A DNA stretch of 64,000 nucleotides. Origin: Phycisphaerae bacterium (lineage in GTDB: Bacteria; Planctomycetota; Phycisphaerae; UBA1845). The translations under genes were made by a program, and so were the position numbers. Each line of letters begins with the position of its first letter. The first letter of the stretch is position 1. The notes beneath the pieces were generated by a model, which was given only the letters and a program-made list of their open reading frames with translations, ran no database searches and was not told the origin of the DNA. The stretch spans positions 113,497-177,496 of the forward strand of contig JANQQK010000035.1 of NCBI GenBank assembly GCA_028289375.1. The letters are read 5' to 3'. Below are positions 1-64,000 of this stretch, piece by piece.

Positions 1-55
1 CATGCTGGGCTCGGGATTGACGCTGTTCTTGATTCTGCTGTCGTCGTTCCTATAA
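1..55 (+). CDS. 3' end of a CDS entering from upstream of the window (hydrophobic tail MLGSGLTLFLILLSSFL*). The product cannot be assigned.
   Basis: Frame 2 is open from the window edge to TAA at 53-55. Only 17 codons are visible, and all are hydrophobic. Confidence 0.2.
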   Translation, partial: MLGSGLTLFLILLSSFL

Positions 56-176
56 AAGAGCGGGCCTGAGGGGATAGGCCCAGATTCTCCAATCCGCAGT
101 CTTTGCCCAGTCGTCCTGATGGGGCTGTGCAGCAGGTCAAAAACCTGTTTGCCAGAATTGTTATCGCACTTTTTCT

Positions 177-214
177 TCAAGACCGGTAACGGTCGGGGTC
201 GATACTCCTGATAA
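177..214 (+). promoter_or_regulatory. Candidate sigma-28 (FliA)-type promoter upstream of flgM
   Basis: TCAA(177-180)-N17-GTCGATAC(198-205) overlaps an alternative, TAAC(187-190)-N16-CCTGATAA(207-214). Both resemble the TAAA-N15-GCCGATAA consensus, but the spacing is 1-2 nt longer. The same TTCAA-N17-xCGATA layout occurs upstream of fliM. Confidence 0.25.
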
Positions 215-330
215 CCGAGTGGCGGTGCGCTTGGGGTGCTTCAGGGACGGAGCGTCGGAACGACCGCCGAGATTCTCGCGTCATTGGCCCCCACCGTTCA
301 CGGACGAACGCGTTTGAGGCAGATCAGGGA

Positions 331-359
331 TTGGATCGGGCAGGCCCCCGACCAATACT
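331..359 (+). promoter_or_regulatory. Candidate sigma-70-like proximal promoter of flgM (TTGGAT-N17-AATACT)
   Basis: The -35-like TTGGAT (331-336) is followed by a 17-nt spacer and the -10-like AATACT (354-359). The ATG at 372 would leave only a very short leader. Confidence 0.2.
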
Positions 360-371
360 GGGTGATCTTAC

Positions 372-674
372 ATGGACCCGCTTCGCATCACGAACGGAAA
401 TTCGGGCATCAGGCTTGTCACCGAGCTTGAGGCGGATCAGCAGGCGAAACAACGTGCCCGCACGTCGCCGGTCGATTCGCTGCAGGATTCGGTGCAGATT
501 TCAGGCCAGGCGTCCGAACTCGCCTCGCAGGACAACGCATCCAACGTGCGCCTCGATCGGATCAACAAGATCCGCGACGAAATCGACCAGGGCACTTACG
601 AATCGCCGGCGAAGATCAACGCGACGATCGAGAAGATCCTCGCGGAAATCAACGGGATCGATTTCTCGGCGTAA
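372..674 (+). CDS. flgM: Anti-sigma-28 factor FlgM
   Basis: 100-aa ORF with a Ser/Gln-rich N-terminal half. The C-terminal segment RLDRINKIRDEIDQGTYESPAKINATIEKILAEI matches the conserved FlgM sigma-28-binding helices. A strong hairpin terminator follows. Confidence 0.8.
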   Translation: MDPLRITNGNSGIRLVTELEADQQAKQRARTSPVDSLQDSVQISGQASELASQDNASNVRLDRINKIRDEIDQGTYESPAKINATIEKILAEINGIDFSA

Positions 675-701
675 AGACGCCATTCTTCAACTGCATTGCA
701 A

Positions 702-729
702 ACGCCCTCGCCCGTCGGGGGCGTTTTTT
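702..729 (+). terminator. Rho-independent terminator after flgM
   Basis: A 9-bp GC-rich stem (702-710 pairs with 716-724) encloses a 5-nt loop and is followed by a T-run to 729. Confidence 0.65.
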
Positions 730-769
730 CATGCGCGGACACCTCGGCCTGCCATGCTGACCACGCTCG

Positions 770-798
770 TTTTCAATCGGTCGCGACGGGGCTAGGAT
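770..798 (+). promoter_or_regulatory. Candidate sigma-70-like promoter giving a leaderless methyltransferase mRNA
   Basis: TTTTCA (770-775), a 17-nt spacer, then TAGGAT (793-798). The ATG at 805 lies 6 nt after the -10 box, and there is no Shine-Dalgarno sequence in between. Confidence 0.35.
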
Positions 799-804
799 GT
801 CGGC

Positions 805-1491
805 ATGAGTCGCATCGAGCCAGACATTCCGTCCGCAGAGGAAATGAAGCAGCATGCCCGCGAGGAGTTTCAGGCGTGGGCGAGCACCTACGACAAATCG
901 CTGCTGAATTACTTTCTGTTTCGGCCTTCCTACATCGTGGCCATGGAGGAGATCGCGCGGTGGCATCATGAGCACCGTCGTCCTGTGCGCGTGCTGGATA
1001 TTGGCTGTGCGACGGGGACGCTGGCGAAGATGCTGGGGTGTTCGCCGATGCCGGCGACGATCGTGGGGCTGGACTTCTGTCCGAAGATGTGCGGGATGGC
1101 GGCGCGGAAGGCGAAACACTTCGGGGTGGATCACAAAGCCCGGTTCGTCAATGCCGACAGCGAGTTCCTGCCGTTCGACGATGCGTCGTTCGACATGATC
1201 ACCTGCTCCAATTCGTTTCATCATTATCCGAATCAGGCGGCTGCGGTGGCGGAGATGCATCGCGTGCTGGATCGCGACGGGCGTGTGATGGTCGTGGACG
1301 GGTTCCGCGACTGCGTGATCGGGTGGTTCGTGTTCGATGTGGTGATCAGCCGGATCGAGCACGGCGTCTATCACGCGCCGTGGCCTGTGATGAACGGGTA
1401 TTTCGAGAAGGCCGGTTTGTCGAACATCCGCCGTCGGCAGTTCAATTTCTGGTTTCCGTCGTTCGCGACGATCGGGGATCGGGTGGCGTGA
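805..1491 (+). CDS. Class I SAM-dependent methyltransferase (Methyltransf_11/UbiE-like)
   Basis: SAM-binding motif I VLDIGCATGTLAKML, an acidic loop GLDFCPKM, and post-I/II motifs FDMITCSNSFHHYPN and DGRVMVVD. Confidence 0.85.
   Translation: MSRIEPDIPSAEEMKQHAREEFQAWASTYDKSLLNYFLFRPSYIVAMEEIARWHHEHRRPVRVLDIGCATGTLAKMLGCSPMPATIVGLDFCPKMCGMAARKAKHFGVDHKARFVNADSEFLPFDDASFDMITCSNSFHHYPNQAAAVAEMHRVLDRDGRVMVVDGFRDCVIGWFVFDVVISRIEHGVYHAPWPVMNGYFEKAGLSNIRRRQFNFWFPSFATIGDRVA
1425..1491 (+). repeat. Direct repeat copy 1 (the last 21 codons plus stop of the methyltransferase)
   Basis: catccgccgtcggcagttcaatttctggtttccgtcgttcgcgacgatcggggatcgggtggcgtga recurs at 2032-2098 with about 7 substitutions. 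Confidence 0.9.
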
Positions 1492-1597
1492 CAGAACCTC
1501 GTACTTCGATCCGACATAACTCCATCCCTCAGATGCCAACGTGGTGAGTTGCGTGGCTGGGAGTGTCGCGTCGGGTCAGACTCAGGTGGGATGAAAG

Positions 1598-1978
1598 GTG
1601 ATCACGCGATACAAGATGTATCGAGGGAAGCGTCCGGTGGACGATCCACTGCCTGCGGGGATTCGCCAGGATACGCGAAAGCACACGCGTCACTGCCTTC
1701 GTCCGACGGACGAACTGGTTCACCTCTATCTCGACGCCCCTTCCGCGAAGGCATGGAAACTGTTTGAGAAAGCGTATTTCGAAGTGCTTGATGACCGCTT
1801 CATGCAGGATGCCAGTCCATTTCATGATATTGCGGAGCTTGCAACGAAGAAGGACGTCTACATCGGCTGCAGCTGTCCAACCAGCCGAAACCCTGACCCC
1901 GCCAGGTGCCACACGGTACTTGCTCTGAAGTGGATGCGTAGACGATTCCCTCATTTGACCGTCATCATGCCGGATTGA
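1598..1978 (+). CDS. DUF488 (YeaO-like) family protein
   Basis: 126-aa ORF. Its C-terminal DVYIGCSCPTSRNPDPARCHTVLALKWM resembles the conserved Cys...CH[RT]..[LV] signature of DUF488. The start is ambiguous (GTG 1598 or ATG 1616). Confidence 0.5.
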   Translation: MITRYKMYRGKRPVDDPLPAGIRQDTRKHTRHCLRPTDELVHLYLDAPSAKAWKLFEKAYFEVLDDRFMQDASPFHDIAELATKKDVYIGCSCPTSRNPDPARCHTVLALKWMRRRFPHLTVIMPD

Positions 1979-2031
1979 GCATAGCGGTATTCAACTTGCC
2001 GTAGAGATTGATGCACTGCGAGGTCGACAAT

Positions 2032-2098
2032 CATCCACCGGCGGCAGTTCAATTTCTGGTTTCCGTCGTTCGCGACGATTGGGATTCGGGTGGCGTAG
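2032..2098 (+). pseudogene. Direct repeat copy 2: an orphan 3' fragment of the methyltransferase gene
   Basis: In the methyltransferase frame it reads IHRRQFNFWFPSFATIGIRVA*, against IRRRQFNFWFPSFATIGDRVA* for the intact gene. No upstream coding part is present. Confidence 0.7.
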
Positions 2099-2150
2099 GG
2101 GGCAGATTACAAATTGAATGGATTGCTATCATAGCACGTGAGCACTTAAG

Positions 2151-2981
2151 TTGCGCTTACGTTCAACTTGTGCCGAAAGGGGGCGGTTCACGCTGACTAT
2201 TCAAACCAATCACGTTCCTTGTGCTCATTGTGAATACGATGTCGGGCTGTTGCCAACGTCACATCCATGCCCGGAGTGCGGATTGCCAATCGAGGAATCG
2301 TTTGATAGCAGGCGGCTGTTCTTCCTTTCCCGCCGATCGTTTGTCTTGATCAGGACCGGAGCATCTCTCTGGCTCCTCCTTCACGCCGTTTGGATCATTC
2401 AGTTTCCAATCGTGCTGATCCTTGGAGCCGGTCCTGAAGCTCAGGCCGCCGTGCACGCAGGATTACACATGTTGGGCGTTGTCGCGATGCTGAGTCTCTT
2501 TGTCGGGGCATGTTCAGCGACAAAGCTACGCTACATTCGATACGCCGTGTTTGGCGTCACCTGTTGCCTGCTGGCGATCTTTTCGACTTACGCGGTATTG
2601 TCGATCATCGATGCGACAATGGACGAGGAAGGGCTTGTATTCGAATGGCGCACAAATCTGGGCTCGATCGCGATGTTTGGAGTGCTATTTTACCAACTTG
2701 GTTACTGCGTGTTGATCGCTCGCTGCATGGGTCGTGTCCCGAATCGACGCGGCAAACGCCTTGGCTACGTCACGGGCGTCGGAATTGCTGCCTTCGTTGC
2801 AGGCGTGACTCTGTGCGTGGCAGTGGCACCAAAACTCACGCAAGAAATCGGAGACTGCTTCCTGCTTGCGATTCTGGGACTGTTCGTGCTCTCGCTCTGG
2901 ACCAGTTTGTATGCCTGCCGCTGCCTGTTGCGCGTCGATCGAATGCGCAAGACCTGGCAGGATGAGCCTTCGACTTCCTGA
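2151..2981 (+). CDS. Polytopic membrane protein with an N-terminal zinc-ribbon (CxxC...CxxC); hypothetical
   Basis: CAHCEYDVGLLPTSHPCPECG is followed by about 6 hydrophobic helices. The region is visibly more A/T-rich than its neighbours. The start is uncertain (TTG 2151). Confidence 0.5.
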   Translation: MRLRSTCAERGRFTLTIQTNHVPCAHCEYDVGLLPTSHPCPECGLPIEESFDSRRLFFLSRRSFVLIRTGASLWLLLHAVWIIQFPIVLILGAGPEAQAAVHAGLHMLGVVAMLSLFVGACSATKLRYIRYAVFGVTCCLLAIFSTYAVLSIIDATMDEEGLVFEWRTNLGSIAMFGVLFYQLGYCVLIARCMGRVPNRRGKRLGYVTGVGIAAFVAGVTLCVAVAPKLTQEIGDCFLLAILGLFVLSLWTSLYACRCLLRVDRMRKTWQDEPSTS

Positions 2982-3047
2982 ATCGTTGGGCCGCTCCAAT
3001 CGACTCCCCCACTCCCGGCGCGCCGGGGAAAGCTGTGTGTCTCCCGG

Positions 3048-3392
3048 TCAGCTCGGTTTGATGCGACGATACGTGGCGTCGATCATGTCGGCGCGTTGGT
3101 TGAAGAGGTCCATGGCGACGTCGTCTTCGAGCAGGTGTTTCATCATGGGGCTGTCGGCGCCGAAGCGGAAGGCGTGGGCTTCCTCGGAGTCAGAGCCATG
3201 CTTGGCGACCATGTTGAGGTACAGCTCGACCATCTCGCGGACGCCGGAGGATTCCTCCTCGCGGCGTTCGGCGTTGAGGGCGTCGATGAGTCGTCGCTTG
3301 CGCGTGCGTGCCGACCAGATGGACCGGACGAAGATCGATAGGCCAACCACAAACACCGCAGCAAGAGCCAATAGGGCATATAGCCTGAACAT
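3048..3392 (-). CDS. Small N-terminally membrane-anchored protein, hypothetical
   Basis: 114 aa with the N-terminal helix LYALLALAAVFVVGLSIFV followed by a charged soluble part. AAGGA lies 7 nt upstream of the ATG. Confidence 0.5.
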   Translation of the reverse strand: MFRLYALLALAAVFVVGLSIFVRSIWSARTRKRRLIDALNAERREEESSGVREMVELYLNMVAKHGSDSEEAHAFRFGADSPMMKHLLEDDVAMDLFNQRADMIDATYRRIKPS

Positions 3393-3564
3393 CGTTTTGT
3401 CCTTGCGCGCGAGGTCGCGGGTTCGTATCGGGCCGCTCTGAGGCCCAACGCTTTCGTTACGTGAACTCCCCGCTTGAGTTCGCTCTTACGCCCGCCACCC
3501 ACGAGGGGTGGCGCTACAGGTTCCGTTCTGCAGCCGGCGACAGGTTCTGTCCCGTAGTCTATGG

Positions 3565-4701
3565 CTACGGGGTGGTTGCCGACGCGGTTGACGCGGTGGC
3601 GGTGCCGCCCGGTCGCACGATGCCGTCGATGGCAGCCATGATGCGGTCGGTGATGACGTTGATGGTCATGCCCTCGGGGATGTACCCCTGAACACCGCGA
3701 TTGGCTTCGGCGATCGACTTGGCGATTTCGATGCGGACGAAGGCGTCGGCACCTTCGACAGCGTACGCCTGCAGTTGCAGTTTCTTGGCGTCTGCTTCGG
3801 CGCGACCCAGCGCGAGGATGGCGGCGGCGCGGAGTTCACCGGACTCCTTCTCGGCTTCAGCTTCAAGGACGCGCTTTTTCTTGTCTGCTTCCGCTGCGAG
3901 GATTTCCTGTTCGGCCCTCTTTTGGGCTTCAAGGACGCCGACTTCTTTGTCGCGTTGAGCCTCGACAACGGCACGTTTGAAGTCTGCCTGCGCTTCGGCT
4001 TCGGCCTTGTTTGCTTCTTCGAGCGCGGCTTTCGTTTCCTCTATGGCTCGCTCCTTTTTCTGCATGGCGACCTGGCGTTTGGAGATCTGCTCAAGGTATT
4101 CCGGGTCCAGGGCAATCTCCTCAATGACAAAATTCTCGACGATGAGTCCCTGTCTACGGACCTCACCGTCGGCATCCGTCAATCTTGCTTCAATCTCAGA
4201 CTGCAATTCCACCAGTCCTTCACCCGCGTATGCGACGATGGCTTCACGGGTGGTGGCTGCGTCTTTCACCTCGCGCAGCAAGACGGGCCGGAGGATCTTC
4301 TCTTCGAAGTCGCGACGAACGGTCTTGTGGATGAGGATGATCTTCTCGGGGTCGAGTCTCCAACGCACGTTCAGCGAGATGGTCAGATCCTGGCCTTCTT
4401 TGGATTGCACCGTGTAAGTGTCAACATCGCGACCGGTGGCGTACTCGTCGCGCCCGGATGTGTCGTTCATGACGTAGACCTGCGACGACATGTCGTAGGT
4501 GTAGACCGTGTGCATGAATCCCGGGAAGAAGAAGTAAGTCTTCGGCTGGAGCGGCTCATCGATGACACCATCGCTCCACGTTTCGTGCACGCCGAGTTCG
4601 TTACCCTCGACGCGCGTTACCTCAAACAGGACGAAGAAGACCACGATCATCGCCATCGCGAGCGTGGCCCCGACCAACGCAAACAACCTTGTTTTCGACA
4701 T
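3565..4701 (-). CDS. SPFH/Band-7 (prohibitin/HflC-like) domain protein with a long coiled-coil tail
   Basis: N-terminal TM helix, an SPFH core (LNVRWRLDPEKIILIHKTV...ILRPVLLREVKDAAT), then an Ala/Glu/Lys-rich coiled coil. The start was moved to the ATG at 4701, which has a GGAAAGGCGGA ribosome-binding site. Confidence 0.8.
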   Translation of the reverse strand: MSKTRLFALVGATLAMAMIVVFFVLFEVTRVEGNELGVHETWSDGVIDEPLQPKTYFFFPGFMHTVYTYDMSSQVYVMNDTSGRDEYATGRDVDTYTVQSKEGQDLTISLNVRWRLDPEKIILIHKTVRRDFEEKILRPVLLREVKDAATTREAIVAYAGEGLVELQSEIEARLTDADGEVRRQGLIVENFVIEEIALDPEYLEQISKRQVAMQKKERAIEETKAALEEANKAEAEAQADFKRAVVEAQRDKEVGVLEAQKRAEQEILAAEADKKKRVLEAEAEKESGELRAAAILALGRAEADAKKLQLQAYAVEGADAFVRIEIAKSIAEANRGVQGYIPEGMTINVITDRIMAAIDGIVRPGGTATASTASATTP

Positions 4702-4872
4702 CACTCGTTCCGCCTTTCCGTTGCTGATCGACATGGGTGATACCGGTCCCATCGCAGACGGACATGGTCCGCGCCCCCGGCTCTCTATGTGCAATATACG
4801 GCACAAACCGGTAGCCGCCCATTATGAACAGGCGCGTTGTTTGTAGCGGGCGGCAGGCGAGAACGGACGATT

Positions 4873-6747
4873 TCAGACACGTGCTGACAAGGTGAGTTCG
4901 GCTGGAGCGTCGGCGGTTGGTATTGGCGTGCAGGTCCAGGCGATCTCGGCGGGGATGCAGGCCGATTCGGTGCCGTCGGTACAGTAGACGAAGGTGACGT
5001 CGATACGCCAAGGGTCGGTTGGCGTGTCGTTGTCGATCGCGAGTTTGATGCGGACAGGCGTCTCGGTGGTGAAGCGCGTTTCCTGATGGAGAACAGTGTC
5101 GGCGGTGGCAATGCGGATGCTGACGGGGGCGTCGGCGTTGATGTGCGCGCCGGCGGGGAGCTTGATGTCCAGGGCGATGGTGAGCGATCCGTTCAATGGG
5201 ACGACGACCTTGCCGGCGTCGTTGGCGTTCGATGGATCAGACGGTGTTGCGGGTGTGGTCAGGCTGGCGATCTTGAGTTCCGTCCAGGCATGCGACTGGA
5301 GGTTGACGTGGACGATGCGGTGGTTGTTGGTGTCGGCGATGAAGAGGTCGTCGCCGTCGGCGTGGAGGCCACCGGGTTCGAAGAGGCCGAGCGCGCCATC
5401 GGAGCCTGTGGTGGCGGGTTGGCCGGTGCCGTAGAGCGTCGTGACGTGACCTGAGCCGGGATCGACGGACTTGATCTTGTGGTTGTATGTGTCGGCCACG
5501 AGCAGGGTATCGTGCCAACCCGTGACACCGAGGCAGTGTTGAAGGCGGGCTTGTTTCGCATCGCCATCAACATCGCCAAAGACGAACAGTCCAGAGCCGA
5601 CGAGGGTAAAGACCTGTTCGGAGGCAAGGTCGATGCCACGGATGGCGCTGACCTCGCTGTCGGCGAAGTAGAGTTTGCCCTTGTGCAGGCAGATACCGGA
5701 CGGTTGGGAAAGGGCGGCGGTCTCGACCGGTCCGTCGACGATGTTCTCGCGACCGCTGCCGGCCAATGCTCGTGCGAAACCGATGGGCATTTCGGCCCGC
5801 CAGATCTGATGGATGCCGGCCATCGCGATGTAAAGCGTGCCACCTTCTATGGCGAGGTCCCATGGGGAGCTGATTTCCTGCCCAGTGCCCATGGCGCCGC
5901 CGGCGCGGTCGTAACCCATTTCGCCGGTGCCGATGACGGTGGTGGTGTGCCACGTGTTGACATCGACGGCGCGGATGAGGTGGTTTTCGGTGTCGGCGAC
6001 GTAGAGGGTGTCGCCGCTGATGGCGAGGCCTTGCGGGTGGTCGAAGGTAGCGGATTCCGCAGGTCCGTCGTCGCGACCAACATGTCCGGAGCCAATCGTT
6101 TTGATGAGAGTGCAATGGCCTTGGGCGTCGGGCCATGTGACGGCGATGATGCGGTTGTGATTGGAGTCGGCGATGAAGAGGCGATCGTTGTCGCGGTCGG
6201 CGAGGACCTTGCCCGGGAAGGCAAGACCCGTGGCGGGTTCGACGTGGCCATCCAATTGAATGGTGACGGGCTTCTCAGCCAATGTGCCCTTGGCGGCGTG
6301 TTCGTCGAAGATGGCGGCGATGGTGGTGTCGAGCGTTTCGCGGTTGCCTTCGCCTGCGGTGGTGGCGGCGACGTAGCCTTCGGGGTCGATGACGACAAAG
6401 GTAGGCCAACTGCGGGCGGCGTAGGCGCGCCAGAGTTTCATCTGGTCGTCGATGATGACGGGGTGCTCGATTTCGTAGCGGTGGATGGCGGCGCGGACGG
6501 TCTGGCGGTTGGCTTCGTTGGTGAATTTGGCGCTGTGGACGCCGACGACGACGAACGGTTTGTCGGCGTACTTGTGTTCGAGGTATTTCAGGTCGGGCAG
6601 GATGTGGATGCAGTTGATGCAGCAGTAGGTCCAGAAGTCGAGGATGACGACGTGGCCTTTGAGTTCATGGGCGAGTCGCAGCGGCTTGTCGGTGTTCAGC
6701 CAGCCAAGCGGCGATTCGAGTTCTGGAGCGTGGATGTTGCTGGTCAT
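4873..6747 (-). CDS. Thioredoxin-like (redoxin, CxxC) domain fused to an NHL-repeat beta-propeller (NHLRC2-like)
   Basis: VVILDFWTYCCINCIHILPDL (a TlpA/AhpC-TSA-type CxxC) is followed by repeated NHL-type units (FxxPxGLA...LYVADTxNHxI). Confidence 0.8.
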   Translation of the reverse strand: MTSNIHAPELESPLGWLNTDKPLRLAHELKGHVVILDFWTYCCINCIHILPDLKYLEHKYADKPFVVVGVHSAKFTNEANRQTVRAAIHRYEIEHPVIIDDQMKLWRAYAARSWPTFVVIDPEGYVAATTAGEGNRETLDTTIAAIFDEHAAKGTLAEKPVTIQLDGHVEPATGLAFPGKVLADRDNDRLFIADSNHNRIIAVTWPDAQGHCTLIKTIGSGHVGRDDGPAESATFDHPQGLAISGDTLYVADTENHLIRAVDVNTWHTTTVIGTGEMGYDRAGGAMGTGQEISSPWDLAIEGGTLYIAMAGIHQIWRAEMPIGFARALAGSGRENIVDGPVETAALSQPSGICLHKGKLYFADSEVSAIRGIDLASEQVFTLVGSGLFVFGDVDGDAKQARLQHCLGVTGWHDTLLVADTYNHKIKSVDPGSGHVTTLYGTGQPATTGSDGALGLFEPGGLHADGDDLFIADTNNHRIVHVNLQSHAWTELKIASLTTPATPSDPSNANDAGKVVVPLNGSLTIALDIKLPAGAHINADAPVSIRIATADTVLHQETRFTTETPVRIKLAIDNDTPTDPWRIDVTFVYCTDGTESACIPAEIAWTCTPIPTADAPAELTLSARV

Positions 6748-6786
6748 GGTGATGTTCTGCTGCGGAAGTTGACGACGACTGGACGG

Positions 6787-7185
6787 TCACCCGTCCCAGA
6801 TTTCGGATGTTACCAACTCGATGGAGTTGTTGGCAGGGTCGCGGAAGTAGAGCGACTGGGCGCCGTTGCCCCATGTCACTTCCTGCTCGATGGGGATGGC
6901 GTGGGCGGCGAGGCGGTCGCGCCATGGCTGGAGGTCGCCGTGGGTGATGGAGAAAGCGACGTGCCCTGGGCCAACAGCACCGTGGGACGGCACTTCGCGC
7001 GAGCCGGCCGACTCATCCGGATCGAAAATCAGGAGGACACTATCATCACTCACACGAAAGAACACGAACACCGGCAACTGCTTTGACATCTTCTGCAAAC
7101 CGAGCACGTCGGCGTAGAAGGACTCCATGGCTGGCAGGTCTTTCGTGTAGATGCAGGTTTCCAGAACTCGTGATATGGTCGGCAT
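6787..7185 (-). CDS. VOC family protein (glyoxalase/bleomycin-resistance/dioxygenase fold)
   Basis: 132 aa with the typical VOC pattern: LETCIYTKDLPAMESFYADVLGL ... GHVAFSI ... SLYFRDPANNSIEL. Confidence 0.75.
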   Translation of the reverse strand: MPTISRVLETCIYTKDLPAMESFYADVLGLQKMSKQLPVFVFFRVSDDSVLLIFDPDESAGSREVPSHGAVGPGHVAFSITHGDLQPWRDRLAAHAIPIEQEVTWGNGAQSLYFRDPANNSIELVTSEIWDG

Positions 7186-7191
7186 GGTGGA

Positions 7192-7220
7192 AGTCTAACA
7201 CGGCGGTGCACTGGTGCGAA
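7192..7220 (-). promoter_or_regulatory. Candidate promoter giving a leaderless VOC/Trx-NHL operon transcript
   Basis: The minus strand reads TTCGCA-N17-TAGACT, followed by 6 nt (TCCACC) and the ATG at 7185. No Shine-Dalgarno sequence is present. Confidence 0.3.
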
Positions 7221-7242
7221 CTGAAATCCGGATGACGACAGA

Positions 7243-7557
7243 ATGAACAGCGAACAAGGCCCCAAAGACATCAAGGCCAAGCGCGACGAGGGCGTGCTGA
7301 TCATCACGTGGGCTGATGCAAGGGTGGATCGACTCGGGTTTCGCGACCTGCGGTTGGCGTGCGGATGCGCAGGGTGCATTCATGAGTTCACGCGGGAGCC
7401 GCTGCTCGATCCGGACACCGTGCCGTTGGACATCACGATCGCCGGCATGTCGCTGGTCGGCAATTACGCGATTCAGATCAATTGGTCCGATGGGCACGAC
7501 ACCGGCATCTACACGTGGACGCGGATCCGCGAAGTTGCCAATGGGAGAGCAGAGTAA
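7243..7557 (+). CDS. DUF971 family protein (gamma-butyrobetaine hydroxylase-like N-terminal domain)
   Basis: LRLACGCAGCIHE ... VGNYAIQINWSDGHDTGIYTW matches the DUF971 signature. Confidence 0.75.
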   Translation: MNSEQGPKDIKAKRDEGVLIITWADARVDRLGFRDLRLACGCAGCIHEFTREPLLDPDTVPLDITIAGMSLVGNYAIQINWSDGHDTGIYTWTRIREVANGRAE

Positions 7558-7656
7558 CGCCGTGTTCAAAGTTTTTGAAAGCACGTTGGCTGCGACGTGG
7601 CGTAGGATGATGCCGATGTGTTGGATGTGGGAATCAGTCATAAGGAGAGGTGTTTG

Positions 7657-7944
7657 ATGACACTGTTATCGGATGAGGCGATTCGCGACGGCTTGTCGAA
7701 GCTGGAAGGCTGGACGCAGGTGGATGCTGGCAACGGGAACGGCATTGCGAAGGTCTTCTCGACGGGCAACTTTCTGAAGGGGCTGGCGTTCGTGACGAAG
7801 GTGGCTGTGCTGGCGGAGAACGCGAATCACCACCCGGACGTCGAGCTGACCTATCCGCGGGTGACCATGACGCTGACCACGCATGAAGCCGGCGGGTTGA
7901 CGGAGAGGGATTTCAAGCTGGCTGGTGAGATTGACGCGCTGTAA
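7657..7944 (+). CDS. phhB: 4a-hydroxytetrahydrobiopterin (pterin-4-alpha-carbinolamine) dehydratase
   Basis: GWTQV...FLKGLAFVTKVAVLAENANHHPDVELTYPRVTMTLTTHEAGGLTERDFKLA is the PCD/DCoH signature. The start was set at ATG 7657, which is preceded by AAGGAG. Confidence 0.85.
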   Translation: MTLLSDEAIRDGLSKLEGWTQVDAGNGNGIAKVFSTGNFLKGLAFVTKVAVLAENANHHPDVELTYPRVTMTLTTHEAGGLTERDFKLAGEIDAL

Positions 7945-7989
7945 GTTTCACATCTGACCGCGACGTCGGATTTGCAGGGAGACGACACG

Positions 7990-9009
7990 ATGAGCGAGAC
8001 ACCCAACGAGACGCCGGAAAACGCAAACGCCAGCGAAGCCGCCGAGGAATCCACCGAGACGAAACCGATCGAGCGCGTGCTGCTGACCGGGGCAACGGGT
8101 TTTGTCGGTCGGCACATGCTGCGCGAGCTGGTGTCGCGCGGGTTCACGGCTGTGTGCCTCGTGCGGCGACGGGATCGGCTGAAGAAGGTGTCTGCCGGTC
8201 TGGATCAGACGCGGATCGCGAGCATCGAGGGATCGCTGTTCGACGCCGGGGCGTTGAAAGAGGCGATGCGCGAGTCTGACGCGATTATCCATCTGGTCGG
8301 CATCATCATGGAGAAGCCATTCGCCGGCCAGACGTTCGACAAGGTGCATCGACAGGGAACGGTCAACGTCGTGGACGCGGCGAAGGACGCCGGCATCGAA
8401 CGCTATGTGCACATGAGTGCGTTGGGGTCGCGCGAAAGGGCTGCGTCGGAGTATCACAAGACGAAGTTTGCGGCTGAGGAATACGTGCGGGCAAGCGGTC
8501 TGGACCACACGATTTTCCAGCCCAGCGTCGTGCATGGTTTCGACGGGGAATTCATGGAGCTGATGAAGACATTCGTGGCAGGGATGGTGCCGCCGGTGAT
8601 CCCCTACTTCGGCAGCGGCGAGAACAGGTTGCAGCCCGTGTCGGTCAAGGACGTGGCCTACTGCTTCGTCGAGGCGTTGCGTCGTCCGGCGACGATCGGG
8701 CAGACGTATGAGATGGGCGGGCCTCGGGCGTACTCGTGGAAGGAATTGTACGCGACGTGTCGGCGGCTGATTCCGGGGGCGAAGTCGTGGAAGCCGATGG
8801 TGTCTCAGCCGGTGCCGGTGGCGAAGATGCTGGCCCAGACGGTGATGAAGACGCCGCTGGTGCCGGGGAATCTCAAGTTCAACGTCGATCAGGTTTTGAT
8901 GTCGCAGGAAGACAGCGTGTGCGACGTCGGCCCGGTGGAGCAGGCGTTCGATATCGAGATGCGCGACTTCGAGGCCGAGCTTGCCCGCTACGGCGAGCTC
9001 ATTCGCTAA
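7990..9009 (+). CDS. NAD(P)-binding SDR, epimerase/dehydratase family (NDUFA9-like atypical SDR)
   Basis: Rossmann motif VLLTGATGFVGRHMLRELVSRG, then YHKTKFAAE (YxxxK). The start is ATG 7990 (GGGAGA ribosome-binding site) or TTG 7972. Confidence 0.75.
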   Translation: MSETPNETPENANASEAAEESTETKPIERVLLTGATGFVGRHMLRELVSRGFTAVCLVRRRDRLKKVSAGLDQTRIASIEGSLFDAGALKEAMRESDAIIHLVGIIMEKPFAGQTFDKVHRQGTVNVVDAAKDAGIERYVHMSALGSRERAASEYHKTKFAAEEYVRASGLDHTIFQPSVVHGFDGEFMELMKTFVAGMVPPVIPYFGSGENRLQPVSVKDVAYCFVEALRRPATIGQTYEMGGPRAYSWKELYATCRRLIPGAKSWKPMVSQPVPVAKMLAQTVMKTPLVPGNLKFNVDQVLMSQEDSVCDVGPVEQAFDIEMRDFEAELARYGELIR

Positions 9010-9197
9010 CATCATTCCCCACAATTAATCGTATTTCGGGCCGCCCGTTGCGTAGGATGATGCGTGGAGGGTTGAGGAGAGAGGTCCGCACACAAGCAGC
9101 TTTTCCTCACGAGTGAAGAATCCGAGAGTTGCGATCGAGCGGGCCGAGATTTCCACGCCCGATGGATCAGCGACTCGTGAGCGTTGAGAGAGCACGG

Positions 9198-9980
9198 ATG
9201 ATTCGACAACGGCATTCTGCCTTGACACTGATATTCGCCGTGGCAGCGACGGTCCCGTCTCATGCCGAAAACCTCTGGCAATGGACGCATCAGGCAAGCA
9301 TTGAGGGGATGGCGAATGTGTACGATGGCGGCCCGATTGAGATGGGTGCTAGAACAACCGACGGCCCCGATGATGCGTCGTTCCTCTTCGGCGTCGCCGA
9401 CCGTACGTCTCAGCCTGGTTCACTCGGAGCGCAAGCAAGCGTAGGAGGTGCATCGCGAATCCTCGGAGCGGACGAGGACAGCCTGACAGCGTCGGTTCGT
9501 CTTGATGTCGGTTACTCCCCCTCATTCTTCCCAGGCGGCGACAATCCCGGCGGCGAGGCATCGGGGAGCCTTGACTCGGTGATCGAGTTCGTCATGCCGG
9601 ACGACGGGGTACAGTGGCTCTATCGCATGAGCCTCGATACGGATATTGCAGATGCTTTCACCGGCGAGTCTTCCTTTACGCTCGAGAACCTCACCCGCTC
9701 GGTGATTTTCAAGATCCCCAACGACATCGCACCTGCAGTGGAATTCGATTTTGAAGCGTTTGCCGGTGATCACATTCGCCTGACGACGCATATCTCCAGC
9801 TCCGGCAGCACAGGCCCAAGCAGTCTGCGGCGTTATTCCAGTGATTTGCGACTGGACGTGATCATTCCCGAGCCTGGCACCCTAGCGTTGCTGCTCTTAG
9901 GCAGCATTCTGATGCGACCTGTGCGGCGGGATCGCAGGGCGACAGGACGCGGAGCATTGACCGCCACATATCAGCGATGA
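9198..9980 (+). CDS. Secreted PEP-CTERM sorting-domain protein, hypothetical
   Basis: Signal peptide MIRQRHSALTLIFAVAATVPSHA. The C-terminus IIPEPGTLALLLLGSILMRPVRRDRR has a PEP motif, a hydrophobic helix and an Arg cluster. Confidence 0.7.
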   Translation: MIRQRHSALTLIFAVAATVPSHAENLWQWTHQASIEGMANVYDGGPIEMGARTTDGPDDASFLFGVADRTSQPGSLGAQASVGGASRILGADEDSLTASVRLDVGYSPSFFPGGDNPGGEASGSLDSVIEFVMPDDGVQWLYRMSLDTDIADAFTGESSFTLENLTRSVIFKIPNDIAPAVEFDFEAFAGDHIRLTTHISSSGSTGPSSLRRYSSDLRLDVIIPEPGTLALLLLGSILMRPVRRDRRATGRGALTATYQR

Positions 9981-10141
9981 TTCAATTAGTAGATTCACAC
10001 AGATCATCCTCGCCGCCCTTTTCACCGATACCTCTCTCCGATATTATGAGCACGCTCATATTCGGGTGATACACCTCTGTGGGTGGCGGATCGGGTATAC
10101 TGCGTGGCTTGTTCGAGGAAATGGATGGGACGGAGGCTGTG

Positions 10142-10981
10142 ATGCGTAAGTCGATGGGTGTCTGGGTGGCGGTGGTTGGCGTGATGGCGGGGCCGGTCCT
10201 CGGTGGCGGCGGGGTGGTTGATCTGCAGATTGATCCGGTGCAGTCGTTTGCGGATTTCGAGGTTTGCTTTGGCGGTGTCTGCCGGATGGATGACTCGGAC
10301 GTGGCCGGGATGCTTCAGATCGACGTCGACAATCCCAATGCCCCGGCGGAAATTCTGCTGCTGGATTATGACCTGTCATTGGTGGATCCGCTCTCGTTTT
10401 TCATCGAGATCTTCCTGGGGTCGATCACGCTGAACGCGCAGGATGTGGCGTTTGTCGATCCGCAGCCGGGCGAGCCATTCGGTCCGGTTCCGGTAAACGC
10501 GGGTCAGTTCACGTTTGAGAATGTGCCGGTGACGGCGGAGGGATCGCTGAATTACAACGCCGTCGGCAGTGCGTGCGTGATCGTGCAGCAGCAGGGGTTG
10601 CCGTGCATGGGGATGTTTGACCTTGGATTGCTGGGGGTGATAACGACGGAATCGTTCACCGGGGAGATTCAGGTCGTTGACGGCGAGGTGACGGTGACGG
10701 TCGATTCGGAGTTCATGATCGTGTTCGATCCGGACAATCCGGACTTTGGCACGGTGACGGCGATGACGAGCGTGGTGGCGACCGGGCAGATCGTGACGCC
10801 TGGCGATACCGACGGTGACGGGGATGTCGATCTGGTTGATTTCGAGACGTACCTGGGGTGCGTGACGGGTCCGGACGGTGGGCCTATCGCCGACGGATGT
10901 GCGGCGGTTGACTTCGATGGCGACGATGACGTGGATTTCATCGATCTGGACGAGTTTCAGCTGCGGTTCACCGGCGAGTGA
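10142..10981 (+). CDS. Secreted protein with a C-terminal dockerin-like double Ca-loop tag, hypothetical
   Basis: GGAGG ribosome-binding site and signal peptide MRKSMGVWVAVVGVMAGPVLG. The C-terminus is DTDGDGDVDLVDFETYLGCVTGP...GCAAVDFDGDDDVDFIDLDEF. Confidence 0.65.
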   Translation: MRKSMGVWVAVVGVMAGPVLGGGGVVDLQIDPVQSFADFEVCFGGVCRMDDSDVAGMLQIDVDNPNAPAEILLLDYDLSLVDPLSFFIEIFLGSITLNAQDVAFVDPQPGEPFGPVPVNAGQFTFENVPVTAEGSLNYNAVGSACVIVQQQGLPCMGMFDLGLLGVITTESFTGEIQVVDGEVTVTVDSEFMIVFDPDNPDFGTVTAMTSVVATGQIVTPGDTDGDGDVDLVDFETYLGCVTGPDGGPIADGCAAVDFDGDDDVDFIDLDEFQLRFTGE

Positions 10982-11028
10982 ATGGCTTGACGACGCCGCG
11001 AGAATCGTTGCGGGCGCGGCGTGTTTGA

Positions 11029-12488
<1,460 letters not shown>

Positions 12489-12489
<1 letters not shown>

Positions 12490-13262
12490 TGGTGCAGGAT
12501 CCGTATGACACGCAGGAAGTGCTGGGCTTGCCGCCGGAGCAGTTGCCGCGACACATTGCGATCATCATGGATGGCAATGGACGATGGGCGCGGCAGCAGG
12601 GATTGCCCCGGATTCATGGACATGCCGAGGGTGCGAAGGCTGTGCGCAAGGTGGTGACGCATTGTGCGCGGCTGGGGCTTGAGGCGCTGACGTTGTACAG
12701 CTTCAGCGTGGAGAACTGGAAGCGCCCCAAAGCGGAGGTTGACTTCCTGATGGAGTTGTATGGTGAGTACCTCGTGGCGGAGCGGGGGGAGATCACTGAG
12801 AACAATGTGCGGCTGGTGCATGTCGGTCGGCGTGAGGGGTTGCCGGCGAACGTCCTTCGCGAGATGGACAAGACGGTCGAATTGAGTCGCGAGAACACGG
12901 GGTTGAAGCTGTGCCTGGCGTTGAACTACGGATCGCGTGATGAGATGCTGGATGCGATTCGGGGGATCGCGGCGGACGTGCGTGACGGCAAGTTGAGCGT
13001 CTCGGACATCGATGGGGATCTGGTGTCGAATTCGCTGTACACCGCGGGGATCAGCGATCCTGACCTGCTGATTCGGACGGCCAACGAGCGGCGGATCAGC
13101 AATTTCCTGCTTTGGCAGATCAGTTACACGGAGTTGTTCGTGACCGATGTGCTGTGGCCTGACTTTTCGGTCGACGTTTTGAATGACGCGATCAAGGACT
13201 TTGCGGATCGCGAACGACGCTTCGGCGATGTTGTCCCTCCCAAGCCGGTGGCGAGGCCTTAA
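12489..13262 (+). CDS. uppS: Isoprenyl transferase / di-trans,poly-cis-undecaprenyl-diphosphate synthase
   Basis: HIAIIMDGNGRWA, LTLYSFSVENWKRP and RTANERRISNFLLWQISYTELF are present. The ATG overlaps the purA stop (TGATG), and an alternative GTG lies at 12486. Confidence 0.9.
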
Positions 13263-13335
13263 CCACGCGCGCTGTGCCTTGCGGCGCATGCCCTTGCAAA
13301 CGTTCCATTCTCAGACAGCGTAACACATGACTTTC

Positions 13336-13364
13336 TTGGCTGTTGCGGGCTTGTCGGCTAGGAT
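13336..13364 (+). promoter_or_regulatory. Candidate sigma-70-like promoter (TTGGCT-N17-TAGGAT) of the glycosyltransferase gene
   Basis: Exact 17-nt spacer. The gene start at 13412 has a GGGGAG ribosome-binding site. Confidence 0.3.
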
Positions 13365-13411
13365 GAAGATCCTGCCGGGATGGATGGACTTAGACTGGGG
13401 AGCCCGAAGCG

Positions 13412-15688
13412 ATGAGCAACAGCGCGCCACCGTCTGTAGCGATGATTGGTTCGTACGTTCCACGAAAGTGCGGAATCGCGACGTTCACGCACGATCTGTC
13501 CACTGGCTTGGCGAATGCCGTTTTCGATCATCCCCTTGCCGGCCATGGGCCCCTCGGCATCGTCGCGATGAACGACCTCGACGAGAACTATGATTACGAC
13601 AGCCAGGTCGTGTATGAGATTCGCGATCACGTCAAGCAAGCCTACCGCGATGCGGCGGACTTTCTGAACCAGAGCAAGTACGACGTCGTCTGTGTCCAGC
13701 ACGAGTATGGCATTTTCGGGGGTGACTGCGGGGATTATCTGCTGGCGATGACCGATCGACTGACCAAGCCGGTGGTGACAACATTGCACACGGTCCTTGC
13801 AGAGCCGAACGCAGCGCAGCGTCGGGTGCTGGCCGCGTTGGGTGAGCGGAGCAGTTCGATGGCGGTGATGGCCAATCGAGCGTACCGCATGCTCGAGGAG
13901 GTCTACGCGATTCCGAAGTCGAAATCGCACCTGATTCACCATGGTGTGCCGGACGTGCCATTTGCCGATACGGAGCCCTTCAAGAAGCGATTCGAGGTAT
14001 TGGGTCGTCCAACCATTTTGACGTTCGGCCTGTTGAGCCCGAACAAGGGCATCGAGCTGATGCTGGATGCACTGGCGAGGGTGAAGTCTGATTTCCCGGA
14101 TGTCGCCTACATCGTACTCGGGGCGACGCATCCGGGCGTAAAGCGTGAGTCGGGTGAATCGTATCGCATGTCGCTGGAGCAGAAGGCGCTCAAGCTGGGC
14201 ATTGCGGAGAACGTGATCTTTCACAATCGCTACGTATCGCTTGAGGATTTGTGTGAGTACTTGCGGGCGGCGGATTTGTACGTCACGCCCTACCGCAATC
14301 GCGAACAGATCGTTTCGGGAACGCTGGCGTACGCGCTGGCGACAGGGCGCGCGATCATTTCGACGCCCTACTGGTATGCGGAGGAATTGCTGGCTGACGG
14401 GCGGGGGCGATTGGTTGATTTCGAGGATGCCGATGGCTTGGCCAACCACGTTGGCGAATTGCTCAGCGACGGGAAGCTCCGCGCGTCGGTGCGGAAGAAG
14501 GCGTATGACTTTGGGCGACGCATGACGTGGTCATCGGTGGCCAAGCAGTATGAGGAACTGTTTGAGCATGCCAAGTCGGAGAAGGACCATCGGTTGAGCG
14601 TGGCTGTCAGCGCGCAGCCGAAGATGCGTTTGTCGTTGCCGGATGTGCGAATGGATCATCTTTATCGCATGACCGACGATACCGGCTTGTTGCAGCATGC
14701 GATTCACGGCACCGCGAATCGGCATCATGGGTATTCGGTCGACGATCAGACCCGCGGAATGATCGTGGCTGCGATGTATCATCGGTTGTTCAATGACAAG
14801 AAGGTGCTCGGTCCTTTCCACACGTACCTGTCGTACGTGCATTACGCGCGGCGGGAGGATGGGTTTTATCGCAATTTCATGGCGTACGATCGGCGTTGGT
14901 TGCCGGACGAAGGGGATCGCAGCGATGCGCAGGGACGGATTCTGTGGGCGACGGGGTATGCGGTGACACATCCGCCGGATCGGCAGTCGCGGACATTGTG
15001 TCAGAAGTTGTTCCGCGCCGGCGTGCCGCTGTTCAAGGACATTGTCCACGTGCGGTCGCTGACGTTTGCGATCCTGGGGTGCCATTACTACCTCCGCCAT
15101 GAACCTGAGGCGAAACAGGTCGTGGCCCTGATGCGGTTGGCGACGGATCGCATCGTGGAGCAATTTGCGGCCAACGAGTCGGACGATTGGCCTTGGTACG
15201 AGGACATTTTGACGTATGACAACGCGCGGATTCCGCAGGCATTGGTCTTGGCTGGTTTGCAGTTTGACGAACCGGGGCTGATCGATCGCGGGGTGCGGTT
15301 GCTGGATTGGCTTCTGACGATTCAGACCAATTCGGAGGGCCATTTGTCGCTCATCGGCAATCGAGGCTGGTTGAAGAAAGGCGGCGAGCCGGCGGGCTTT
15401 GATCAGCAGCCGATTGAGATCGCGGCGCTCGTGGGTGCTTGCAAGGCGATGTACCGTGCGACCGGAGACGTGAAGTACATCAATGAGATGCGGCGGTGTT
15501 TCGACTGGTTCCTGGGGGCGAACGATCTGCATGCCCAGATCATTGACTTTGCGACGCAAGGCTGCCATGACGGATTGACACCGGACGGGGTGAATCTGAA
15601 TCAGGGGGCCGAATCGCTGGTGGCGTGGCTTCACTCGCTGATGATCATGCATGAGATGCAGACGGACGAGATTGTGACGGCTGGGTAG
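13412..15688 (+). CDS. GT4-family (group 1) glycosyltransferase with a ~370-aa C-terminal extension of unknown function
   Basis: The N-terminal half has the GT-B/GT4 pattern (IGSYVPRKCGIATFT..., ...YVTPYRNREQIVSGTLAYALATGRAIISTPYWYAEELL). The C-terminal half (from about aa 390) has no motif I can name. Confidence 0.7.
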   Translation: MSNSAPPSVAMIGSYVPRKCGIATFTHDLSTGLANAVFDHPLAGHGPLGIVAMNDLDENYDYDSQVVYEIRDHVKQAYRDAADFLNQSKYDVVCVQHEYGIFGGDCGDYLLAMTDRLTKPVVTTLHTVLAEPNAAQRRVLAALGERSSSMAVMANRAYRMLEEVYAIPKSKSHLIHHGVPDVPFADTEPFKKRFEVLGRPTILTFGLLSPNKGIELMLDALARVKSDFPDVAYIVLGATHPGVKRESGESYRMSLEQKALKLGIAENVIFHNRYVSLEDLCEYLRAADLYVTPYRNREQIVSGTLAYALATGRAIISTPYWYAEELLADGRGRLVDFEDADGLANHVGELLSDGKLRASVRKKAYDFGRRMTWSSVAKQYEELFEHAKSEKDHRLSVAVSAQPKMRLSLPDVRMDHLYRMTDDTGLLQHAIHGTANRHHGYSVDDQTRGMIVAAMYHRLFNDKKVLGPFHTYLSYVHYARREDGFYRNFMAYDRRWLPDEGDRSDAQGRILWATGYAVTHPPDRQSRTLCQKLFRAGVPLFKDIVHVRSLTFAILGCHYYLRHEPEAKQVVALMRLATDRIVEQFAANESDDWPWYEDILTYDNARIPQALVLAGLQFDEPGLIDRGVRLLDWLLTIQTNSEGHLSLIGNRGWLKKGGEPAGFDQQPIEIAALVGACKAMYRATGDVKYINEMRRCFDWFLGANDLHAQIIDFATQGCHDGLTPDGVNLNQGAESLVAWLHSLMIMHEMQTDEIVTAG

Positions 15689-15691
15689 CGA

Positions 15692-16822
15692 TCAGGCGAA
15701 GGCGAGGTATGCACCGCCGATCGCAGCCAAGCCTGCAACGATGGCGAGCGTGATCTTGACCCAGCTGTAGGGGCGATCGCCCTGCACTTCACCCGTGGCT
15801 GCGTTGACGACGACCTGGTGCGGCTTCTCGTTGTAGGTATACCCCATCATCCACACGGGCAGGAGCAGGTGCTTGAAGGTGACGGCTGCGTGGGTGGTCT
15901 GGATCGAGTGTATCTGCTGGACATCGCCACCGATACGGCGGCGGACGTCGGCTTCGATGGCTTTGTCGATGCGCGACTTGGCTTCGACGAATCCGGCGCC
16001 AAGCGGGATGTCATAGGTGCGGGCGACGAAACCGGATAGCACATCCTGATTAAACGGGGTGCAGTCATTGAGTGGCCAGGGTTCGAGATCATCGAGGCGT
16101 TTGCGGGGGAGTCCTTTGGCGGCGATGACGAGGACATCGTCAAAAAAGCGTTTGAATCGACCGCTTGCGGGGGTCCATCGGGTGCGGACTTCGGTTCGGC
16201 GGTTTTTGCCGCTGCCGACGGTGACGGTGTAGTGGTCGCCGCGCATGCCGCTGTAGGCGTTGGTGGTGAACGAGTCGAATGTCCAGTACGGCAGGTAGAG
16301 ACCTGTGAAGCGACCCTGCACGCCGCGTTTCTTGAAGTCATTCGGGGCAAACCACCGCGACTGCACCCACGCGCGAAGATTGCCTTGTGCGGTCTTGCGG
16401 TCAATGCGAAACGAAAGCACGCCGTCGACCGCGATGCGGTGCTCGGCCTGGTGGACATTCTCACGCTGCAAGGGCACGCCGCAGTAGGCACATTCGGTGC
16501 TGGTCAGGTTGCCGGTGAATCGCACGGTGGCTCCGCACGACTTGCAACCCACTTCGCTGAACTCGGTGTCGATCTGGTCAACACCCGCCTCGCGCATGGC
16601 AGCAAGCCTTTCGAGCATGGCTTCGAAATCCTGCTCGACGATTTCCTGTTCCGGGTCGATGTGGAGCGATTGCTCGTAGCCGCAATGGTCGCACTTGAGT
16701 TGCTGGACACTGATGTTGAACGTCAGGTCTGCTCCGCACCCGGGACATGGGTAGGTGCGGGCGCTGGCGTCCTGTTGGCCTGCTGCAATTTCGGCGGACG
16801 ATGCGTCGTCGTGATCCGTCAT
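15692..16822 (-). CDS. Double zinc-ribbon protein with a C-terminal TM anchor (YdjG-like partner of the SPFH protein)
   Basis: Two CxxC...CxxC ribbons are present (CPGCGADL...CDHCG and CKSCGATV...CAYCG). The C-terminal helix is ITLAIVAGLAAIGGAYLAFA. It lies 15 bp downstream of the SPFH gene on the same strand. Confidence 0.6.
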   Translation of the reverse strand: MTDHDDASSAEIAAGQQDASARTYPCPGCGADLTFNISVQQLKCDHCGYEQSLHIDPEQEIVEQDFEAMLERLAAMREAGVDQIDTEFSEVGCKSCGATVRFTGNLTSTECAYCGVPLQRENVHQAEHRIAVDGVLSFRIDRKTAQGNLRAWVQSRWFAPNDFKKRGVQGRFTGLYLPYWTFDSFTTNAYSGMRGDHYTVTVGSGKNRRTEVRTRWTPASGRFKRFFDDVLVIAAKGLPRKRLDDLEPWPLNDCTPFNQDVLSGFVARTYDIPLGAGFVEAKSRIDKAIEADVRRRIGGDVQQIHSIQTTHAAVTFKHLLLPVWMMGYTYNEKPHQVVVNAATGEVQGDRPYSWVKITLAIVAGLAAIGGAYLAFA

Positions 16823-16837
16823 CGTGCGATAAACGCC

Positions 16838-17944
16838 TTAGCCGGCTGGCGGTGGTGGCGGCGGCGATGCTGCGAACATGCCGGACAGTTGGGGCACCTG
16901 GCCGGCAGGTTGCCAGCCAGCCATCCCGTTGGTCCAAACCATCGTGTCGTTCTTGACCTGCCCGGTTGCGATGGACTGCTGCAACTGCTGGGCGGTGAAT
17001 GGGCCTGTGGTCTGGCCATTGACGGCGATGTGCCAGACGGTTTGCATCGGTGGTGGTGGCGGGGCCATGCCGGGTGCGCCGGCTTGTCCGGCCGTTTGCA
17101 TCATCTGATTGGCCATCGCGAATCCCATGCCCAGACCCATGCCTTCTGACGCACCACCACCGCCGGGGTTGGCGGCTGCGTCGGTGAGGGCCTGACCCAT
17201 CTGGTACTGCTGGAATTTGCCCATATCGCCGATGACGCTCATTTTGGTGCGGGTGTCAAGGGCTTTCTCGACCTCCGGCGGTAGCGAGATGTTCACGATG
17301 AACAGTTGCGGCACGTCGAGGCCATACTCGTCGTCGACGCGTTCGACGACGGCTTCGCGGAGTTGGGCGGAGAATTCGGAGTACTTGCTGGCCAGATCGA
17401 GGGCGGCGACCTGCGATTCGCCGATGACGTCGGCGAAGGCGGAGTTGATGATCGAGCGGAGCAGTTCGTTGATTTCGTCGGTTTCGAAAGAGCCGTCGGT
17501 GCCGACGAGTTCCTTGAGCAGGGCGACGGGGTCGACAGCTTTGAGGGTGTAGGTGCCGAAGGCGCGAAGTCTGATGGGCCCGAACTCGGGATCACGAAGC
17601 ATAACGGGGTTGGGGGTGCCCCACTTCAGATCGGTGACCTGTCGGGTGCTGACGAAGTAGACCTCCGAGCGGAAGGGGCTGTCGAATCCATGCTTCCAGC
17701 CCTGCAGCGTGCTGAGGATGGGCAGGTTGTCGGTCTTGAGCTGGTAGCTGCCTTCGTGGAAGACGTCGGCGACTTCACCGCGGTGGACGAAGATGGCCAT
17801 CTGCCCGGGGCGGACGATGAGTTGGGCGCCGTTCTTGATTTCGTTCTGGTAGCGCGGGAAACGCCAGACGAGCGTGTCGCGCGTGTGGTCGATCCACTCG
17901 ATAATATCAATGAGTTCGCCGCGAAGTTTGTCGAACAGGCCCAT
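16838..17944 (-). CDS. SPFH-domain protein (YdjI / virion-core-like family) with a C-terminal GYF_2 domain
   Basis: The N-terminus MGLFDKLRGELIDIIEW...LVWRFP is typical of this family. A Gly/Pro/Met-rich linker follows, then WHIAVNGQTTGPFTAQQLQQSIATGQVKNDTMVWTNGMAGWQPAGQVPQL (GYF_2/DUF4339-like). AAGGAG ribosome-binding site. Confidence 0.75.
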   Translation of the reverse strand: MGLFDKLRGELIDIIEWIDHTRDTLVWRFPRYQNEIKNGAQLIVRPGQMAIFVHRGEVADVFHEGSYQLKTDNLPILSTLQGWKHGFDSPFRSEVYFVSTRQVTDLKWGTPNPVMLRDPEFGPIRLRAFGTYTLKAVDPVALLKELVGTDGSFETDEINELLRSIINSAFADVIGESQVAALDLASKYSEFSAQLREAVVERVDDEYGLDVPQLFIVNISLPPEVEKALDTRTKMSVIGDMGKFQQYQMGQALTDAAANPGGGGASEGMGLGMGFAMANQMMQTAGQAGAPGMAPPPPPMQTVWHIAVNGQTTGPFTAQQLQQSIATGQVKNDTMVWTNGMAGWQPAGQVPQLSGMFAASPPPPPPAG

Positions 17945-18014
17945 GGGTTGGCTCCTTGAACTGGCTTCAGATTGCGTCCGCTGTATTGGTCGACGGACAA
18001 CCCCTGCAGAAATG

Positions 18015-18043
18015 AGCGTAAATCTTGCGCGATGCGGGGTCAA
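18015..18043 (-). promoter_or_regulatory. Candidate sigma-70-like promoter (TTGACC-N17-TACGCT) of the SPFH/zinc-ribbon operon
   Basis: The minus strand reads TTGACC ccgcatcgcgcaagatt TACGCT. This is the best -35/-10 match seen in the window, about 70 nt upstream of the ATG at 17944. Confidence 0.4.
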
Positions 18044-18111
18044 GAATGGCGGGACGAATCACCATCACAACCCACGGTGTGCGACGAAAACGCACAGAAA
18101 CGGGCAACTGC

Positions 18112-21100
18112 CTACGCGACGGCGGAGTCGACGGACTCGAACTTGACGCTGACCGGCGTGGAGACACCTGGTTCCTGCATCGTAACGCCGTAAAGTTGTT
18201 CCGCGATGGCCATCGTGCGTTTGGAGTGCGTGACGATGATGAACTGCGCCTGATCGAGGAATTCCTGAACGATGTTGTTGAAGCGTTCGTTGTTGGCTTC
18301 GTCGAGGGCGGCGTCGACCTCGTCTAGAATGGCCAATGGGGACGGTCGCGAGCGGAAGATGCTCATGAGCAGCGCGATGGCGGTCATGGTTTTTTCGCCG
18401 CCGGACATAAGCGAGATGCGCTGGAGTTCCTTGCCCGGGGGCTTTGCAAGAATTTCGATGCCGCATTCCAGAATGTCTTCGGGGTCTTCGAGGACGATGT
18501 CGGCTTTGCCGCCGCCGAAGAGTTTGCGGAAGAGTTGGTGGAAGTTGTTGCGGATGGTCTCGAAGGCGGTGGTGAAGCGCTGCATGCACTCGGCGTCGAG
18601 GCGGCCGATGAGGTCTTCCAGTTGTTTGCGTGATTCGTTGAGGTCGTTGCGCTGGCTGGTGAGGAAGGTTTCACGTTCTTCCAGTTCAGCCAACTCATCG
18701 ATGGCGTCGAGGTTCACGTTGCCGAGGCGGTCGATTTTCTGTTTGAGTTCGTTGATCTCGTTTTCGACTGCCTGCCAGTCCTGATCGGTGTGGTCATACT
18801 CGGCGTACTTCTGCGACAGATCGATGTGCAGTTCCTCGCGAGTGCGGGATGTCAATTCGTCGCGGCGGACGGCGGATTCGTGCTTTTCGATGTCGAGTTC
18901 GTGCAAGCGGTTTTCGAGTTCGCCGAGTTTGCTGCGGATTTCCTTGGTTTTGGCGGCCAACTGTTCGGCGCTGCTGCGGAGTTCCTCGCGGCGACGGCGG
19001 AGTTGGATGGCCTGCTGGTCGAGACGTTCCGCTTCGGCGGCGAGGGATTCGAGGCGTTCGCGGGCGTCTGCGATCGTCTGCTTCGACTCGGCCATGCGCA
19101 TGCCGGCGGATTCGCGTTCTTGCTCGGCGTGGGCGATGGCTTCGTCGCTTGTTGCGATGCTTCGGCGAAGCTGATGGATCGTATCAGCCATGGCGGAGCG
19201 TTTTTCGGCCAGCGCGCTGAGGGCGATCTGCGTTTCGGTGACGGCGCGGCGGAGTTGTTCGCGTTGTGTCGAGAGGGATTCGATCTCATCGTCGAACTCG
19301 GCGACGACGCGCTCGCGCTCGGCATTTTCGGATTCGAGTTTGTCGACCGATGCGGATTCGACCTGGGCACGTTCGGCTGCTTCGGCGATTTCCTGTTGAA
19401 TCAGGGCGACCTGGCCGGTGACCATGGGCTGTTCTTCGGTCAGTCGGGCGACGGCGGTGTTGACTTCGTCGAGGACGACGTTTGCTTCTGCCTTGGCGGT
19501 GTTGGTTTCGTAGACGGCGTGCTTGAGTTCGTCGCAGATGCGTTCGAGGTGTTTGGCGTTGGTGTCGGCTTCGTTGATTTCGCTTTCGCGGCTGCGGATG
19601 TCGACGTCGATGGATTCCAACTGCTGAGCGACGTCGAGGCGTTCGCTCTTACGCGTGATCAGGCCCGCACGGCTGGTCGTGGGACCGAACGAGACGACGC
19701 CGGTCGGCTCGACGACTTCGCCGGCGAGGGTGACGAATCGTCGACCTGCGAGATCCTGCTGAGACAATGACAGTGCGACGTCGAGCGATTCGACGATGGC
19801 GGTCTTGCCGAGCAGGTGTCGTGCCAATCGTTCGTAGCGTTCTTCGTAACGCACCCAGTCGGACGCCCAGGCAATGAAACCTGGGACGTGCGACAGGTCG
19901 GAGTCGTTGATGATCGCAGGCAGGCGATCGAGGCAGACGGCCGAGACGCGGCCCGGCAGGTCACCGCACTGTTGCTGGCAGGCACGAAGCGTGTCGGCGT
20001 CGGCCATGACTAGCTGTTGGTCGAAGTCACCGAGGGCGGCTTCGATGACCGCGGCGTGTTCGATGTCGCTGGTGAAGAGTTCGCCGACCATGCCGAAGAC
20101 GCCTGCCAGTGTTTCATCGTCAGGGCGGGCCGCCTTCAGATCGAGGATGGCTCGGACGCCGGTACCGACGCCTTCCATTTTGCGGTCAAGATCATCGAGC
20201 AGTTGCTTCTGCGTGCGCAGCCCGCTGCGTTTTTCGCGCAAGTCGCCAAGCTCGCCCGTAAGCTGGGCAACACGCTGCTTCACGCTTGTCGCTTCGGCCT
20301 GCTTCTGCGCGAGGGAGGATTCATGCTGCTGTGCAAGCGTGGATAGCTCAGCCACGCGCTGCTGGAGCGTGTTCTGCTTGAGGACGTATGCTTCGACCTG
20401 GCGGGTGATGGCTTTTTCGCGTTCGCCGAGGCGGCCATGCTCGGCTTCGAGGGTTTCGCGATGTTTGTGCAGGCTGGTGATTTCGTTGCGAAGTTGGGTG
20501 GTGCGCCGCATCAGTTCGATGAGGCCTGCTTTCTCGTCGGCGACTTTGGCTTGCGTTTCGGTCAGTTCGCGGGCGACGCTGCGTTCTTCCTCTGTGAGGT
20601 TGCGGAGCTTTTCCTCGTAGCCGTGGGTTTCGTGCTGCAGGGCGTTGGCGTCTTCGTGGACGGCGTCGAGCTGTGTCTTGGTCTGCTGCCGCTGTGCTTG
20701 CAACTGCTCAATTCGCTGGGCAGATCGCTGCGAAGCTGTCTGCAGCTCGGCCATGCGCTGCTCGGTTGAGGCGATGCGTTCTTCGTGGGTCGCGATTTCG
20801 GAGCGCGTTTCGATGAGATCCTGATCGATGGCGGAAAGTTCTTCGCCGACCTTGTCGATCTGCGTGGTAATCGAGGCGGATTCGGCTTCGTTGCGGTCGA
20901 TGTGGGATCGCAGCGCGGTGCAGTTGTCCTCGGTGTCGGTCGATTCGCGTCCGAGGCGATCAATCAACTCGGTGAGCTTGTGGAACTCGGCCAGGCTGTA
21001 GCTGGAGCGAAGTTCCTTGAGACGCTCGTCGTATGCTTGGAAGTTGCGAGCCTTACCGGCTTGCAGTTTGACGCTGCGCAGACGCTTCTGGACTTCCTCG

Positions 21101-21684
21101 ATGATATCGTCCACGCGGAGCAGGTTCTGCTGGGTGCGTTCGAGTTTGCGCTGGGCCTCTTTCTTGCGGACCTTGTATTTTCCGATGCCGGCCGCCTCTT
21201 CAAAGATTGCACGACGGTCGGCGGGCGACGACGTGAGCAGCACGTCAACGCGGCCCTGCTCGATGATGGAGTAGGTATCTGCCCCGACGCCGGTATCGAG
21301 GAACATCTCGCGGATGTCCTTGAGTCGGCTCGAATTGTTGTTGACGAGGTATTCGCTTTCACCCGAGCGATACAGACGACGGGTGATGCGAACTTCGTCC
21401 TCATCCATGGCGAGTTGGCGATCGGCGTTGTCGAAGATGAGCACGACCTCGGCCATGCCGCTGCTTTTTCGCGTCGATGAGCCGTTGAAGATCATGTCGG
21501 ACATCTGCCGGCCACGAAGGAGTTTGGCAGACTGCTCGCCGAGGACCCACTTGTAGGCGTCGACGACGTTGCTCTTACCGCAGCCATTGGGCCCGACGAT
21601 GCACGTCACACCAGGCGAGAAATCAAAAGCCACCTTATCGGAGAAGCTCTTGAAACCATGCATCGTGATCTTCTTGAGGTACAT
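18112..21684 (-). CDS. smc: Chromosome segregation protein SMC
   Basis: 1190 aa. The N-terminal Walker A is FSPGVTCIVGPNGCGKSNV. Long coiled coils flank a central hinge. The C-terminal part has the signature LSGGEKTMTAIALL and Walker B LAILDEVDAALD. Confidence 0.95.
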   Translation of the reverse strand: MYLKKITMHGFKSFSDKVAFDFSPGVTCIVGPNGCGKSNVVDAYKWVLGEQSAKLLRGRQMSDMIFNGSSTRKSSGMAEVVLIFDNADRQLAMDEDEVRITRRLYRSGESEYLVNNNSSRLKDIREMFLDTGVGADTYSIIEQGRVDVLLTSSPADRRAIFEEAAGIGKYKVRKKEAQRKLERTQQNLLRVDDIIEEVQKRLRSVKLQAGKARNFQAYDERLKELRSSYSLAEFHKLTELIDRLGRESTDTEDNCTALRSHIDRNEAESASITTQIDKVGEELSAIDQDLIETRSEIATHEERIASTEQRMAELQTASQRSAQRIEQLQAQRQQTKTQLDAVHEDANALQHETHGYEEKLRNLTEEERSVARELTETQAKVADEKAGLIELMRRTTQLRNEITSLHKHRETLEAEHGRLGEREKAITRQVEAYVLKQNTLQQRVAELSTLAQQHESSLAQKQAEATSVKQRVAQLTGELGDLREKRSGLRTQKQLLDDLDRKMEGVGTGVRAILDLKAARPDDETLAGVFGMVGELFTSDIEHAAVIEAALGDFDQQLVMADADTLRACQQQCGDLPGRVSAVCLDRLPAIINDSDLSHVPGFIAWASDWVRYEERYERLARHLLGKTAIVESLDVALSLSQQDLAGRRFVTLAGEVVEPTGVVSFGPTTSRAGLITRKSERLDVAQQLESIDVDIRSRESEINEADTNAKHLERICDELKHAVYETNTAKAEANVVLDEVNTAVARLTEEQPMVTGQVALIQQEIAEAAERAQVESASVDKLESENAERERVVAEFDDEIESLSTQREQLRRAVTETQIALSALAEKRSAMADTIHQLRRSIATSDEAIAHAEQERESAGMRMAESKQTIADARERLESLAAEAERLDQQAIQLRRRREELRSSAEQLAAKTKEIRSKLGELENRLHELDIEKHESAVRRDELTSRTREELHIDLSQKYAEYDHTDQDWQAVENEINELKQKIDRLGNVNLDAIDELAELEERETFLTSQRNDLNESRKQLEDLIGRLDAECMQRFTTAFETIRNNFHQLFRKLFGGGKADIVLEDPEDILECGIEILAKPPGKELQRISLMSGGEKTMTAIALLMSIFRSRPSPLAILDEVDAALDEANNERFNNIVQEFLDQAQFIIVTHSKRTMAIAEQLYGVTMQEPGVSTPVSVKFESVDSAVA

Positions 21685-21853
21685 AGGCTGCTAACCTCCG
21701 TGTCTTCGTAGGCAGCGTCCGTCCGTGGACGCGCGGGAGCTGCTGCTCTTCGACGGTTGACTATTCCTTGTTGTTCCGACCCATTGTCGACCGAGAGAAG
21801 GTACCACAATCGGTCAGCGGAGACAAAAGCTTTCTGGAGTTTTTCAAGGCTGA

Positions 21854-23701
21854 CTATGGGTTGCCGGTGTCGGTGTCGTCGGCGAGAAAGCGCACGGTGA
21901 GTTGCAGATCGACTGTCATCGGCGGGCAGTCGTCGCCCAAATCTATCAGTACTTCGCGCACTTTCGTGTCGAGGCGTTCGGTGGTGGACTGCGTGCGGAT
22001 GGACTTACGTCCCATCATGCCTTCCATGTGAACCACGGTGCCGCGCAATATAACGTCCGCCAACGCATCGGTTGATGCCATCACCGATTGACCGACAAAT
22101 ACGCGACTGATGTCGGCTTCGTCGACTTCGGCGCGGAGACGGATGCGGTCGACGTTTCCGAGGCTGAGAATAGGCGGTTGCTGCTCGGCGTCGATGTCGA
22201 AGATTTCGCCAGGTTCGAGATGGCGATAGAGCACGTGGCCATCGATCGGGCTGCGGATGACGTGCTTGTCGAGGTCGGCTTCGGCGAGTTTCAATGCGGC
22301 TTGTGCCTGCTCAACGTTGGCTTCGGCGATGGCGAGATCATCGGGTGTTGGTCCTGCTTCGGACATCCGGGCGGCGGCAAGTTTGGATTCCAGTTCCGCC
22401 TCGGCGAGTCGAAGGTCTTCGACGGCTTCGTTGAATTCGGTGTCGGCCGCCTGGGATTGGGCGTGCAGTGCGGCGATGCGGTCATGCTCACGTTTGGCCC
22501 GTTCGTGGCGGGCTTTGGCTTTGTCGACCGCGGCGCGTGCCTGCTGGCGTTCTTCGGATCTGGTCCATGCATTCAGATCGGCGAGGTTGGCCCGGGCCAA
22601 CTTGAGGTCGGCCCGACGCAACGCAACGGTCGCCCGCGCGATGGTGTCATCGAGTGTCACCAGCGACTCGCCAATGGTGACCCGCTCACCGGCTTGTTTG
22701 GCGATCGACACAATGCGGCCACTGCGTTCGGCACGGAGGGCGATGACCTGGCTGATCGGCTCGACGACGGCGGGAGCAGCGGCGACAACACCTTGATCAA
22801 GCGTTCGTTCCGTTACGTTTGGCGTTGCGGGCGACGATACGGATCGGCTGGCCGACTTCTGCTGCGACCCGAACCACCACCCCCCACCGCCCATCACGAG
22901 CAGCGTGACGATCCACAGGAGCGCAGCCAATGCGCGTCCACCGCGTCGGTCGGCGGTTTCGATGACGGGTGCGCGCTCGGTCATGGTTCCAACATCGCTC
23001 GCGTGTGTTCCTTCATCGTCGGCCATCCTGCCATCCACCAGGTGCACGATCTTATCCACAAATGGCTCGAGACGGGAATCGTGCGACACGAGGACAACGG
23101 CTTTGCCGTGGTCGTGGGCCGCTGCGGAGAGACACTGCATGACATCGCGGGCGTGCTCCCAGTCAAGATTGGCGGTCGGCTCGTCGGCCAAAAGCAACCT
23201 CCCCGGACTGGCCAGCGCCCTGGCGATGCTGGCCCGTTGACGCTCACCGCCGCTCAACGTTGCGGGCAGGTGACGTTTGCGGGCAGTCATGTTCACCAGT
23301 TCCAGGCAGCGACCAGCCAGCGCGGCATCTGACGGTTGCTCGCCGTTTCGCGACGATCGGAGGCGAGCGCCAAGCACAACGTTGTCCCAGACCGTCAGCG
23401 ATTCAAGCAGATTCGACCCCTGAAAGATGAATGCGACGTGCTGTCTGCGTGCGGCGGGAAGCTCCGATTCCAAGACATCCTTCATCGGTCGGCCATTGAG
23501 CCACATGTCGCCGTCGTCGTGTCGCTGGAGCAGTCCAAGGATGTGCAGCAGCGTCGTCTTACCACTGCCGGACGGGCCTTTGATCATCACGATTTCGCCG
23601 GCGTGGACCGAAAAGCTGACGTCGCGCAGGGCATGAACCAGCGTGGCGCCGCTGCCGAATCGTTTCGAGATGTCGCGCACGATGGCCACGGGTTCGCTCA
23701 T
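21854..23701 (-). CDS. Fusion protein: ABC transporter ATP-binding domain (DevA/MacB-type), TM helix and HlyD-family periplasmic adaptor
   Basis: Walker A GPSGSGKTT, signature LSGGERQR and Walker B LLLADEP come first. Next is the TM helix ALAALLWIVTLLVMGGGGWWF. The adaptor follows: a lipoyl-like hairpin (GRIVSIAKQAGERVTIGESLVTLDD), a coiled coil, and IRSPIDGHVL. The start ATG at 23701 overlaps the permease stop (ATGA). Confidence 0.8.
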   Translation of the reverse strand: MSEPVAIVRDISKRFGSGATLVHALRDVSFSVHAGEIVMIKGPSGSGKTTLLHILGLLQRHDDGDMWLNGRPMKDVLESELPAARRQHVAFIFQGSNLLESLTVWDNVVLGARLRSSRNGEQPSDAALAGRCLELVNMTARKRHLPATLSGGERQRASIARALASPGRLLLADEPTANLDWEHARDVMQCLSAAAHDHGKAVVLVSHDSRLEPFVDKIVHLVDGRMADDEGTHASDVGTMTERAPVIETADRRGGRALAALLWIVTLLVMGGGGWWFGSQQKSASRSVSSPATPNVTERTLDQGVVAAAPAVVEPISQVIALRAERSGRIVSIAKQAGERVTIGESLVTLDDTIARATVALRRADLKLARANLADLNAWTRSEERQQARAAVDKAKARHERAKREHDRIAALHAQSQAADTEFNEAVEDLRLAEAELESKLAAARMSEAGPTPDDLAIAEANVEQAQAALKLAEADLDKHVIRSPIDGHVLYRHLEPGEIFDIDAEQQPPILSLGNVDRIRLRAEVDEADISRVFVGQSVMASTDALADVILRGTVVHMEGMMGRKSIRTQSTTERLDTKVREVLIDLGDDCPPMTVDLQLTVRFLADDTDTGNP

Positions 23702-24831
23702 CGAAATACCTCGGCCGGCGCCAATCGAAATACCCGCCACGCCCCGATCAAGCTTGATGTCAGGCAGATGATGAGTGTCATGGGCAACAGCAGCAGCAGC
23801 ATCCGCGGTGTCATGGTCATCACCACAGCCGTTCCACCCTCGCCCCAGATTCTCGAGACGACGACCGCCCCGGCGCACCCGAACACGTATCCCAGCAGGC
23901 TGATGATCAAACCCTGTCCGAGGATGACACCAGCCACGAATCCATTGTCGTAGCCCAGCGCCTTGAGCACGCCGAATTCACGCATCTTGACCAACACGCT
24001 CGTGACGAACGTTTGTCCGATGACGACCATGCCCACGATCAACGCCAGAACTGCCATCAAAACGAGCGAATACCCCATGCCCGTGCCGAAGACCCAGTAG
24101 CGCCAACTGCGTTCGGCGAATTGGCCACGCGTGAGCACTTCGACGTCGTCCACGCGTGACAGGATGTCTGCCCGAACCTGTTCGAGGTCGGCACCGTCAG
24201 CGCAATCGACCATAATGAAGACTGTCTTGTCCGATCCGATCCGCGTCAGATCGAGGGCCGACTCATAGGAGCAGAAGGCGTACGGCGTGATGGCGAATGA
24301 GTTCATGCCCGTGACGTAACCCGCCACATGCACGCGGTACCCACGAATCTCGCCGCGCGTTCCCACCGGCAAGGGCTTGCCATCCACGCCGAACCGCCAC
24401 CGCTCACGATCGTCCATAATGATGCCGTAACCCTCGTTCGTCCGTCCGCGGATGCGACCAGTGTCGATGGGAAGCCAATCACGTTCGGTATCGACGCCGA
24501 CGACAATGACCGACTCCTGCCGGCCATCCTCGAACCGCCAATGTCCGAACCCCACGACCATGCGGCCCGCATGCTGCACGCCGTCGACGCCGAGAACGTG
24601 GTATCGTCGCCGGCCTGGCATCGACGTGGAGAAGTCTGCGTTGGATGCGTTTTGCGGCACGACCCACAGGTCGGCAGAGCATTGATTGATGAGCTTCGCG
24701 GAGCTTTCGATCGCCCCGAGGAAAATCGAGACCTGCACGGCCATCAGCACGACCGAGAAAACCAGTCCGACGACGGCGATGGTGAATCGGAGCTTGTCGC
24801 GGACGAGGTTGCACCAGGCGATCTTCCACAT
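23698..24831 (-). CDS. ABC transporter permease, FtsX/MacB/DevC-like
   Basis: The N-terminus MWKIAWCNLVRDKLRFTIAVVGLVF is followed by a periplasmic domain and a C-terminal FtsX-type 3-helix bundle ending LAPAEVFR. Confidence 0.8.
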   Translation of the reverse strand: MWKIAWCNLVRDKLRFTIAVVGLVFSVVLMAVQVSIFLGAIESSAKLINQCSADLWVVPQNASNADFSTSMPGRRRYHVLGVDGVQHAGRMVVGFGHWRFEDGRQESVIVVGVDTERDWLPIDTGRIRGRTNEGYGIIMDDRERWRFGVDGKPLPVGTRGEIRGYRVHVAGYVTGMNSFAITPYAFCSYESALDLTRIGSDKTVFIMVDCADGADLEQVRADILSRVDDVEVLTRGQFAERSWRYWVFGTGMGYSLVLMAVLALIVGMVVIGQTFVTSVLVKMREFGVLKALGYDNGFVAGVILGQGLIISLLGYVFGCAGAVVVSRIWGEGGTAVVMTMTPRMLLLLLPMTLIICLTSSLIGAWRVFRLAPAEVFR

Positions 24832-24838
24832 GGCCCGC

Positions 24839-24844
24839 AGTATA
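24839..24844 (-). promoter_or_regulatory. Candidate -10 box (TATACT) 7 nt upstream of the permease ATG (leaderless geometry)
   Basis: The minus strand reads GGTATACTGCGGGCCATG. There is no Shine-Dalgarno sequence and no convincing -35 element. Confidence 0.25.
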
Positions 24845-24971
24845 CCCCGCGGGCCGTGATACCCCACGCGTGCTCGGTGCCGGTGAAAGTCGTCGGGGTG
24901 TGACTTGTTGGAATCGGGCGGCTTGGTTAGGCTCTCGGCTTCCGCGTTGTCCTCATCGGCGACGCGGTCCA

Positions 24972-25058
24972 GGAGCGGTGTCCGAGCGGCTGAAGGGACC
25001 GCATTGGAAATGCGGTGTACGGGTTACCGTACCGAGGGTTCGAATCCCTCCCGCTCCG
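24972..25058 (+). tRNA. tRNA-Ser (anticodon GGA)
   Basis: Acceptor GGAGCGG pairs with CCGCTCC, plus discriminator G. The anticodon stem CCGCA/TGCGG carries the loop TTGGAAA. It has a long class II variable arm (GTACGGGTTACCGTAC) and the T-arm GAGGG TTCGAAT CCCTC. No CCA is encoded. Confidence 0.92.
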
Positions 25059-25170
25059 GTTCTTATATTCTTTAATGGAAAGCACTTACACTTCTCATCG
25101 GTGTCCCGTCGGCGCCGAAACGTCGCTGCGATCATCAACACCTGCGCGTCGACCTGTTCGGAGCACGTGA

Positions 25171-25647
25171 ATGAGTGACACGACACTTCGCGAGCATCTG
25201 CTGTGGCTGCTGGATGGGGGCGACGCACATGTGTCCTTCGAAGCAGCCACGGCGAACCTGCCATTCGAAGTGCAGGGTCGCCGCGCTCCCGGAATTCCAC
25301 ACACACCCTGGCAGTTGTTGGAACACTTGAGGATATGCCAGTGGGACATCCTGGAATTCAGCTGCAACCCCGAACACACATCTCCGGTATTCCCCGACGG
25401 ATATTGGCCGACCGGCGAGACACCACCCGACGTGCACGCCTGGTCAGCCAGCGTCGATCGGTATCAACACGACCTGTACGAGATCAAACGACTCGTCCGC
25501 GACTCCGCAAACGACCTGCTCACGCCGTTTCCATGGGGCCACGGGCAGACGCTCCTGCGTGAAGTGTTGCTGGTGGCCGACCACAATGCCTATCACCTGG
25601 GCCAACTGGTGGTCGCGAGAAAAGCGCTTGGTGCTTGGAACCCCTGA
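25171..25647 (+). CDS. DinB-family (DinB_2-like) four-helix-bundle protein
   Basis: 158 aa with spaced His residues (WQLLEHLRICQWDILEF ... ADHNAYHLGQLV) typical of the DinB superfamily. Confidence 0.65.
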   Translation: MSDTTLREHLLWLLDGGDAHVSFEAATANLPFEVQGRRAPGIPHTPWQLLEHLRICQWDILEFSCNPEHTSPVFPDGYWPTGETPPDVHAWSASVDRYQHDLYEIKRLVRDSANDLLTPFPWGHGQTLLREVLLVADHNAYHLGQLVVARKALGAWNP

Positions 25648-26002
25648 CGATCAGGTGTTCGACGCCATGCGGCAACGTGCGTCCGTCTGCCCGGAACCGA
25701 ACGGGGGTGGCACACCGAGACTTCCAGATTTCACGGTGGGCGAAGTGCGTTAACTGACGCGGCGAGTCGGAATCGAGCCCATTCGAAGCGGTGATGCGGA
25801 ACGCCGGCGCGATGGCACCCAAATCCGAACTGCCACAACCAACATAAACCACTTAAAAACAACCACTTAAGGCACCACACCCACCTGGCTGCCCGTTGGT
25901 GGCCTACAATGGACGTGTGGTCGCGGGGTTTCTCATCGTCCCTGCCGGTTCGATAACATGGTGGTGTTCTTTGGGCGACGGTGAGGGGCGACAGTCTGAT
26001 TC

Positions 26003-28741
26003 ATGCTTGAGGGAATGGTTGGTTTGAAGATGCGCGGGCTTGGCGATCGAAGATGGCTGGTACTCGTGACGGTCGCGTGCCACTGCGGATTGGTGTTCGG
26101 CGATGAGGCTGGACGCTCGCCCGGAATCGGCGGACCTCATGCCCTCAAGCATCACAGCACCGGAGCCGATTGGATCGGACCACCGGGACCAATGTATGTG
26201 TCACCATCTGAGACGGTGCCCGATATCCACAACGCTGCCGCGGACGTGATGGCCGATGATGTTCTGCCTGAACGCGTGAGCGTGCTGGTCCAATTTCAGC
26301 CTGTTGGGGACGGCGTCACGGAGGCGATGTCACGCACGCGCCGTTCGCGCGTAGATCGCTGGGCGAAGGATGTCGGCGGCCGACAGAAGTACGTCTACAA
26401 GACCGTCTTGCCCGATACGGTCAATCTGCGCGACATTCCGACAACACAAATCCGCGAACTGGAGCGCCTTCCGGGTGTCGTGAAGGTTGAGCGGGATCAG
26501 CTGATGCATGCACACCTCACCGTGAGCACGCCGATGATTCGGGCGCTTCAAAGTCAGATCAGCGCCGCGGGGCTGTCGGCAGATGGCAGCGGCGTGCGTG
26601 TTTGCGTGATCGACACGGGCATCGATTCGGACCACGTGATGTACGGCGATCGTGTCGACACGGCGGCGGGTCGAGACTTTGCCAACGATGACAACGATCC
26701 CGAAGACGACAACGGACATGGGACGAACGTGGCTGGCATCGCGGTTGGCGGTGTTGGTATTTCCGACGAACGCTGTGGCGTGCCGACGACACTCCAGGGG
26801 GTTGCGCCAGCGGCGACGCTGGTCGGCATCAAAGTGCTCGGCGCGTCGGGAAGTGGATTCACGTCGGACGTCATCGCGGGAATCGACTACGCAGCCGATC
26901 AGTCTGCTTCCGGCGGTCGCTGCGATGTGATCAACCTCAGCCTCGGGGGTGGCGTGTTTGGTGGGGCGTGCAATGGCGAAAGCTCGGCCATCGCCGCCAA
27001 CAACGCGGTGGCCAACGGCGTCGTGGTCGTGGCATCTGCCGGAAACGAAGCGAATGCAAACGCGCTCGGGTCGCCCGCGTGCGCATCGGATGCGATTGCG
27101 GTGGGAGCCGTGTTCGACGATGACTTTCCGAACTGCGAGCACGATGATTCGAGTTTCTCATGGTGTGCCAATGCTCAGTGCACCGAGATCCTGTGCACCG
27201 ATACGAACATCACCGCTGACGCGCTGATCTGCTTCAGCAATCGCACCGATCAGCTCGATGTCACGGCGCCGGGTTGCGTCTCGACATCTGCCGGCGTCGG
27301 TTCGGGGGGAACCGGACTGGTCGGTCAGTGCGGGACGAGTCAGGCTGCACCGCATGTGGCTGGCTTGGCGGCTTTGCTGCTGAGCGTGGATCCGACACTG
27401 ACGCCCGCGGAGGTCCGTCAGATCATCCGCGACGGAGCCATTGATCTGGGGCCGCCTGGCTTCGACATCGGTTATGGATACGGACGAATCGACGCGATCG
27501 ACGCACTCTCGCTGCTGGCACCTTGCGTTGGCGATGGGGATTGCGACGACGGCGATGCCTGCACGACCGATACGTGCGTGGCTGGCAGCTGCACCAATGT
27601 TGCGATCGCATGCGGAGCAGATGATACATGCGTGAACGGCGTATGCGAAGCGCTCGGCGCCTGCTGCCAGGGATCGTTGTGTGATGTTCGGGCGACGTCT
27701 GAATGCGCGTCACTGTCGGGCGTTTTCCTCGGGGGTGGATCTGTTTGTGGAAGCGGTGCAGCCAACAACCCGACAACGTACACAGCGACACCCGATGTCG
27801 CGATCCCTGATGGGGGTGGCATTGGCAATCCGGTGAGCGACACGATTGTCGTGCCCGACTCCTTTCCGATCGGCGACATCGATGTCAGCATCACGATCAC
27901 GCACACGTGGGTCGGCGACGTCACGGTCTCGCTCGAGCATGACGGAACGAGTGTCACCTTGATCGATCGGCCGGGCGTACCGGATTCCACATTCGGCTGC
28001 GATTCCAGCAACTTCGACGGCATGGTGCTCGATGACGACGGGACAGGTGGCGCGATCGAGTCGCAATGCCAGACGAACCTCACATCGCCACCAAACTACA
28101 CACCGAACAACGCGCTGGCCGCCTTCAACGGGATGGACGCCGCGGGCGCATGGACGATCACAGTCTTTGACAGCGCAACGCCCGATCCGGGAACGCTGAA
28201 TGCGTGGTCGCTCGCAATCGACGGCCTTGGGTTCAATCCCTGCACATCCCTTTGTGCGGATGCATCGGCGTGTGATGATGGACTTTTCTGCAACGGTATG
28301 GAGACGTGCGATCCAGCCAACCCTTCGGCTGATGCGTTTGGCTGTGTAGCGGGTGTCGCACCGGTTGTGGATGACGGCGTCGCGTGCACGATCGACTCGT
28401 GCGATGAGGACACGGACACGGTGTTGAACGTCGCCGACGACGCACAGTGTCCCGGTGCGTGCGATCGTTGCGATCCGATCAGCGGTTGTTGGCATTGCCC
28501 GTTCGATCTCGATGGAGATGCAGACGGGGCGATCGGCACCGGCGACTTCGGACTGTTCACCGGGTGCTTTGGCCAGGTCTATCTCCCCGGTGATGCTAAT
28601 TATGATACCTGTCTGTTGTCGAACTTTGACGGCGAGGTCGACAGCGAGACGGGCGCGTACAACGTCGGCACTGGTGATTTCGGCTTGTTCAGCAGTTGCT
28701 TCGGGCTGACTTGCGAAACGTGCGTTCTCTGTACACCGTGA
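26003..28741 (+). CDS. Secreted S8 subtilisin-family serine protease with an I9-like propeptide, a proprotein-convertase P-domain and a dockerin-like C-terminus
   Basis: The catalytic residues lie in D (VCVIDTGIDSDH), H (DDNGHGTNVAGIA) and S (GTSQAAPHVAGLAALLL). The P-domain-like block is PIGDIDVSITITHTWVGDVTVSLEHDGTSVTLIDRPG...GAWTITVFDSATPDPGTLNAWSL. A Cys-rich C-terminal double loop follows. The start could also be ATG 26030. Confidence 0.85.
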   Translation: MLEGMVGLKMRGLGDRRWLVLVTVACHCGLVFGDEAGRSPGIGGPHALKHHSTGADWIGPPGPMYVSPSETVPDIHNAAADVMADDVLPERVSVLVQFQPVGDGVTEAMSRTRRSRVDRWAKDVGGRQKYVYKTVLPDTVNLRDIPTTQIRELERLPGVVKVERDQLMHAHLTVSTPMIRALQSQISAAGLSADGSGVRVCVIDTGIDSDHVMYGDRVDTAAGRDFANDDNDPEDDNGHGTNVAGIAVGGVGISDERCGVPTTLQGVAPAATLVGIKVLGASGSGFTSDVIAGIDYAADQSASGGRCDVINLSLGGGVFGGACNGESSAIAANNAVANGVVVVASAGNEANANALGSPACASDAIAVGAVFDDDFPNCEHDDSSFSWCANAQCTEILCTDTNITADALICFSNRTDQLDVTAPGCVSTSAGVGSGGTGLVGQCGTSQAAPHVAGLAALLLSVDPTLTPAEVRQIIRDGAIDLGPPGFDIGYGYGRIDAIDALSLLAPCVGDGDCDDGDACTTDTCVAGSCTNVAIACGADDTCVNGVCEALGACCQGSLCDVRATSECASLSGVFLGGGSVCGSGAANNPTTYTATPDVAIPDGGGIGNPVSDTIVVPDSFPIGDIDVSITITHTWVGDVTVSLEHDGTSVTLIDRPGVPDSTFGCDSSNFDGMVLDDDGTGGAIESQCQTNLTSPPNYTPNNALAAFNGMDAAGAWTITVFDSATPDPGTLNAWSLAIDGLGFNPCTSLCADASACDDGLFCNGMETCDPANPSADAFGCVAGVAPVVDDGVACTIDSCDEDTDTVLNVADDAQCPGACDRCDPISGCWHCPFDLDGDADGAIGTGDFGLFTGCFGQVYLPGDANYDTCLLSNFDGEVDSETGAYNVGTGDFGLFSSCFGLTCETCVLCTP

Positions 28742-28743
28742 TG

Positions 28744-31092
28744 TCAGCCACTGTCGGACGCCGTGATGGCGCGGGCTTTGTCGAGAATTGTGTTCAACTT
28801 CTCGGTGGCCTCGAACCAGAGCAAACCGGCGTGTGATGTCACGGTGAATGGCTGGGATGCCAAGTTGCCGTCGGCCACGAGTTGCTCGGCCTTTTTGAGT
28901 TGGTGTCGGGCAGCTTCGTCTTGCCCGAGTTGAGCGTGGGCGGCAGCACGGATGGCGTGGCACAGAGCGGGGGATTCACCGGCCTTCAGCGCGGCGTCGG
29001 CATGCTTGATGGCGGGTTCGTGATCGCCGCCAAACAGATAGGCTTCTGCCAGGATGCGGTCGGCCCGTGGTTGAGCGGTTTCCGACACGAGTTTGGCGGA
29101 CCTGGCCCAGTCGATGGCTTGGTCGACCTTGCGATCGGCCAAATTGACTTTGGCGGTCAGAAGAAACGTTCCCAGATCATTTGAATTGAATGACTTGGCA
29201 AGGGTGAGCGCGTTACCCGCGTCGACGAGTTCGCCGCGTGCGATTTGCACCGACGCCAATGTTCGCCATGCGAAGTTTCTGACATAGTCGCTTTGCGCGA
29301 GTTTCGTCGCGCGGGTCAGATGCTGGAGTGCCGCGTCCAGATCAAGTTGATGGGCGTCGGCGATGCCGAGATTGATCCAGGAGGCTGCGTTGGCTTCATC
29401 GAGACCTGTGGCCTTTTCAAAGGCGGACCGCGCCGATGCCATGTCGCCGGAGATCTTGAGGATCACGCCCTTGTCGCTCCACAGCTTCGCGTCGTTCGGA
29501 CGATCGGCCAATGCGCGGTCGAGCAAGTCGTTCGCGCGCGCCAGCCATTCCGCGTCGGGATCTTCTGCGGCGTTGTAGCGTTCCTTGAACATGATGGCAT
29601 AGTTGTTGAGGGCATCAATGCTGCCTGGATTCCAGCTGAGCGCCCGTTGGTAGCGTGACTCCGCCTGCTCCCAGTTGCGCTCGTCCACGAAACGCAGTGC
29701 TTCGTTGACCAGGTTTTCGACCTGTTTGCCCCGGTACGCACCCCACAGCATCACGATCAGGCCAATCGACGCCATCAGCAATGCCGTGGCTGCAATGGCA
29801 GTGACAAGGGCGCGGCGACGCTTGACGAACTTCATGGTCCGCGCGATCGGACCGGGTTGCTTGGCGACGACGGGCAGATCGTTGATGTACCGCCGAAGGT
29901 CTTCGGAGAACGCACGGGCTGTGTCGTAGCGCGCCTCGGGCGACTTCTCCATCGCCTTCATGCAGATCGTTTCCAGATCACGCGGGACGCCCGGCGCGAT
30001 TCTGCGCGGCGAAATCGGATCCTTTGTGACGATGTGCCCGAGAATCTCCTTGTCGTCGGCACCGGGGATGGCTGGCTTCATCGTGAGCAGCTCGTACATC
30101 GTCGCGCCAAGCGAGTAGATGTCCGTCCGATGATCAATCCGCATGCGTCTGGCCATCGCCTGTTCCGGGCTCATGTAACGCAGCGTGCCGAGCAGGGAAC
30201 CGGTGAGCGTCACCGAGTCTTCGTTGACGTCCTTGGCCAATCCGAAATCGGCGATCATCAAACGCCCGTCGATCGACAGGATCAGATTGCTCGGTTTGAT
30301 ATCGCGGTGAATGATCCCCTCGCCGTGGGCGTAATGGAGGGCATCGGCTGCGTCGGCCATCCATCGGGCAACCTGCCGAAAGTACACGCGACCCCGCCCC
30401 ATCGACGACGCTCCCGAAACCGATTCGGAATCGTGATGCACGGTCTCGGCGTCCGTCGGATCGATCGCCGACACTTGAGACACCGGCACGATGTTCTGCA
30501 GCATCTCCGCCAATCTGGCGGGCGACGCGGTCGACGCGCTTGTTTCCGAGAACCGTTTGATCACGAGATTGAGCGGCTGGCCTGAGACGAGTTCCATGGC
30601 GCAAAAGTGCGCGTCGGCCGACTCACCAAAGTCGTAGATTGGGATGATGTTCGTATGGTGCAGGCGGGCGGCGGCGGTGGCTTCGCGGCGGAAACGGGCG
30701 ACGGCGCTGGGGCTTGCACTGCCGACCATGGCGGGCAGAACCTTGAGTGCGACCGCGCGATTCAAGCGTGTCTGAACAGCCCGGTAGACGATGCCCATTC
30801 CGCCCTGACCCAAAACGCCCGTGATGCGGTATCCGTCAACATTCGGATAGTTCTTGGGCCTCTCCGTGGACTGGTCGAACGCGACGGTCTCGTCGTCACC
30901 GGCGGCGGAGGGCTCTTTGGCGAACATCTTTCGGACATCGTGCGCCAGGGTTTCGTCGCTCTTGTGCTGCTCAAACCGCTCACGACATCGCGCGCATCGG
31001 TCAAGATGCTCGTGGAGCCGCGTATCCACGGTCTCGTCCGGTCCCGCGGACAGGATCGACTCGAAATCGGCAAGGGTGAGACACGCATCCAT
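28744..31092 (-). CDS. Transmembrane Ser/Thr protein kinase with an N-terminal ZAS-like (H-x3-C-x2-C) segment and an extracytoplasmic TPR domain
   Basis: The N-terminus is MDAC...HEHLDRCARCRERF. The Hanks kinase motifs are GQGGMGIVYRA, VALKVL, HRDIKPSN, DFGLAK and SPE. One TM helix is followed by multiple TPR-like repeats to the C-terminus. Confidence 0.85.
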   Translation of the reverse strand: MDACLTLADFESILSAGPDETVDTRLHEHLDRCARCRERFEQHKSDETLAHDVRKMFAKEPSAAGDDETVAFDQSTERPKNYPNVDGYRITGVLGQGGMGIVYRAVQTRLNRAVALKVLPAMVGSASPSAVARFRREATAAARLHHTNIIPIYDFGESADAHFCAMELVSGQPLNLVIKRFSETSASTASPARLAEMLQNIVPVSQVSAIDPTDAETVHHDSESVSGASSMGRGRVYFRQVARWMADAADALHYAHGEGIIHRDIKPSNLILSIDGRLMIADFGLAKDVNEDSVTLTGSLLGTLRYMSPEQAMARRMRIDHRTDIYSLGATMYELLTMKPAIPGADDKEILGHIVTKDPISPRRIAPGVPRDLETICMKAMEKSPEARYDTARAFSEDLRRYINDLPVVAKQPGPIARTMKFVKRRRALVTAIAATALLMASIGLIVMLWGAYRGKQVENLVNEALRFVDERNWEQAESRYQRALSWNPGSIDALNNYAIMFKERYNAAEDPDAEWLARANDLLDRALADRPNDAKLWSDKGVILKISGDMASARSAFEKATGLDEANAASWINLGIADAHQLDLDAALQHLTRATKLAQSDYVRNFAWRTLASVQIARGELVDAGNALTLAKSFNSNDLGTFLLTAKVNLADRKVDQAIDWARSAKLVSETAQPRADRILAEAYLFGGDHEPAIKHADAALKAGESPALCHAIRAAAHAQLGQDEAARHQLKKAEQLVADGNLASQPFTVTSHAGLLWFEATEKLNTILDKARAITASDSG

Positions 31093-31166
31093 GGACGATC
31101 GTCCGAAAGGGCGAAGGAAATGTGGGCATCCAGCAGGATCAGCCGCACGACATCACGCGGTTGGCC

Positions 31167-31174
31167 ATTATACT
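31167..31174. promoter_or_regulatory. Back-to-back -10-like boxes in the kinase/sigma divergent intergenic region
   Basis: The octamer ATTATACT reads TATACT on + (31169-31174, toward the sigma gene) and TATAAT on - (31172-31167, toward the kinase gene). It is the only A/T-rich stretch in the 142-bp spacer. Confidence 0.3.
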
Positions 31175-31234
31175 GGTCGTCGGATCGCGTGGTACTGATT
31201 GGAAAAACCACGGACTCAGGGCCGATACCCGAAG

Positions 31235-31813
31235 ATGGACTCAACGCATCAAAGTCTGCTGATTCGCATTCGCGACCGGGAAAACGAGGACGCGTGGCGA
31301 ACCTTCCACACGATCTACTCACCCTTTCTCTATCAGTACGTCCGTCGCCGAGGCCTCCAGCATTCGGACGCCGAGGACATCTGCAGCCACTGCATGTCCG
31401 CCGTTGCAAAGAACATTGAACGGTTCAATTACGATCGGCAGCGTGGGGGGTTTCGGAATTGGCTTCGCAGGACAGCCATCAACCGCATCATCGACGTTCA
31501 GCGGAAAAAGAAGGTGGCGCTGGCGGACGTTCAGCAGTTCGAGCAATCGCTGACCGAGGACTTGGATCTCGATCGGATCTGGCAGGAGGAGTGGGCGGAT
31601 CGCCGACTCAAGCTCTGCGTCGACCGGGTGCGTGAGCGGGTGGCGGAAATGACGTTTCAGGCGTTCTATCTGCTGGTCGTGCAGGACAAGTCGGTCGAGG
31701 ATGTCTGCGGCATGCTCAGCCTGAACGCCAACCAGGTCTACAAAGCCAAGTCGACGGTCTTGCGGCATCTGCGCGAAGAAATGGCGGCTTTTGACACCGA
31801 AACGGCCGGCTGA
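31235..31813 (+). CDS. ECF-type RNA polymerase sigma-70 family factor
   Basis: The sigma2 region is AWRTFHTIYSPFLYQYVRRRG...FRNWLRRTAINRIIDVQRK. The sigma4 HTH is SVEDVCGMLSLNANQVYKAKSTVLRHLRE. The ATG at 31235 is preferred over TTG 31199. Confidence 0.85.
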   Translation: MDSTHQSLLIRIRDRENEDAWRTFHTIYSPFLYQYVRRRGLQHSDAEDICSHCMSAVAKNIERFNYDRQRGGFRNWLRRTAINRIIDVQRKKKVALADVQQFEQSLTEDLDLDRIWQEEWADRRLKLCVDRVRERVAEMTFQAFYLLVVQDKSVEDVCGMLSLNANQVYKAKSTVLRHLREEMAAFDTETAG

Positions 31814-32017
31814 GCGGTTTTCCCGCCTGATTTGGCAGATTATTGGACCGATGCCGACCGGCTGATTCCCATCGCCCGACAGAATTCCCTACAATGGCGG
31901 TCAGAATCCGGAGGGGCTTTCCGTATCGGTAGCTGGACGGATGGGGACACACAAACGTCGCGTGGTGGCCGCTGCGCATGGTCCAACGTGACTTGGTTTG
32001 ATGGGAGATGCTGCGCC

Positions 32018-35000
32018 ATGAGTCGCATGCGGGTGATGAGGCTGCCGTTTTTTCTGTGGGCCGGGGTCTTTTGTGTTGGGATGTCTCGACCGGTGTTGGC
32101 GGTCGATCGCATCTGGGATCAGCCAACGTTCGGAATCTTCGAGTTCGGCAGCAGTTGGCAAGGCGGGGTCGTGCCAGGGCCGAACGACACTGCCGTCTTT
32201 GGTGCCACACCGACCGTTTCGTTTGCCCCGGTGACCGTGCAATTTGAATTCGGCGCCAACGTCGGCGGGATGACCGTCGAGTCGGGCGACTACACGTTGA
32301 TCGCGGTGACGAACAACCTGTCGTTCAACGTCAGCGGAGCAGTCGATGTCGGCACACGTCGATCGGCCCAAGGCCCTGATCTTAGCTCAACAGCTGACCT
32401 GACGTTCGATTTCTCGGGTGGGCTGACGATGGGATCGGTCACGATTGGTATCGATCGTGGGTTTGGACCACGTGATGGCAACGTCAGCGTGACAAGGTTC
32501 ACACAGCTATTCAGTAGCGACCTGTTCATCGGACGTTCCGCTGACGCGACCGGAGAGGCAACGGTCCGGAATTCGAACGCGAGCTGGAACGTGACGAACG
32601 GTGCTTTCGTCGGGCAGGCGGGGACAGGCTTCCTCGACGTCGTGCAGAGCGGTCGCCTGTTGGCTGACAGCATGGAAGTCGCCACCGAATTGACTGGCAG
32701 TGGAACGGTCAACGTCAACGGTCAGGGTTCGCGGATCGAGACAGAAAAGAGCGTCGAGGTCGGCGTCCGCAGCGAGGGCAACATGTTCGTGACACGTGGC
32801 GGCATGGTGACGACGAACACCTTTGCTCGACTGGGCACCACAGCGCCGGCCATTGGAAACGTCGTCGTCAACGGGTCGGGAACCTCCTGGACTGTTCAGA
32901 ATTCCATGGAGGTTGGCGCTTCGGGCACGGGGACACTCACCGTCGCCGGCGGCGGTGTGGTGGCCGCGGAAACAGCGAACACCGGAACATCGCCCGGAGG
33001 CGAGGGTACGATCATCGTCACGGGCCCCGGTTCGACATTCGTGACAGAACTCCAATTGTGGACCGGGCTGGGCGGAGATGGCGAGCTTCGCGTCGAGGAC
33101 GAAGGCACCGTCAACACCAACACGTGGGCGAGACTCGCGGAATTGGGCGCAGCCACCGGATTGGCGTTTGTGGATGGCGCGGGCAGCGACTGGAACATCA
33201 ATCAGACCCTTGACGTGGGCTATCGTGGTCACGGAGAACTCAGCATCACGAACGGCGGTCGCGTCTTTGCCAACAGTGCCGACACCGGAACACAAATCGG
33301 ATCGAACGGGTTGATCGCCGTGATCGGCGACGATTCATCATTTGAAACGGAAACGGAACTTCGTATCGGCAATCGTGGCGTCGGGGACCTGCAGATCGCG
33401 GACGGCGGCTTGGTCGAGACCAATGCGTTTGCACGCATCGGCGAGGCGACTACGTCGTTCGGGACCGCAGATGTCACCGGAACTGGAAGCCGCTGGAACA
33501 TCTCCGATTCGTGGGCCGTCGGCTGGCAAGGCCCCGCAATTGCGACCTTTAACGATGGCGGTTTCGTATCAGCCAATGACCTGACGATCGCACGATTCGA
33601 CGACAGCTTCGGCAGCCTTGAATTCAACAGCGCATCCGCGTCCATCAGCACGTTCATCAACGTTGGCGCGAACTCGGCCGGGGAGATGAATCTCTACGAC
33701 GGCAGCAGCGTCAACAACGACGGATTCAGTCGCATCGGCGGAAGTCAGCAGGCGGACGGGAGTGTCATCGTCTCGAACTCGACGTGGGACATGGCTGGCT
33801 TCTTCCAAATCGGTTGGCAGGGCGCCGGCGCGCTCGACATCAATCAAGGTGGACATGTCTCGTGCGATTGGGTTCGTGTGGCGGAATTCGAAGGATCGAA
33901 TGGGTTCGTATCGGTTGATGGAACTGGCTCATCGCTGCAGGCGGCTGGGTTCCTGAACGTCGGCAACAAGGACATCGGCTCGATGTTCATTACCGATGGC
34001 GGCAATGTGACCGCCAACAACAGTGTCATCGGCAACGACCAGACGGGCATCGGCGAGATCTACGTCAGTGGAAAGGGAGCCAAGCTGTCGCTCACGAATC
34101 AGCTTCGTGTCGGTGGTCGCGGCGACGGGCTGCTGGATATTCGCAACGGGGGACAGGTGAGCAATACCTGGTGTCGCGTCGGCGAATCGGCTGGCGGCCT
34201 TGGGGATGTGACCGTCAGCGGCCCATCGTCATCCTGGATCAATACCGATTTCGTCGACGTTGGCCCCAACGGTGTCGGCAAGGTGCATCTTGAGAATGGC
34301 GGTCGCATTTCGTCGCCCAACTTCCGCATCAACAAGTTCGGGCTTGTCGACGGCGACGGGAAAATCGAGGCACCGGTAATCAACCTCGGCCTGTTTGCCG
34401 CGGGCACGCAGGGCGGTGTCGAAATCACTGGTGACTACACCCAGGCAGCGGACGGCTCCATGTTGATCACGATCGATGATTCGTCGTCGCTTGCTGCCAG
34501 CAGTCTGCTGCGGGTCGAGGGAACAGCTTTTCTTGGCGGCACGCTGGAGATTGACTTCGAGGAAGGGTTCACACCATCGCCGGGCACGACCTACACGGTC
34601 ATGACATTCGCATCGCGCGTCGGCAAATTCGCGGCGTTCGACTGCGTGGGCTTTGAGAACGATGATGTTCTCTCCATCAAGTACACAAAGACGAGCGTCG
34701 AATTGGTGGTGGTCGAGCCCTGCGGGCCAACATGCTACGACTTGTCGGCGGATTGCGACGGCGACGGCATCGTGGACGCCTGCCAGATATCCGACTGCCC
34801 AGGTGAAGACCCGAGCTGCCAGGATTGCAACAACAACCTCATCCCGGACAGTTGCGACCTCGAAGCCGGCACAAGTTCAGATACCGACAGCAACGGGGTT
34901 CCAGACGAATGCGTCGGCTGGGACGGCGGTGGAAAAACCAACCGTTGGAGCGATGCAGCAAACTGGGACGACGATACGGTCCCCAACAACACCGTTGAAC

Positions 35001-36715
35001 AGACGTTCGCCGCAGACGTTTCGGGTATCGAGACGTCCATCATTCTCGACATCGAAGCGGGTGTCGACGCCGTGCGACTGCTCAGCGGCGCGAGGCTCAG
35101 TGTGTCGGCGGGGAGCTTGAGACTCGACGAGGCCGCCGGCATCCGCAATGACGGTTCGCTCGCGATCCGGTCGGGGCGATCCATCGTGGCGGCTGCGCCG
35201 TCGCCAGTACGTTTGCTCGGCACGTCACCGTTTCGACTTGATGGCGCCACGGCTCGGTTGACGGGCATCGAATCCGACAATGCGTTCTTGAATCTTGGTC
35301 GCGTCGAGGGTAAGGGCATCATCGATTCGGCGTTCCTGAACGCATCAACCGCGACCGTGGAAGCCAATTCGCCAGGCTCAACGTTGCTCATCACAGGCCC
35401 CGGACGCAAGGTGAACAATGGCTTCTTCCGTGCGGTGGACGGTGCGACGTTGCACATTGGCAACACGAGCGTCAGCGGTTCCGGCAGGTTGCAGGCCTCG
35501 CGCGGCACGATTCTCATCGGACCGCTGGAAGGCCCGACGACCGCCGGCGGGTCCGATGGCTCGACGGTCACGGTGTCAGCCAATTCCGCCCAAGCCAGCA
35601 ATGGCGGCAATCTCTACGCCGACGGTGACGCTGAGACATTCCTCAGTGGTACGCTGACTATCGACAACTGCGGCACCTACCAGGCCGCGCCACTCTCCGA
35701 CGGCGTCTCAGCGTCGCTGTCCGTCAACGCGGTGGTCGTCGCCGAATCGATACCCGGCAGCGGCGGGAGCGTGTTGCTGACGCAATCGATGGATCTGTCG
35801 GTCACGAACGCTGTCGAACTGCAAGGGGGCGGGCTGCTGCAGTTGCTGGGTGGCTGCACGCCGCCGCGGCTGGAGATGTCGCAGAATTCGTCGATGTCCG
35901 CAGGGTCATTGAACATTGCCGGCAATGCGTATGTTGAAGTCGTCGACAATGCCGACGCAAACATCGGTGGTGACGTTGCGATGTTGGAGGCTGTGGGCTG
36001 CGATGGGACCAATCTGGGCGGTTGCACGCCGCCAAGGCTGACCGTGGTCGCACAAGCATCGATGACCGTCGGTGGCGATCTCACACTGCCGAACAGCGCG
36101 AACGTGACCGTCGGCAACAACCCCGACGAAGGCACCACGATGTCACTGGCTGGTGATTTCGTTAACGAGAGCACAACGCCGGAGACATTCCAGTGGCTCA
36201 ACGGAACACTGATACTCGACGGTGAGGATCAGCGATTCGAAACGGCAGGCAGGGATGTGGGAGCCGTGCCCGACGGATTGATCAACAACTTCGCCATCGG
36301 CCGGCTGGAAGTTGCATCGAACACGACCGTCACCTTCTCGGACATGTTCGACAATGATCGACTCGGACAGTCGCCCTGCACGGAAGCACTCTACGTCAAC
36401 GAGTTGGTGCTCGCACCGAACGCGATGATCATCCTGAATGAAACGACGATCTACGCGGGGACCGTGATCAACAACGGCGGCACGCTGCAAACCGACGGTG
36501 CGTGTGGTCGGTTGGCCCGCATCTGTGAGGGAGACTTCGACGGCGACTGCACGGTCACGCTGTCCGACTTCGACGACTTCCAAAACTGCGTCTCGGGACC
36601 GGGCAACGTCGCATTGTCCGAAGGATGTGCGGTTGCTGACTTTGATCTGGACGGCGACGTGGACTTCGTCGACTTCGGACGCTATCAGTCCTCTTCACGC
36701 ATGCCGGAGAATTGA
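32018..36715 (+). CDS. Giant (1,565-aa) secreted beta-helix/repeat protein with a dockerin-like C-terminus
   Basis: Signal peptide MSRMRVMRLPFFLWAGVFCVGMSRPVLA. About 12 degenerate repeats resemble the T5SS/PEP-CTERM-associated repeat. A Cys-rich CxDCNNNLIPDSCDLEAGTSSDTDSNGVPDEC module follows, then a second repeat region. The C-terminus is CEGDFDGDCTVTLSDFDDFQNCVSGP...GCAVADFDLDGDVDFVDF. Confidence 0.8.
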   Translation: MSRMRVMRLPFFLWAGVFCVGMSRPVLAVDRIWDQPTFGIFEFGSSWQGGVVPGPNDTAVFGATPTVSFAPVTVQFEFGANVGGMTVESGDYTLIAVTNNLSFNVSGAVDVGTRRSAQGPDLSSTADLTFDFSGGLTMGSVTIGIDRGFGPRDGNVSVTRFTQLFSSDLFIGRSADATGEATVRNSNASWNVTNGAFVGQAGTGFLDVVQSGRLLADSMEVATELTGSGTVNVNGQGSRIETEKSVEVGVRSEGNMFVTRGGMVTTNTFARLGTTAPAIGNVVVNGSGTSWTVQNSMEVGASGTGTLTVAGGGVVAAETANTGTSPGGEGTIIVTGPGSTFVTELQLWTGLGGDGELRVEDEGTVNTNTWARLAELGAATGLAFVDGAGSDWNINQTLDVGYRGHGELSITNGGRVFANSADTGTQIGSNGLIAVIGDDSSFETETELRIGNRGVGDLQIADGGLVETNAFARIGEATTSFGTADVTGTGSRWNISDSWAVGWQGPAIATFNDGGFVSANDLTIARFDDSFGSLEFNSASASISTFINVGANSAGEMNLYDGSSVNNDGFSRIGGSQQADGSVIVSNSTWDMAGFFQIGWQGAGALDINQGGHVSCDWVRVAEFEGSNGFVSVDGTGSSLQAAGFLNVGNKDIGSMFITDGGNVTANNSVIGNDQTGIGEIYVSGKGAKLSLTNQLRVGGRGDGLLDIRNGGQVSNTWCRVGESAGGLGDVTVSGPSSSWINTDFVDVGPNGVGKVHLENGGRISSPNFRINKFGLVDGDGKIEAPVINLGLFAAGTQGGVEITGDYTQAADGSMLITIDDSSSLAASSLLRVEGTAFLGGTLEIDFEEGFTPSPGTTYTVMTFASRVGKFAAFDCVGFENDDVLSIKYTKTSVELVVVEPCGPTCYDLSADCDGDGIVDACQISDCPGEDPSCQDCNNNLIPDSCDLEAGTSSDTDSNGVPDECVGWDGGGKTNRWSDAANWDDDTVPNNTVEQTFAADVSGIETSIILDIEAGVDAVRLLSGARLSVSAGSLRLDEAAGIRNDGSLAIRSGRSIVAAAPSPVRLLGTSPFRLDGATARLTGIESDNAFLNLGRVEGKGIIDSAFLNASTATVEANSPGSTLLITGPGRKVNNGFFRAVDGATLHIGNTSVSGSGRLQASRGTILIGPLEGPTTAGGSDGSTVTVSANSAQASNGGNLYADGDAETFLSGTLTIDNCGTYQAAPLSDGVSASLSVNAVVVAESIPGSGGSVLLTQSMDLSVTNAVELQGGGLLQLLGGCTPPRLEMSQNSSMSAGSLNIAGNAYVEVVDNADANIGGDVAMLEAVGCDGTNLGGCTPPRLTVVAQASMTVGGDLTLPNSANVTVGNNPDEGTTMSLAGDFVNESTTPETFQWLNGTLILDGEDQRFETAGRDVGAVPDGLINNFAIGRLEVASNTTVTFSDMFDNDRLGQSPCTEALYVNELVLAPNAMIILNETTIYAGTVINNGGTLQTDGACGRLARICEGDFDGDCTVTLSDFDDFQNCVSGPGNVALSEGCAVADFDLDGDVDFVDFGRYQSSSRMPEN
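32480..34340 (+). repeat. In-frame coding tandem repeats (~12 units of ~50-60 aa) inside the giant protein
   Basis: The pattern G-x-G-x-L-x-[VI]-x-x-GG-x-V ... G-x-[VI]-x-V-x-G-x-GS-x-[WF] recurs. Examples are GTGTLTVAGGGVV...VVNGSGTSWTV, GHGELSITNGGRV...FVDGAGSDWNI and GVGDLQIADGGLV...DVTGTGSRWNI. Confidence 0.75.
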
Positions 36716-36742
36716 TCCGACTCGTGCAGTGGCCACCGTGCG

Positions 36743-38068
36743 TCAACCGAGAAGCTGCCGTACTTCATGCTCCAGCGCGGCGATCGCATCGTCGGCCAAT
36801 TCGTAACGCACGCGCATGCTTGGCTTGTTCAACGTCAACAGCGACGCCAGATCAATCGGCGTGCCGATCAACACGAGATCGCAATCGGCTGCGTTGATCG
36901 TCTCCTCAAGCTCGGACATCTGACGCTCGCCGTAACCCATCGCCGGGAGGATATCCGTCAAGTGCGTGAACTTCGCGAACGTGTCACGAATCGAACCGAC
37001 GGCGTACGGTCTGGGGTCGACAATCTCCGCCGCTCCATTTGACGTCGCCGCCACGTGACCGGCGCCATACTTCATCTCGCCGTGCGTCAATGTCGGACCA
37101 TCCTCAACCACCAGCACGCGACGGCCCTTGATCGCGGCGGGATCGTCGACTGTGATGGGTGACTCGGCGCGAATGATGCGGGCTGTCGGGTTGATCGTGT
37201 GGATGTTCCGCTCCACCTGGTCGACATCTTCGGGACGGGCACTGCCCACCTTGTTGATGATGACGACGTCGGCCATCCGCACGTTCGTTTCGCCCGGATG
37301 GTACTGCAGCTCATGGCCGGCTCGGTGCGGGTCGGCCAACACGATGTACAGATCGGGTTTGTAGAACGACATGTCGTTGTTGCCACCGTCCCACAACACG
37401 ACATCGCATTCCTTCTCGGCCTCCCGCAGGATACGCTCATAGTCAATCCCGGCGTAGACGACGAAACCTGCCTGAATATGCGGGAAATACTCCTCGCGCT
37501 CTTCGATCGTGCAGCGATGCCGATCGAGGTCTTCCACTGTTTCAAACCGCTGACAGATCTGCTCGACCAGGTTGCCGTACGGCATCGGGTGACGGACCGC
37601 GACCGAGCGCTTGCCGAGTCTCTTCAATATCCCGAGGACGGCCCGCGTTGTCTGACTCTTGCCGCATCCCGTCCGCACCGCGCATACGGCGATGACCGGC
37701 TTGGTCGATCGGAGCATGGTGTGGCGATGGCCATTGATGCGGAAGTCCGCACCCGCCGCCGTCACGATCGAGGCTTTGTGCATCACTTCTTCGTACGGGA
37801 GATCCGAGTAGGACATCGACACCTGATCGACCTTGTGCTCGCGGATCAGATCAGCCAGGTCCGCCTCCGGTCGAATCGGAATGCCCTCCGGATAGCGCTC
37901 TCCGCACAACTCCGCCGGGTAGATACGACCGTCGATGTCGGGAATCTGTGCGGCTGTAAACGCGACGACCTTGAACCTCGGATCGTTCCGCCAATAGGTA
38001 TTGAAATCATGAAAATCGCGTCCCGCTGCCCCAAGGATAATCACCCGTTCCGTCTTTGCGTCAATCAT
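36743..38068 (-). CDS. COG2403-type P-loop protein (cyclic 2,3-diphosphoglycerate synthetase-like / predicted GTPase)
   Basis: The N-terminal segment VIILGAAGRDFHDFN and the P-loop AVCAVRTGCGKSQTT match the overall layout of the cDPGS-like family. The assignment is by recollection of that family, not by a search. The start ATG 38068 has a GAGGGG ribosome-binding site. Confidence 0.55.
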   Translation of the reverse strand: MIDAKTERVIILGAAGRDFHDFNTYWRNDPRFKVVAFTAAQIPDIDGRIYPAELCGERYPEGIPIRPEADLADLIREHKVDQVSMSYSDLPYEEVMHKASIVTAAGADFRINGHRHTMLRSTKPVIAVCAVRTGCGKSQTTRAVLGILKRLGKRSVAVRHPMPYGNLVEQICQRFETVEDLDRHRCTIEEREEYFPHIQAGFVVYAGIDYERILREAEKECDVVLWDGGNNDMSFYKPDLYIVLADPHRAGHELQYHPGETNVRMADVVIINKVGSARPEDVDQVERNIHTINPTARIIRAESPITVDDPAAIKGRRVLVVEDGPTLTHGEMKYGAGHVAATSNGAAEIVDPRPYAVGSIRDTFAKFTHLTDILPAMGYGERQMSELEETINAADCDLVLIGTPIDLASLLTLNKPSMRVRYELADDAIAALEHEVRQLLG

Positions 38069-38247
38069 CGCGCTTCGCCCCTCGTTGTGGTTCACTGCAT
38101 GGACTACCGCCACGTCCCATCCCACAAACCCTGTCATCGCCCCGACCAAGACATTTTAACGCAATCACTGCATCGAGGAAGTGTGCTGCTGTCCCGTCAG
38201 CATCGACCGATGTATGCTGCTTTTCGCTCATGTGCAGGAGAGGCGAA

Positions 38248-38754
38248 ATGAGTATTGAGTTGCGATTGGATGGGGCGGGCTGGTTGAACATCCTCTTGAA
38301 GACTGCGGAACGTGATATCGTGCTCGAATGCTCTTACGTGAGCGACACACTTGGCAACCTATTCGGAGGACTGTTACGCATCAGCACAGAGGGTGGCCGC
38401 GTCGAGATCTTGTGTTCACGGGAGACGGAAGACTCGATACTGTCTTTACGTCGCATAAGCGATGAGATTGAAATCGTAGTGAAACGCGTTCGCGATGGAC
38501 AAGACGATTCGGGCTGGACCATGTTCCGAAGGACGGGCAGATCAACCAAGCTGAGCACGCGGACCGTCTATCGTGGTCGCCTTGAGCTCTTGCGTACGAT
38601 CTCCCAATTGATTCGGTCGTGGCAAGCCGAATTGGATCGCCGGGGCTTGGATTGCATCCAGACGGAATGGGAACACCCGTTGCCGTTGACGCAGGTCGAC
38701 GCTTTGTCAGCGTTTCTTGCTGCGAAAGGGGTCGTGCGAGATGAGGCAGACTAG
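38248..38754 (+). CDS. Hypothetical protein (168 aa), orphan
   Basis: GGAGAGG ribosome-binding site 7 nt before the ATG. More A/T-rich than the flanks. No motif recognised. Its stop overlaps the stop of the convergent gene (CTAG). Confidence 0.5.
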   Translation: MSIELRLDGAGWLNILLKTAERDIVLECSYVSDTLGNLFGGLLRISTEGGRVEILCSRETEDSILSLRRISDEIEIVVKRVRDGQDDSGWTMFRRTGRSTKLSTRTVYRGRLELLRTISQLIRSWQAELDRRGLDCIQTEWEHPLPLTQVDALSAFLAAKGVVRDEAD

Positions 38755-39107
38755 CTCCAATCCTCGACCCACTCAACTAACGCGATGTCATTGTCACCAC
38801 TCGTCCCATGCTCGCAATACCATAGCTGTGGACTCTCATAGTCCCCTCGATCACTGTCGTGCACATGGCCACAATACGGACACGTCCAACAGATGTGGCA
38901 ACCATCGTCCGGTGATTCGCCACGAACCACAGGAAACGCCTCCTCGCTCGAAACGACCACCCACTGGTCATGCTCGTGAGGTTCATAGCTTGCGTTGTTG
39001 AATCTAAGTTCGTGCCACACGCCGGCTTCTGACATGCCGATCTGCCAACACTTGTCGCGCAGGAACGCCCGCCAAATCGTGACCGTTCGTCGCTCCAATT
39101 CGCTCAT
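38751..39107 (-). CDS. Hypothetical Cys/His-rich small protein (118 aa), translationally coupled to tkt-tal
   Basis: Its ATG overlaps the TGA of the upstream Tkt-Tal ORF (ATGA at 39104-39107). The cluster CHICWTCPYCGHVH...CEH suggests metal binding. Confidence 0.5.
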   Translation of the reverse strand: MSELERRTVTIWRAFLRDKCWQIGMSEAGVWHELRFNNASYEPHEHDQWVVVSSEEAFPVVRGESPDDGCHICWTCPYCGHVHDSDRGDYESPQLWYCEHGTSGDNDIALVEWVEDWS

Positions 39108-42100
39108 GCCGTCTGCAATTGCGTAACCTTCGTCTTCAGGTCGGCCATCAGGGCATCGAAGGAATTGGCAAAGGCTTTCACGCCGGCGGTGAGCAATTCG
39201 TCGGTCACGTCCGACATGTTGATGCCCTCGGCTTCGATGGCATCCATGGCCGCACGGTAACTGGCGACGTCCTGCTCGATGGCACTCGCGACAGCCCCAT
39301 GGTCCAGCACGGCATCGATCGTGTGCAGCGGCAGCGTGTTGACCGTCTCCGGACCAATCAGCGGATCAACATAGCACGTATCACCGTAGGCCGGATCCTT
39401 CGCACTCGTGCTGGCCCACAGCGGTCGCTGCACGCGCGAACCCATCTTGCGAAGCTTCTCGAATCGCGACCCGTGGAAGACGGCTTTGTAGTCGGCGTAT
39501 GCGAGCTTGGCGTTACCGACCGCAGCCATGCCGAGTCGCGTGCTGAGGTTCTTATGGCCTGCGTCGATCTTCTCGCGGATGCGCTTGTCGACGAGCGTGT
39601 CGACGCGGCTGACGAAGAAAGACGCGACACACGACACGCCGGTGACGTCCTGCCCCGCGTCGGCCCGTTTTTCCAAACCGCGGATGTAGGCTTCCATCAC
39701 CTTGGCGTACATCGCCCGCGAGAAGATCAGCGTGACGTTGACGTGAATGCCCTCGGCAATCAGCGTCTCGATCGCAGGGATGCCCTCCTCTGTCGCCGGA
39801 ACCTTGATGAACACGTTGGGGCGATTCAGCTTGCCGAACAACCGCCGCGCCTCCTCGACCGTGCCCTTGGTGTCGTGGGCCAAGTGTGGATTGACTTCGA
39901 GGCTGACGAATCCGTCGAGACCATTGGTCCGCTCGTAGACCGGTTTGAACAGGTCTGCTGCGTCGCCCACATCGCCGACAGTGAGCGCTTCATACACGTC
40001 ATCGGTAGACGCCCCATTGGCCACCAAATTCTCGATCGCGGCGTCGTAGTCGTCGCTGCCGGCGATGGCTTTGTGGAAGATGGTCGGGTTGCTCGTCACG
40101 CCGACGACGCCCTGATCGATCAACCGCTGGAGGTCGCCGCCTTCGATCATCGATCGGCTGATCGAGTCGCACCAGATGGACTGCCCCACCGCGTTGATCT
40201 GTTCGATCCGAGTTCCCATTGCGTCGCCACCCTCCTTCGCTCCGCCTGCCAATACCTGCCTGGCCACTTTGACCACATTCTCCGCCGTGAATCCGAATTC
40301 GCGCATCACCTCGCCCGCGGGCGCCGACTCGCCGAAACGATCCAATCCGATAATCGCGCCTTCGCTGCCGACGTACCGTTCCCAACCATGCGTCGCACCC
40401 GCCTCGATGGCCACCCGCTTCGTCACCGATGGCGGCAAAACATCGTTTCGATAGCTGATCGGCTGACGTTCGAACTGCTCCCAGCATGGCAGGCTGACGA
40501 CGCGAACCTTCACGCCCTCGCTCGTCAGTGATTCATACGCCGCCACACAATGCTGCAATTCCGAACCAGTCCCAATCAGGATCACGTCGGGCGAGCCGTC
40601 GCAGTCCGCCAACACATAACCACCCTTCGCCAACCCGCTCGCCGATGCATACGTCGACCGATCGAGCGTCGGCACACCCTGACGCGTCAACGCCAGCAGT
40701 ATGGGACGATCCGTCACCGACATGATGTAGCGCCACGCTTCGACCGTTTCGTTCGCGTCCGCTGGTCGAACAACATCAAGTCCCGGCATCGCACGCAAAG
40801 ACGCAACGTGTTCGACGGCCTGATGGGTCGGACCATCCTCGCCGAGTCCGATGCTGTCGTGCGTGAAAACGTAGATGACCGGCTGATGCATCATGGCCGA
40901 AAGGCGAATCGACGGCCGGCAATAATCTGTAAACGTCAAGAAGCTCGACACGAAGGGCCGCATACCGCTGAGCGACATCCCGTTCGCCGCCGCTGCCATC
41001 GCGTGCTCGCGAATGCCGAACGCGATGTTGCGACCCTCGGGTTGCTCTTTGGAAAACAGCGGGCTGTCCGGCACAATCGTTTTGGTGGAATTGACCAGGT
41101 CAGCCGAACCACCCATCAGCGCCGTCACTCTCGGCGCGATCGCCGCCAATGCCTTGCCACCGGCAGCGCGCGTGGCCATCCCCTTTGCATCAGCCTCGAA
41201 CACCGGCAGATGCGCATCCCAACCATCGGGACACTCCCGACTGCTCATCGCTTTCCACTCGGCCGCCAGCTTCGGATGATCAGCTTCGTACTGCTCGAAC
41301 ATCGCCCGCCACTGCTGCGAATACTCAATCCCGCGCGTTGCAGCCGCACCCGCCATGTGCGTTCGCACTTCTTCGGGAACGTGGAATGTCGCCTCCGGAT
41401 CCCAGCCATACGCCTGCTTGGTCAGCTTGATCTCATCCGCGCCGAGCGGTTCGCCGTGCGCCTTCGATGTGTTTTCGCGGTTCGGGCTGCCGAATCCGAT
41501 CTTGCTCTTGCACACGATCAGCGACGGGCGATTCGGCTCGGCGATCGCGGCTTCGAGCGCCACATGCACCTCATCAAGGTTGTTCGCGTCAGCCACGTGT
41601 GTCACGAACCAGCCGTAAGACTGAAACCGCGCAGCCACGTTCTCGGAAAACGCGATGTTCGTCCGGCCATCGATCGTGATCTCGTTGTCATCGTAGATCC
41701 AGACGAGGTTCGACAGGCCGAGATGCCCCGCCATGGAAGCCGCTTCCGCACCGACACCCTCCATCAGGTCACCATCGCTGCAGAGCGCAAACACGCGATG
41801 TTTGAACAACTCACAGCCCTGCGCGTTAAAATGGGCGTTTTGCCACGCTTGGGCGATGGCCATTCCGACCGAATTACCTACGCCCTGCCCAAGTGGCCCT
41901 GTCGTCGTTTCCACACCGGGACAAATGCCGTATTCCGGATGACCGGCACACTTTCCGCCCAGCTGACGAAAACTGCGCAGATCCTCCAGAGTGACATCAT
42001 ACCCATACAAATGGAGCAAACTGTAGATCAGCATCGACGCATGCCCCATCGACAGCACGAATCGGTCGCGGTCGGGCCAATCGGGGTTGGCGGGGTCAAA

Positions 42101-42250
42101 ACGCAGGAATCGGTCCCAAAGGACATAGGCCACCGGGGCCATGCCCATCGGCGCGCCGGGGTGGCCGCTGTTGGCCTGCTGAACGGCGTCGATGGAGAGG
42201 GTGCGAATGGTGTCGATGCACAACTGGTCGATCGAGCGTTCGGTGGTCAT
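39104..42250 (-). CDS. tkt/tal: Bifunctional transketolase (N-terminal ~670 aa) / transaldolase (C-terminal ~370 aa) fusion
   Basis: The N-terminus LSIDAVQQANSGHPGAPMGMAPVAYVLW...GHASMLIYSLLHLYGY is the transketolase ThDP motif region. The C-terminus QSIWCDSISRSMIEGGDLQRLIDQGVVGVTSNPTIFHKAI...FIKVPAT is a transaldolase with the active-site Lys context. One uninterrupted 1048-codon frame. Confidence 0.85.
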   Translation of the reverse strand: MTTERSIDQLCIDTIRTLSIDAVQQANSGHPGAPMGMAPVAYVLWDRFLRFDPANPDWPDRDRFVLSMGHASMLIYSLLHLYGYDVTLEDLRSFRQLGGKCAGHPEYGICPGVETTTGPLGQGVGNSVGMAIAQAWQNAHFNAQGCELFKHRVFALCSDGDLMEGVGAEAASMAGHLGLSNLVWIYDDNEITIDGRTNIAFSENVAARFQSYGWFVTHVADANNLDEVHVALEAAIAEPNRPSLIVCKSKIGFGSPNRENTSKAHGEPLGADEIKLTKQAYGWDPEATFHVPEEVRTHMAGAAATRGIEYSQQWRAMFEQYEADHPKLAAEWKAMSSRECPDGWDAHLPVFEADAKGMATRAAGGKALAAIAPRVTALMGGSADLVNSTKTIVPDSPLFSKEQPEGRNIAFGIREHAMAAAANGMSLSGMRPFVSSFLTFTDYCRPSIRLSAMMHQPVIYVFTHDSIGLGEDGPTHQAVEHVASLRAMPGLDVVRPADANETVEAWRYIMSVTDRPILLALTRQGVPTLDRSTYASASGLAKGGYVLADCDGSPDVILIGTGSELQHCVAAYESLTSEGVKVRVVSLPCWEQFERQPISYRNDVLPPSVTKRVAIEAGATHGWERYVGSEGAIIGLDRFGESAPAGEVMREFGFTAENVVKVARQVLAGGAKEGGDAMGTRIEQINAVGQSIWCDSISRSMIEGGDLQRLIDQGVVGVTSNPTIFHKAIAGSDDYDAAIENLVANGASTDDVYEALTVGDVGDAADLFKPVYERTNGLDGFVSLEVNPHLAHDTKGTVEEARRLFGKLNRPNVFIKVPATEEGIPAIETLIAEGIHVNVTLIFSRAMYAKVMEAYIRGLEKRADAGQDVTGVSCVASFFVSRVDTLVDKRIREKIDAGHKNLSTRLGMAAVGNAKLAYADYKAVFHGSRFEKLRKMGSRVQRPLWASTSAKDPAYGDTCYVDPLIGPETVNTLPLHTIDAVLDHGAVASAIEQDVASYRAAMDAIEAEGINMSDVTDELLTAGVKAFANSFDALMADLKTKVTQLQTA

Positions 42251-42298
42251 CTTGCTTTCCGGAATTGGGGTGGAGTTTCTGTTCGCCCTACGTGCGTA

Positions 42299-42327
42299 AC
42301 GCTAATGCCGCGCGGCGGGCCGTTCAA
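42299..42327 (-). promoter_or_regulatory. Candidate sigma-70-like promoter (TTGAAC-N17-TAGCGT) of tkt-tal
   Basis: The minus strand reads TTGAAC ggcccgccgcgcggcat TAGCGT, about 45 nt upstream of the ATG at 42250, which has a GGAAAG ribosome-binding site. Confidence 0.3.
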
Positions 42328-42450
42328 GTGGGCGATGATGCCACGCGCCGAATGCACCGGAGACACGGGCTGACAACGTCGCGCCGCGTCAATTGAACAG
42401 TGATTCGGCGTGTTTGCGTTCACGCGACAGAACTGCGGTGCGCGGCCGCC

Positions 42451-42456
42451 TATAAT
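42451..42456 (+). promoter_or_regulatory. Perfect TATAAT box at the edge of an A/T-richer island
   Basis: The sequence is gccgccTATAATgtgg. No good -35 element is seen. It lies about 80 nt upstream of a strong AGGAGG-preceded mini-ORF. Confidence 0.25.
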
Positions 42457-42536
42457 GTGGGTTGGCTGCAAAGCGAAAGCGAAAATACGACGCACGAGAG
42501 ATCACGTTTTTGCAGTTGCATCATAGGAGGCGGCGG

Positions 42537-42590
42537 ATGAAACATCACGGTACTGGCAAAAATAAATCGTCGCTTTCTGGCAAGACATGA
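42537..42590 (+). CDS. Candidate 17-codon mini-ORF (MKHHGTGKNKSSLSGKT*)
   Basis: A canonical AGGAGG lies 6 nt upstream of the ATG in an otherwise non-coding A/T-rich region. There is no homology evidence. Confidence 0.2.
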   Translation: MKHHGTGKNKSSLSGKT

Positions 42591-42733
42591 CGTTAATCGC
42601 CGATGTCTCAATTGAGGGGGACTTCGGTGTAAAAAGTTACGCGTCCAGTTTTCGTTTTCGTTATACTCGACGTTTGTGACTTATCGACCTGCAGGATCCA
42701 GGTCTCTTTGGCTTGACGTCTTTGGAGCCGCCC

Positions 42734-43744
42734 ATGTCTGACCGGAGGAACACGATGCCAACACTTGACACCCGGGCCCCCGTGATTGCCCAGAGTTCGG
42801 TGACACAACGATTCGAGGAGCTGGCCGACAAACTCAACGGCTATCTCCAGACGTTTCGTGAGTTTGGCATTCGATCGAACCGCGCGGTCGCGCAACACCT
42901 TTGCGTCGACAGTGCGGAGCTTTCACGACTGAAGAATGCCCGCGTCGGCGACATCAACCTTCAGCGTGGCTATGAGATTCTTCGGAAGTGCGAAGAGCTG
43001 GCTCGTCGTTTGACACTCTTTGGCGGACCGCTCAAGTGCAAGGACGTCTACAGCGTTGGATTCAACGTGGCCAATCTCGATTGCGGCAGTCCGACGGAAC
43101 AATTGCATGCGATCTCTCTTCAGCAGCAGTCGGACATGGTGCTGCTGACCGTTGATGATGAAACTCAGCGCCGCGAATTGGACCTGCTGATCGCCGAGGT
43201 CAATCGCTCGGTCGTGCATCCAAGGCGTAATCCCTATGGCCCGATGAGCTTGATGTATGTCCTCAAGAGCGTGTACGCATCACCAAGTGCGACGACCGAG
43301 CAAATGAAGCACGCACTCGCATTGGTGCAGCTCGGTCGAAAGGCCTGTCGTCCCGACCTGTTCAACGAGACATTTGGCGAGGAGTGTCGCCGTCGGACGA
43401 TGGCGGTGATTCTGAACAACGGTGGCGGTATTGCACTGCGATTGTCCAAGGTCTGCCAGTCGCTTTCATCGCGCATGTTGAAACTCTCAAAGTTCCTGCA
43501 TAAAGAATCATTGGCCACTTTCTACTTCGCCGGCACGATGAATGGCGCGCTGACAGCCGCCAACGATCTGCGCGATGAAGGATGGGCCGTCTCACTGCTC
43601 ACGACGTTCGTGGAGACCGACGGTTTGGATCGCACCCGCTGGCCGAAGGGTATGCTGGCGGACTTGGCCGATCCCGAGGAATGGCAGTGGCTGAAGAAAA
43701 ATCAATTCTGGCATCTGCTGGATGGGGAATGTGGCGAAGCGTAG
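42734..43744 (+). CDS. Hypothetical protein with a possible N-terminal XRE-like helix-turn-helix, orphan
   Basis: GGAG ribosome-binding site 6 nt before ATG 42734. The segment IRSNRAVAQHLCVDSAELSRLKNAR looks like an HTH. The remaining ~230 aa have no recognisable motif. Confidence 0.5.
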   Translation: MSDRRNTMPTLDTRAPVIAQSSVTQRFEELADKLNGYLQTFREFGIRSNRAVAQHLCVDSAELSRLKNARVGDINLQRGYEILRKCEELARRLTLFGGPLKCKDVYSVGFNVANLDCGSPTEQLHAISLQQQSDMVLLTVDDETQRRELDLLIAEVNRSVVHPRRNPYGPMSLMYVLKSVYASPSATTEQMKHALALVQLGRKACRPDLFNETFGEECRRRTMAVILNNGGGIALRLSKVCQSLSSRMLKLSKFLHKESLATFYFAGTMNGALTAANDLRDEGWAVSLLTTFVETDGLDRTRWPKGMLADLADPEEWQWLKKNQFWHLLDGECGEA

Positions 43745-43791
43745 TGTTCGTTGTTCATGTCGCATACGAAACCTTCAGAAAGGTTGAAACG

Positions 43792-44571
43792 ATGATGGGG
43801 TACATCCGAGGTTGGCACGTTGCGGTCGCGATGGTGTTCGTCGCACTGACAGCTCCACAAGGATGGGGGGGTGGCGTTACTGGTGGCATCGACGATCATG
43901 CTGCCATGGTCGCAATCAGTCCCGATTCGGCTGATTTTGTGACCGTTGATACGGATGCAGGTTCATTCCTCATTCGCGTGTTCACCGAAGAAGCGTCACA
44001 GTCTCCCGATCCGATCGCGCCGATGGCGGAGTTGGATCCGTCGCAGCCAACGCGGACGGCTACGACCATCGTGAATCCGTTCTCCGCGTCAACGATTCAA
44101 ATCAACTTCGTTGAATTGATGCCCGTTGACGTTTCGGGGCTGGGTGGCGTGTCCTATCAGTTGAATGGTCATCTGCCATTCACGCGAGAGGCAGAGCTTC
44201 GATTCATGGCCGAAGGCCTTGATATTCGCCAGACCGCTCCGCTGCAGATGGCCGGCGACGAACCGGATGACACGTGCTGGGTGACTGGTGAACCGATCCT
44301 TGAGATTCCCGTGATCGTGCCGATGGACAATGCGGCCGACCGCGACACGGTGCCGACGTACAACGTTGAGATCATGTCGCTCACGACGACGGTTGACCAG
44401 AACGGCCCGATTCGCCGCAGGGATGGTGGTGATGGCGGAACCCCCGGCGGCTCACCGGATCCTGGCTTCCTGATGCACACAGGCAACCACGGTACCGTTG
44501 TCATTCAGCCGGAAACCGGCGACGGCGGCACACCCGGCGGATCACCGAGTCCGGACGGGGAACGCAAATAA
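43792..44571 (+). CDS. Secreted hypothetical protein with a duplicated GDGGTPGGSP C-terminal motif
   Basis: N-terminal hydrophobic helix WHVAVAMVFVALTAPQGWG. The C-terminus contains GGDGGTPGGSPDPG and TGDGGTPGGSPSPDG. A terminator follows. Confidence 0.55.
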   Translation: MMGYIRGWHVAVAMVFVALTAPQGWGGGVTGGIDDHAAMVAISPDSADFVTVDTDAGSFLIRVFTEEASQSPDPIAPMAELDPSQPTRTATTIVNPFSASTIQINFVELMPVDVSGLGGVSYQLNGHLPFTREAELRFMAEGLDIRQTAPLQMAGDEPDDTCWVTGEPILEIPVIVPMDNAADRDTVPTYNVEIMSLTTTVDQNGPIRRRDGGDGGTPGGSPDPGFLMHTGNHGTVVIQPETGDGGTPGGSPSPDGERK

Positions 44572-44598
44572 GGCCGAGAATGCCTGCAAGAGAATAAC

Positions 44599-44625
44599 AA
44601 CCCCGGCTTCGGTCGGGGTTTTTTT
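44599..44625 (+). terminator. Rho-independent terminator
   Basis: Stem AACCCCG (44599-44605) pairs with CGGGGTT (44614-44620), running into a T-run to 44625. Confidence 0.6.
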
Positions 44626-44731
44626 GTGCGCCGACTGTCGGTTGGACGCGCGTGGCTACCGTCTTGGCAATCACCTAAGATACGATCGTCGGCAATGATG
44701 CCGGTCACGCTGTCTGAATTCGAGGGTGCGG

Positions 44732-46009
44732 ATGGAACATCTCAGCGGATCATGGAAGAGCGAGGTCGAGCAGGCGGTCGAATTGGCACGGATGGTCAGT
44801 TCGCAAACCGATCCGCAGGAGATGGTACAACGCTACGGCACGCGCATCCGCGACATGAACCCAGCCGACGGGTTTCTCTCGCTCAGTCGTCGCGATCTCA
44901 CGTCACCCAAGTACCGCATCACGCGCTATTCCGGCTGGGGAGAGGAAGTCAATCCCTGGAAGGAGAAGCACAAGCTGCCACTGATGGAAGGCGGCCTCTT
45001 GGCGGAGCTGATTTACGGCAACGAACCGCGCGTGCTGAACGACGTCTCACTGGCGGCTGACGAGCCGGCGGCAGCATATCTCGACGGCATGACCTCGCTC
45101 GTCGCGATGCCACTTTACGATGGTGGCGAATCGCTCAACATGGTGATCCGCATGTTCCGCGACAGCGTCCCCGACCTCGAGAAATTCCCGGACATGATCA
45201 TCACAGCCAACATCTTCGGATTGGCCACCAAGAACCTCGTCATGTCTGAGGAGGTACGTGTTGCCTATGAAGCACTCGACCGGGAATTTCAAGCGATCGC
45301 AGCCATTCAGCGATCACTGCTGCCGACCAAGCTGCCGGATACACCGGGACTTGAATTGGCCACCTTCTACGACACAGCGCATCGGGCTGGTGGCGACTAC
45401 TACGATGTTTTTCCCGTTGATGAACACCGCACGGGAATCATGATCGCCGATGTCAGCGGGCATGGTGCGGCTGCCGCCGTCGTGATGGCGCGGATGCATG
45501 CCAGTCTGCACGCCTATCCCGGGGACCTCGCATCGCCTGCGGACGTCATGGAATTTGCCAACGAACATCTCCAGCAGCATTGCACGCGCCAACTGACACA
45601 GGTCACGTTCGCGACCGCATTTTACGGGGTCTACGATGGCGATCGCAATGTGCTGACCTATTCATCGGCGGGCCACAACCCACCAAGGCTTCGGACATGC
45701 GATGGCGCGTTGGCGTCGCTGGCGGGTGCCGTACAGCTCCCGCTGGGTATCGACTGTGGTCTCGAGTTCGAGACCGCTGACGTACCGATGACCTCGCGCG
45801 ACGAGGTGCTTCTGTACACGGACGGGATTGTCGAAGCCTTCAATCCCACGCACGACCAGTTCGGGCTTGAGCGTCTCGACGAGGTGTTCATCGAGCCACA
45901 GCCATCGACGACGGCAGTGGTCGACCGAATCGTCAACGCGTTGGATGATTTCGCTGACGGCACGCCGTTCGAAGACGACCGCACGCTTGTCGCCTTTCGC
46001 GCCAAGTAG
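44732..46009 (+). CDS. PP2C-family serine phosphatase (SpoIIE/RsbU-like) with an N-terminal GAF-like sensor domain
   Basis: IAAIQRSLLPTKLPDTPGLELATFYDTAHRAGGDYYDVF...IMIADVSGHGAAAAVVMA...LLYTDGIVEA...DDRTLVAFR are the SpoIIE/PP2C motifs. GAGGG ribosome-binding site before ATG 44732. Confidence 0.85.
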   Translation: MEHLSGSWKSEVEQAVELARMVSSQTDPQEMVQRYGTRIRDMNPADGFLSLSRRDLTSPKYRITRYSGWGEEVNPWKEKHKLPLMEGGLLAELIYGNEPRVLNDVSLAADEPAAAYLDGMTSLVAMPLYDGGESLNMVIRMFRDSVPDLEKFPDMIITANIFGLATKNLVMSEEVRVAYEALDREFQAIAAIQRSLLPTKLPDTPGLELATFYDTAHRAGGDYYDVFPVDEHRTGIMIADVSGHGAAAAVVMARMHASLHAYPGDLASPADVMEFANEHLQQHCTRQLTQVTFATAFYGVYDGDRNVLTYSSAGHNPPRLRTCDGALASLAGAVQLPLGIDCGLEFETADVPMTSRDEVLLYTDGIVEAFNPTHDQFGLERLDEVFIEPQPSTTAVVDRIVNALDDFADGTPFEDDRTLVAFRAK

Positions 46010-46175
46010 CCGCCATCACGAACGAGATTCCCTTCGGAACCGTGCCCACGGGTCTGCACCGATGCTGTTGTAGGAAAGCACGGCACGACGTGTGGACTTG
46101 TCATGCGCCGACATGGCGCATTGACGCCCACATCGGCCAGATGATATCGTGGTCGGAAAAGAAAGGATGCCAAAC

Positions 46176-47834
46176 ATGTTTTGTCGTGCTCTGACCCTCA
46201 TGCTGACCATGTCGACCATCACCTTGGGCGAGATGACGTTGCCGGATTCTGTCAAAACGAACATTGAGCGCCGCATCGATCATGGGTTGAATGCTGGCAT
46301 CGTGGTTGGGCTGGTGGAGGAACGGGACGGAAAGGCCGCCACGGAATACTGGTCGTTTGGCGTCACGAAGGCTGGCGAGTCACGCAAGATCGACGAGAAC
46401 ACGATCTTCGAGATCGGCTCGATCACCAAGGCATTCACCGGCATTCTGCTGGCCGACATGGTCGAGCGCGGCGAAGTCAAGCTCATCGATCCCATCGACA
46501 CGTATCTGCCGAAGGGCGTGACGGCACCGTCGCGCGACGGAAAGTCGATCACGCTCGAAAGCCTGGCCACGCACCGATCGGGCCTTCCCCGCTTGCCGGA
46601 CAACCTGACGATCAGCGACAGTTCCGATCCGTACGCGGATTATTCTCCTGACCTGCTTCACGCCTTTCTTTCAAAGCACGAGTTGTCTCGCGGCGTCGGC
46701 GAGAAGTATGAGTATTCGAACCTCGGCATGGGATTGCTCGGGCATCTGCTCGGACAGGCAGCCAAGCAATCCTACGAAAGCCTGGTGGTCGAGCGCATCT
46801 GCAAGCCACTGAAACTAAAAGACACGCGGATGAACCTGAATCGGAGACAGGCGAAGCGGTTCGCAACAGGCCACGTCGGCGTTGATCCCGTCGAACATTG
46901 GACAATGCAGGATTGCCTCGCGTCGTGCGGGGCATTGCGGTCATCAGCCAAGGACATGATCCGCTTCCTGTCCGCCAACCTCGGACTGGCGAAGTCATCA
47001 CCAATGGATGCATTGAAGATGGCACAGGCCAGGCGTCACAATGCCGGTACGGCGGACGTGCATGTCGGTCTCGGATGGCACATCAACACGCGGTTCAATC
47101 GCACGATCGTTTGGCACAATGGAGGCACGGGCGGGTTCCGCACGTTTTGTGGATTCGACCCTCAGAGCAAGCGCGGCGTCGTCGTGCTGAGCAACACGTC
47201 CAACAGTGTGGACGACATCGGGTTTCATTTGCTCGAGCCGAAGTACACGCTCGAGTCCATACCAGACAAAGCCGTCGTGCCGGTTGACGTATTGGCGGAG
47301 TATGCTGGGTACTACGAGCTGCAGCCGAGCGTGATCATTCACGTCACCGCTGACGGCAAACGATTGTTCGCGCAACTGACGGGGCAGGAGCGCTACGAGG
47401 TCTACGCAGAATCGCCGACGACGTTCTTCTACACCGTGGTCGACGCCAAGCTAATCTTCGATCGCGATGATGCCGGCAAGGTACATCAGGTCCAGCTCGA
47501 TCAGTTCGGTGTCAAGCGACCGGCCAAGCGTCTCGAGAACTACGAACCGCCGGTTCGCAATGTCATCGAGGTAGATACCGAGACGCTGAAACGCTACGAA
47601 GGCCGCTATCAACTGGGGCCCGGTGCCATCATCGACGTCGCACTCGACGGCGACCAACTGACCGCGCAGATCACAGGTCAGCCAAGGTTCCCGATCTTCG
47701 CCGAAACGAAGACGCGCTTCTTCTACAAAGTTGTCGATGCCCAGATTGACTTCTCCGCCGACGACGATGGCAAAGCATCCAAACTAACCCTGCACCAAGG
47801 AGGCATGGACCATCATGCCGGGCGACTCAAGTAG
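46176..47834 (+). CDS. Serine hydrolase of the beta-lactamase/transpeptidase family (class C-like) with two C-terminal DUF3471-like repeats
   Basis: SxxK (GSITKAF), YSN (YEYSNLG) and HNGGTGGF are present. Two about 70-aa paralogous C-terminal modules follow (YAGYYELQPSVIIHVTADGKRLFAQLTGQERYEVYAE... and YEGRYQLGPGAIIDVALDGDQLTAQITGQPRFPIFAE...). The start is uncertain (46149-46176). Confidence 0.8.
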   Translation: MFCRALTLMLTMSTITLGEMTLPDSVKTNIERRIDHGLNAGIVVGLVEERDGKAATEYWSFGVTKAGESRKIDENTIFEIGSITKAFTGILLADMVERGEVKLIDPIDTYLPKGVTAPSRDGKSITLESLATHRSGLPRLPDNLTISDSSDPYADYSPDLLHAFLSKHELSRGVGEKYEYSNLGMGLLGHLLGQAAKQSYESLVVERICKPLKLKDTRMNLNRRQAKRFATGHVGVDPVEHWTMQDCLASCGALRSSAKDMIRFLSANLGLAKSSPMDALKMAQARRHNAGTADVHVGLGWHINTRFNRTIVWHNGGTGGFRTFCGFDPQSKRGVVVLSNTSNSVDDIGFHLLEPKYTLESIPDKAVVPVDVLAEYAGYYELQPSVIIHVTADGKRLFAQLTGQERYEVYAESPTTFFYTVVDAKLIFDRDDAGKVHQVQLDQFGVKRPAKRLENYEPPVRNVIEVDTETLKRYEGRYQLGPGAIIDVALDGDQLTAQITGQPRFPIFAETKTRFFYKVVDAQIDFSADDDGKASKLTLHQGGMDHHAGRLK

Positions 47835-47842
47835 GTGCATTG

Positions 47843-50209
47843 ATGGCGTCACACCAACAGGCGGTGGCCGAGTTTCGTCATCCCAGCGCCCCTGACCCAT
47901 CATGGCTGCGCGTTCGCGGGTCAACGCAGGTGAAGATTGTCGTCGCCCTGGCGTCCCTTTGCTTCGTTGTGGCGGGATGCGGGTCGGCGAGAGTCGTCCA
48001 CCAGGACCGGTATTGGCAACGGCTGCCTTCGCCATCTGAGAAGCTGCGAATCGGCATCAATAGCATTGGGGTGGACACCTCAGGGGGACTCTGGTTCACG
48101 TCACGCAACGATCTGTATCTCTGGGAGCCGGATATTCGTCATTGGCGAAAATATGAGCTTCCGTATGAATCGAAGCACATTCGACTGTTCGGTGGCATGC
48201 GTACCGGACTCTTTGCGGACGTGAAGGCATCAGATTTCAGGCATCACGTCTTGCGACTGAACAACCGCACCCATTCGCAGATCACGTCCTACGAACACAA
48301 GAGATCGGGGCCACATTTCAAATCGTACGTAAGCAGGAACGGGCACGTTCTCACATGGGGCGACGGCCGCCTCCACAGCTTCACCGGGCAGCGATGGGTT
48401 GATCATGGTATCGCCATGACGCGCGATACAGTTCGCGTCATTGATGCCGGGGATTTGGTTGGCCTCATTCAAGGCGACAGGCTGGTCACGTACGATCGTT
48501 GGAATCGGGTACGGTCCACGACCCTCGATTCGACGTTTGCATCTCGAATTCACCGTGCAGCGGGGCTTGCGAACGATAAAGCCATCATTCTCGACTACAG
48601 TTGTCGGCAGGTGCTCATCCTCGACCTCATCAGTGGGCAACTTCTTCCAGCAAGCCGTGTGAACGCATCGCTGCATGGCTGGACCCCGAATGAAGTGGCG
48701 ACGTTGGATGATGGCAGCGTCCTGCTGTCGGCGTACAACATTGCCCAGACAGGCAAAGTGCTCTTTCGCATCATGGGTGACGGCACCGTCACCGAAATGC
48801 CCGAGACGATCGGCATCCGCTGGAGTCACATATTGACCGGGATCGGCCCGCGCATGGTCAGCACTGATACGCAAGGCGCAATCTGGTTCGCAGGCAAGGA
48901 CTATGGGCCGATCGCATTGGTCGACGGTCACGTCCAACAGCACGACGACCGCATCGATGCATGCCCGGAGCATTGCCACACGATCGAGATTGGTCGGGAT
49001 GGCGCAATCTATGCCGCCTCTTGGACCGACATTTATTCCTACGACAGTCGCAACAGCACAGCCATCGAACGAGCGCCCAATGCGGACCAGCCCATCCCAC
49101 GAGGAAGCGCGATTTGGAGCCGACCCGCCCCACCGTTCAATCCCCTGGAACGCGCGTGGCTCATTGATAAGAATATCCTGACTCATTCAATGTTTGCGGG
49201 AGCTGACGGGATGACGAACGTCGACGCGCTGGATATCGAAAATGGCGAGACTCGGTTTTCGTTGCCGTTGGTTGGTGACATGCCCATGTATCCCTTTGTT
49301 GCACGTCTAAGCGACGACAAATGGGTTGCCACATCGTCAGGCCACATCCATTTTCTGAATACGGATTCGGGCGAGCTGACGACGGCATTCCCGTTTGAAC
49401 GCGACCCACGGATTGATCCCGTCGCCGTTGATGGGGACATCATCGTTGTCGAGAGATTTCAAGGCAGATCATTGGCGCGTCTTTCGCCAACCGGGGCCAG
49501 AGTCTGGACCGCCGATCTGCCCGGCATGGTGGTTCGGCACATGTCACTCGTTGGTTCAGCGCTCGTGGTTCAGACAATCAGTAAGTCATTTCCCCGCGTG
49601 TTGACGACAGCCTTCAACATCAACACCGGCCAAGAGTTGTGGGTGAATAATGACGGAGCGGGCGGAGGCGGCATGGCCACTTGCGACGCCACACAGTTGT
49701 TCATCGAAGCCAGAACGTATGATGGCACGACCTCAGCCTACGACGCAACATCCGGGAGGCTTATCTGGCGGAATAGCGGGATCAAAGCACGGGTTTCCAA
49801 TGCTCCCATCGTGGATTCATCGTGCGATGGCGTCTTCGTGGTGGACGACGATGGCGTCGTCGCTCGACTCAGCATCGACGACGGTTCCACGTTGTGGCAA
49901 ACGGAACTGAACAGGCGACCAGTCAAGCCGCCCTACGAACAAGTGTATCCCTATCAATCATTCGTGACACTTCAGGACGCGTACCTGATGGTCTTGACGG
50001 ACGACCAAGTCCTGACGTTTCTGAACCCACAGACAGGCCACCCGCTGGGACGCATCGAAGTGACCCATGACGTCATCGATCATGGAAAAAACCAAGGCCC
50101 GTCCCCTCTCCTGTCGGCCCCGTGGCTCATTGGCGACAAGATCCTTGTGGCAACAAAGTCCGGTGTTTCGCTATACGAATGGCCGGAGTTTGCCTTGCGA
50201 GGTGAATGA
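47843..50209 (+). CDS. Beta-propeller repeat lipoprotein (PQQ-like/BamB-like repeats in the C-terminal half)
   Basis: Lipobox FVVAGC. The C-terminal half has repeated D..[TS]G..[LIV]W motifs (TGQELWVNN, SGRLIWRNS, DGSTLWQTE). More A/T-rich than the surrounding genes. Confidence 0.55.
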   Translation: MASHQQAVAEFRHPSAPDPSWLRVRGSTQVKIVVALASLCFVVAGCGSARVVHQDRYWQRLPSPSEKLRIGINSIGVDTSGGLWFTSRNDLYLWEPDIRHWRKYELPYESKHIRLFGGMRTGLFADVKASDFRHHVLRLNNRTHSQITSYEHKRSGPHFKSYVSRNGHVLTWGDGRLHSFTGQRWVDHGIAMTRDTVRVIDAGDLVGLIQGDRLVTYDRWNRVRSTTLDSTFASRIHRAAGLANDKAIILDYSCRQVLILDLISGQLLPASRVNASLHGWTPNEVATLDDGSVLLSAYNIAQTGKVLFRIMGDGTVTEMPETIGIRWSHILTGIGPRMVSTDTQGAIWFAGKDYGPIALVDGHVQQHDDRIDACPEHCHTIEIGRDGAIYAASWTDIYSYDSRNSTAIERAPNADQPIPRGSAIWSRPAPPFNPLERAWLIDKNILTHSMFAGADGMTNVDALDIENGETRFSLPLVGDMPMYPFVARLSDDKWVATSSGHIHFLNTDSGELTTAFPFERDPRIDPVAVDGDIIVVERFQGRSLARLSPTGARVWTADLPGMVVRHMSLVGSALVVQTISKSFPRVLTTAFNINTGQELWVNNDGAGGGGMATCDATQLFIEARTYDGTTSAYDATSGRLIWRNSGIKARVSNAPIVDSSCDGVFVVDDDGVVARLSIDDGSTLWQTELNRRPVKPPYEQVYPYQSFVTLQDAYLMVLTDDQVLTFLNPQTGHPLGRIEVTHDVIDHGKNQGPSPLLSAPWLIGDKILVATKSGVSLYEWPEFALRGE

Positions 50210-50256
50210 CTCCGCGGCCAGCAAAATGCGACGGAGTTATTTGGACTGCCTCGGTG

Positions 50257-51141
50257 TTACCTGGAGTTCGCCTTGGCCGTCCTCACCTGCAGGACGACGA
50301 TGTAGAGCACGCTCAGGGCAATGAACGCGCCGCCGATGAACGTCGACGTTTCGGGCACCTCGTTCAACACCAGCCACACCCAGATCGGACTCAAAATCGG
50401 TTCAAGCAGAATCAGCGTGACGCCCTTCTGGGCCGTGACACGCTTCAACCCCTCCGAATACAGCACATACGGAATGCCGAATTGCACAACCCCAGTGAAA
50501 AGCAGCCAGCCAATCAGAGACAACGTCATGACCGGCAACGCCGACAACAGTGCAATGGGCATCATGATGACAGCCGACCCCATGCACACGCACCAGACCA
50601 GCACAAGTGCGTCAATACGGTGCGCACGACGGAATACAACCGACTGCAACCCGAACACCACACCGGCGATGATGCCAATGATCAGTCCGGATTGACCGGG
50701 CGTGTACTGGTCCCAGAAAATCACCCCCACGCCGACAAACGCCAGAATCATCGCGACGGTCTGCGGCCCTGTGGCACGATCACCCGTGACAAACGGCGAC
50801 AGAAGAAACACCCACGCCGGCGCCGTGTACTGCAGGAAGATTGCATTCGCCGCCGTCGTCATCGTCATCGACAGCACAAATGTAACGCACATGCCGGTGA
50901 AGACGACAACGGCTGCGACAAGCCAACGCTTCTCCGCGATCGCCCGAGGTCGCCACACCACGAATGGCGTCAGGATCAACCCGGCGATCAATGAGCGAAA
51001 AGCCGCAATCGCCATCGCGGGCAACTCCTGCTGATAAAGATACTTGATGAGAACGCCGTTAAGACTCCACAGCGCCGCAGCCGACAGCATCAATACCGTA
51101 CCGACCGCCTGAACGTGGCGCGATTCGTCTGAGACACTCAC
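50257..51141 (-). CDS. DMT-superfamily transporter (EamA-like)
   Basis: About 10 predicted TM helices with the two-EamA-repeat layout. The GTG start overlaps the stop of the upstream dacB-like gene (GTGA). Confidence 0.75.
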   Translation of the reverse strand: MSVSDESRHVQAVGTVLMLSAAALWSLNGVLIKYLYQQELPAMAIAAFRSLIAGLILTPFVVWRPRAIAEKRWLVAAVVVFTGMCVTFVLSMTMTTAANAIFLQYTAPAWVFLLSPFVTGDRATGPQTVAMILAFVGVGVIFWDQYTPGQSGLIIGIIAGVVFGLQSVVFRRAHRIDALVLVWCVCMGSAVIMMPIALLSALPVMTLSLIGWLLFTGVVQFGIPYVLYSEGLKRVTAQKGVTLILLEPILSPIWVWLVLNEVPETSTFIGGAFIALSVLYIVVLQVRTAKANSR

Positions 51142-52625
51142 GGTGTGGAACCGTCATCGAGATCAGAAATCAGGCGGCACAGTTCGTCCTGCGAATCCTT
51201 GTAAGGCTTGCTTGGACCTTTGATGCCGTTGAAGAAGATGGCAAACGCGTACCTCTTGCCCGCATCGCTGTCGACATAACCCGCCAGCGTCCGAACGCCA
51301 CGAAGCGTGCCGGTCTTGGCTTGAACCCGGTTCGCCAAACCGTGCATGCGCCGACGCAGCGAGCCATCATCACCCGGGACCGCGAGACTGTCGGCAAACA
51401 TCGACGCGGATGAATGACGATGCATATGCGTGAGCACGCCGACGATCTGCGTGGCCGTCGCGCGATTGTCGCGACTCAAACCTGATCCATCAGCAAAGTG
51501 AAAACCCGCCGTCGCAATCCCGCATCGCGTCAAAAAGTCGGTGACGCCAATGGAAGCAGATGACCACGAACCGACCGCCTCCTTGGCTCCCCGATTCCTC
51601 AGATGTTCATAACCGACCCGCTTGGCCAGACATTCGGCGAAGAGGTTCTGGCTGTTCTTGCCGATCCGCGCGAGCACGTCGGCCATCGATGTCTTGTGCA
51701 CATCCAGAACCTGCACACCATCTGGAACCGAACCATCCTGCTGACGAATACGCCGACGCTCGACGCCATCGACCGCAATTCCAGCCTCGGAAAGTTGATG
51801 TTGAAACGCGGACGCGAAGAGCAATTCGCCGTCCGGGACCGCCACCGATTCCAGCGTCGATTTGCGGCTGCAATTGCGACTGAGCCGATAGGTAAACGTC
51901 TCACCGATGCGCCCGACGACCGGAACCCCCTTGGATGCTGTACGCGCACGGTTGTCGATCCTGACGATCTCTGCGGGCGGCTCTACCGAATAGGCCGGAC
52001 GTGCCCCAAGCTTCGCACCGGGGATGACCGTGATATCGATACAGTTATCGTTGATGTTGAGACCCCCCACAGGCGCGGCGTACCACTTCTGCAATTCACG
52101 CGGGCTCCACGACGGATGCACGCGCTGTTCGTCGAAAATGGACCCGTCTAGCACCAATGGACCCTCGAGTGGGGGCAGGTCTTTCGCTTTCACCAGCGAC
52201 GCCCAGCGCTCCAGCGTGGTCGTCACCGAGCGCCCGTCGCGCTCAACCAGCCGCGGGTCTCCAAACCCCGGATCACCACCGCCGACAACAATCAGCGACC
52301 GCCCATCTGTCGCCAGCGAGGTTTCAAACGCGAACTCCGGCCCAAGCAGGTCCAGCCCCGCCGCCATCACAAACACCTTCTGGTTGCTGGCGGGGATCAT
52401 CGGCTGACGCGGGTTGAGACGCGCGACGACGCGAAGATCCGATAAGTCGACGACGAGCAACGAGGCGTCGACCGGTTTCGCGGCGACCTTGCGGACGAAT
52501 GCGTCAAGTCGCGTGTGAGCGCCGACGGGGTCGATGGTGGATGACTCTGCCGACGCGATCACCGCGCACGTCAGGAGTTGCGCAACGGCAGCGGCGACAG
52601 CAACTTGGCGTGTTCGTCGGTTCAT
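51138..52625 (-). CDS. dacB: D-alanyl-D-alanine carboxypeptidase/endopeptidase (PBP4, peptidase S13)
   Basis: SxxK (PASNQKVF), SxN region (DGSGLSRDN) and KTG (AKTGTLRGV). Signal peptide MNRRTRQVAVAAAVAQLLTCAVIASA, starting from ATG 52625. Confidence 0.8.
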   Translation of the reverse strand: MNRRTRQVAVAAAVAQLLTCAVIASAESSTIDPVGAHTRLDAFVRKVAAKPVDASLLVVDLSDLRVVARLNPRQPMIPASNQKVFVMAAGLDLLGPEFAFETSLATDGRSLIVVGGGDPGFGDPRLVERDGRSVTTTLERWASLVKAKDLPPLEGPLVLDGSIFDEQRVHPSWSPRELQKWYAAPVGGLNINDNCIDITVIPGAKLGARPAYSVEPPAEIVRIDNRARTASKGVPVVGRIGETFTYRLSRNCSRKSTLESVAVPDGELLFASAFQHQLSEAGIAVDGVERRRIRQQDGSVPDGVQVLDVHKTSMADVLARIGKNSQNLFAECLAKRVGYEHLRNRGAKEAVGSWSSASIGVTDFLTRCGIATAGFHFADGSGLSRDNRATATQIVGVLTHMHRHSSASMFADSLAVPGDDGSLRRRMHGLANRVQAKTGTLRGVRTLAGYVDSDAGKRYAFAIFFNGIKGPSKPYKDSQDELCRLISDLDDGSTP

Positions 52626-52633
52626 GCCGCCCC

Positions 52634-52639
52634 ATGATA
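52634..52639 (-). promoter_or_regulatory. Candidate -10 box (TATCAT) 8 nt upstream of the dacB ATG (leaderless geometry)
   Basis: The minus strand reads CCTATCATGGGGCGGCATG. No Shine-Dalgarno sequence is present. Confidence 0.2.
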
Positions 52640-52818
52640 GGCATGGGGTCCGTATCCGCCAGCGTCGGCCAATGGCAGGATGTCCCGTCCGCCGTGGGGG
52701 CGAGTTTTCGGACCTGTGGATTCCTGGGTGGGCGATCTTGACATTCGATGGGGCGTGGCTAAAGTGATTTGCTCGCTGGCTGGAACGGATCAACGTTTCA
52801 GGCGGTGACCCAAAATCA

Positions 52819-52892
<74 letters not shown>

Positions 52893-52968
52893 ATAATGCA
52901 ACATCAAACCCTGCAGAAGGTTACAACCATCTGCGGGGTTTTTGCTTTCGAGCCAGCCACCAAAGTTG

Positions 52969-55068
52969 CTAGGAAAGTCGTACCCATCTCCACAGGCCGA
53001 GGGCACTGATCATCATCGCCAGCATTGGCGGAACACCGCTGCCGCAAAACGCGTCAGTTGGAGCGGCCGCGTCGACATCCTGATCGTGTTGCTGGTCGGT
53101 CATTGGACCCGGTGGGTTCGTCGGCTCCACGGCGTCAAACACATCGGACTCACTGTCCACGTCTTCCTCCGTCCCGGTCAAAACGTCCGGCTGCAGTCCC
53201 AGCAACTCGGCGCAGGTCTCTGGGTCGCTGTTTGCCGGATCGTCCGGGCAGGCATCCACGCAGTCGGGGGTTCCGTCGCCGTCGGTATCGGTGTCCGACA
53301 CGTCGCAGCCACACGTGCCGGGCGAGAACTTTGCTGGATCTTGCGGACATGCATCCACGCAGTCAGCCACGCCGTCCTCGTCCGAGTCGACATCCGGCTC
53401 GTTGGCGCATCGATCTGCGCAGTCGTCCACGCCGTCATCGTCATCATCGCGTTGCGTGCAGGCACACCCGTTGGAGTCGGCTTCCGCCCAAATCGGTGTA
53501 TTGGCGCACCGATCATCGCAGTCGTTGACGCCGTCATCGTCGGTGTCGAGCACGAAGCAGAGCGGCGTTCCAGGGTTCGGGTGTGACGAACAGCCCCCCT
53601 CGCATTCGTCGGGGACATCATTGCCGTTACAGTCGGTGCTGGTACCCGCCGCGATGTCGCGCCGGTCGCCGACGTTGTTGGCGTTGCAGTCGGGCAGCGC
53701 GAAGGTGGCCGACACAATGTCCGAGTCTGATCCAACGGTGCCGCCCAAAGGATCGGTGGTCATCCACGCGATGAGCCAGCGATCGAATCCGTCGTGAGCC
53801 AACCGATGCAGCGAGTCGTCGCCGGCGTCGGTGGCAGCGTTGGCGTTGATTGCTGTCGGCGCGGACCAACCAGCCGCGTCGCCTGCTGCACTAGCGGCGA
53901 GAAGATCGATGTCACCGCCGATGGTCCCGGCCAGCGTGTCGGCTGAATACCAGATCGCCACGTGGTCACCATGGCCAAGCGTGACCAGTTCAACCAGAAA
54001 ATCGTCACCGGCGTCGGTGGCGGCATTGGCATTGAGCGCTGCAACATTGGACCAGGTTGCACCGCCGTCAACGCTGTTGGTTGCCAGAATATCGCGATCG
54101 GTGCCGATGGCCGCCCCGACATTCTCCGATGAGTGCCATGCCACGGTCCATGCGCCATCGCCGCGCGCAAGCACGGTCGGAAAGTCATCTGCAGCACTGT
54201 CTGCGGTGGCCGTGCTGTTGACAACCGATGGAGCGGACCAGTTGCCGCCATCGTCGCTGCTGGTCGCCATCAAGATGTCGCCTTCGGTTCCGATGCCGCC
54301 ACCCAGGTTTTCGGTGGACTGCCAGGCCGCCAGCCAGCGACCAGCCATGTCGGTGGCCAACCGTGGATTGGTGTCCTGACCGGTGTCGGTCGTGGCATTG
54401 GCGTTCAAAGCGATCGGGGCTGTCCACGTGGTGCCGAAGTTGGCGCTCGAGGCGAACAGAACATCGTTGTCAGTGCCGATCGTTCCACCGAGGTTCTCGG
54501 CGGAGTGCCAAGCCGCCAGCAAGGTTCCGGAATCCGACAGGACCAGCGTCGGGGCAGCGTCGTCGCGGGTGTCGGTTCCACCATTGCTATTGAGGACGGT
54601 GAAGTTCGACCAAGTCAGCCCATTGTCGGTGCTTGTGGCGTATCGAATGTCGAGGTCGCTCAGGTCATTGTTGGAGACCCAGGCGGTCAACCAACGCCCT
54701 GCGCCGTCCGTGACGATCCGCGCCCAAAAGTCGGAGCCCACATCGACGGCGGCGTCCGAGTTAAGGGTTGCTGGAATGCTCCATGTGACGCCGTTATCGT
54801 TCGACCGGGCGACGAGAATGTCCCGATCTGCACCGATCGAACCGCCGAGGTTCTCCGTCGACGACCAGACCGCGACCCAATGGCCGTGACCGTCACCGGC
54901 GATGTCGGGTTGCTCGTCGATACCGGAATCGGAGACGGCGCTCGCATTGACCGGCCGTGGCGCCGTCGGGCTTGGGACGGTCTGCCCGCGAACCGGAGCG
55001 GTGCCGACCACTGCGAGGGCGATCAGGACGTGGATCACATCAGTCGTGAGGACCCGATTGCTGAGCAT
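52969..55068 (-). CDS. Secreted BNR/Asp-box repeat (sialidase-like propeller) protein with thrombospondin type-3-like Ca-binding repeats and a C-terminal hydrophobic anchor
   Basis: Signal peptide, then at least 5 Asp-boxes (SNDNGVTW, STDNGLTW, SANFGTTW, SSDDGGNW, SVDGGATW). TSP3-like repeats follow (DTDDDGVNDCDDRC, DDDDDGVDDCADRC, DSDEDGVADCVDAC, DTDTDGDGTPDCVDAC). The tail is GSGVPPMLAMMISALGLWRWVRLS. Confidence 0.75.
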   Translation of the reverse strand: MLSNRVLTTDVIHVLIALAVVGTAPVRGQTVPSPTAPRPVNASAVSDSGIDEQPDIAGDGHGHWVAVWSSTENLGGSIGADRDILVARSNDNGVTWSIPATLNSDAAVDVGSDFWARIVTDGAGRWLTAWVSNNDLSDLDIRYATSTDNGLTWSNFTVLNSNGGTDTRDDAAPTLVLSDSGTLLAAWHSAENLGGTIGTDNDVLFASSANFGTTWTAPIALNANATTDTGQDTNPRLATDMAGRWLAAWQSTENLGGGIGTEGDILMATSSDDGGNWSAPSVVNSTATADSAADDFPTVLARGDGAWTVAWHSSENVGAAIGTDRDILATNSVDGGATWSNVAALNANAATDAGDDFLVELVTLGHGDHVAIWYSADTLAGTIGGDIDLLAASAAGDAAGWSAPTAINANAATDAGDDSLHRLAHDGFDRWLIAWMTTDPLGGTVGSDSDIVSATFALPDCNANNVGDRRDIAAGTSTDCNGNDVPDECEGGCSSHPNPGTPLCFVLDTDDDGVNDCDDRCANTPIWAEADSNGCACTQRDDDDDGVDDCADRCANEPDVDSDEDGVADCVDACPQDPAKFSPGTCGCDVSDTDTDGDGTPDCVDACPDDPANSDPETCAELLGLQPDVLTGTEEDVDSESDVFDAVEPTNPPGPMTDQQHDQDVDAAAPTDAFCGSGVPPMLAMMISALGLWRWVRLS

Positions 55069-55270
55069 TTGCAGCCTACTGCGATTGGTGGTTTTCCGTT
55101 GCCCGATGTGGTTGTCATCGACGCGACGCGGGTCGATATTGAAGGTGTCCGAGGGCGCGTCCTGCCTTATCGGACGAGTTCAGGTCCCCTCGCACTCTCT
55201 TGCGCCGAACCAACGTGCCCAGTGCCACGGTAGCTGTATGCGTGCCGATATCTGGTCGATCTCACGTGCA

Positions 55271-55783
55271 ATGGGGGCGAACATGGGCTGTTCCAAGCCG
55301 AATCGGCGTTCAAAAATTGATGCCGGATTCTCGCTGGTTGAGCTGGTGATTGTGATTGTGATCATCGGGATACTGGCTGCGATTGCCGTGCCGCGGTTTC
55401 AACAGGGTGTGAAGGAGGCGGACGCAGCTGCCCTGATTTCGAATCTGCGCACACTTCGTCGGGCGATGGAATTGTACAAAGCTGAGCACGGCAAGTACCC
55501 CGACGACATAGATACGTTCGAAGTACAACTGACGCAGTACACCGACGCAGCCGGCAATGCGAGCCCGACGAGGACCGGGGCGTTCGTCTATGGCCCGTAC
55601 ATCTCCAAGATCCCCCCGCTGCCGGTGGGGAACAACGCCGGCAAGACCGAAATCGCGGGGGGCGCGCTTCCCGGTGCCGTCGCAACCGCAGGCTGGTGGT
55701 ACGACAAGGACAGGGGTGAACTACGCGCCAATCTTGCCGACGATCAGGTCGACAAGAAAGGCGTGCGCTTCAATCTGCGATGA
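55271..55783 (+). CDS. Prepilin-type N-terminal cleavage/methylation domain protein, GspG-like pseudopilin
   Basis: G|FSLVELVIVIVIIGILAAIAVPRF is followed by LRTLRRAMELYKAEHGKYPDD, as in the T2SS major pseudopilin. The start is ATG 55271 or 55283. The longer ORF from 54902 overlaps the opposite-strand BNR gene and was rejected. Confidence 0.75.
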   Translation: MGANMGCSKPNRRSKIDAGFSLVELVIVIVIIGILAAIAVPRFQQGVKEADAAALISNLRTLRRAMELYKAEHGKYPDDIDTFEVQLTQYTDAAGNASPTRTGAFVYGPYISKIPPLPVGNNAGKTEIAGGALPGAVATAGWWYDKDRGELRANLADDQVDKKGVRFNLR

Positions 55784-55821
55784 CAGCCAGTGTCCGTGCA
55801 TGAACCAGGCGATAATGCCTC

Positions 55822-58800
55822 CTACTCCGGTTGCCAGGTCGGCAGTCGGCCCGGCGTCCATGGAGCGTTGCGCGATTCCATGTCACGCTCAAGTTCCACC
55901 AGATCCGATTGGAGTTGTCGCAACTGCGTCAGCACGGTCTGGAACTGCGAACCGGCGTCTTGGTAGGCGTCGCGTTGGGTCTGTGTTGGCGCTGAAGTAA
56001 CGCGCCAATCGCCGGCGATGCCAATGCGCGAGCGGATCGACGTCGGCGTTGGCTCCTGATGTTTCGACTTCGTGCGGTCGCCGCTCAACTCCGTCTTGAT
56101 GCGCTTCAGCCGCAGGTCGAGGTCTCGCACGGTGGCAAGCATCGATCGGTCGATCGACGGCGTATTGACGATCGTCTTGCGGATGTAATCCAGACGGGAC
56201 TGGTATTCGCCGCTGGCTTTGACCGCGCCGGCGACGGCTCGCTCAAGGCGGGCGACCTTGCGGTTGAAACGCATCACGGCTTCGCGGTCCTTGGCGGCGA
56301 AGGTGGCCAGCTCGAGCGGTACGACCTCGAACGATTCCGGCTGGGAAATTTCGGTGACCGTGCCATCGATCTCGGTGGCGAGGGTGACGCTGTAGGTTCC
56401 GGGCAACGCCAAAGGGCCCACCGGCGGCAAGTCCCACGGCATGCGATCCTTGGGTTCCGTAAGACGCGTCGGCAACAGCGACGGATCACGCAGATCCCAC
56501 GCGATGCGGTGAATACCCTTTTCGCGCGAGCCCACCACGCGCCGAATGACGTCACCATCTTCGTTGCGGACGATGAGCAAGACCTGCGGCGCTTTCTCTT
56601 CATCCTCAGCACGAAGCTCCTCGATCGACGGGTAATCGACCGGCTGTTCGTTCTTGATCGCCTCTTTCTCCGCGGCGCGACGCTTCTCCACGCGGCTCAT
56701 CACCTTCTCCTTGAGGTAGTAGGTGAATACGGCGCCGAAAGGCGGATTGGGGGCGACGAAATAGGACGCCCCCTGCGAGCCTCGCCCCGTGCGTCCGCCA
56801 AGTCGATCGTATTCCACGTAGCGGAGTGCCTGCTTGACGGGGAAGAGATGCTGCGCGTGGGTGAGCAACTCGTCGGACATCGCACGCAGCGGTGAGTAGT
56901 CGTCGAGGATGTAGAAGCTGCGGCCAAACGTGCCGAGGACCAGATCGCTTTCGCGACGTTGAATTTCGATGTCACGCACGGCGATGGTTGGAACGCCGCC
57001 CTTGAGGCGAATCCACTTCGTGCCGCCGTCGACGGTCACGTACACGCCGAATTCCGTGCCGACGAAAAGGAGGTTTGGCTGCACGTGATCCTGCCTGATG
57101 CTGTAGACGGTTTCGCGTTCGGGCAGGTCGCCGGCGATCGATTGCCACGTTCGGCCTCGATCATCACTGCGGAGCATGTAAGGTTTGAAATCGCCCATCT
57201 TGTGGTTGTCGAAGGCGGCGAAGACGACGTCCGGGTTGTGCATGGATGCGGTCAGACAACTCACGTACGTGCGTTCGGGGACGTCGGGGAAAGACTCGAC
57301 GCGACGCCAATTCTGGCCAGCATCTTCGGTGATGCTGACGACGCCATCATCGGTACCGACGTAGAGCAAGCCGTCAACAAGCGGCGACTCGTCGAGCGAG
57401 ACGGCGTTGCCGTAAATGGAGGTTGATTTGTTTTTGGCCACCGCGTCAACGCTTTGGATTTTGCCCATGACTTCGAGGGCGTTGCGGTCGAGGCCTCGGG
57501 TGAGGTCGGGGCTGATGGTCGTCCAGCTGTTGCCGCGATCGTCGGAGCGGAAGAGTTTGTTGGCGGCGAAGTAGAGTCGCTTGTGGTCGTGGGGGCTGAG
57601 GATCAGCGGTGTGTCCCAGTTCCAGACGTAGGGTTCTTCGCCAGGTGCTTCGCGTGGCTTGATGTCGACGATTTCGCCGCTGCGGCGATCATGCCGCACG
57701 AGGCCGCCGTATTGCCATTGGCTGTAGACGATGTTGGGGTCGGTCGGGTCGACGCGGGTTTCGTAACCATCGCCGCCGACGGTGATGAACCAGTCGGCGT
57801 TGGTGATGCCACCGGGGTTGGTCGTGCGTGAGGGACCTCCCTGGGTGTTGTTGTCCTGCGTTCCTCCGTAGACGTTGTAGAACGGTTCGGCCTCATCGAC
57901 GGAAACGCGGTAGAACTGCGTGACGGGGAGGTTGTCCTTGTACTGCCAATTGCTGGCGAGGTCCCACGATTCGTAGATGCCGCCGTCGCAGCCAACGAGC
58001 AGGTGATTCGTGTCGTCCGGATCGATCCAGAGGGCATGGTCGTCGACGTGGCGGTACTTGCGCGGGACACGCTTGAACTTCGCACCGCCGTCATCGGTCA
58101 CGTGCATGATGGTGTCGAGGCTGTAGACGCGGTTCACGTCTTCGGGATCGCAGACAAGTTCGTTGTAGTACTGCGGGCTGCGGGACTTGTAGTCGCCGCG
58201 TTTTTCCCATGATTCGCCGCGATTGGTCGAACGGAAGACGCCACCCTTATCCTGAGCCGCTTCAACGATGGCATAGACGACGTCGGGGTCAGCCGGCGAA
58301 ACACACATGCCGATGCGACCTTTGTCCACCTTGGGCAGACCTTTCTCGACCTTGCGCCACGTTACACCGGCGTCGGTGGACTTATGAATCGTCGATTCGG
58401 GACCACCGTTGATCAGCGTCCAGACATGGCGGCGACGCTGGTAGGAACTGGCATAGAGCACGTCGGGATTGCGCGGGTCCATGTGCACTTCATTAATACC
58501 CGTGTCATCACTGACGTGCAGGATGCGTTCCCACGATTCGCCACCGTCGGTCGTTTTGTACAAGCCGCGGTCGCCGCCCGATCGCCACAGCGGCCCCTGT
58601 GCAGCAACATAAACGACGTTGGAGTCGCGCGGGTCCACGACGATGTTGCCGATGTGCTCGGATTCCTTCAGGCCAACGTTCTCCCATGATTGTCCGCCGT
58701 CGCGCGAGCGATAGACGCCATCGCCAAAGGAGACGCTGCGCTGACTGTTGTTCTCACCGGAACCGACCCAGATCGTGTACGGATTGTTCGGATCGATGGT

Positions 58801-59112
58801 GACGCAGCCAACGGAGTAAGAACCCTGGCTGTCAAAGATCGGCTTGTAGGTCGTGCCAGCGTTGTCGGTCTTCCAGACGCCACCGGAGCAGACGGCGACG
58901 TAGTATTGCGATTTGTTCTCGGGGTTGACGGCGAAATCGCAGATGCGTCCGGACATGAGGGCAGGTCCGATCGAGCGGAATTTCAGCCCGCTGAGCGTGC
59001 CGGCGGTCATGCCATCGGTTTTCTCCTCGTCGGCCACTTCGGTTTCGGCGTGGGCGGTCCAGGGGGTGATCGTCAGTGCGAGCAGAAGCAACGCGAGCAA
59101 GCGTCGGGGCAT
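55822..59112 (-). CDS. BNR/Asp-box repeat double-propeller protein (sortilin/VPS10-like, the 'glycosyl hydrolase BNR repeat' family)
   Basis: Signal peptide MPRRLLALLLLALTITPWTAHA. Many Asp-boxes are present (RSRDGGQSWE, KTTDGGESWE, KSTDAGVTWR, RSTNRGESWE, RSDDRGNSWT, RSDDRGRTWQ). AAAGGAAAG ribosome-binding site. Confidence 0.75.
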   Translation of the reverse strand: MPRRLLALLLLALTITPWTAHAETEVADEEKTDGMTAGTLSGLKFRSIGPALMSGRICDFAVNPENKSQYYVAVCSGGVWKTDNAGTTYKPIFDSQGSYSVGCVTIDPNNPYTIWVGSGENNSQRSVSFGDGVYRSRDGGQSWENVGLKESEHIGNIVVDPRDSNVVYVAAQGPLWRSGGDRGLYKTTDGGESWERILHVSDDTGINEVHMDPRNPDVLYASSYQRRRHVWTLINGGPESTIHKSTDAGVTWRKVEKGLPKVDKGRIGMCVSPADPDVVYAIVEAAQDKGGVFRSTNRGESWEKRGDYKSRSPQYYNELVCDPEDVNRVYSLDTIMHVTDDGGAKFKRVPRKYRHVDDHALWIDPDDTNHLLVGCDGGIYESWDLASNWQYKDNLPVTQFYRVSVDEAEPFYNVYGGTQDNNTQGGPSRTTNPGGITNADWFITVGGDGYETRVDPTDPNIVYSQWQYGGLVRHDRRSGEIVDIKPREAPGEEPYVWNWDTPLILSPHDHKRLYFAANKLFRSDDRGNSWTTISPDLTRGLDRNALEVMGKIQSVDAVAKNKSTSIYGNAVSLDESPLVDGLLYVGTDDGVVSITEDAGQNWRRVESFPDVPERTYVSCLTASMHNPDVVFAAFDNHKMGDFKPYMLRSDDRGRTWQSIAGDLPERETVYSIRQDHVQPNLLFVGTEFGVYVTVDGGTKWIRLKGGVPTIAVRDIEIQRRESDLVLGTFGRSFYILDDYSPLRAMSDELLTHAQHLFPVKQALRYVEYDRLGGRTGRGSQGASYFVAPNPPFGAVFTYYLKEKVMSRVEKRRAAEKEAIKNEQPVDYPSIEELRAEDEEKAPQVLLIVRNEDGDVIRRVVGSREKGIHRIAWDLRDPSLLPTRLTEPKDRMPWDLPPVGPLALPGTYSVTLATEIDGTVTEISQPESFEVVPLELATFAAKDREAVMRFNRKVARLERAVAGAVKASGEYQSRLDYIRKTIVNTPSIDRSMLATVRDLDLRLKRIKTELSGDRTKSKHQEPTPTSIRSRIGIAGDWRVTSAPTQTQRDAYQDAGSQFQTVLTQLRQLQSDLVELERDMESRNAPWTPGRLPTWQPE

Positions 59113-59286
59113 GGAGCTTTCCTTTCGAAGCGGGTGATCGGGCGGGGCAGTCAAGTCCCGGCCAGTGCTGATCCCATCGTGGCGCGTAGTGTAGCGGAAA
59201 AGTTGGTGGTTGATCGAGGGCGGTGGGGTGGTGAATACGAGAATCGACGGGGCTGTCTCCGAGAAACGGTCATGCGTGTGACCGGT

Positions 59287-59314
59287 TTGCCGGGATGGCT
59301 TCCGGGCATACGAT
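59287..59314 (+). promoter_or_regulatory. Candidate promoter (TTGCCG-N16-TACGAT) giving a leaderless sulfatase-family mRNA
   Basis: TACGAT (59309-59314) is followed by 6 nt (GGGGGT) and the ATG at 59321. No Shine-Dalgarno sequence is present. Confidence 0.3.
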
Positions 59315-59320
59315 GGGGGT

Positions 59321-60823
59321 ATGCGAACGGGCGCGATTCAACTGGTGGCGGCGGTGCTGGCGGGTCTTGCCCTTCTCGGCTGCCGGCGCGACAGTGCGGA
59401 ACCACCACCGGTGGAAAAAAAGAAGCCCGCCGTGCCCAATGTGATCTTTCTGACCGTCGACACACTGCGGGCAGATCACTTGGGCGCTTATGGCTACGAC
59501 CGGCCAACGATGCCGTGGCTCGACGAATTCGCGGCGGAGGCGACGGTGTTCGAGAATGCGGTCGTGCCGCGGGGGTCAACGCGGTCGAGCTATGCGTCGA
59601 TGCTGACCGGGCTTTATCCGCATCGGCATGGGGCGCGGCACAACCGGCTGGTGCTGCACGATGACACGGTGACGCTGGCTGAGGTGCTGAAGTCGGCTGG
59701 CTACCACACGGCTGGGTTCGTGAGCAACTTCATTCTGATTTCGGAGTTGAGCGGGTGCGACCAGGGATTCGACGTTTACGATGATCGCCTGACCGATAAG
59801 GAGTCCTATCGCGACAACTTCGAACGCACAGCAGATCGGACGGCGGATGCGATCCTGGCGTGGTTGGCGGACGATCCGCCGCAGCCATTCTTCCTGTTCA
59901 CCAATTTCATTGATCCACATGGCCCCTACCAACCGCCGGAAGCGTATCGAGCACAGTTTCGATCCGGCAAGACCAAGCCGATGGACCCGGCGCAGATTCC
60001 GGATTACCAGGCCAAGGCAGGCGAACCGGCCGACTTCCACGACTTCGTCGATCGCTACGACGCCGAAATTCGATTCACCAACGACGCGATCAAGCGTGTC
60101 GTCGATGCGTTGAAGGCGACGGGCGTTTGGGACAATGCGATCGTGGTCTTCACAGCCGATCATGGCGAATCGCTTGGCATGCACGGGATCTACTTCGAGC
60201 ATCACTTCCACGTGTGGGAGGAGACCACGCGTGTGCCACTGGCGATCAAGTTGCCCGGGGAATGGCCGACGAAAGGCAAGCGCATTGGCGATGTTGCGTC
60301 ACCGATGGACTTGCCGGCGACGGTGCTGAGTCGGCAGGGGCCGCTTGCGGTGATCAAGTTGCCGCCGGATATGGATGGCATCGACCTCACGGACCTGTTG
60401 AAAGGAACGGATCAGCCGGATCGACTCGTGTTCATGGAATTTCCGTCGATGGCCACGCCCGCACGCGAGCCGTTTCCGGATGTCTGGGGTGCGCGGTCTG
60501 CCACGCACAAGCTGATCATGGTGACAGACGTTGAAAATGGTCGCCCGTTGCAAAAAGTTTTATACAACGTGCAGAATGATCCGAACGAACAATCGCCATT
60601 GGCGATGGGCCCATCTTCACCGGTGTGGACGCGACTGAATCGAGAACTGCTGGATCATGTCATGAGCGTTCGCTCTTTCTCGCTGCCATTCGTCGTCACC
60701 GAATACGAGGTGCCGATGAAGGATCGCACCGACTACGTCAAGAAGCACAACGATCGCGTTCAAACCAAACCGCTGACCAAAGAGCAGACCGACAAGCTCC
60801 GCGGGCTTGGGTACGTCGACTGA
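59321..60823 (+). CDS. Sulfatase-like hydrolase/transferase (alkaline-phosphatase superfamily) lipoprotein
   Basis: Lipobox LALLGC. NVIFLTVDTLRADHLGAYGY (metal/nucleophile region), FTADHGESLGMHG. It lacks the C/S-x-P-x-R formylglycine motif. Confidence 0.75.
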   Translation: MRTGAIQLVAAVLAGLALLGCRRDSAEPPPVEKKKPAVPNVIFLTVDTLRADHLGAYGYDRPTMPWLDEFAAEATVFENAVVPRGSTRSSYASMLTGLYPHRHGARHNRLVLHDDTVTLAEVLKSAGYHTAGFVSNFILISELSGCDQGFDVYDDRLTDKESYRDNFERTADRTADAILAWLADDPPQPFFLFTNFIDPHGPYQPPEAYRAQFRSGKTKPMDPAQIPDYQAKAGEPADFHDFVDRYDAEIRFTNDAIKRVVDALKATGVWDNAIVVFTADHGESLGMHGIYFEHHFHVWEETTRVPLAIKLPGEWPTKGKRIGDVASPMDLPATVLSRQGPLAVIKLPPDMDGIDLTDLLKGTDQPDRLVFMEFPSMATPAREPFPDVWGARSATHKLIMVTDVENGRPLQKVLYNVQNDPNEQSPLAMGPSSPVWTRLNRELLDHVMSVRSFSLPFVVTEYEVPMKDRTDYVKKHNDRVQTKPLTKEQTDKLRGLGYVD

Positions 60824-60841
60824 TGTCGGAACAGAAGGACC

Positions 60842-62155
60842 ATGTCGTCGATCACGTTTGAACCCATCGCAACGCCACTGAACGCCGTGGTATCCCTTCC
60901 CGGGTCCAAGAGCCTGACGAATCGGGCACTGATTCTGGCTGCGCTGGCGAATGGACAATCGACGCTGGCCGGCGCCCTGTTCTCTGAAGACACGGAGCGG
61001 ATGATCGACGCATTATCGACGCTTGGATTCGCCGTCGACGCCGACGCAACACACGCACGCATCATCGTCACCGGACATGGCGGACACATCCCCAATCCGG
61101 AAGGCGACATCCACTGCGGAAACTCCGGGACGACGATTCGTTTCTGCGCGGCATTGGCATCGCTCGGGCATGGCAACGTCCGCTTTGACGGGATCGACCG
61201 CATGCGCGAGCGGCCCATCGGCGCGCTGGTCGACGCCCTGCGACAAGTCGGCGGCCTGTTCGAGTACGAGAACAAGGACGGCTTCCCGCCGCTGACTGTC
61301 CATGGGCAGGGCCTGAAGGGTGGCTGGGTGCGGTTCAACAGACCGGAGTCAAGCCAGTTCGTGTCCGCCGTCATGATGGTCGCGCCGATCGCCTTTCGCG
61401 ACACGCTCATCGAGGTCGTGGGTGGACTGGTCAGCGAGCCGTACGTGACGATGACCGCGGCGACGATGCGCGAGTTCGGTGTCGAGACGCTGGTGCAGCG
61501 CGATGGCGACGACACGAAAATCGTGGTGGCTGCCCCGCAGAACTATCAGTCAGGCACCTATCTCATCGAACCCGATGCCTCGAACGCATCCTATTTTCTC
61601 GCGGCACCTGCCATCGCGGGCGGTCGCGTGGCGGTTAGCGGCATCGGTACCGACAGCGTGCAGGGCGATGCACGGTTCGTTGATGTTCTCGAACAGATGG
61701 GATGCAAGATCGATCGTGCGACAGATCAGCTGACAGTCTCTCGCGACCCCGGTTCGCCACTGACGGGCATCGACGTCGACCTTAACGAAATGCCCGATAT
61801 GGTGCAGACCTTGGCCGTCGTCGCCCTGTTCGCCGATGGTCCGACACACATCCGCAACGTCGCCAACCTCCGCGTGAAAGAGACCGACCGGCTCGCTGCC
61901 CTCGCGACCGAACTTCGCAAGCTCGCGGCAACCATCGACGAGCGCGAGGATGGGCTGTCGATCACGCCGCCCGATAAAATCGCAAACGCCAGTATTGCCA
62001 CGTACGATGACCACCGCATGGCCATGAGCTTCGCATTGGCGACGCTGGCGGCGAACGGCATCGTCATCGAGGAACCGGAATGCGTGGCCAAGACATTTCC
62101 AAACTTTTTCGATCTCTGGGCGCAACTTCTGCGCGGCAAATCGTCGATATCGTAA
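60842..62155 (+). CDS. aroA: 3-phosphoshikimate 1-carboxyvinyltransferase (EPSP synthase)
   Basis: LPGSKSLTNRALILAALA, NSGTTIRF, RMRERPIG, LRVKETDRL and DHRMAMSFALA are canonical AroA motifs. Confidence 0.92.
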   Translation: MSSITFEPIATPLNAVVSLPGSKSLTNRALILAALANGQSTLAGALFSEDTERMIDALSTLGFAVDADATHARIIVTGHGGHIPNPEGDIHCGNSGTTIRFCAALASLGHGNVRFDGIDRMRERPIGALVDALRQVGGLFEYENKDGFPPLTVHGQGLKGGWVRFNRPESSQFVSAVMMVAPIAFRDTLIEVVGGLVSEPYVTMTAATMREFGVETLVQRDGDDTKIVVAAPQNYQSGTYLIEPDASNASYFLAAPAIAGGRVAVSGIGTDSVQGDARFVDVLEQMGCKIDRATDQLTVSRDPGSPLTGIDVDLNEMPDMVQTLAVVALFADGPTHIRNVANLRVKETDRLAALATELRKLAATIDEREDGLSITPPDKIANASIATYDDHRMAMSFALATLAANGIVIEEPECVAKTFPNFFDLWAQLLRGKSSIS

Positions 62156-62187
62156 TTTAGTGGCAACCCGCATCTCTGCGGACGGGT

Positions 62188-62216
62188 TCAACCTGTCGCG
62201 GCATGTTGTCCGATAA
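62188..62216 (+). promoter_or_regulatory. Candidate sigma-28-type promoter upstream of fliM
   Basis: TCAA(62188-62191)-N17-TCCGATAA(62209-62216). The -10 part matches GCCGATAA at 7 of 8 positions. The layout is the same as upstream of flgM. Confidence 0.3.
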
Positions 62217-62266
62217 ACACGGGCGTCGTGTACTGTCGCGACGATCGGAAAGTCTCTGCGAGCATC

Positions 62267-63274
62267 ATGGCTGACGTTCTCGATCAATCTGAAGTTGATT
62301 CGCTCCTGCAGGCGGTGGAAGCCGGCACACTGGAGGACGATCACGCGGCATCTTTTGCGCGGCTGGAAGAGGAACGCCAGCGCGACATCCAGACGTACGA
62401 CTTCAAACGTCCCGAGCGCGTCAGCAAGGATCAGATGCGGGCACTCGAAAGTCTGCATGAGGGTTTCGCCCGAAACTTCGGTGCGTCGCTTTCAGGATTC
62501 CTGCGCACGATCATCGAAGTTCGCGTCGCGACGGCGGAGCAGTTGACCTACAGCGAGTTCATTCACTCGCTGCCGAACCCGACGAACTTCAATCTTGTGT
62601 CGGCTGAACCGCTCGAAGGGCAGATGTGCCTCGAGCTAAGCCCGCTGATCATTTACCCGATCATCGACCGCCTGCTGGGTGGCTCGAGCAATGAGACGTT
62701 CGTGCCGCAGCGACCGCTGACAATGATCGAGCTGCGACTCGTGCGACGTATTACCGATCGCGCATTGGCCAACCTGACCGAGGTGTGGTCGGCACTCGTC
62801 GAAGCCAACTTCAAACTCGAAGAGGTCGAGAACAACCCGCATCTGGTGCAAATCGTCGCGCCAAACGAAGTGGTCGTCGTGCTTGGTTTCGAGATCAAGA
62901 TGGGCAACCGCTCGGGTACGATGAGCTTTTGCATTCCGTTCAACGTCATCGAGCCGGTGATGAGCAAGCTCGCGACGCAAGGGTGGCTTGCGTACAAACG
63001 TCGCGCCAGCGCCGAAGCCAAGCACGAAGAAATCGCCAGCGAGTTGGGCCAATCGCAGGTGCCGATGACGGCGATGCTGGCCGAGACGGACATCGCCGTG
63101 CAGGAGTTGTTGAACCTGCAAGTCGGCGACATCATTCAGACGAGCAAGCCCGCCAACTCGCCGCTACTGCTCAAGGTGGCCGGCAAACCGGGATACGCCT
63201 GCACGCTTGGCAAATACAAAGACCACCGCGCCATCAAGATCCTCCGCGAAGCCGAACCCGGCGAGCGGTTCTGA
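62267..63274 (+). CDS. fliM: Flagellar motor switch protein FliM
   Basis: The N-terminus LDQSEVDSLL (CheY-P-binding LSQxEIDALL-like) is followed by YDFKRPERVSKDQMRALESLHEGFARNF and a C-terminal SpoA/FliN-like domain (LLNLQVGDIIQT...). Confidence 0.9.
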   Translation: MADVLDQSEVDSLLQAVEAGTLEDDHAASFARLEEERQRDIQTYDFKRPERVSKDQMRALESLHEGFARNFGASLSGFLRTIIEVRVATAEQLTYSEFIHSLPNPTNFNLVSAEPLEGQMCLELSPLIIYPIIDRLLGGSSNETFVPQRPLTMIELRLVRRITDRALANLTEVWSALVEANFKLEEVENNPHLVQIVAPNEVVVVLGFEIKMGNRSGTMSFCIPFNVIEPVMSKLATQGWLAYKRRASAEAKHEEIASELGQSQVPMTAMLAETDIAVQELLNLQVGDIIQTSKPANSPLLLKVAGKPGYACTLGKYKDHRAIKILREAEPGERF

Positions 63275-63357
63275 GAATTCCCGCCGGCCAAAGTAGTTCC
63301 AGCCGAAGAGTCGCTGTGCCTATCGTTGAACCAAGTGCACGCAGCATGAGATTGGGG

Positions 63358-63363
63358 TAGTTT
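63358..63363 (+). promoter_or_regulatory. Candidate -10 box (TAGTTT) 7 nt upstream of ATG 63371 (leaderless geometry)
   Basis: The sequence is ggggTAGTTTgtgcgccATG. No Shine-Dalgarno sequence is present. Confidence 0.2.
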
Positions 63364-63370
63364 GTGCGCC

Positions 63371-64000
63371 ATGGAATCCCTTCGGCGACACTACGAACCC
63401 TGGATCCTGCTCATCACAGGCTATCTCGTTTGCGACACTGTACTCGCAATCACAATGACCCAAACAGGCGGCATGTTCAGTTTCGGTCAATTGTGGAAGG
63501 CCATCAATGGCGAGCAAGTCTGGGCAATGGGCTCGCCGCTGACACAAGGAATGGCCTTTGCCAATGTAGCAGGATTGTCGATTCCGCTGATTATCGCCGT
63601 GGGCTTGGTGTTTTCTCCAAGATCGGCGCGACGGACCGTGGTCGTCGGATGCGTCGCTGGAGCTATAACTGAATTCGCTTGGTATTTTGCTTCATTGAGT
63701 ACTCCGCCGCCTTTCGGTTCCGACTATTCTGTGGCGGAGACGGCAGTTTGGATGCTGAGATATAAGTATCCGCAACTGGCGTGTTACGTAGTGGCCGGCC
63801 TGACTATTAGCGTATGCCGATTGTCCGGTCAACGATTCTTTGTTCCTGTAGCAGCATACATGGTGACGCACCGGTGTCTAACGCTCTACCAAACCGCGTC
63901 TCTTGCTTCGGCCCCACAACAAGCCGGTGCGCCTGTTCGACCGAAGATTCCGATTTGGGAGATGCCATGGTGGGTATGGTACCCAATCATGCTTATCGCG
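63371..64000 (+). CDS. Partial (5' portion) polytopic membrane protein, hypothetical; it runs off the window end
   Basis: My own translation from ATG 63371 gives MESLRRHYEPWILLITGYLVCDTVLAI...WEMPWWVWYPIMLIA. That is 210 codons with no stop and several hydrophobic helices. It is absent from the supplied ORF track because it has no stop. The track's 63364-63672 ORF is in another frame and is Arg-rich. Confidence 0.5.
   Translation, partial: MESLRRHYEPWILLITGYLVCDTVLAITMTQTGGMFSFGQLWKAINGEQVWAMGSPLTQGMAFANVAGLSIPLIIAVGLVFSPRSARRTVVVGCVAGAITEFAWYFASLSTPPPFGSDYSVAETAVWMLRYKYPQLACYVVAGLTISVCRLSGQRFFVPVAAYMVTHRCLTLYQTASLASAPQQAGAPVRPKIPIWEMPWWVWYPIMLIA

Follow-up and report, generated by a model that had tools for sequence, protein, structure and literature searches.

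Six genes in a stretch of DNA from a Phycisphaerae bacterium begin with an ATG that is preceded, at nearly the same distance, by a hexamer of the form TANNNT. This raises the question whether these genes are transcribed from the start codon itself and translated from leaderless mRNAs. The window, i.e. the whole stretch of 64,000 nucleotides that was analysed, has a G+C content of approx. 60%. A previous sequence-only reading had listed the six sites with gaps of 6–8 nt between hexamer and ATG, and on re-reading all six were exact in their coordinates (Table 1). The -35-like hexamers that it had named at three of the six are present as well, with 17-nt spacers at sites 1 and 2 and a 16-nt spacer at site 5. 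A recognisable -35 element was thus found at three of the six sites (1, 2 and 5) and none at sites 3, 4 and 6. The genes cited there as contrasting cases with a Shine-Dalgarno sequence were also correct, namely, AAGGAG before 7657 and before 17944 and GGAGG before 10142.

Table 1. Sites, genes and promoters in the window, followed by the corresponding boxes in orthologues
Feature	Position	Strand	Remark
FlgM-like gene	372–674		upstream gene, ahead of site 1
Intrinsic terminator of FlgM-like gene	709–729	+	all-GC 5-bp stem CGCCC/GGGCG, then TTTTTT
Site 1, -35-like TTTTCA	770–775	+	17 nt ahead of -10 box
Site 1, -10 box TAGGAT	793–798	+	6 nt gap to ATG 805
Site 1 gene, class I SAM methyltransferase, 228 aa	805–1491	+	Pfam; predicted leaderless start
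Site 2, -35-like TTCGCA	7220–7215	-	17-nt spacer
Site 2, -10 box TAGACT	7197–7192	-	6 nt gap to ATG 7185
Site 2 gene, Glyoxalase/VOC-family protein, 132 aa	6787–7185	-	Pfam; predicted leaderless start
Leadered promoter TTGGCT-17-TAGGAT	13336–13364	+	upstream of glycosyltransferase gene
Leadered promoter TTGACC-17-TACGCT	18015–18043	-	upstream of gene starting at 17944, AAGGAG Shine-Dalgarno sequence
Site 3, -10 box TATACT	24844–24839	-	7 nt gap to ATG 24831
Site 3 gene, DevC-like ABC permease, 377 aa	23698–24831	-	predicted leaderless start
Promoter TTGTTG-17-TAGGCT	24905–24933	+	38 nt before tRNA-Ser; divergent from site 3
Leadered promoter TTGAAC-17-TAGCGT	42299–42327	-	upstream of gene 39104–42250
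Site 4, -10 box TATCAT	52639–52634	-	8 nt gap to ATG 52625
Site 4 gene, PBP4 / D-Ala-D-Ala carboxypeptidase, 495 aa	51138–52625	-	predicted leaderless start
Promoter TTGACA-16-TAAAGT	52738–52765	+	53 nt before tRNA-Asp; divergent from site 4
Site 5 promoter TTGCCG-16 nt-TACGAT	59287–59314	+	ends 6 nt ahead of ATG 59321
Site 5, -10 box TACGAT	59309–59314	+	6 nt gap to ATG 59321
Site 5 gene, sulfatase lipoprotein, 500 aa	59321–60823	+	predicted leaderless start
Site 6, -10 box TAGTTT	63358–63363	+	7 nt gap to ATG 63371
Site 6 gene, membrane protein, no known family, 322 aa in full	63371–64000	+	runs off the window
Methyltransferase orthologue L090			TAGCAT + 6 nt before aligned ATG
Methyltransferase orthologue L092			TACACT + 8 nt before aligned ATG
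Methyltransferase orthologue L094			TACACT + 7 nt before aligned ATG
Methyltransferase orthologue L095			TACCAT + 6 nt before aligned ATG; public call (266 aa) 42 codons too long
Methyltransferase orthologue L096			TACGTT + 7 nt before aligned ATG
DevC orthologue L002 (90% aa identity)			TATACT + 7 nt + ATG kept, flanks diverged
PBP4 orthologue L102			TATCAT + 8 nt + ATG at signal-peptide Met, 27 codons inside public call (522 aa)
PBP4 orthologue L101			TATGAT + 6 nt, at ATG 8 codons upstream of called start

In sigma-70 promoters, the transcription start lies approx. 7 nt past the last T of the -10 hexamer, and transcription of the six genes would therefore be expected from the A of the ATG. 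According to the proposed mechanism, the hexamers would act as -10 elements of housekeeping (sigma-70 type) promoters. With their ends 6–8 nt from the ATG, RNA polymerase would initiate at its A or one to two bases from it. The resulting mRNA would carry neither a 5' leader nor a Shine-Dalgarno sequence, and its translation would depend on recognition of the 5'-terminal AUG. Judged from the sequence, the six mRNAs are probably leaderless and made from the -10 boxes 6–8 nt before the ATG, with the precise start of transcription and the way of translation as predicted from this arrangement. Leaderless translation would match what is known of such genes from Actinobacteria and Deinococcus (PMC3160421, PMC6028130).

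A variant of this explanation is that the promoters are real and the mRNAs carry short leaders of 1–5 nt, or start heterogeneously, and are handled like leaderless ones or partly otherwise. The spacings do vary between 6 and 8 nt, and the pooled matches described below peak at 6–7 nt with little at 8 nt; at site 4, the 8-nt gap may leave a leader of 1–2 nt. However, such mRNAs would functionally be near to leaderless ones, and at five of the six sites the distance from the hexamer to the purine A of the ATG is the one usual for initiation. This variant is considered rather unlikely. The main alternatives left beside leaderless mRNAs are that the leader is very short at some of the sites and that one or two start codons are wrong.

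The start codons themselves decide whether the hexamers could be -10 boxes of leadered genes, the true starts lying further downstream and the annotated N-termini being over-long. At site 1, there is an in-frame ATG at codon 15, and a few methyltransferase orthologues are annotated as starting at the corresponding position. It is preceded by AGAGGAA, a purine run only 2 nt from this ATG. A form of the protein longer than the proposed one is not possible because of an in-frame TAG at 793, and the proposed start was aligned with that of most of 22 orthologues. In several of them, the residue aligned with the window's alternative Met15 is L, A, F or V, and these must therefore start upstream of it. 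The DNA ahead of site 1 is narrowly delimited, as the intrinsic terminator, 75 nt ahead of the ATG, ends the FlgM-like gene and confines a new promoter to 730–804. In the close relative L090, the equivalent terminator lies approx. 37 nt before the methyltransferase ATG and hence leaves space for barely more than a promoter.

At site 2, position 4 of the Pfam Glyoxalase profile aligns with residue 9, and an in-frame TAG is found at -12. At site 3, positions 3–380 of the devC equivalog profile TIGR01185 align with residues 4–376. The public gene call places the start at GTG 24867, and the 12 extra residues are absent from the devC family. The site 4 gene is the first of a PBP4–EamA pair. For this gene, the home-made gene caller favoured GTG 52562, which would agree with a downstream start, but a classical signal peptide (MNRRTRQVAVAAAVAQLLTCAVIASA) starts at Met 52625 and an independent public gene call yields the identical 495-aa product. 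Likewise, the lipoprotein signal of site 5 (MRTGAIQLVAAVLAGLALLGC), ending with LLGC, starts at Met 59321, which is the first start of the ORF; aroA follows 18 nt downstream. The site 6 gene is the first of at least eight closely spaced genes on the same strand. An independent gene call on the Logan contig L099 begins at the same ATG 63371; proteins identical to those of the window are found on Logan contigs of run SRR20820731. Furthermore, wrong starts would not give a sharp peak of the hexamer at 6–7 nt. True starts located elsewhere would have spoken against the sequence-only reading; its start codons were upheld by signal peptides and family profiles as well as by the N-termini of orthologues and gene calls made independently, and leadered genes with downstream starts are regarded as very unlikely.

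To characterise the hexamer, 42 sites of the window and of related loci were aligned on it. T, T and G were enriched at -23, -22 and -21 from the hexamer. TTG was seen six times with a spacer of 17 nt and no more than twice with any other, and TTGACA-like hexamers (at least four of six matches) were found nine times at the 17-nt spacer compared to approx. 1.3 times elsewhere (p ~1e-5). The three middle positions of the hexamer were uninformative. A G-rich stretch was seen directly upstream of the -10 box.

The combined pattern TTGNNN-N17-TANNNT had seven matches in the window, overall no more than shuffles give. All seven were located in non-coding DNA, which makes up 12.8% of the window (0.128^7 ~6e-7), and each of them lies upstream of a gene or tRNA on the same strand and points toward it. 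The three promoters of leadered genes for which the same -35/-10 architecture had been claimed are present (Table 1). Because of the -35 partner at 17 nt and the exclusively non-coding location of the two-hexamer matches, TANNNT can be taken as the -10 element of this organism, and its promoter consensus is TTGnnn, 16–18 nt, TAnnnT. A scan of the window with the E. coli consensus gave five matches compared to 4.7 expected, this consensus being uninformative for high-GC DNA. The Rfam scan of the window returned two tRNAs only, and nothing credible was obtained with Rfam for the promoter-terminator unit 11025–11112.

Compared with the canonical sigma-70 promoter (TTGACA-17-TATAAT), the arrangement has two hexamers and a spacer of 16–18 nt in common, the -10 box invariably begins with TA and ends with T, and the TTG is the best kept part of the -35 box. 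It differs in the unconstrained middle of the -10 box, and half of the leaderless sites have a weak -35 box or none. Uninformative middle positions of the -10 box have been described for high-GC phyla (PMC3160421).

In principle, the hexamer could also serve translation and be no part of a promoter, acting on a leadered mRNA as an S1-binding site, for instance, or as a ribosome-binding site of a non-Shine-Dalgarno type. This would be in line with the low fraction of Shine-Dalgarno genes in Planctomycetes and with an upstream A/T bias that was read as 'leaderless mRNA and/or RPS1' by Nakagawa et al. 2017 (PMC5397173). A signal of translation, however, would not account for a -35-like hexamer enriched exactly 17 nt upstream, nor for the TTGNNN–TANNNT pairs that precede tRNA genes and that lie far upstream of genes with a Shine-Dalgarno sequence. 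The signal is moreover confined to the heads of transcription units, and its three middle positions are as uninformative as those of high-GC -10 boxes. A translational role in place of a promoter is therefore judged highly improbable.

The position of the hexamer relative to start codons was compared with chance. Starts were called with a home-made second-order Markov gene caller that is blind to the motif. Its start choices are crude and were complemented by histograms of all candidate starts and by independent public gene calls. A fourth-order Markov gene caller was rejected, as it was fitted too closely to the 64-kb window and overlooked real genes. Dinucleotide shuffles of the 60 nt upstream of the starts (2000 runs) served as chance model. 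The enrichment of TANNNT before start codons, which had been put forward as a check of the six sites, was found as a sharp excess at 6–7(–8) nt in the lineage, while the other offsets were flat.

In the window, TANNNT-N6-8-ATG occurs 20 times among 2141 ATG trinucleotides (0.9%), and six of the 20 are on gene starts. The box was present at 6–8 nt in four of 39 called starts compared to a shuffle mean of 0.50, and three of 2000 shuffles reached four. For eight Phycisphaerae SMC loci (L002–L009), it was present in 11 of 115 starts versus 2.07 expected (0/2000 shuffles), with four matches at spacing 6 and seven at spacing 7 against approx. 0.9 per other position. When all candidate starts up to the chosen one were counted in these loci, spacing 7 had 15 matches versus approx. 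2.6 elsewhere. The SMC protein of the window shares 78% identity with the one from the Phycisphaerae MAG OFTM371 and 51–61% with those from other Phycisphaerae/Phycisphaerales MAGs, which assigns the window to a Phycisphaerae (Planctomycetota) genome. A second set of relatives (L090–L098, methyltransferase gene excluded) showed weak enrichment with three of 92 best starts. The pooled set comprised 246 genes from 16 loci without the methyltransferase orthologues and gave eight matches at spacing 6 and ten at spacing 7 with a background of 1.63 per position, i.e. 18 matches compared to 3.3 expected (Poisson p ~1e-8). As mentioned above, the pooled peak lies at spacings 6–7 and little was seen at 8.

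No TANNNT peak was observed at internal in-frame start codons, and none in a mixed-taxon control of 292 genes of AroA loci that was analysed identically, which shows that the method does not itself create the signal. The control loci came from a metagenome scan with AroA and were distant (61% identity or less), of mixed taxonomy and unfit for orthologues of sites 4–6. Half of the spacing-6 hexamers start with TAG, and an artefact of in-frame TAG/TAA stops before the first ATG was considered for this reason. It was rejected, as the peak at spacing 7 cannot consist of in-frame stops and spacing 9, likewise in frame, stays at background. That the six sites are chance matches, picked by a reader free to choose start codons once the motif was seen, can practically be dismissed: there are only six sites in the window, the pattern is loose and the chosen start 24831 is not the one of the public annotation, yet motif-blind calls gave 4/39 versus 0.5 and relatives 11/115 versus 2.07, control taxa lack the peak, orthologues retain the box and in-frame stops cannot account for the peak at spacing 7.

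Shine-Dalgarno 4-mers peak 6–12 nt before starts in the lineage, which means that the organism does use Shine-Dalgarno sequences. They were found in one of 15 box-positive compared to 45 of 139 box-negative genes (Fisher p = 0.04), and the sole box-positive match was the AGGA within a TAGGAT hexamer. The predicted anticorrelation was hence obtained, and together with the enrichment it supports the leaderless interpretation in the computational tests that had been proposed for it. Fourteen of 15 box-positive genes started with ATG versus 62 of 139 box-negative ones (p = 0.0002, on crude start calls), as did all six genes in the window. These six also head their transcription units, with an upstream gap of at least 57 nt or a divergent neighbour in each case. 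Leaderless-type starts account for approx. 15% of the genes and approx. 18% of the apparent transcription-unit heads in one 64-kb window, and the claim that the organism uses this mode for a sizeable gene subset rests on these 15% of genes from one such window. Heads with a leaderless-type box are about as frequent as heads in which a Shine-Dalgarno sequence can be recognised.

Genes of this type are known from other bacteria. In the 'TA-led' leaderless genes of Zheng et al. 2011 (PMC3160421), TANNNT lies approx. 12 nt before the start, and for GeneMarkS-2 group C genomes the main text of Lomsadze et al. 2018 (PMC6028130) places the Pribnow box 6–8 nt from the start. As far as these genes are characterised there, those of the window resemble them in the TAnnnT motif with its uninformative middle, in the distance of its first T from the start (approx. 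12–13 nt), in the absence of a Shine-Dalgarno sequence, in being first genes of operons and in coexisting with Shine-Dalgarno-led genes. They differ in their share, which is approx. 10–15% of genes here, compared to the 20–46% reported for the phyla with known leaderless genes. Every sequence-level feature that defines the TA-led leaderless genes is found here.

Planctomycetota are missing from the phyla for which PMC3160421 detected leaderless genes, and the main text of PMC6028130 does not mention them; in ProTISA, the only planctomycete genome was assigned to the class 'atypical only'. The study of Nakagawa et al. (PMC5397173) was based on a compositional principal component and, within the phylum, on a single genome; unlike the present analysis, it contained no positioned TANNNT box, -35 partner or orthologue conservation test. 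A literature search found no transcription start mapping for Planctomycetota. The mechanism is known from Actinobacteria and Deinococcus, and what is new is the lineage only, i.e. a taxonomic extension. It brings a PVC lineage into the discussion of the spread and age of bacterial leaderless initiation, and TTGnnn-17-TAnnnT provides a usable promoter consensus for a poorly studied, mostly uncultured class.

The box was finally followed through orthologous genes (Table 1). For the methyltransferase, it was kept in six of eight distinct loci, the window included, while the flanking DNA was otherwise unalignable; L097 and L098, the most distant orthologues, do not have it. Its presence in five of the seven other orthologues has a chance probability of approx. 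3e-8 at a per-gene rate of approx. 1.7%. It was also kept in the one DevC orthologue compared (1/1) and in both PBP4 orthologues (L101 and L102). On balance, it seems somewhat probable that leaderless initiation is conserved and class-wide in Phycisphaerae, that it covers about one fifth of transcription units and the same orthologous genes at 58–89% protein identity, and that standard gene callers systematically over-extend these genes upstream. Leaderless starts would account for some over-extended N-termini in public annotations, for example, GTG 24867 instead of ATG 24831 in the window and the calls in L095 and L102, which suggests that leaderless-aware models are advisable for annotating Phycisphaerae genomes. 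In contrast to the genes with the box, the SMC gene keeps a GGAGG Shine-Dalgarno sequence across most of the same genomes.

For genes of the predicted leaderless type, whose ATG lies 6-8 nt after a TANNNT hexamer (the -10 box), the public start was often placed at a codon other than the box-bearing ATG. This applied to the window as well as to L095, L102 and L101, three loci of related organisms. The public calls were usually longer at the N-terminus, with 12-42 extra codons upstream. Since public starts and box-bearing ATGs differ this often, the comparison suggests that N-termini are systematically mis-annotated in the class Phycisphaerae.

On its upstream side the hexamer is adjoined by a G-rich run. 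Among 42 sites from the window and related loci, aligned on the hexamer, G was found in 21, 18 and 19 at positions -4 to -2, respectively; examples from the window are 788-792, 24845-24849 and 63353-63357. The run could represent an extended -10 feature specific to this lineage.

Each of the two tRNA genes of the window is preceded, at 38-53 nt, by a TTGnnn-16/17-TAnnnT promoter of its own. The promoter of Ser-GGA points away from DevC and that of Asp-GTC away from PBP4, both predicted leaderless genes, and the resulting back-to-back pairs lie in intergenic regions of 140-190 nt. A shorter divergent gap of 57 nt (7186-7242) separates the predicted leaderless glyoxalase gene (ATG 7185, minus strand) from a 104-aa ORF (7243-7557, plus strand). 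Most of it is occupied by the glyoxalase promoter, and therefore the ORF either has no intergenic promoter of its own or is not a real gene.

Directly upstream of a purA-like gene, whose GKGKIVD motif lies at ~11205, a strong promoter match is followed after ~25 nt by an intrinsic terminator. This unit could encode a ~50-nt small RNA or act as a transcription attenuator, or the promoter match and the upstream gene's terminator could lie side by side by chance. An Rfam search of the unit gave no credible match.

Positions of promoter features in the window and of differing start calls
Feature	Position	Strand	Remark
Promoter pair, DevC/tRNA-Ser	24831-24972	divergent	back-to-back
Promoter pair, PBP4/tRNA-Asp	52625-52819	divergent	back-to-back
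Promoter match	11025-11053	+	TTGACA-17-TAGCGT
Intrinsic terminator	stem 11080-11102	+	10-bp stem and T-run; whole unit 11025-11112
Start, DevC (window)	box ATG 24831 vs public 24867	-	
Start, methyltransferase orthologue (L095)	public 10001 vs box ATG 10127		
Start, PBP4 orthologue (L102)	public 2359 vs box ATG 2440		
Start, PBP4 orthologue (L101)	public 6001 vs box ATG 5977		

Genes for Cas3, Cas_GSU0054 and Cas_GSU0053 are present in L090 (1-3164), from the closest relative MAG (OFTM371), where they precede the methyltransferase orthologue by ~7 kb. The 64-kb window showed no counterpart of these genes. The 376-aa product of 15692-16822 (minus strand) has a faint Pfam match to Cas12f1-like_TNB (TnpB-type), taken from an identical Logan gene. 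Its gene directly follows a Band_7/GYF gene, and the pair is also kept in the related locus L002. The 1048-aa product of 39104-42250 (minus strand) appears to be a transketolase-transaldolase fusion. Precomputed Pfam results for the Logan gene identical to this one list the N, Pyr and C domains of transketolase together with TAL_FSA, a transaldolase domain.

Follow-up and report, generated by a model that had tools for sequence, protein, structure and literature searches.

The 782-aa protein that is encoded divergently from an ECF sigma factor in the window (the whole stretch of 64,000 nucleotides that we analyzed) can be viewed as a single-pass transmembrane, zinc-binding class-I anti-sigma factor into which a Hanks-type kinase has been inserted and whose release of the sigma factor would be controlled by phosphorylation. 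We give this reading about an even chance of being correct. It is built on the domain anatomy of the protein, the homology of its N-terminus, the conservation of the metal ligands, the catalytic motifs, the DAED motif of the sigma factor and the genomic linkage of the two genes, each of which is documented below (Table 1).

Table 1. Features of the kinase/sigma factor locus and of the adjoining giant gene (positions refer to the window).
Feature	Position	Strand	Basis
ZAS/Hanks kinase/transmembrane/TPR receptor, 782 aa, whole gene	28744..31092	-	ORF; Pfam Pkinase and TPRs
TPR domain, extracytoplasmic, residues ~455-782	28747..29730	-	Pfam TPR matches
Transmembrane helix, single, residues 428-450	29743..29811	-	Kyte-Doolittle peak 2.39
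Hanks-type Ser/Thr kinase domain, residues ~88-410	29863..30831	-	Motifs, Pfam Pkinase, solved relatives
Linker, variable, residues ~59-87, predicted disordered	30832..30918	-	pLDDT, homolog comparison
N-terminal zinc-type anti-sigma-like domain, residues 1-58	30919..31092	-	Ligands, PF13490, profile matches, AF2
Divergent spacer, 142 bp, with ATTATACT	31093..31234	.	-10-like element on both strands, 31167-31174
ECF sigma factor, 192 aa, acidic D45-A-E-D48 in region 2.2 intact	31235..31813	+	TIGR02937, Sigma70_r2
Candidate giant-gene promoter region	31866..31927	+	TTCCCA-18-TACAAT (31866-31895), then GAATCC-N12-CGTATC (31904-31927)
Secreted repeat protein, 1565 aa	32018..36715	+	TIGR04393, signal-peptide-like N-terminus, dockerin-like C-terminus

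The translated kinase ORF starts with MDACLTLADFESIL...HEHLDRCARCRERFEQ, the source contig carries the same gene call, and homologs of about 790 aa are present by the thousands in metagenome-assembled genomes of the Phycisphaerae/Planctomycetota. Its catalytic core is complete (GQGGMG at residue 95, VALK at 114, HRDIKPSN at 262, DFG at 282, SPE at 308). The Pfam model Pkinase scores 140.3 bits against a cut-off of 31.7, with the match split into two stretches and a Ser-rich insert at residues 175-245, and the best solved relatives of the domain are PknB (2e-49) and PknA. By its intact motifs, the 782-aa protein thus appears to be a Hanks-type receptor kinase for which phosphotransfer activity is predicted; no HATPase match was returned by either Pfam or NCBIfam. 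Residues 428-450 form the sole segment that rises above 1.6 in the Kyte-Doolittle analysis, and because of this single transmembrane helix the TPR domain, covered by TPR_2, TPR_8, TPR_19 and related Pfam matches across residues 470-740, is placed outside the cytoplasm. The coordinates and features listed for this gene in the preliminary description (the kinase ORF, its motifs, one transmembrane helix and a TPR ectodomain) were all borne out. Ahead of the kinase domain lies a linker that differs in sequence and length among the homologs, has pLDDT values below 50 at residues 59-79, and ends in a conserved P-x-[IV]-[DE]-G-Y element leading into the kinase, in which P83 and Y88 are invariant.

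The N-terminal segment contains a potential set of metal ligands of the CHCC type, C4 (31081-31083) and H29-x3-C33-x2-C36 (nt 30985-31008), a ligand type also found in RsiW and DdvA (PMC11506125). Among the matches listed, 98 of 120 homologs have the HxxxCxxC element at about residue 29, and C4, H29, C33 and C36 are all invariant in 52 of 52 homologs, for whose selection C4 had not been a criterion. Retention of the H/C residues in orthologous kinases, proposed at the outset as a survey, is hence what we observe, and a chance occurrence of HxxxCxxC is ruled out by the invariance of all four ligands. Fifty of the 52 homologous N-termini match PF13490 (zf-HC2) at E<=0.1 and 14 do so at E<=1e-5, a threshold at which zf-HC2 is the sole family remaining. 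When the family profile was compared with solved anti-sigma domains, it matched RslA (3hug_B, 3.4e-6), DdvA (8rlz_A, 1.9e-5), RsiW (5wuq_C, 2.3e-4) and ChrR (2q1z_B, 1.1e-3). In the last alignment, C4/H29/C33/C36 fall onto ChrR positions 6/31/35/38, i.e., in a register of +2, and the C-x24-H spacing corresponds to ChrR positions 6 and 31. Since zf-HC2 alone remains at E<=1e-5 and every solved match is an anti-sigma factor, the homology is specific, and the assignment of the kinase N-terminus as a zinc-type class-I anti-sigma (ZAS) domain is supported at the family level. Such a domain would be expected to bind zinc.

The window's own N-terminus is a more distant member: zf-HC2 was not matched at E<=0.1-1, and the RsrA model stayed sub-threshold with 16.8 bits against a cut-off of 62.5. 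The initial designation of this segment as a ZAS/zf-HC2 domain therefore holds for the family, with its PF13490 and solved-domain matches, and not for the individual sequence, which misses zf-HC2. The AF2 model of the N-terminus consists of three helices (residues 7-15, 24-32 and 34-58; pLDDT 80.8) followed by the disordered linker, with H29 predicted at the end of the second helix and C36 within the third; Foldseek found no match to this model in the PDB. An hhalign comparison with an approximate RsrA sequence gave the expected register with an E-value of only 0.0022, and we do not rely on it. With the 62-residue ZAS profile, no match at E<=1e-3 was obtained in a set of 5.8 billion proteins, a database so large that a domain of this length falls short of significance. 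Standard annotation largely overlooks the ZAS domain of these kinases; a precomputed PF13490 match exists for only about 10 of the 120 homologs among the matches listed.

The gene 142 bp away on the opposite strand indeed encodes an ECF sigma factor, as had been suggested from the sequence, with sigma-2 and sigma-4 as its sole regions. TIGR02937 (sigma70-ECF) scores 65.1 bits against a cut-off of 42.9 and is covered over positions 1-165 of 165, and the ATG at 31235 is backed by orthologs beginning with MD[ST]T[HR].SLL. TIGR02989, the model of the Rhodopirellula/Verrucomicrobium family, reached only 28 bits against 124.55. While a word-indexed search with the sigma factor retrieved only itself and one ortholog, an exhaustive HMMER search yielded 4072 representatives at E<1e-10. 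The two acidic positions of the DAED motif are occupied by D/E in 138/152 and 151/152 of its relatives. Neither the ORFs of the window nor the source contig include a separate anti-sigma gene next to the sigma gene.

The DAED motif is informative for the mode of control. It is absent from the phospho-activated sigma factors of the ECF43/59/60 type, in which the acidic residues of region 2.2 are replaced by uncharged ones including a phospho-acceptor Thr/Ser (PMC8999054, PMC8103513). Because DAED is present, we rejected an ECF43-style phospho-switch sigma factor here; the protein is unlike that model and should need an inhibitor. Alternatively, the ZAS domain could be a substrate-docking module instead of an inhibitor, with the sigma factor being activated by its phosphorylation as in the pairs EcfP/PknT and EcfK/PknS. 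Direct phosphorylation of a sigma factor by its co-encoded Hanks kinase has been demonstrated for ECF43 (PMC8999054, PMC13147305), the kinase domain of PknS is likewise preceded by an N-terminal helical domain of ~81 residues and unknown role (PMC13147305), and the linkage data described below fit docking as well as inhibition. We nevertheless regard docking as quite improbable, as the phospho-switch model requires that DAED be missing, and this sigma factor and its relatives keep it. Moreover, Ser/Thr occupies the third motif position in none of ten sigma factors linked to ZAS-kinases, compared with 9 of 24 linked to non-ZAS kinases (p=0.034), and the characterized homologs of the N-terminal domain are all inhibitors.

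Genomic linkage between sigma factors and ZAS-kinases was assessed in two kinds of samples. In a generic contig scan with an HRD kinase pattern, which was not directed at the TPR-kinase family and returned mostly generic kinases and one true family member, an ECF sigma gene was adjacent to 5/5 ZAS-kinases compared with 9/91 other kinases (Fisher p=3.3e-5). At two loci (L031, L034), the end of the sigma gene, with its stop codon, runs 4 nt into the start of the kinase gene, an arrangement typical of sigma/anti-sigma operons. Orthologous sigma-kinase pairs are kept at L086, L006 and L002 despite differing gene orders. Among these orthologs, identities amount to 33-40% for the ZAS domain, 39-58% for the sigma factor and 63-82% for the kinase domain; the first two thus diverge faster than the third, as expected of a pair that determines specificity. 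The family-directed loci give a different picture: 15 of the 18 members of the TPR-kinase family with enough flanking sequence have no ECF sigma gene within 8-10 kb, and such a gene is adjacent in only about 4 of 19 members. All of the sigma-less kinases keep the zinc ligands, so that the domain must often act on a sigma factor encoded elsewhere, or on something else. The initially suggested linkage of sigma factor and kinase hence applies to the window and the three orthologous loci, but not to these 15 loci.

The giant gene, whose ATG lies 204 bp past the sigma stop codon, was correctly described as encoding a 1565-aa protein with a signal-peptide-like N-terminus. Eleven stretches of this protein match TIGR04393, a T5SS/PEP-CTERM-associated repeat, with 326 bits against a cut-off of 23; from Pfam, nothing beyond a weak match of Dockerin_1 to the C-terminus was obtained at E<=1. 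A C-terminal beta-barrel translocator, as found in classical autotransporters (type V secretion), is absent according to Pfam, and the ECSE_1600 autotransporter model reached 114 of 2335 bits, within the repeat region only. Homologs of the giant protein adjoin ZAS-kinases at L086 (E 5.5e-253), L003, L005 (two copies) and L100; outside L086, they accompany ZAS-kinases without a sigma gene. In one comparison, 3/10 family kinases have an adjacent giant homolog compared with 0/110 other kinases (p=4e-4). At L086, the closest ortholog of the window locus, the giant homolog lies downstream of the kinase and not of the sigma gene; a fixed operon of sigma gene and giant gene was therefore rejected. 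The linkage of the giant gene is with the kinase family rather than with the sigma factor, and the earlier proposal that it is a candidate member of the sigma regulon has to be amended in this respect. Other large neighbors of family kinases are unrelated enzymes, including amidohydrolases and PutA.

These data bear on the possibility that the zinc module is functionally unconnected with the sigma factor and is a regulatory, redox-sensing or dimerization element, in which case the substrates of the kinase would be found elsewhere, for instance in the export or assembly of the giant protein, and the sigma gene would be a coincidental or transcriptionally linked neighbor. We consider this unlikely, although it deserves real weight: most family kinases lack an adjacent sigma gene, the giant homolog accompanies family kinases only, and the window's own N-terminus matches anti-sigma models weakly. 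It is opposed by the specific homology to sigma-binding domains, by the adjacent sigma genes of all ZAS-kinases in the generic sample, and by the retention of orthologous sigma-kinase pairs across rearrangements.

The spacer between the two divergent genes contains the element ATTATACT, which reads TATACT on the plus strand and TATAAT on the minus strand; the -10-like box previously noticed on both strands is thus real, and the corresponding position of the orthologous L086 spacer holds the palindrome AGTATACT. The box forms part of a candidate sigma-70-like site, ACGACA-16-TATACT (31147-31174, plus strand); two such sites were found in the region compared with 0.2 expected. MAFFT did not produce a coherent alignment of the orthologous spacers, and no clear ECF-type autoregulatory promoter is apparent 5' of the sigma gene. 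Upstream of the giant gene, a sigma-70-like candidate, TTCCCA-18-TACAAT, is followed by a GAATCC/CGTATC pair that is unique in the window (0 expected by chance) and has a counterpart with an N11 spacer ahead of the giant gene's ortholog at L086; with two mismatches allowed, GAATCC-N12-CGTATC is not enriched (11 sites vs 5.9 expected). One might argue from the conserved spacer elements and the missing autoregulatory promoter that the sigma factor is controlled solely through its own transcription from a shared housekeeping-type promoter, the kinase being a co-expressed neighbor with no post-translational coupling. This strikes us as very unlikely, because it leaves unexplained both the anti-sigma-type domain with invariant ligands on the kinase and the translational coupling of ZAS-kinases to sigma genes in other lineages.

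The reading that we prefer, an anti-sigma factor with a built-in kinase, leads us to infer the following course of events, from sigma binding through the signal and the phosphorylation target to the direction of regulation. At rest, the C-H-C-C zinc domain would bind the divergently encoded ECF sigma factor and tether it at the membrane; because its acidic core-binding motif, DAED, is intact, the sigma factor should be active whenever it is not sequestered. In the polypeptide, the Hanks kinase follows the anti-sigma domain and precedes the transmembrane helix. The periplasmic TPR domain would perceive a signal that may originate from the giant surface repeat protein linked to the kinase, or from the state of that protein, and the activated kinase would then phosphorylate the sigma factor itself or one of two targets in the receptor, the flexible linker and the anti-sigma domain. 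Phosphorylation would free the sigma factor to bind RNA polymerase, and release would accordingly not depend on the proteolytic cascade of classical membrane anti-sigma factors.

ECF sigma factors and Hanks kinases meet in one known mechanism, the activating phosphorylation of DAED-less ECF43 sigma factors; kinase-linked ECF groups that keep DAED must, according to reviews (PMC8999054, PMC7826278), work differently and without an anti-sigma factor. An anti-sigma domain within the kinase itself, if true, would resolve both points, the control of the DAED-keeping groups and their missing anti-sigma factor, and would define phosphorylation-gated sigma release. We tentatively propose, at somewhat less than even chance, that ZAS-kinase fusions form a class of ECF regulators in their own right that is widespread in the Planctomycetota, with release through (auto)phosphorylation by the built-in Hanks kinase, and that they explain how the DAED-keeping kinase-linked groups are controlled. 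On this view, the sensor in the TPR-kinase family may read the state of the linked giant surface protein, similar to cell-surface signaling. The system is directly testable with four parts, residues 1-90, the 192-aa sigma factor, a promoter as its candidate target and a kinase-dead variant as control, and it could, if the reading is correct, provide compact orthogonal sigma/anti-sigma/kinase parts for synthetic circuits.

Among known regulators, the pairs RslA/SigL, RsiW/SigW, ChrR/SigE and DdvA/DdvS have the N-terminal cytoplasmic C/H-x24-H-x3-C-x2-C domain in common with the window kinase, as judged from the profile matches. Transmembrane zinc class-I anti-sigma factors likewise possess a single transmembrane helix, an extracytoplasmic sensor and an adjacent partner ECF sigma factor. 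The known representatives release the sigma factor when they undergo regulated proteolysis or when their zinc site is oxidized. A kinase domain is absent from all those compared, whereas the window kinase carries ~370 extra residues, the disordered linker and the Hanks kinase, before its transmembrane helix. Its TPR-based sensor has a counterpart in DdvA (PMC11506125).

The preliminary description knew of no characterized protein that combines sequestration with a kinase, a statement that has to be narrowed. In SpoIIAB, like in RsbW, one protein sequesters a sigma factor and has kinase activity; both are soluble proteins of the GHKL/HATPase fold that act on the group-3 sigma factors SigB/SigF and phosphorylate an anti-anti-sigma factor. 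For RsbW, this dual activity is documented (PMC7406223). Neither protein has a class-I anti-sigma domain or a Hanks domain, and the window kinase has both. For the class-I ZAS/Hanks pairing, the statement stands inasmuch as we found no description in the searchable literature, where an earlier mention is possible.

The ECF43 pairs EcfP-PknT of Vibrio parahaemolyticus and EcfK-PknS of Xanthomonas citri resemble the window locus in that an ECF sigma factor is encoded beside a single-pass Hanks receptor kinase, with an N-terminal helical segment ahead of the kinase domain in an ECF43 kinase as well (PMC13147305). ECF43 sigma factors are, however, devoid of DAED and activated by threonine phosphorylation (PMC8999054), whereas the window sigma factor keeps the motif, and the published accounts that we found report no zinc anti-sigma motif for PknS/PknT, whereas the window kinase has one. 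In Mycobacterium tuberculosis, phosphorylation of the ZAS-type anti-sigma factors RshA and RseA by the Hanks kinase PknB liberates the ECF sigma factor SigH or SigE (PMC8999054). The chemistry that we propose for the window takes place there in trans: kinase and anti-sigma factor are separate proteins encoded apart, whereas the window combines them in one polypeptide. The kinase-linked ECF groups of the Planctomycetota (original ECF59-62; ECF217, ECF267, ECF283) share with the window both the phylum and the gene pairing; what sets the window locus apart is that the anti-sigma domain resides inside the kinase.

The 782-aa kinase is most economically read, on the strength of its sequence, as a transmembrane anti-sigma factor that has acquired a Hanks kinase by insertion. 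Its kinase motifs are complete (GQGGMG at residue 95, VALK at 114, HRDIKPSN at 262, DFG at 282 and SPE at 308), the Pfam Pkinase model scores 140.3 bits, a single hydrophobic helix spans residues 428-450, and TPR matches cover residues ~470-740. Upon rechecking, the ORFs, Hanks motifs, spacers and promoter-like box of the preliminary description were all correct. The Ser-rich insert in the kinase domain is conserved in part across the family (SS.GRGR.YYRQ) and could carry autophosphorylation sites. The window derives from a metagenome-assembled contig, and its kinase is one of a very large family, whose ~790-aa members share the same architecture; among the matches listed, the nearest named homologues come from Phycisphaerae/Planctomycetota MAGs.

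Features of the window and of two related loci (L005, L099)
Feature	Position	Strand	Remarks
S8 subtilase	26003-28741	+	secreted; P-domain, Cys-rich region, dockerin-like C-terminus
Kinase ORF	28744-31092	-	782 aa; starts MDACLTLADFESIL...HEHLDRCARCRERFEQ
Ser-rich insert of kinase	30358-30570	-	residues 175-245 (~70); cuts Pkinase match in two
-10-like box	31167-31174		ATTATACT; within sigma/kinase spacer
ECF sigma	ATG 31235	+	192 aa; above TIGR02937 threshold; starts 142 bp from kinase start
C-S-H-C of sigma	31382-31393	+	residues 50-53, straight after DAED in region 2.2
Giant protein	start 32018	+	1565 aa; 204 bp after sigma; signal-peptide-like N-terminus, 11 TIGR04393 stretches
ORF, 468 aa	36743-38149	-	441 aa on source contig; directly downstream of giant gene; no Pfam family on record
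Transketolase fusion	39104-42250	-	1048 aa; fused to transaldolase (TAL_FSA) domain
Tandem kinase-giant units	L005, 1242-15941		two ZAS-kinases with a giant homologue behind each (ORFs of 1281 and 1774 aa, stop to stop)
GAATCC-N-CGTAT site	L099, 6851-6876	-	intergenic gap upstream of 415-aa ORF; locus also encodes a family ZAS-kinase

The proposal that the kinase begins with a zinc-type anti-sigma (ZAS) domain holds at the level of the family, but not for the window sequence alone, whose N-terminus yields no zf-HC2 match at E<=1 and reaches 16.8 bits against the RsrA model, below the cut-off of 62.5. HxxxCxxC is found near residue 29 in 98 of the 120 family members listed, and in an alignment of 52 N-termini, for whose selection C4 played no part, C4, H29, C33 and C36 are the sole invariant columns. 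PF13490 is matched by 50 of these 52 at E<=0.1; at E<=1e-5, 14 matches and no other family remain. The profile of the 52 finds the solved anti-sigma domains of RslA (3.4e-6), DdvA (1.9e-5), RsiW (2.3e-4) and ChrR (1.1e-3), the four ligands falling, in a +2 register, on ChrR positions 6, 31, 35 and 38. AF2 with the 52-sequence alignment predicts three helices (7-15, 24-32 and 34-58; pLDDT 80.8), a form that could make a competent anti-sigma domain; in a longer model, a disordered linker (59-79) leads to the kinase N-lobe. We conclude from these comparisons that the N-terminus, as judged by sequence, belongs to the family of CHCC zinc anti-sigma domains, of which it is a divergent example.

No separate anti-sigma gene lies beside the sigma among the window ORFs or the gene calls of the source contig. 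For the kinase-dependent mechanism of ECF43 EcfP/EcfK (demonstrated) and ECF59/60 (proposed), the DAED motif must be replaced by uncharged residues with a phospho-acceptor (PMC8999054, PMC8103513, PMC13147305). Since the window sigma keeps its acidic residues (D45-A-E-D48), as do its relatives (D/E at the two positions in 138 and 151 of 152), it does not match this model. Unless something restrains it, this sigma is expected to bind core RNA polymerase; alternatively, the ZAS domain may dock the sigma for an activating phosphorylation. Ser/Thr occupies the third DAED position in 0 of 10 sigmas linked to ZAS-kinases versus 9 of 24 linked to non-ZAS kinases (p=0.034). Many of the latter kinases have an N-terminal motif of their own (DPRV...YL.RYPELA), and there may be two regulatory classes. 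In seven such Planctomycetota kinases (L008, L014, L130, L143, L148, L151, L152) a non-zinc helical N-terminus, DPRVxxLxxEYLxxLExGxxPDRxxYLxRYPELA, replaces the ZAS domain. Region 2.2 of their partner sigmas often reads D-x-S-D, and these may form a phospho-switch class. The first Cys of the C-S-H-C stretch of the window sigma is not conserved in its closest orthologue (L086).

Three other loci contain orthologous pairs of sigma and kinase, arranged differently: divergent in L086 (sigma 58%, kinase 61% identity) and L006 (44% each), and co-directional in L002 (39% and 46%). The L002 pair adjoins the transketolase-transaldolase fusion also seen in the window (1068 aa in L002), and some synteny has therefore been kept. 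The kinase domain has changed more slowly (63-82% identity) than the ZAS segment (33-40%) and the sigma. Among loci sampled by a generic kinase pattern, and thus not directed at the TPR-kinase family, 5 of 5 ZAS-kinases adjoin an ECF sigma versus 9 of 91 other kinases (p=3.3e-5); these five belong to different Planctomycetota lineages and have no TPR ectodomain. A 4-nt overlap of sigma stop and kinase start, classic for sigma/anti-sigma genes, is seen in L031 and L034. However, 15 of 18 TPR-family kinases with enough flank have no ECF sigma within 8-10 kb while keeping the ligands. This speaks against a simple one-to-one picture, and the zinc module may act independently of the sigma.

Under strict flank filters, giant homologues adjoin family kinases only (3 of 10 versus 0 of 110 other kinases, p=4e-4). 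The L086 orthologue (E 5.5e-253) immediately follows the kinase gene rather than the sigma gene, and L003, L005 and L100 possess giant homologues but no sigma; hence, the gene is functionally tied to the kinase family. The 18-kb L005 locus, in which no sigma was found, suggests that kinase-giant units have been duplicated as modules. The giant gene may be among those that the pathway regulates; equally, its product may be what the TPR domain senses. The subtilase gene is convergent with the kinase gene (stop codons 2 nt apart), and the C-terminus of the subtilase bears a weak resemblance to the giant's (BLASTP E=0.002).

The spacer box, which had been described as -10-like on both strands, indeed reads so and recurs as AGTATACT in L086. 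Together with this box, sigma-70-like sites upstream of the sigma and giant genes suggest that the sigma/kinase pair is expressed from housekeeping-type promoters; control of the sigma may, alternatively, be purely transcriptional. A GAATCC-N11/12-CGTATC pair, occurring once in the window, precedes both orthologous giant genes (window, L086) by 75-90 nt. With two instances, no enrichment under relaxed matching and a spacer below the usual length in ECF promoters, it is only a candidate promoter element.

The preliminary description knew of no characterised protein joining sequestration to a kinase, and in the literature searched, of partial coverage, no paper combining ECF, kinase and zf-HC2 was found. 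Joining sequestration to a kinase has, as a general idea, precedents in RsbW and SpoIIAB, anti-sigma factors that are also kinases, although their fold and logic differ. The ZAS domain goes unmentioned in a 2024 survey of Planctomycetota kinase architectures, and an ECF classification paper describes kinase-linked ECF groups as typically lacking anti-sigma factors. ZAS-kinases offer a testable answer to the question of what controls kinase-linked ECF sigmas with a retained DAED motif. At rest, the ZAS-kinase would sequester the sigma; a periplasmic signal would switch on the kinase, and release would follow once the linker, the ZAS domain or the sigma is phosphorylated. DdvA shares the layout of ZAS domain, TM helix and TPR sensor, and in M. 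tuberculosis PknB acts on RshA/RseA (PMC8999054); the release proposed here would be the same reaction, but in cis.
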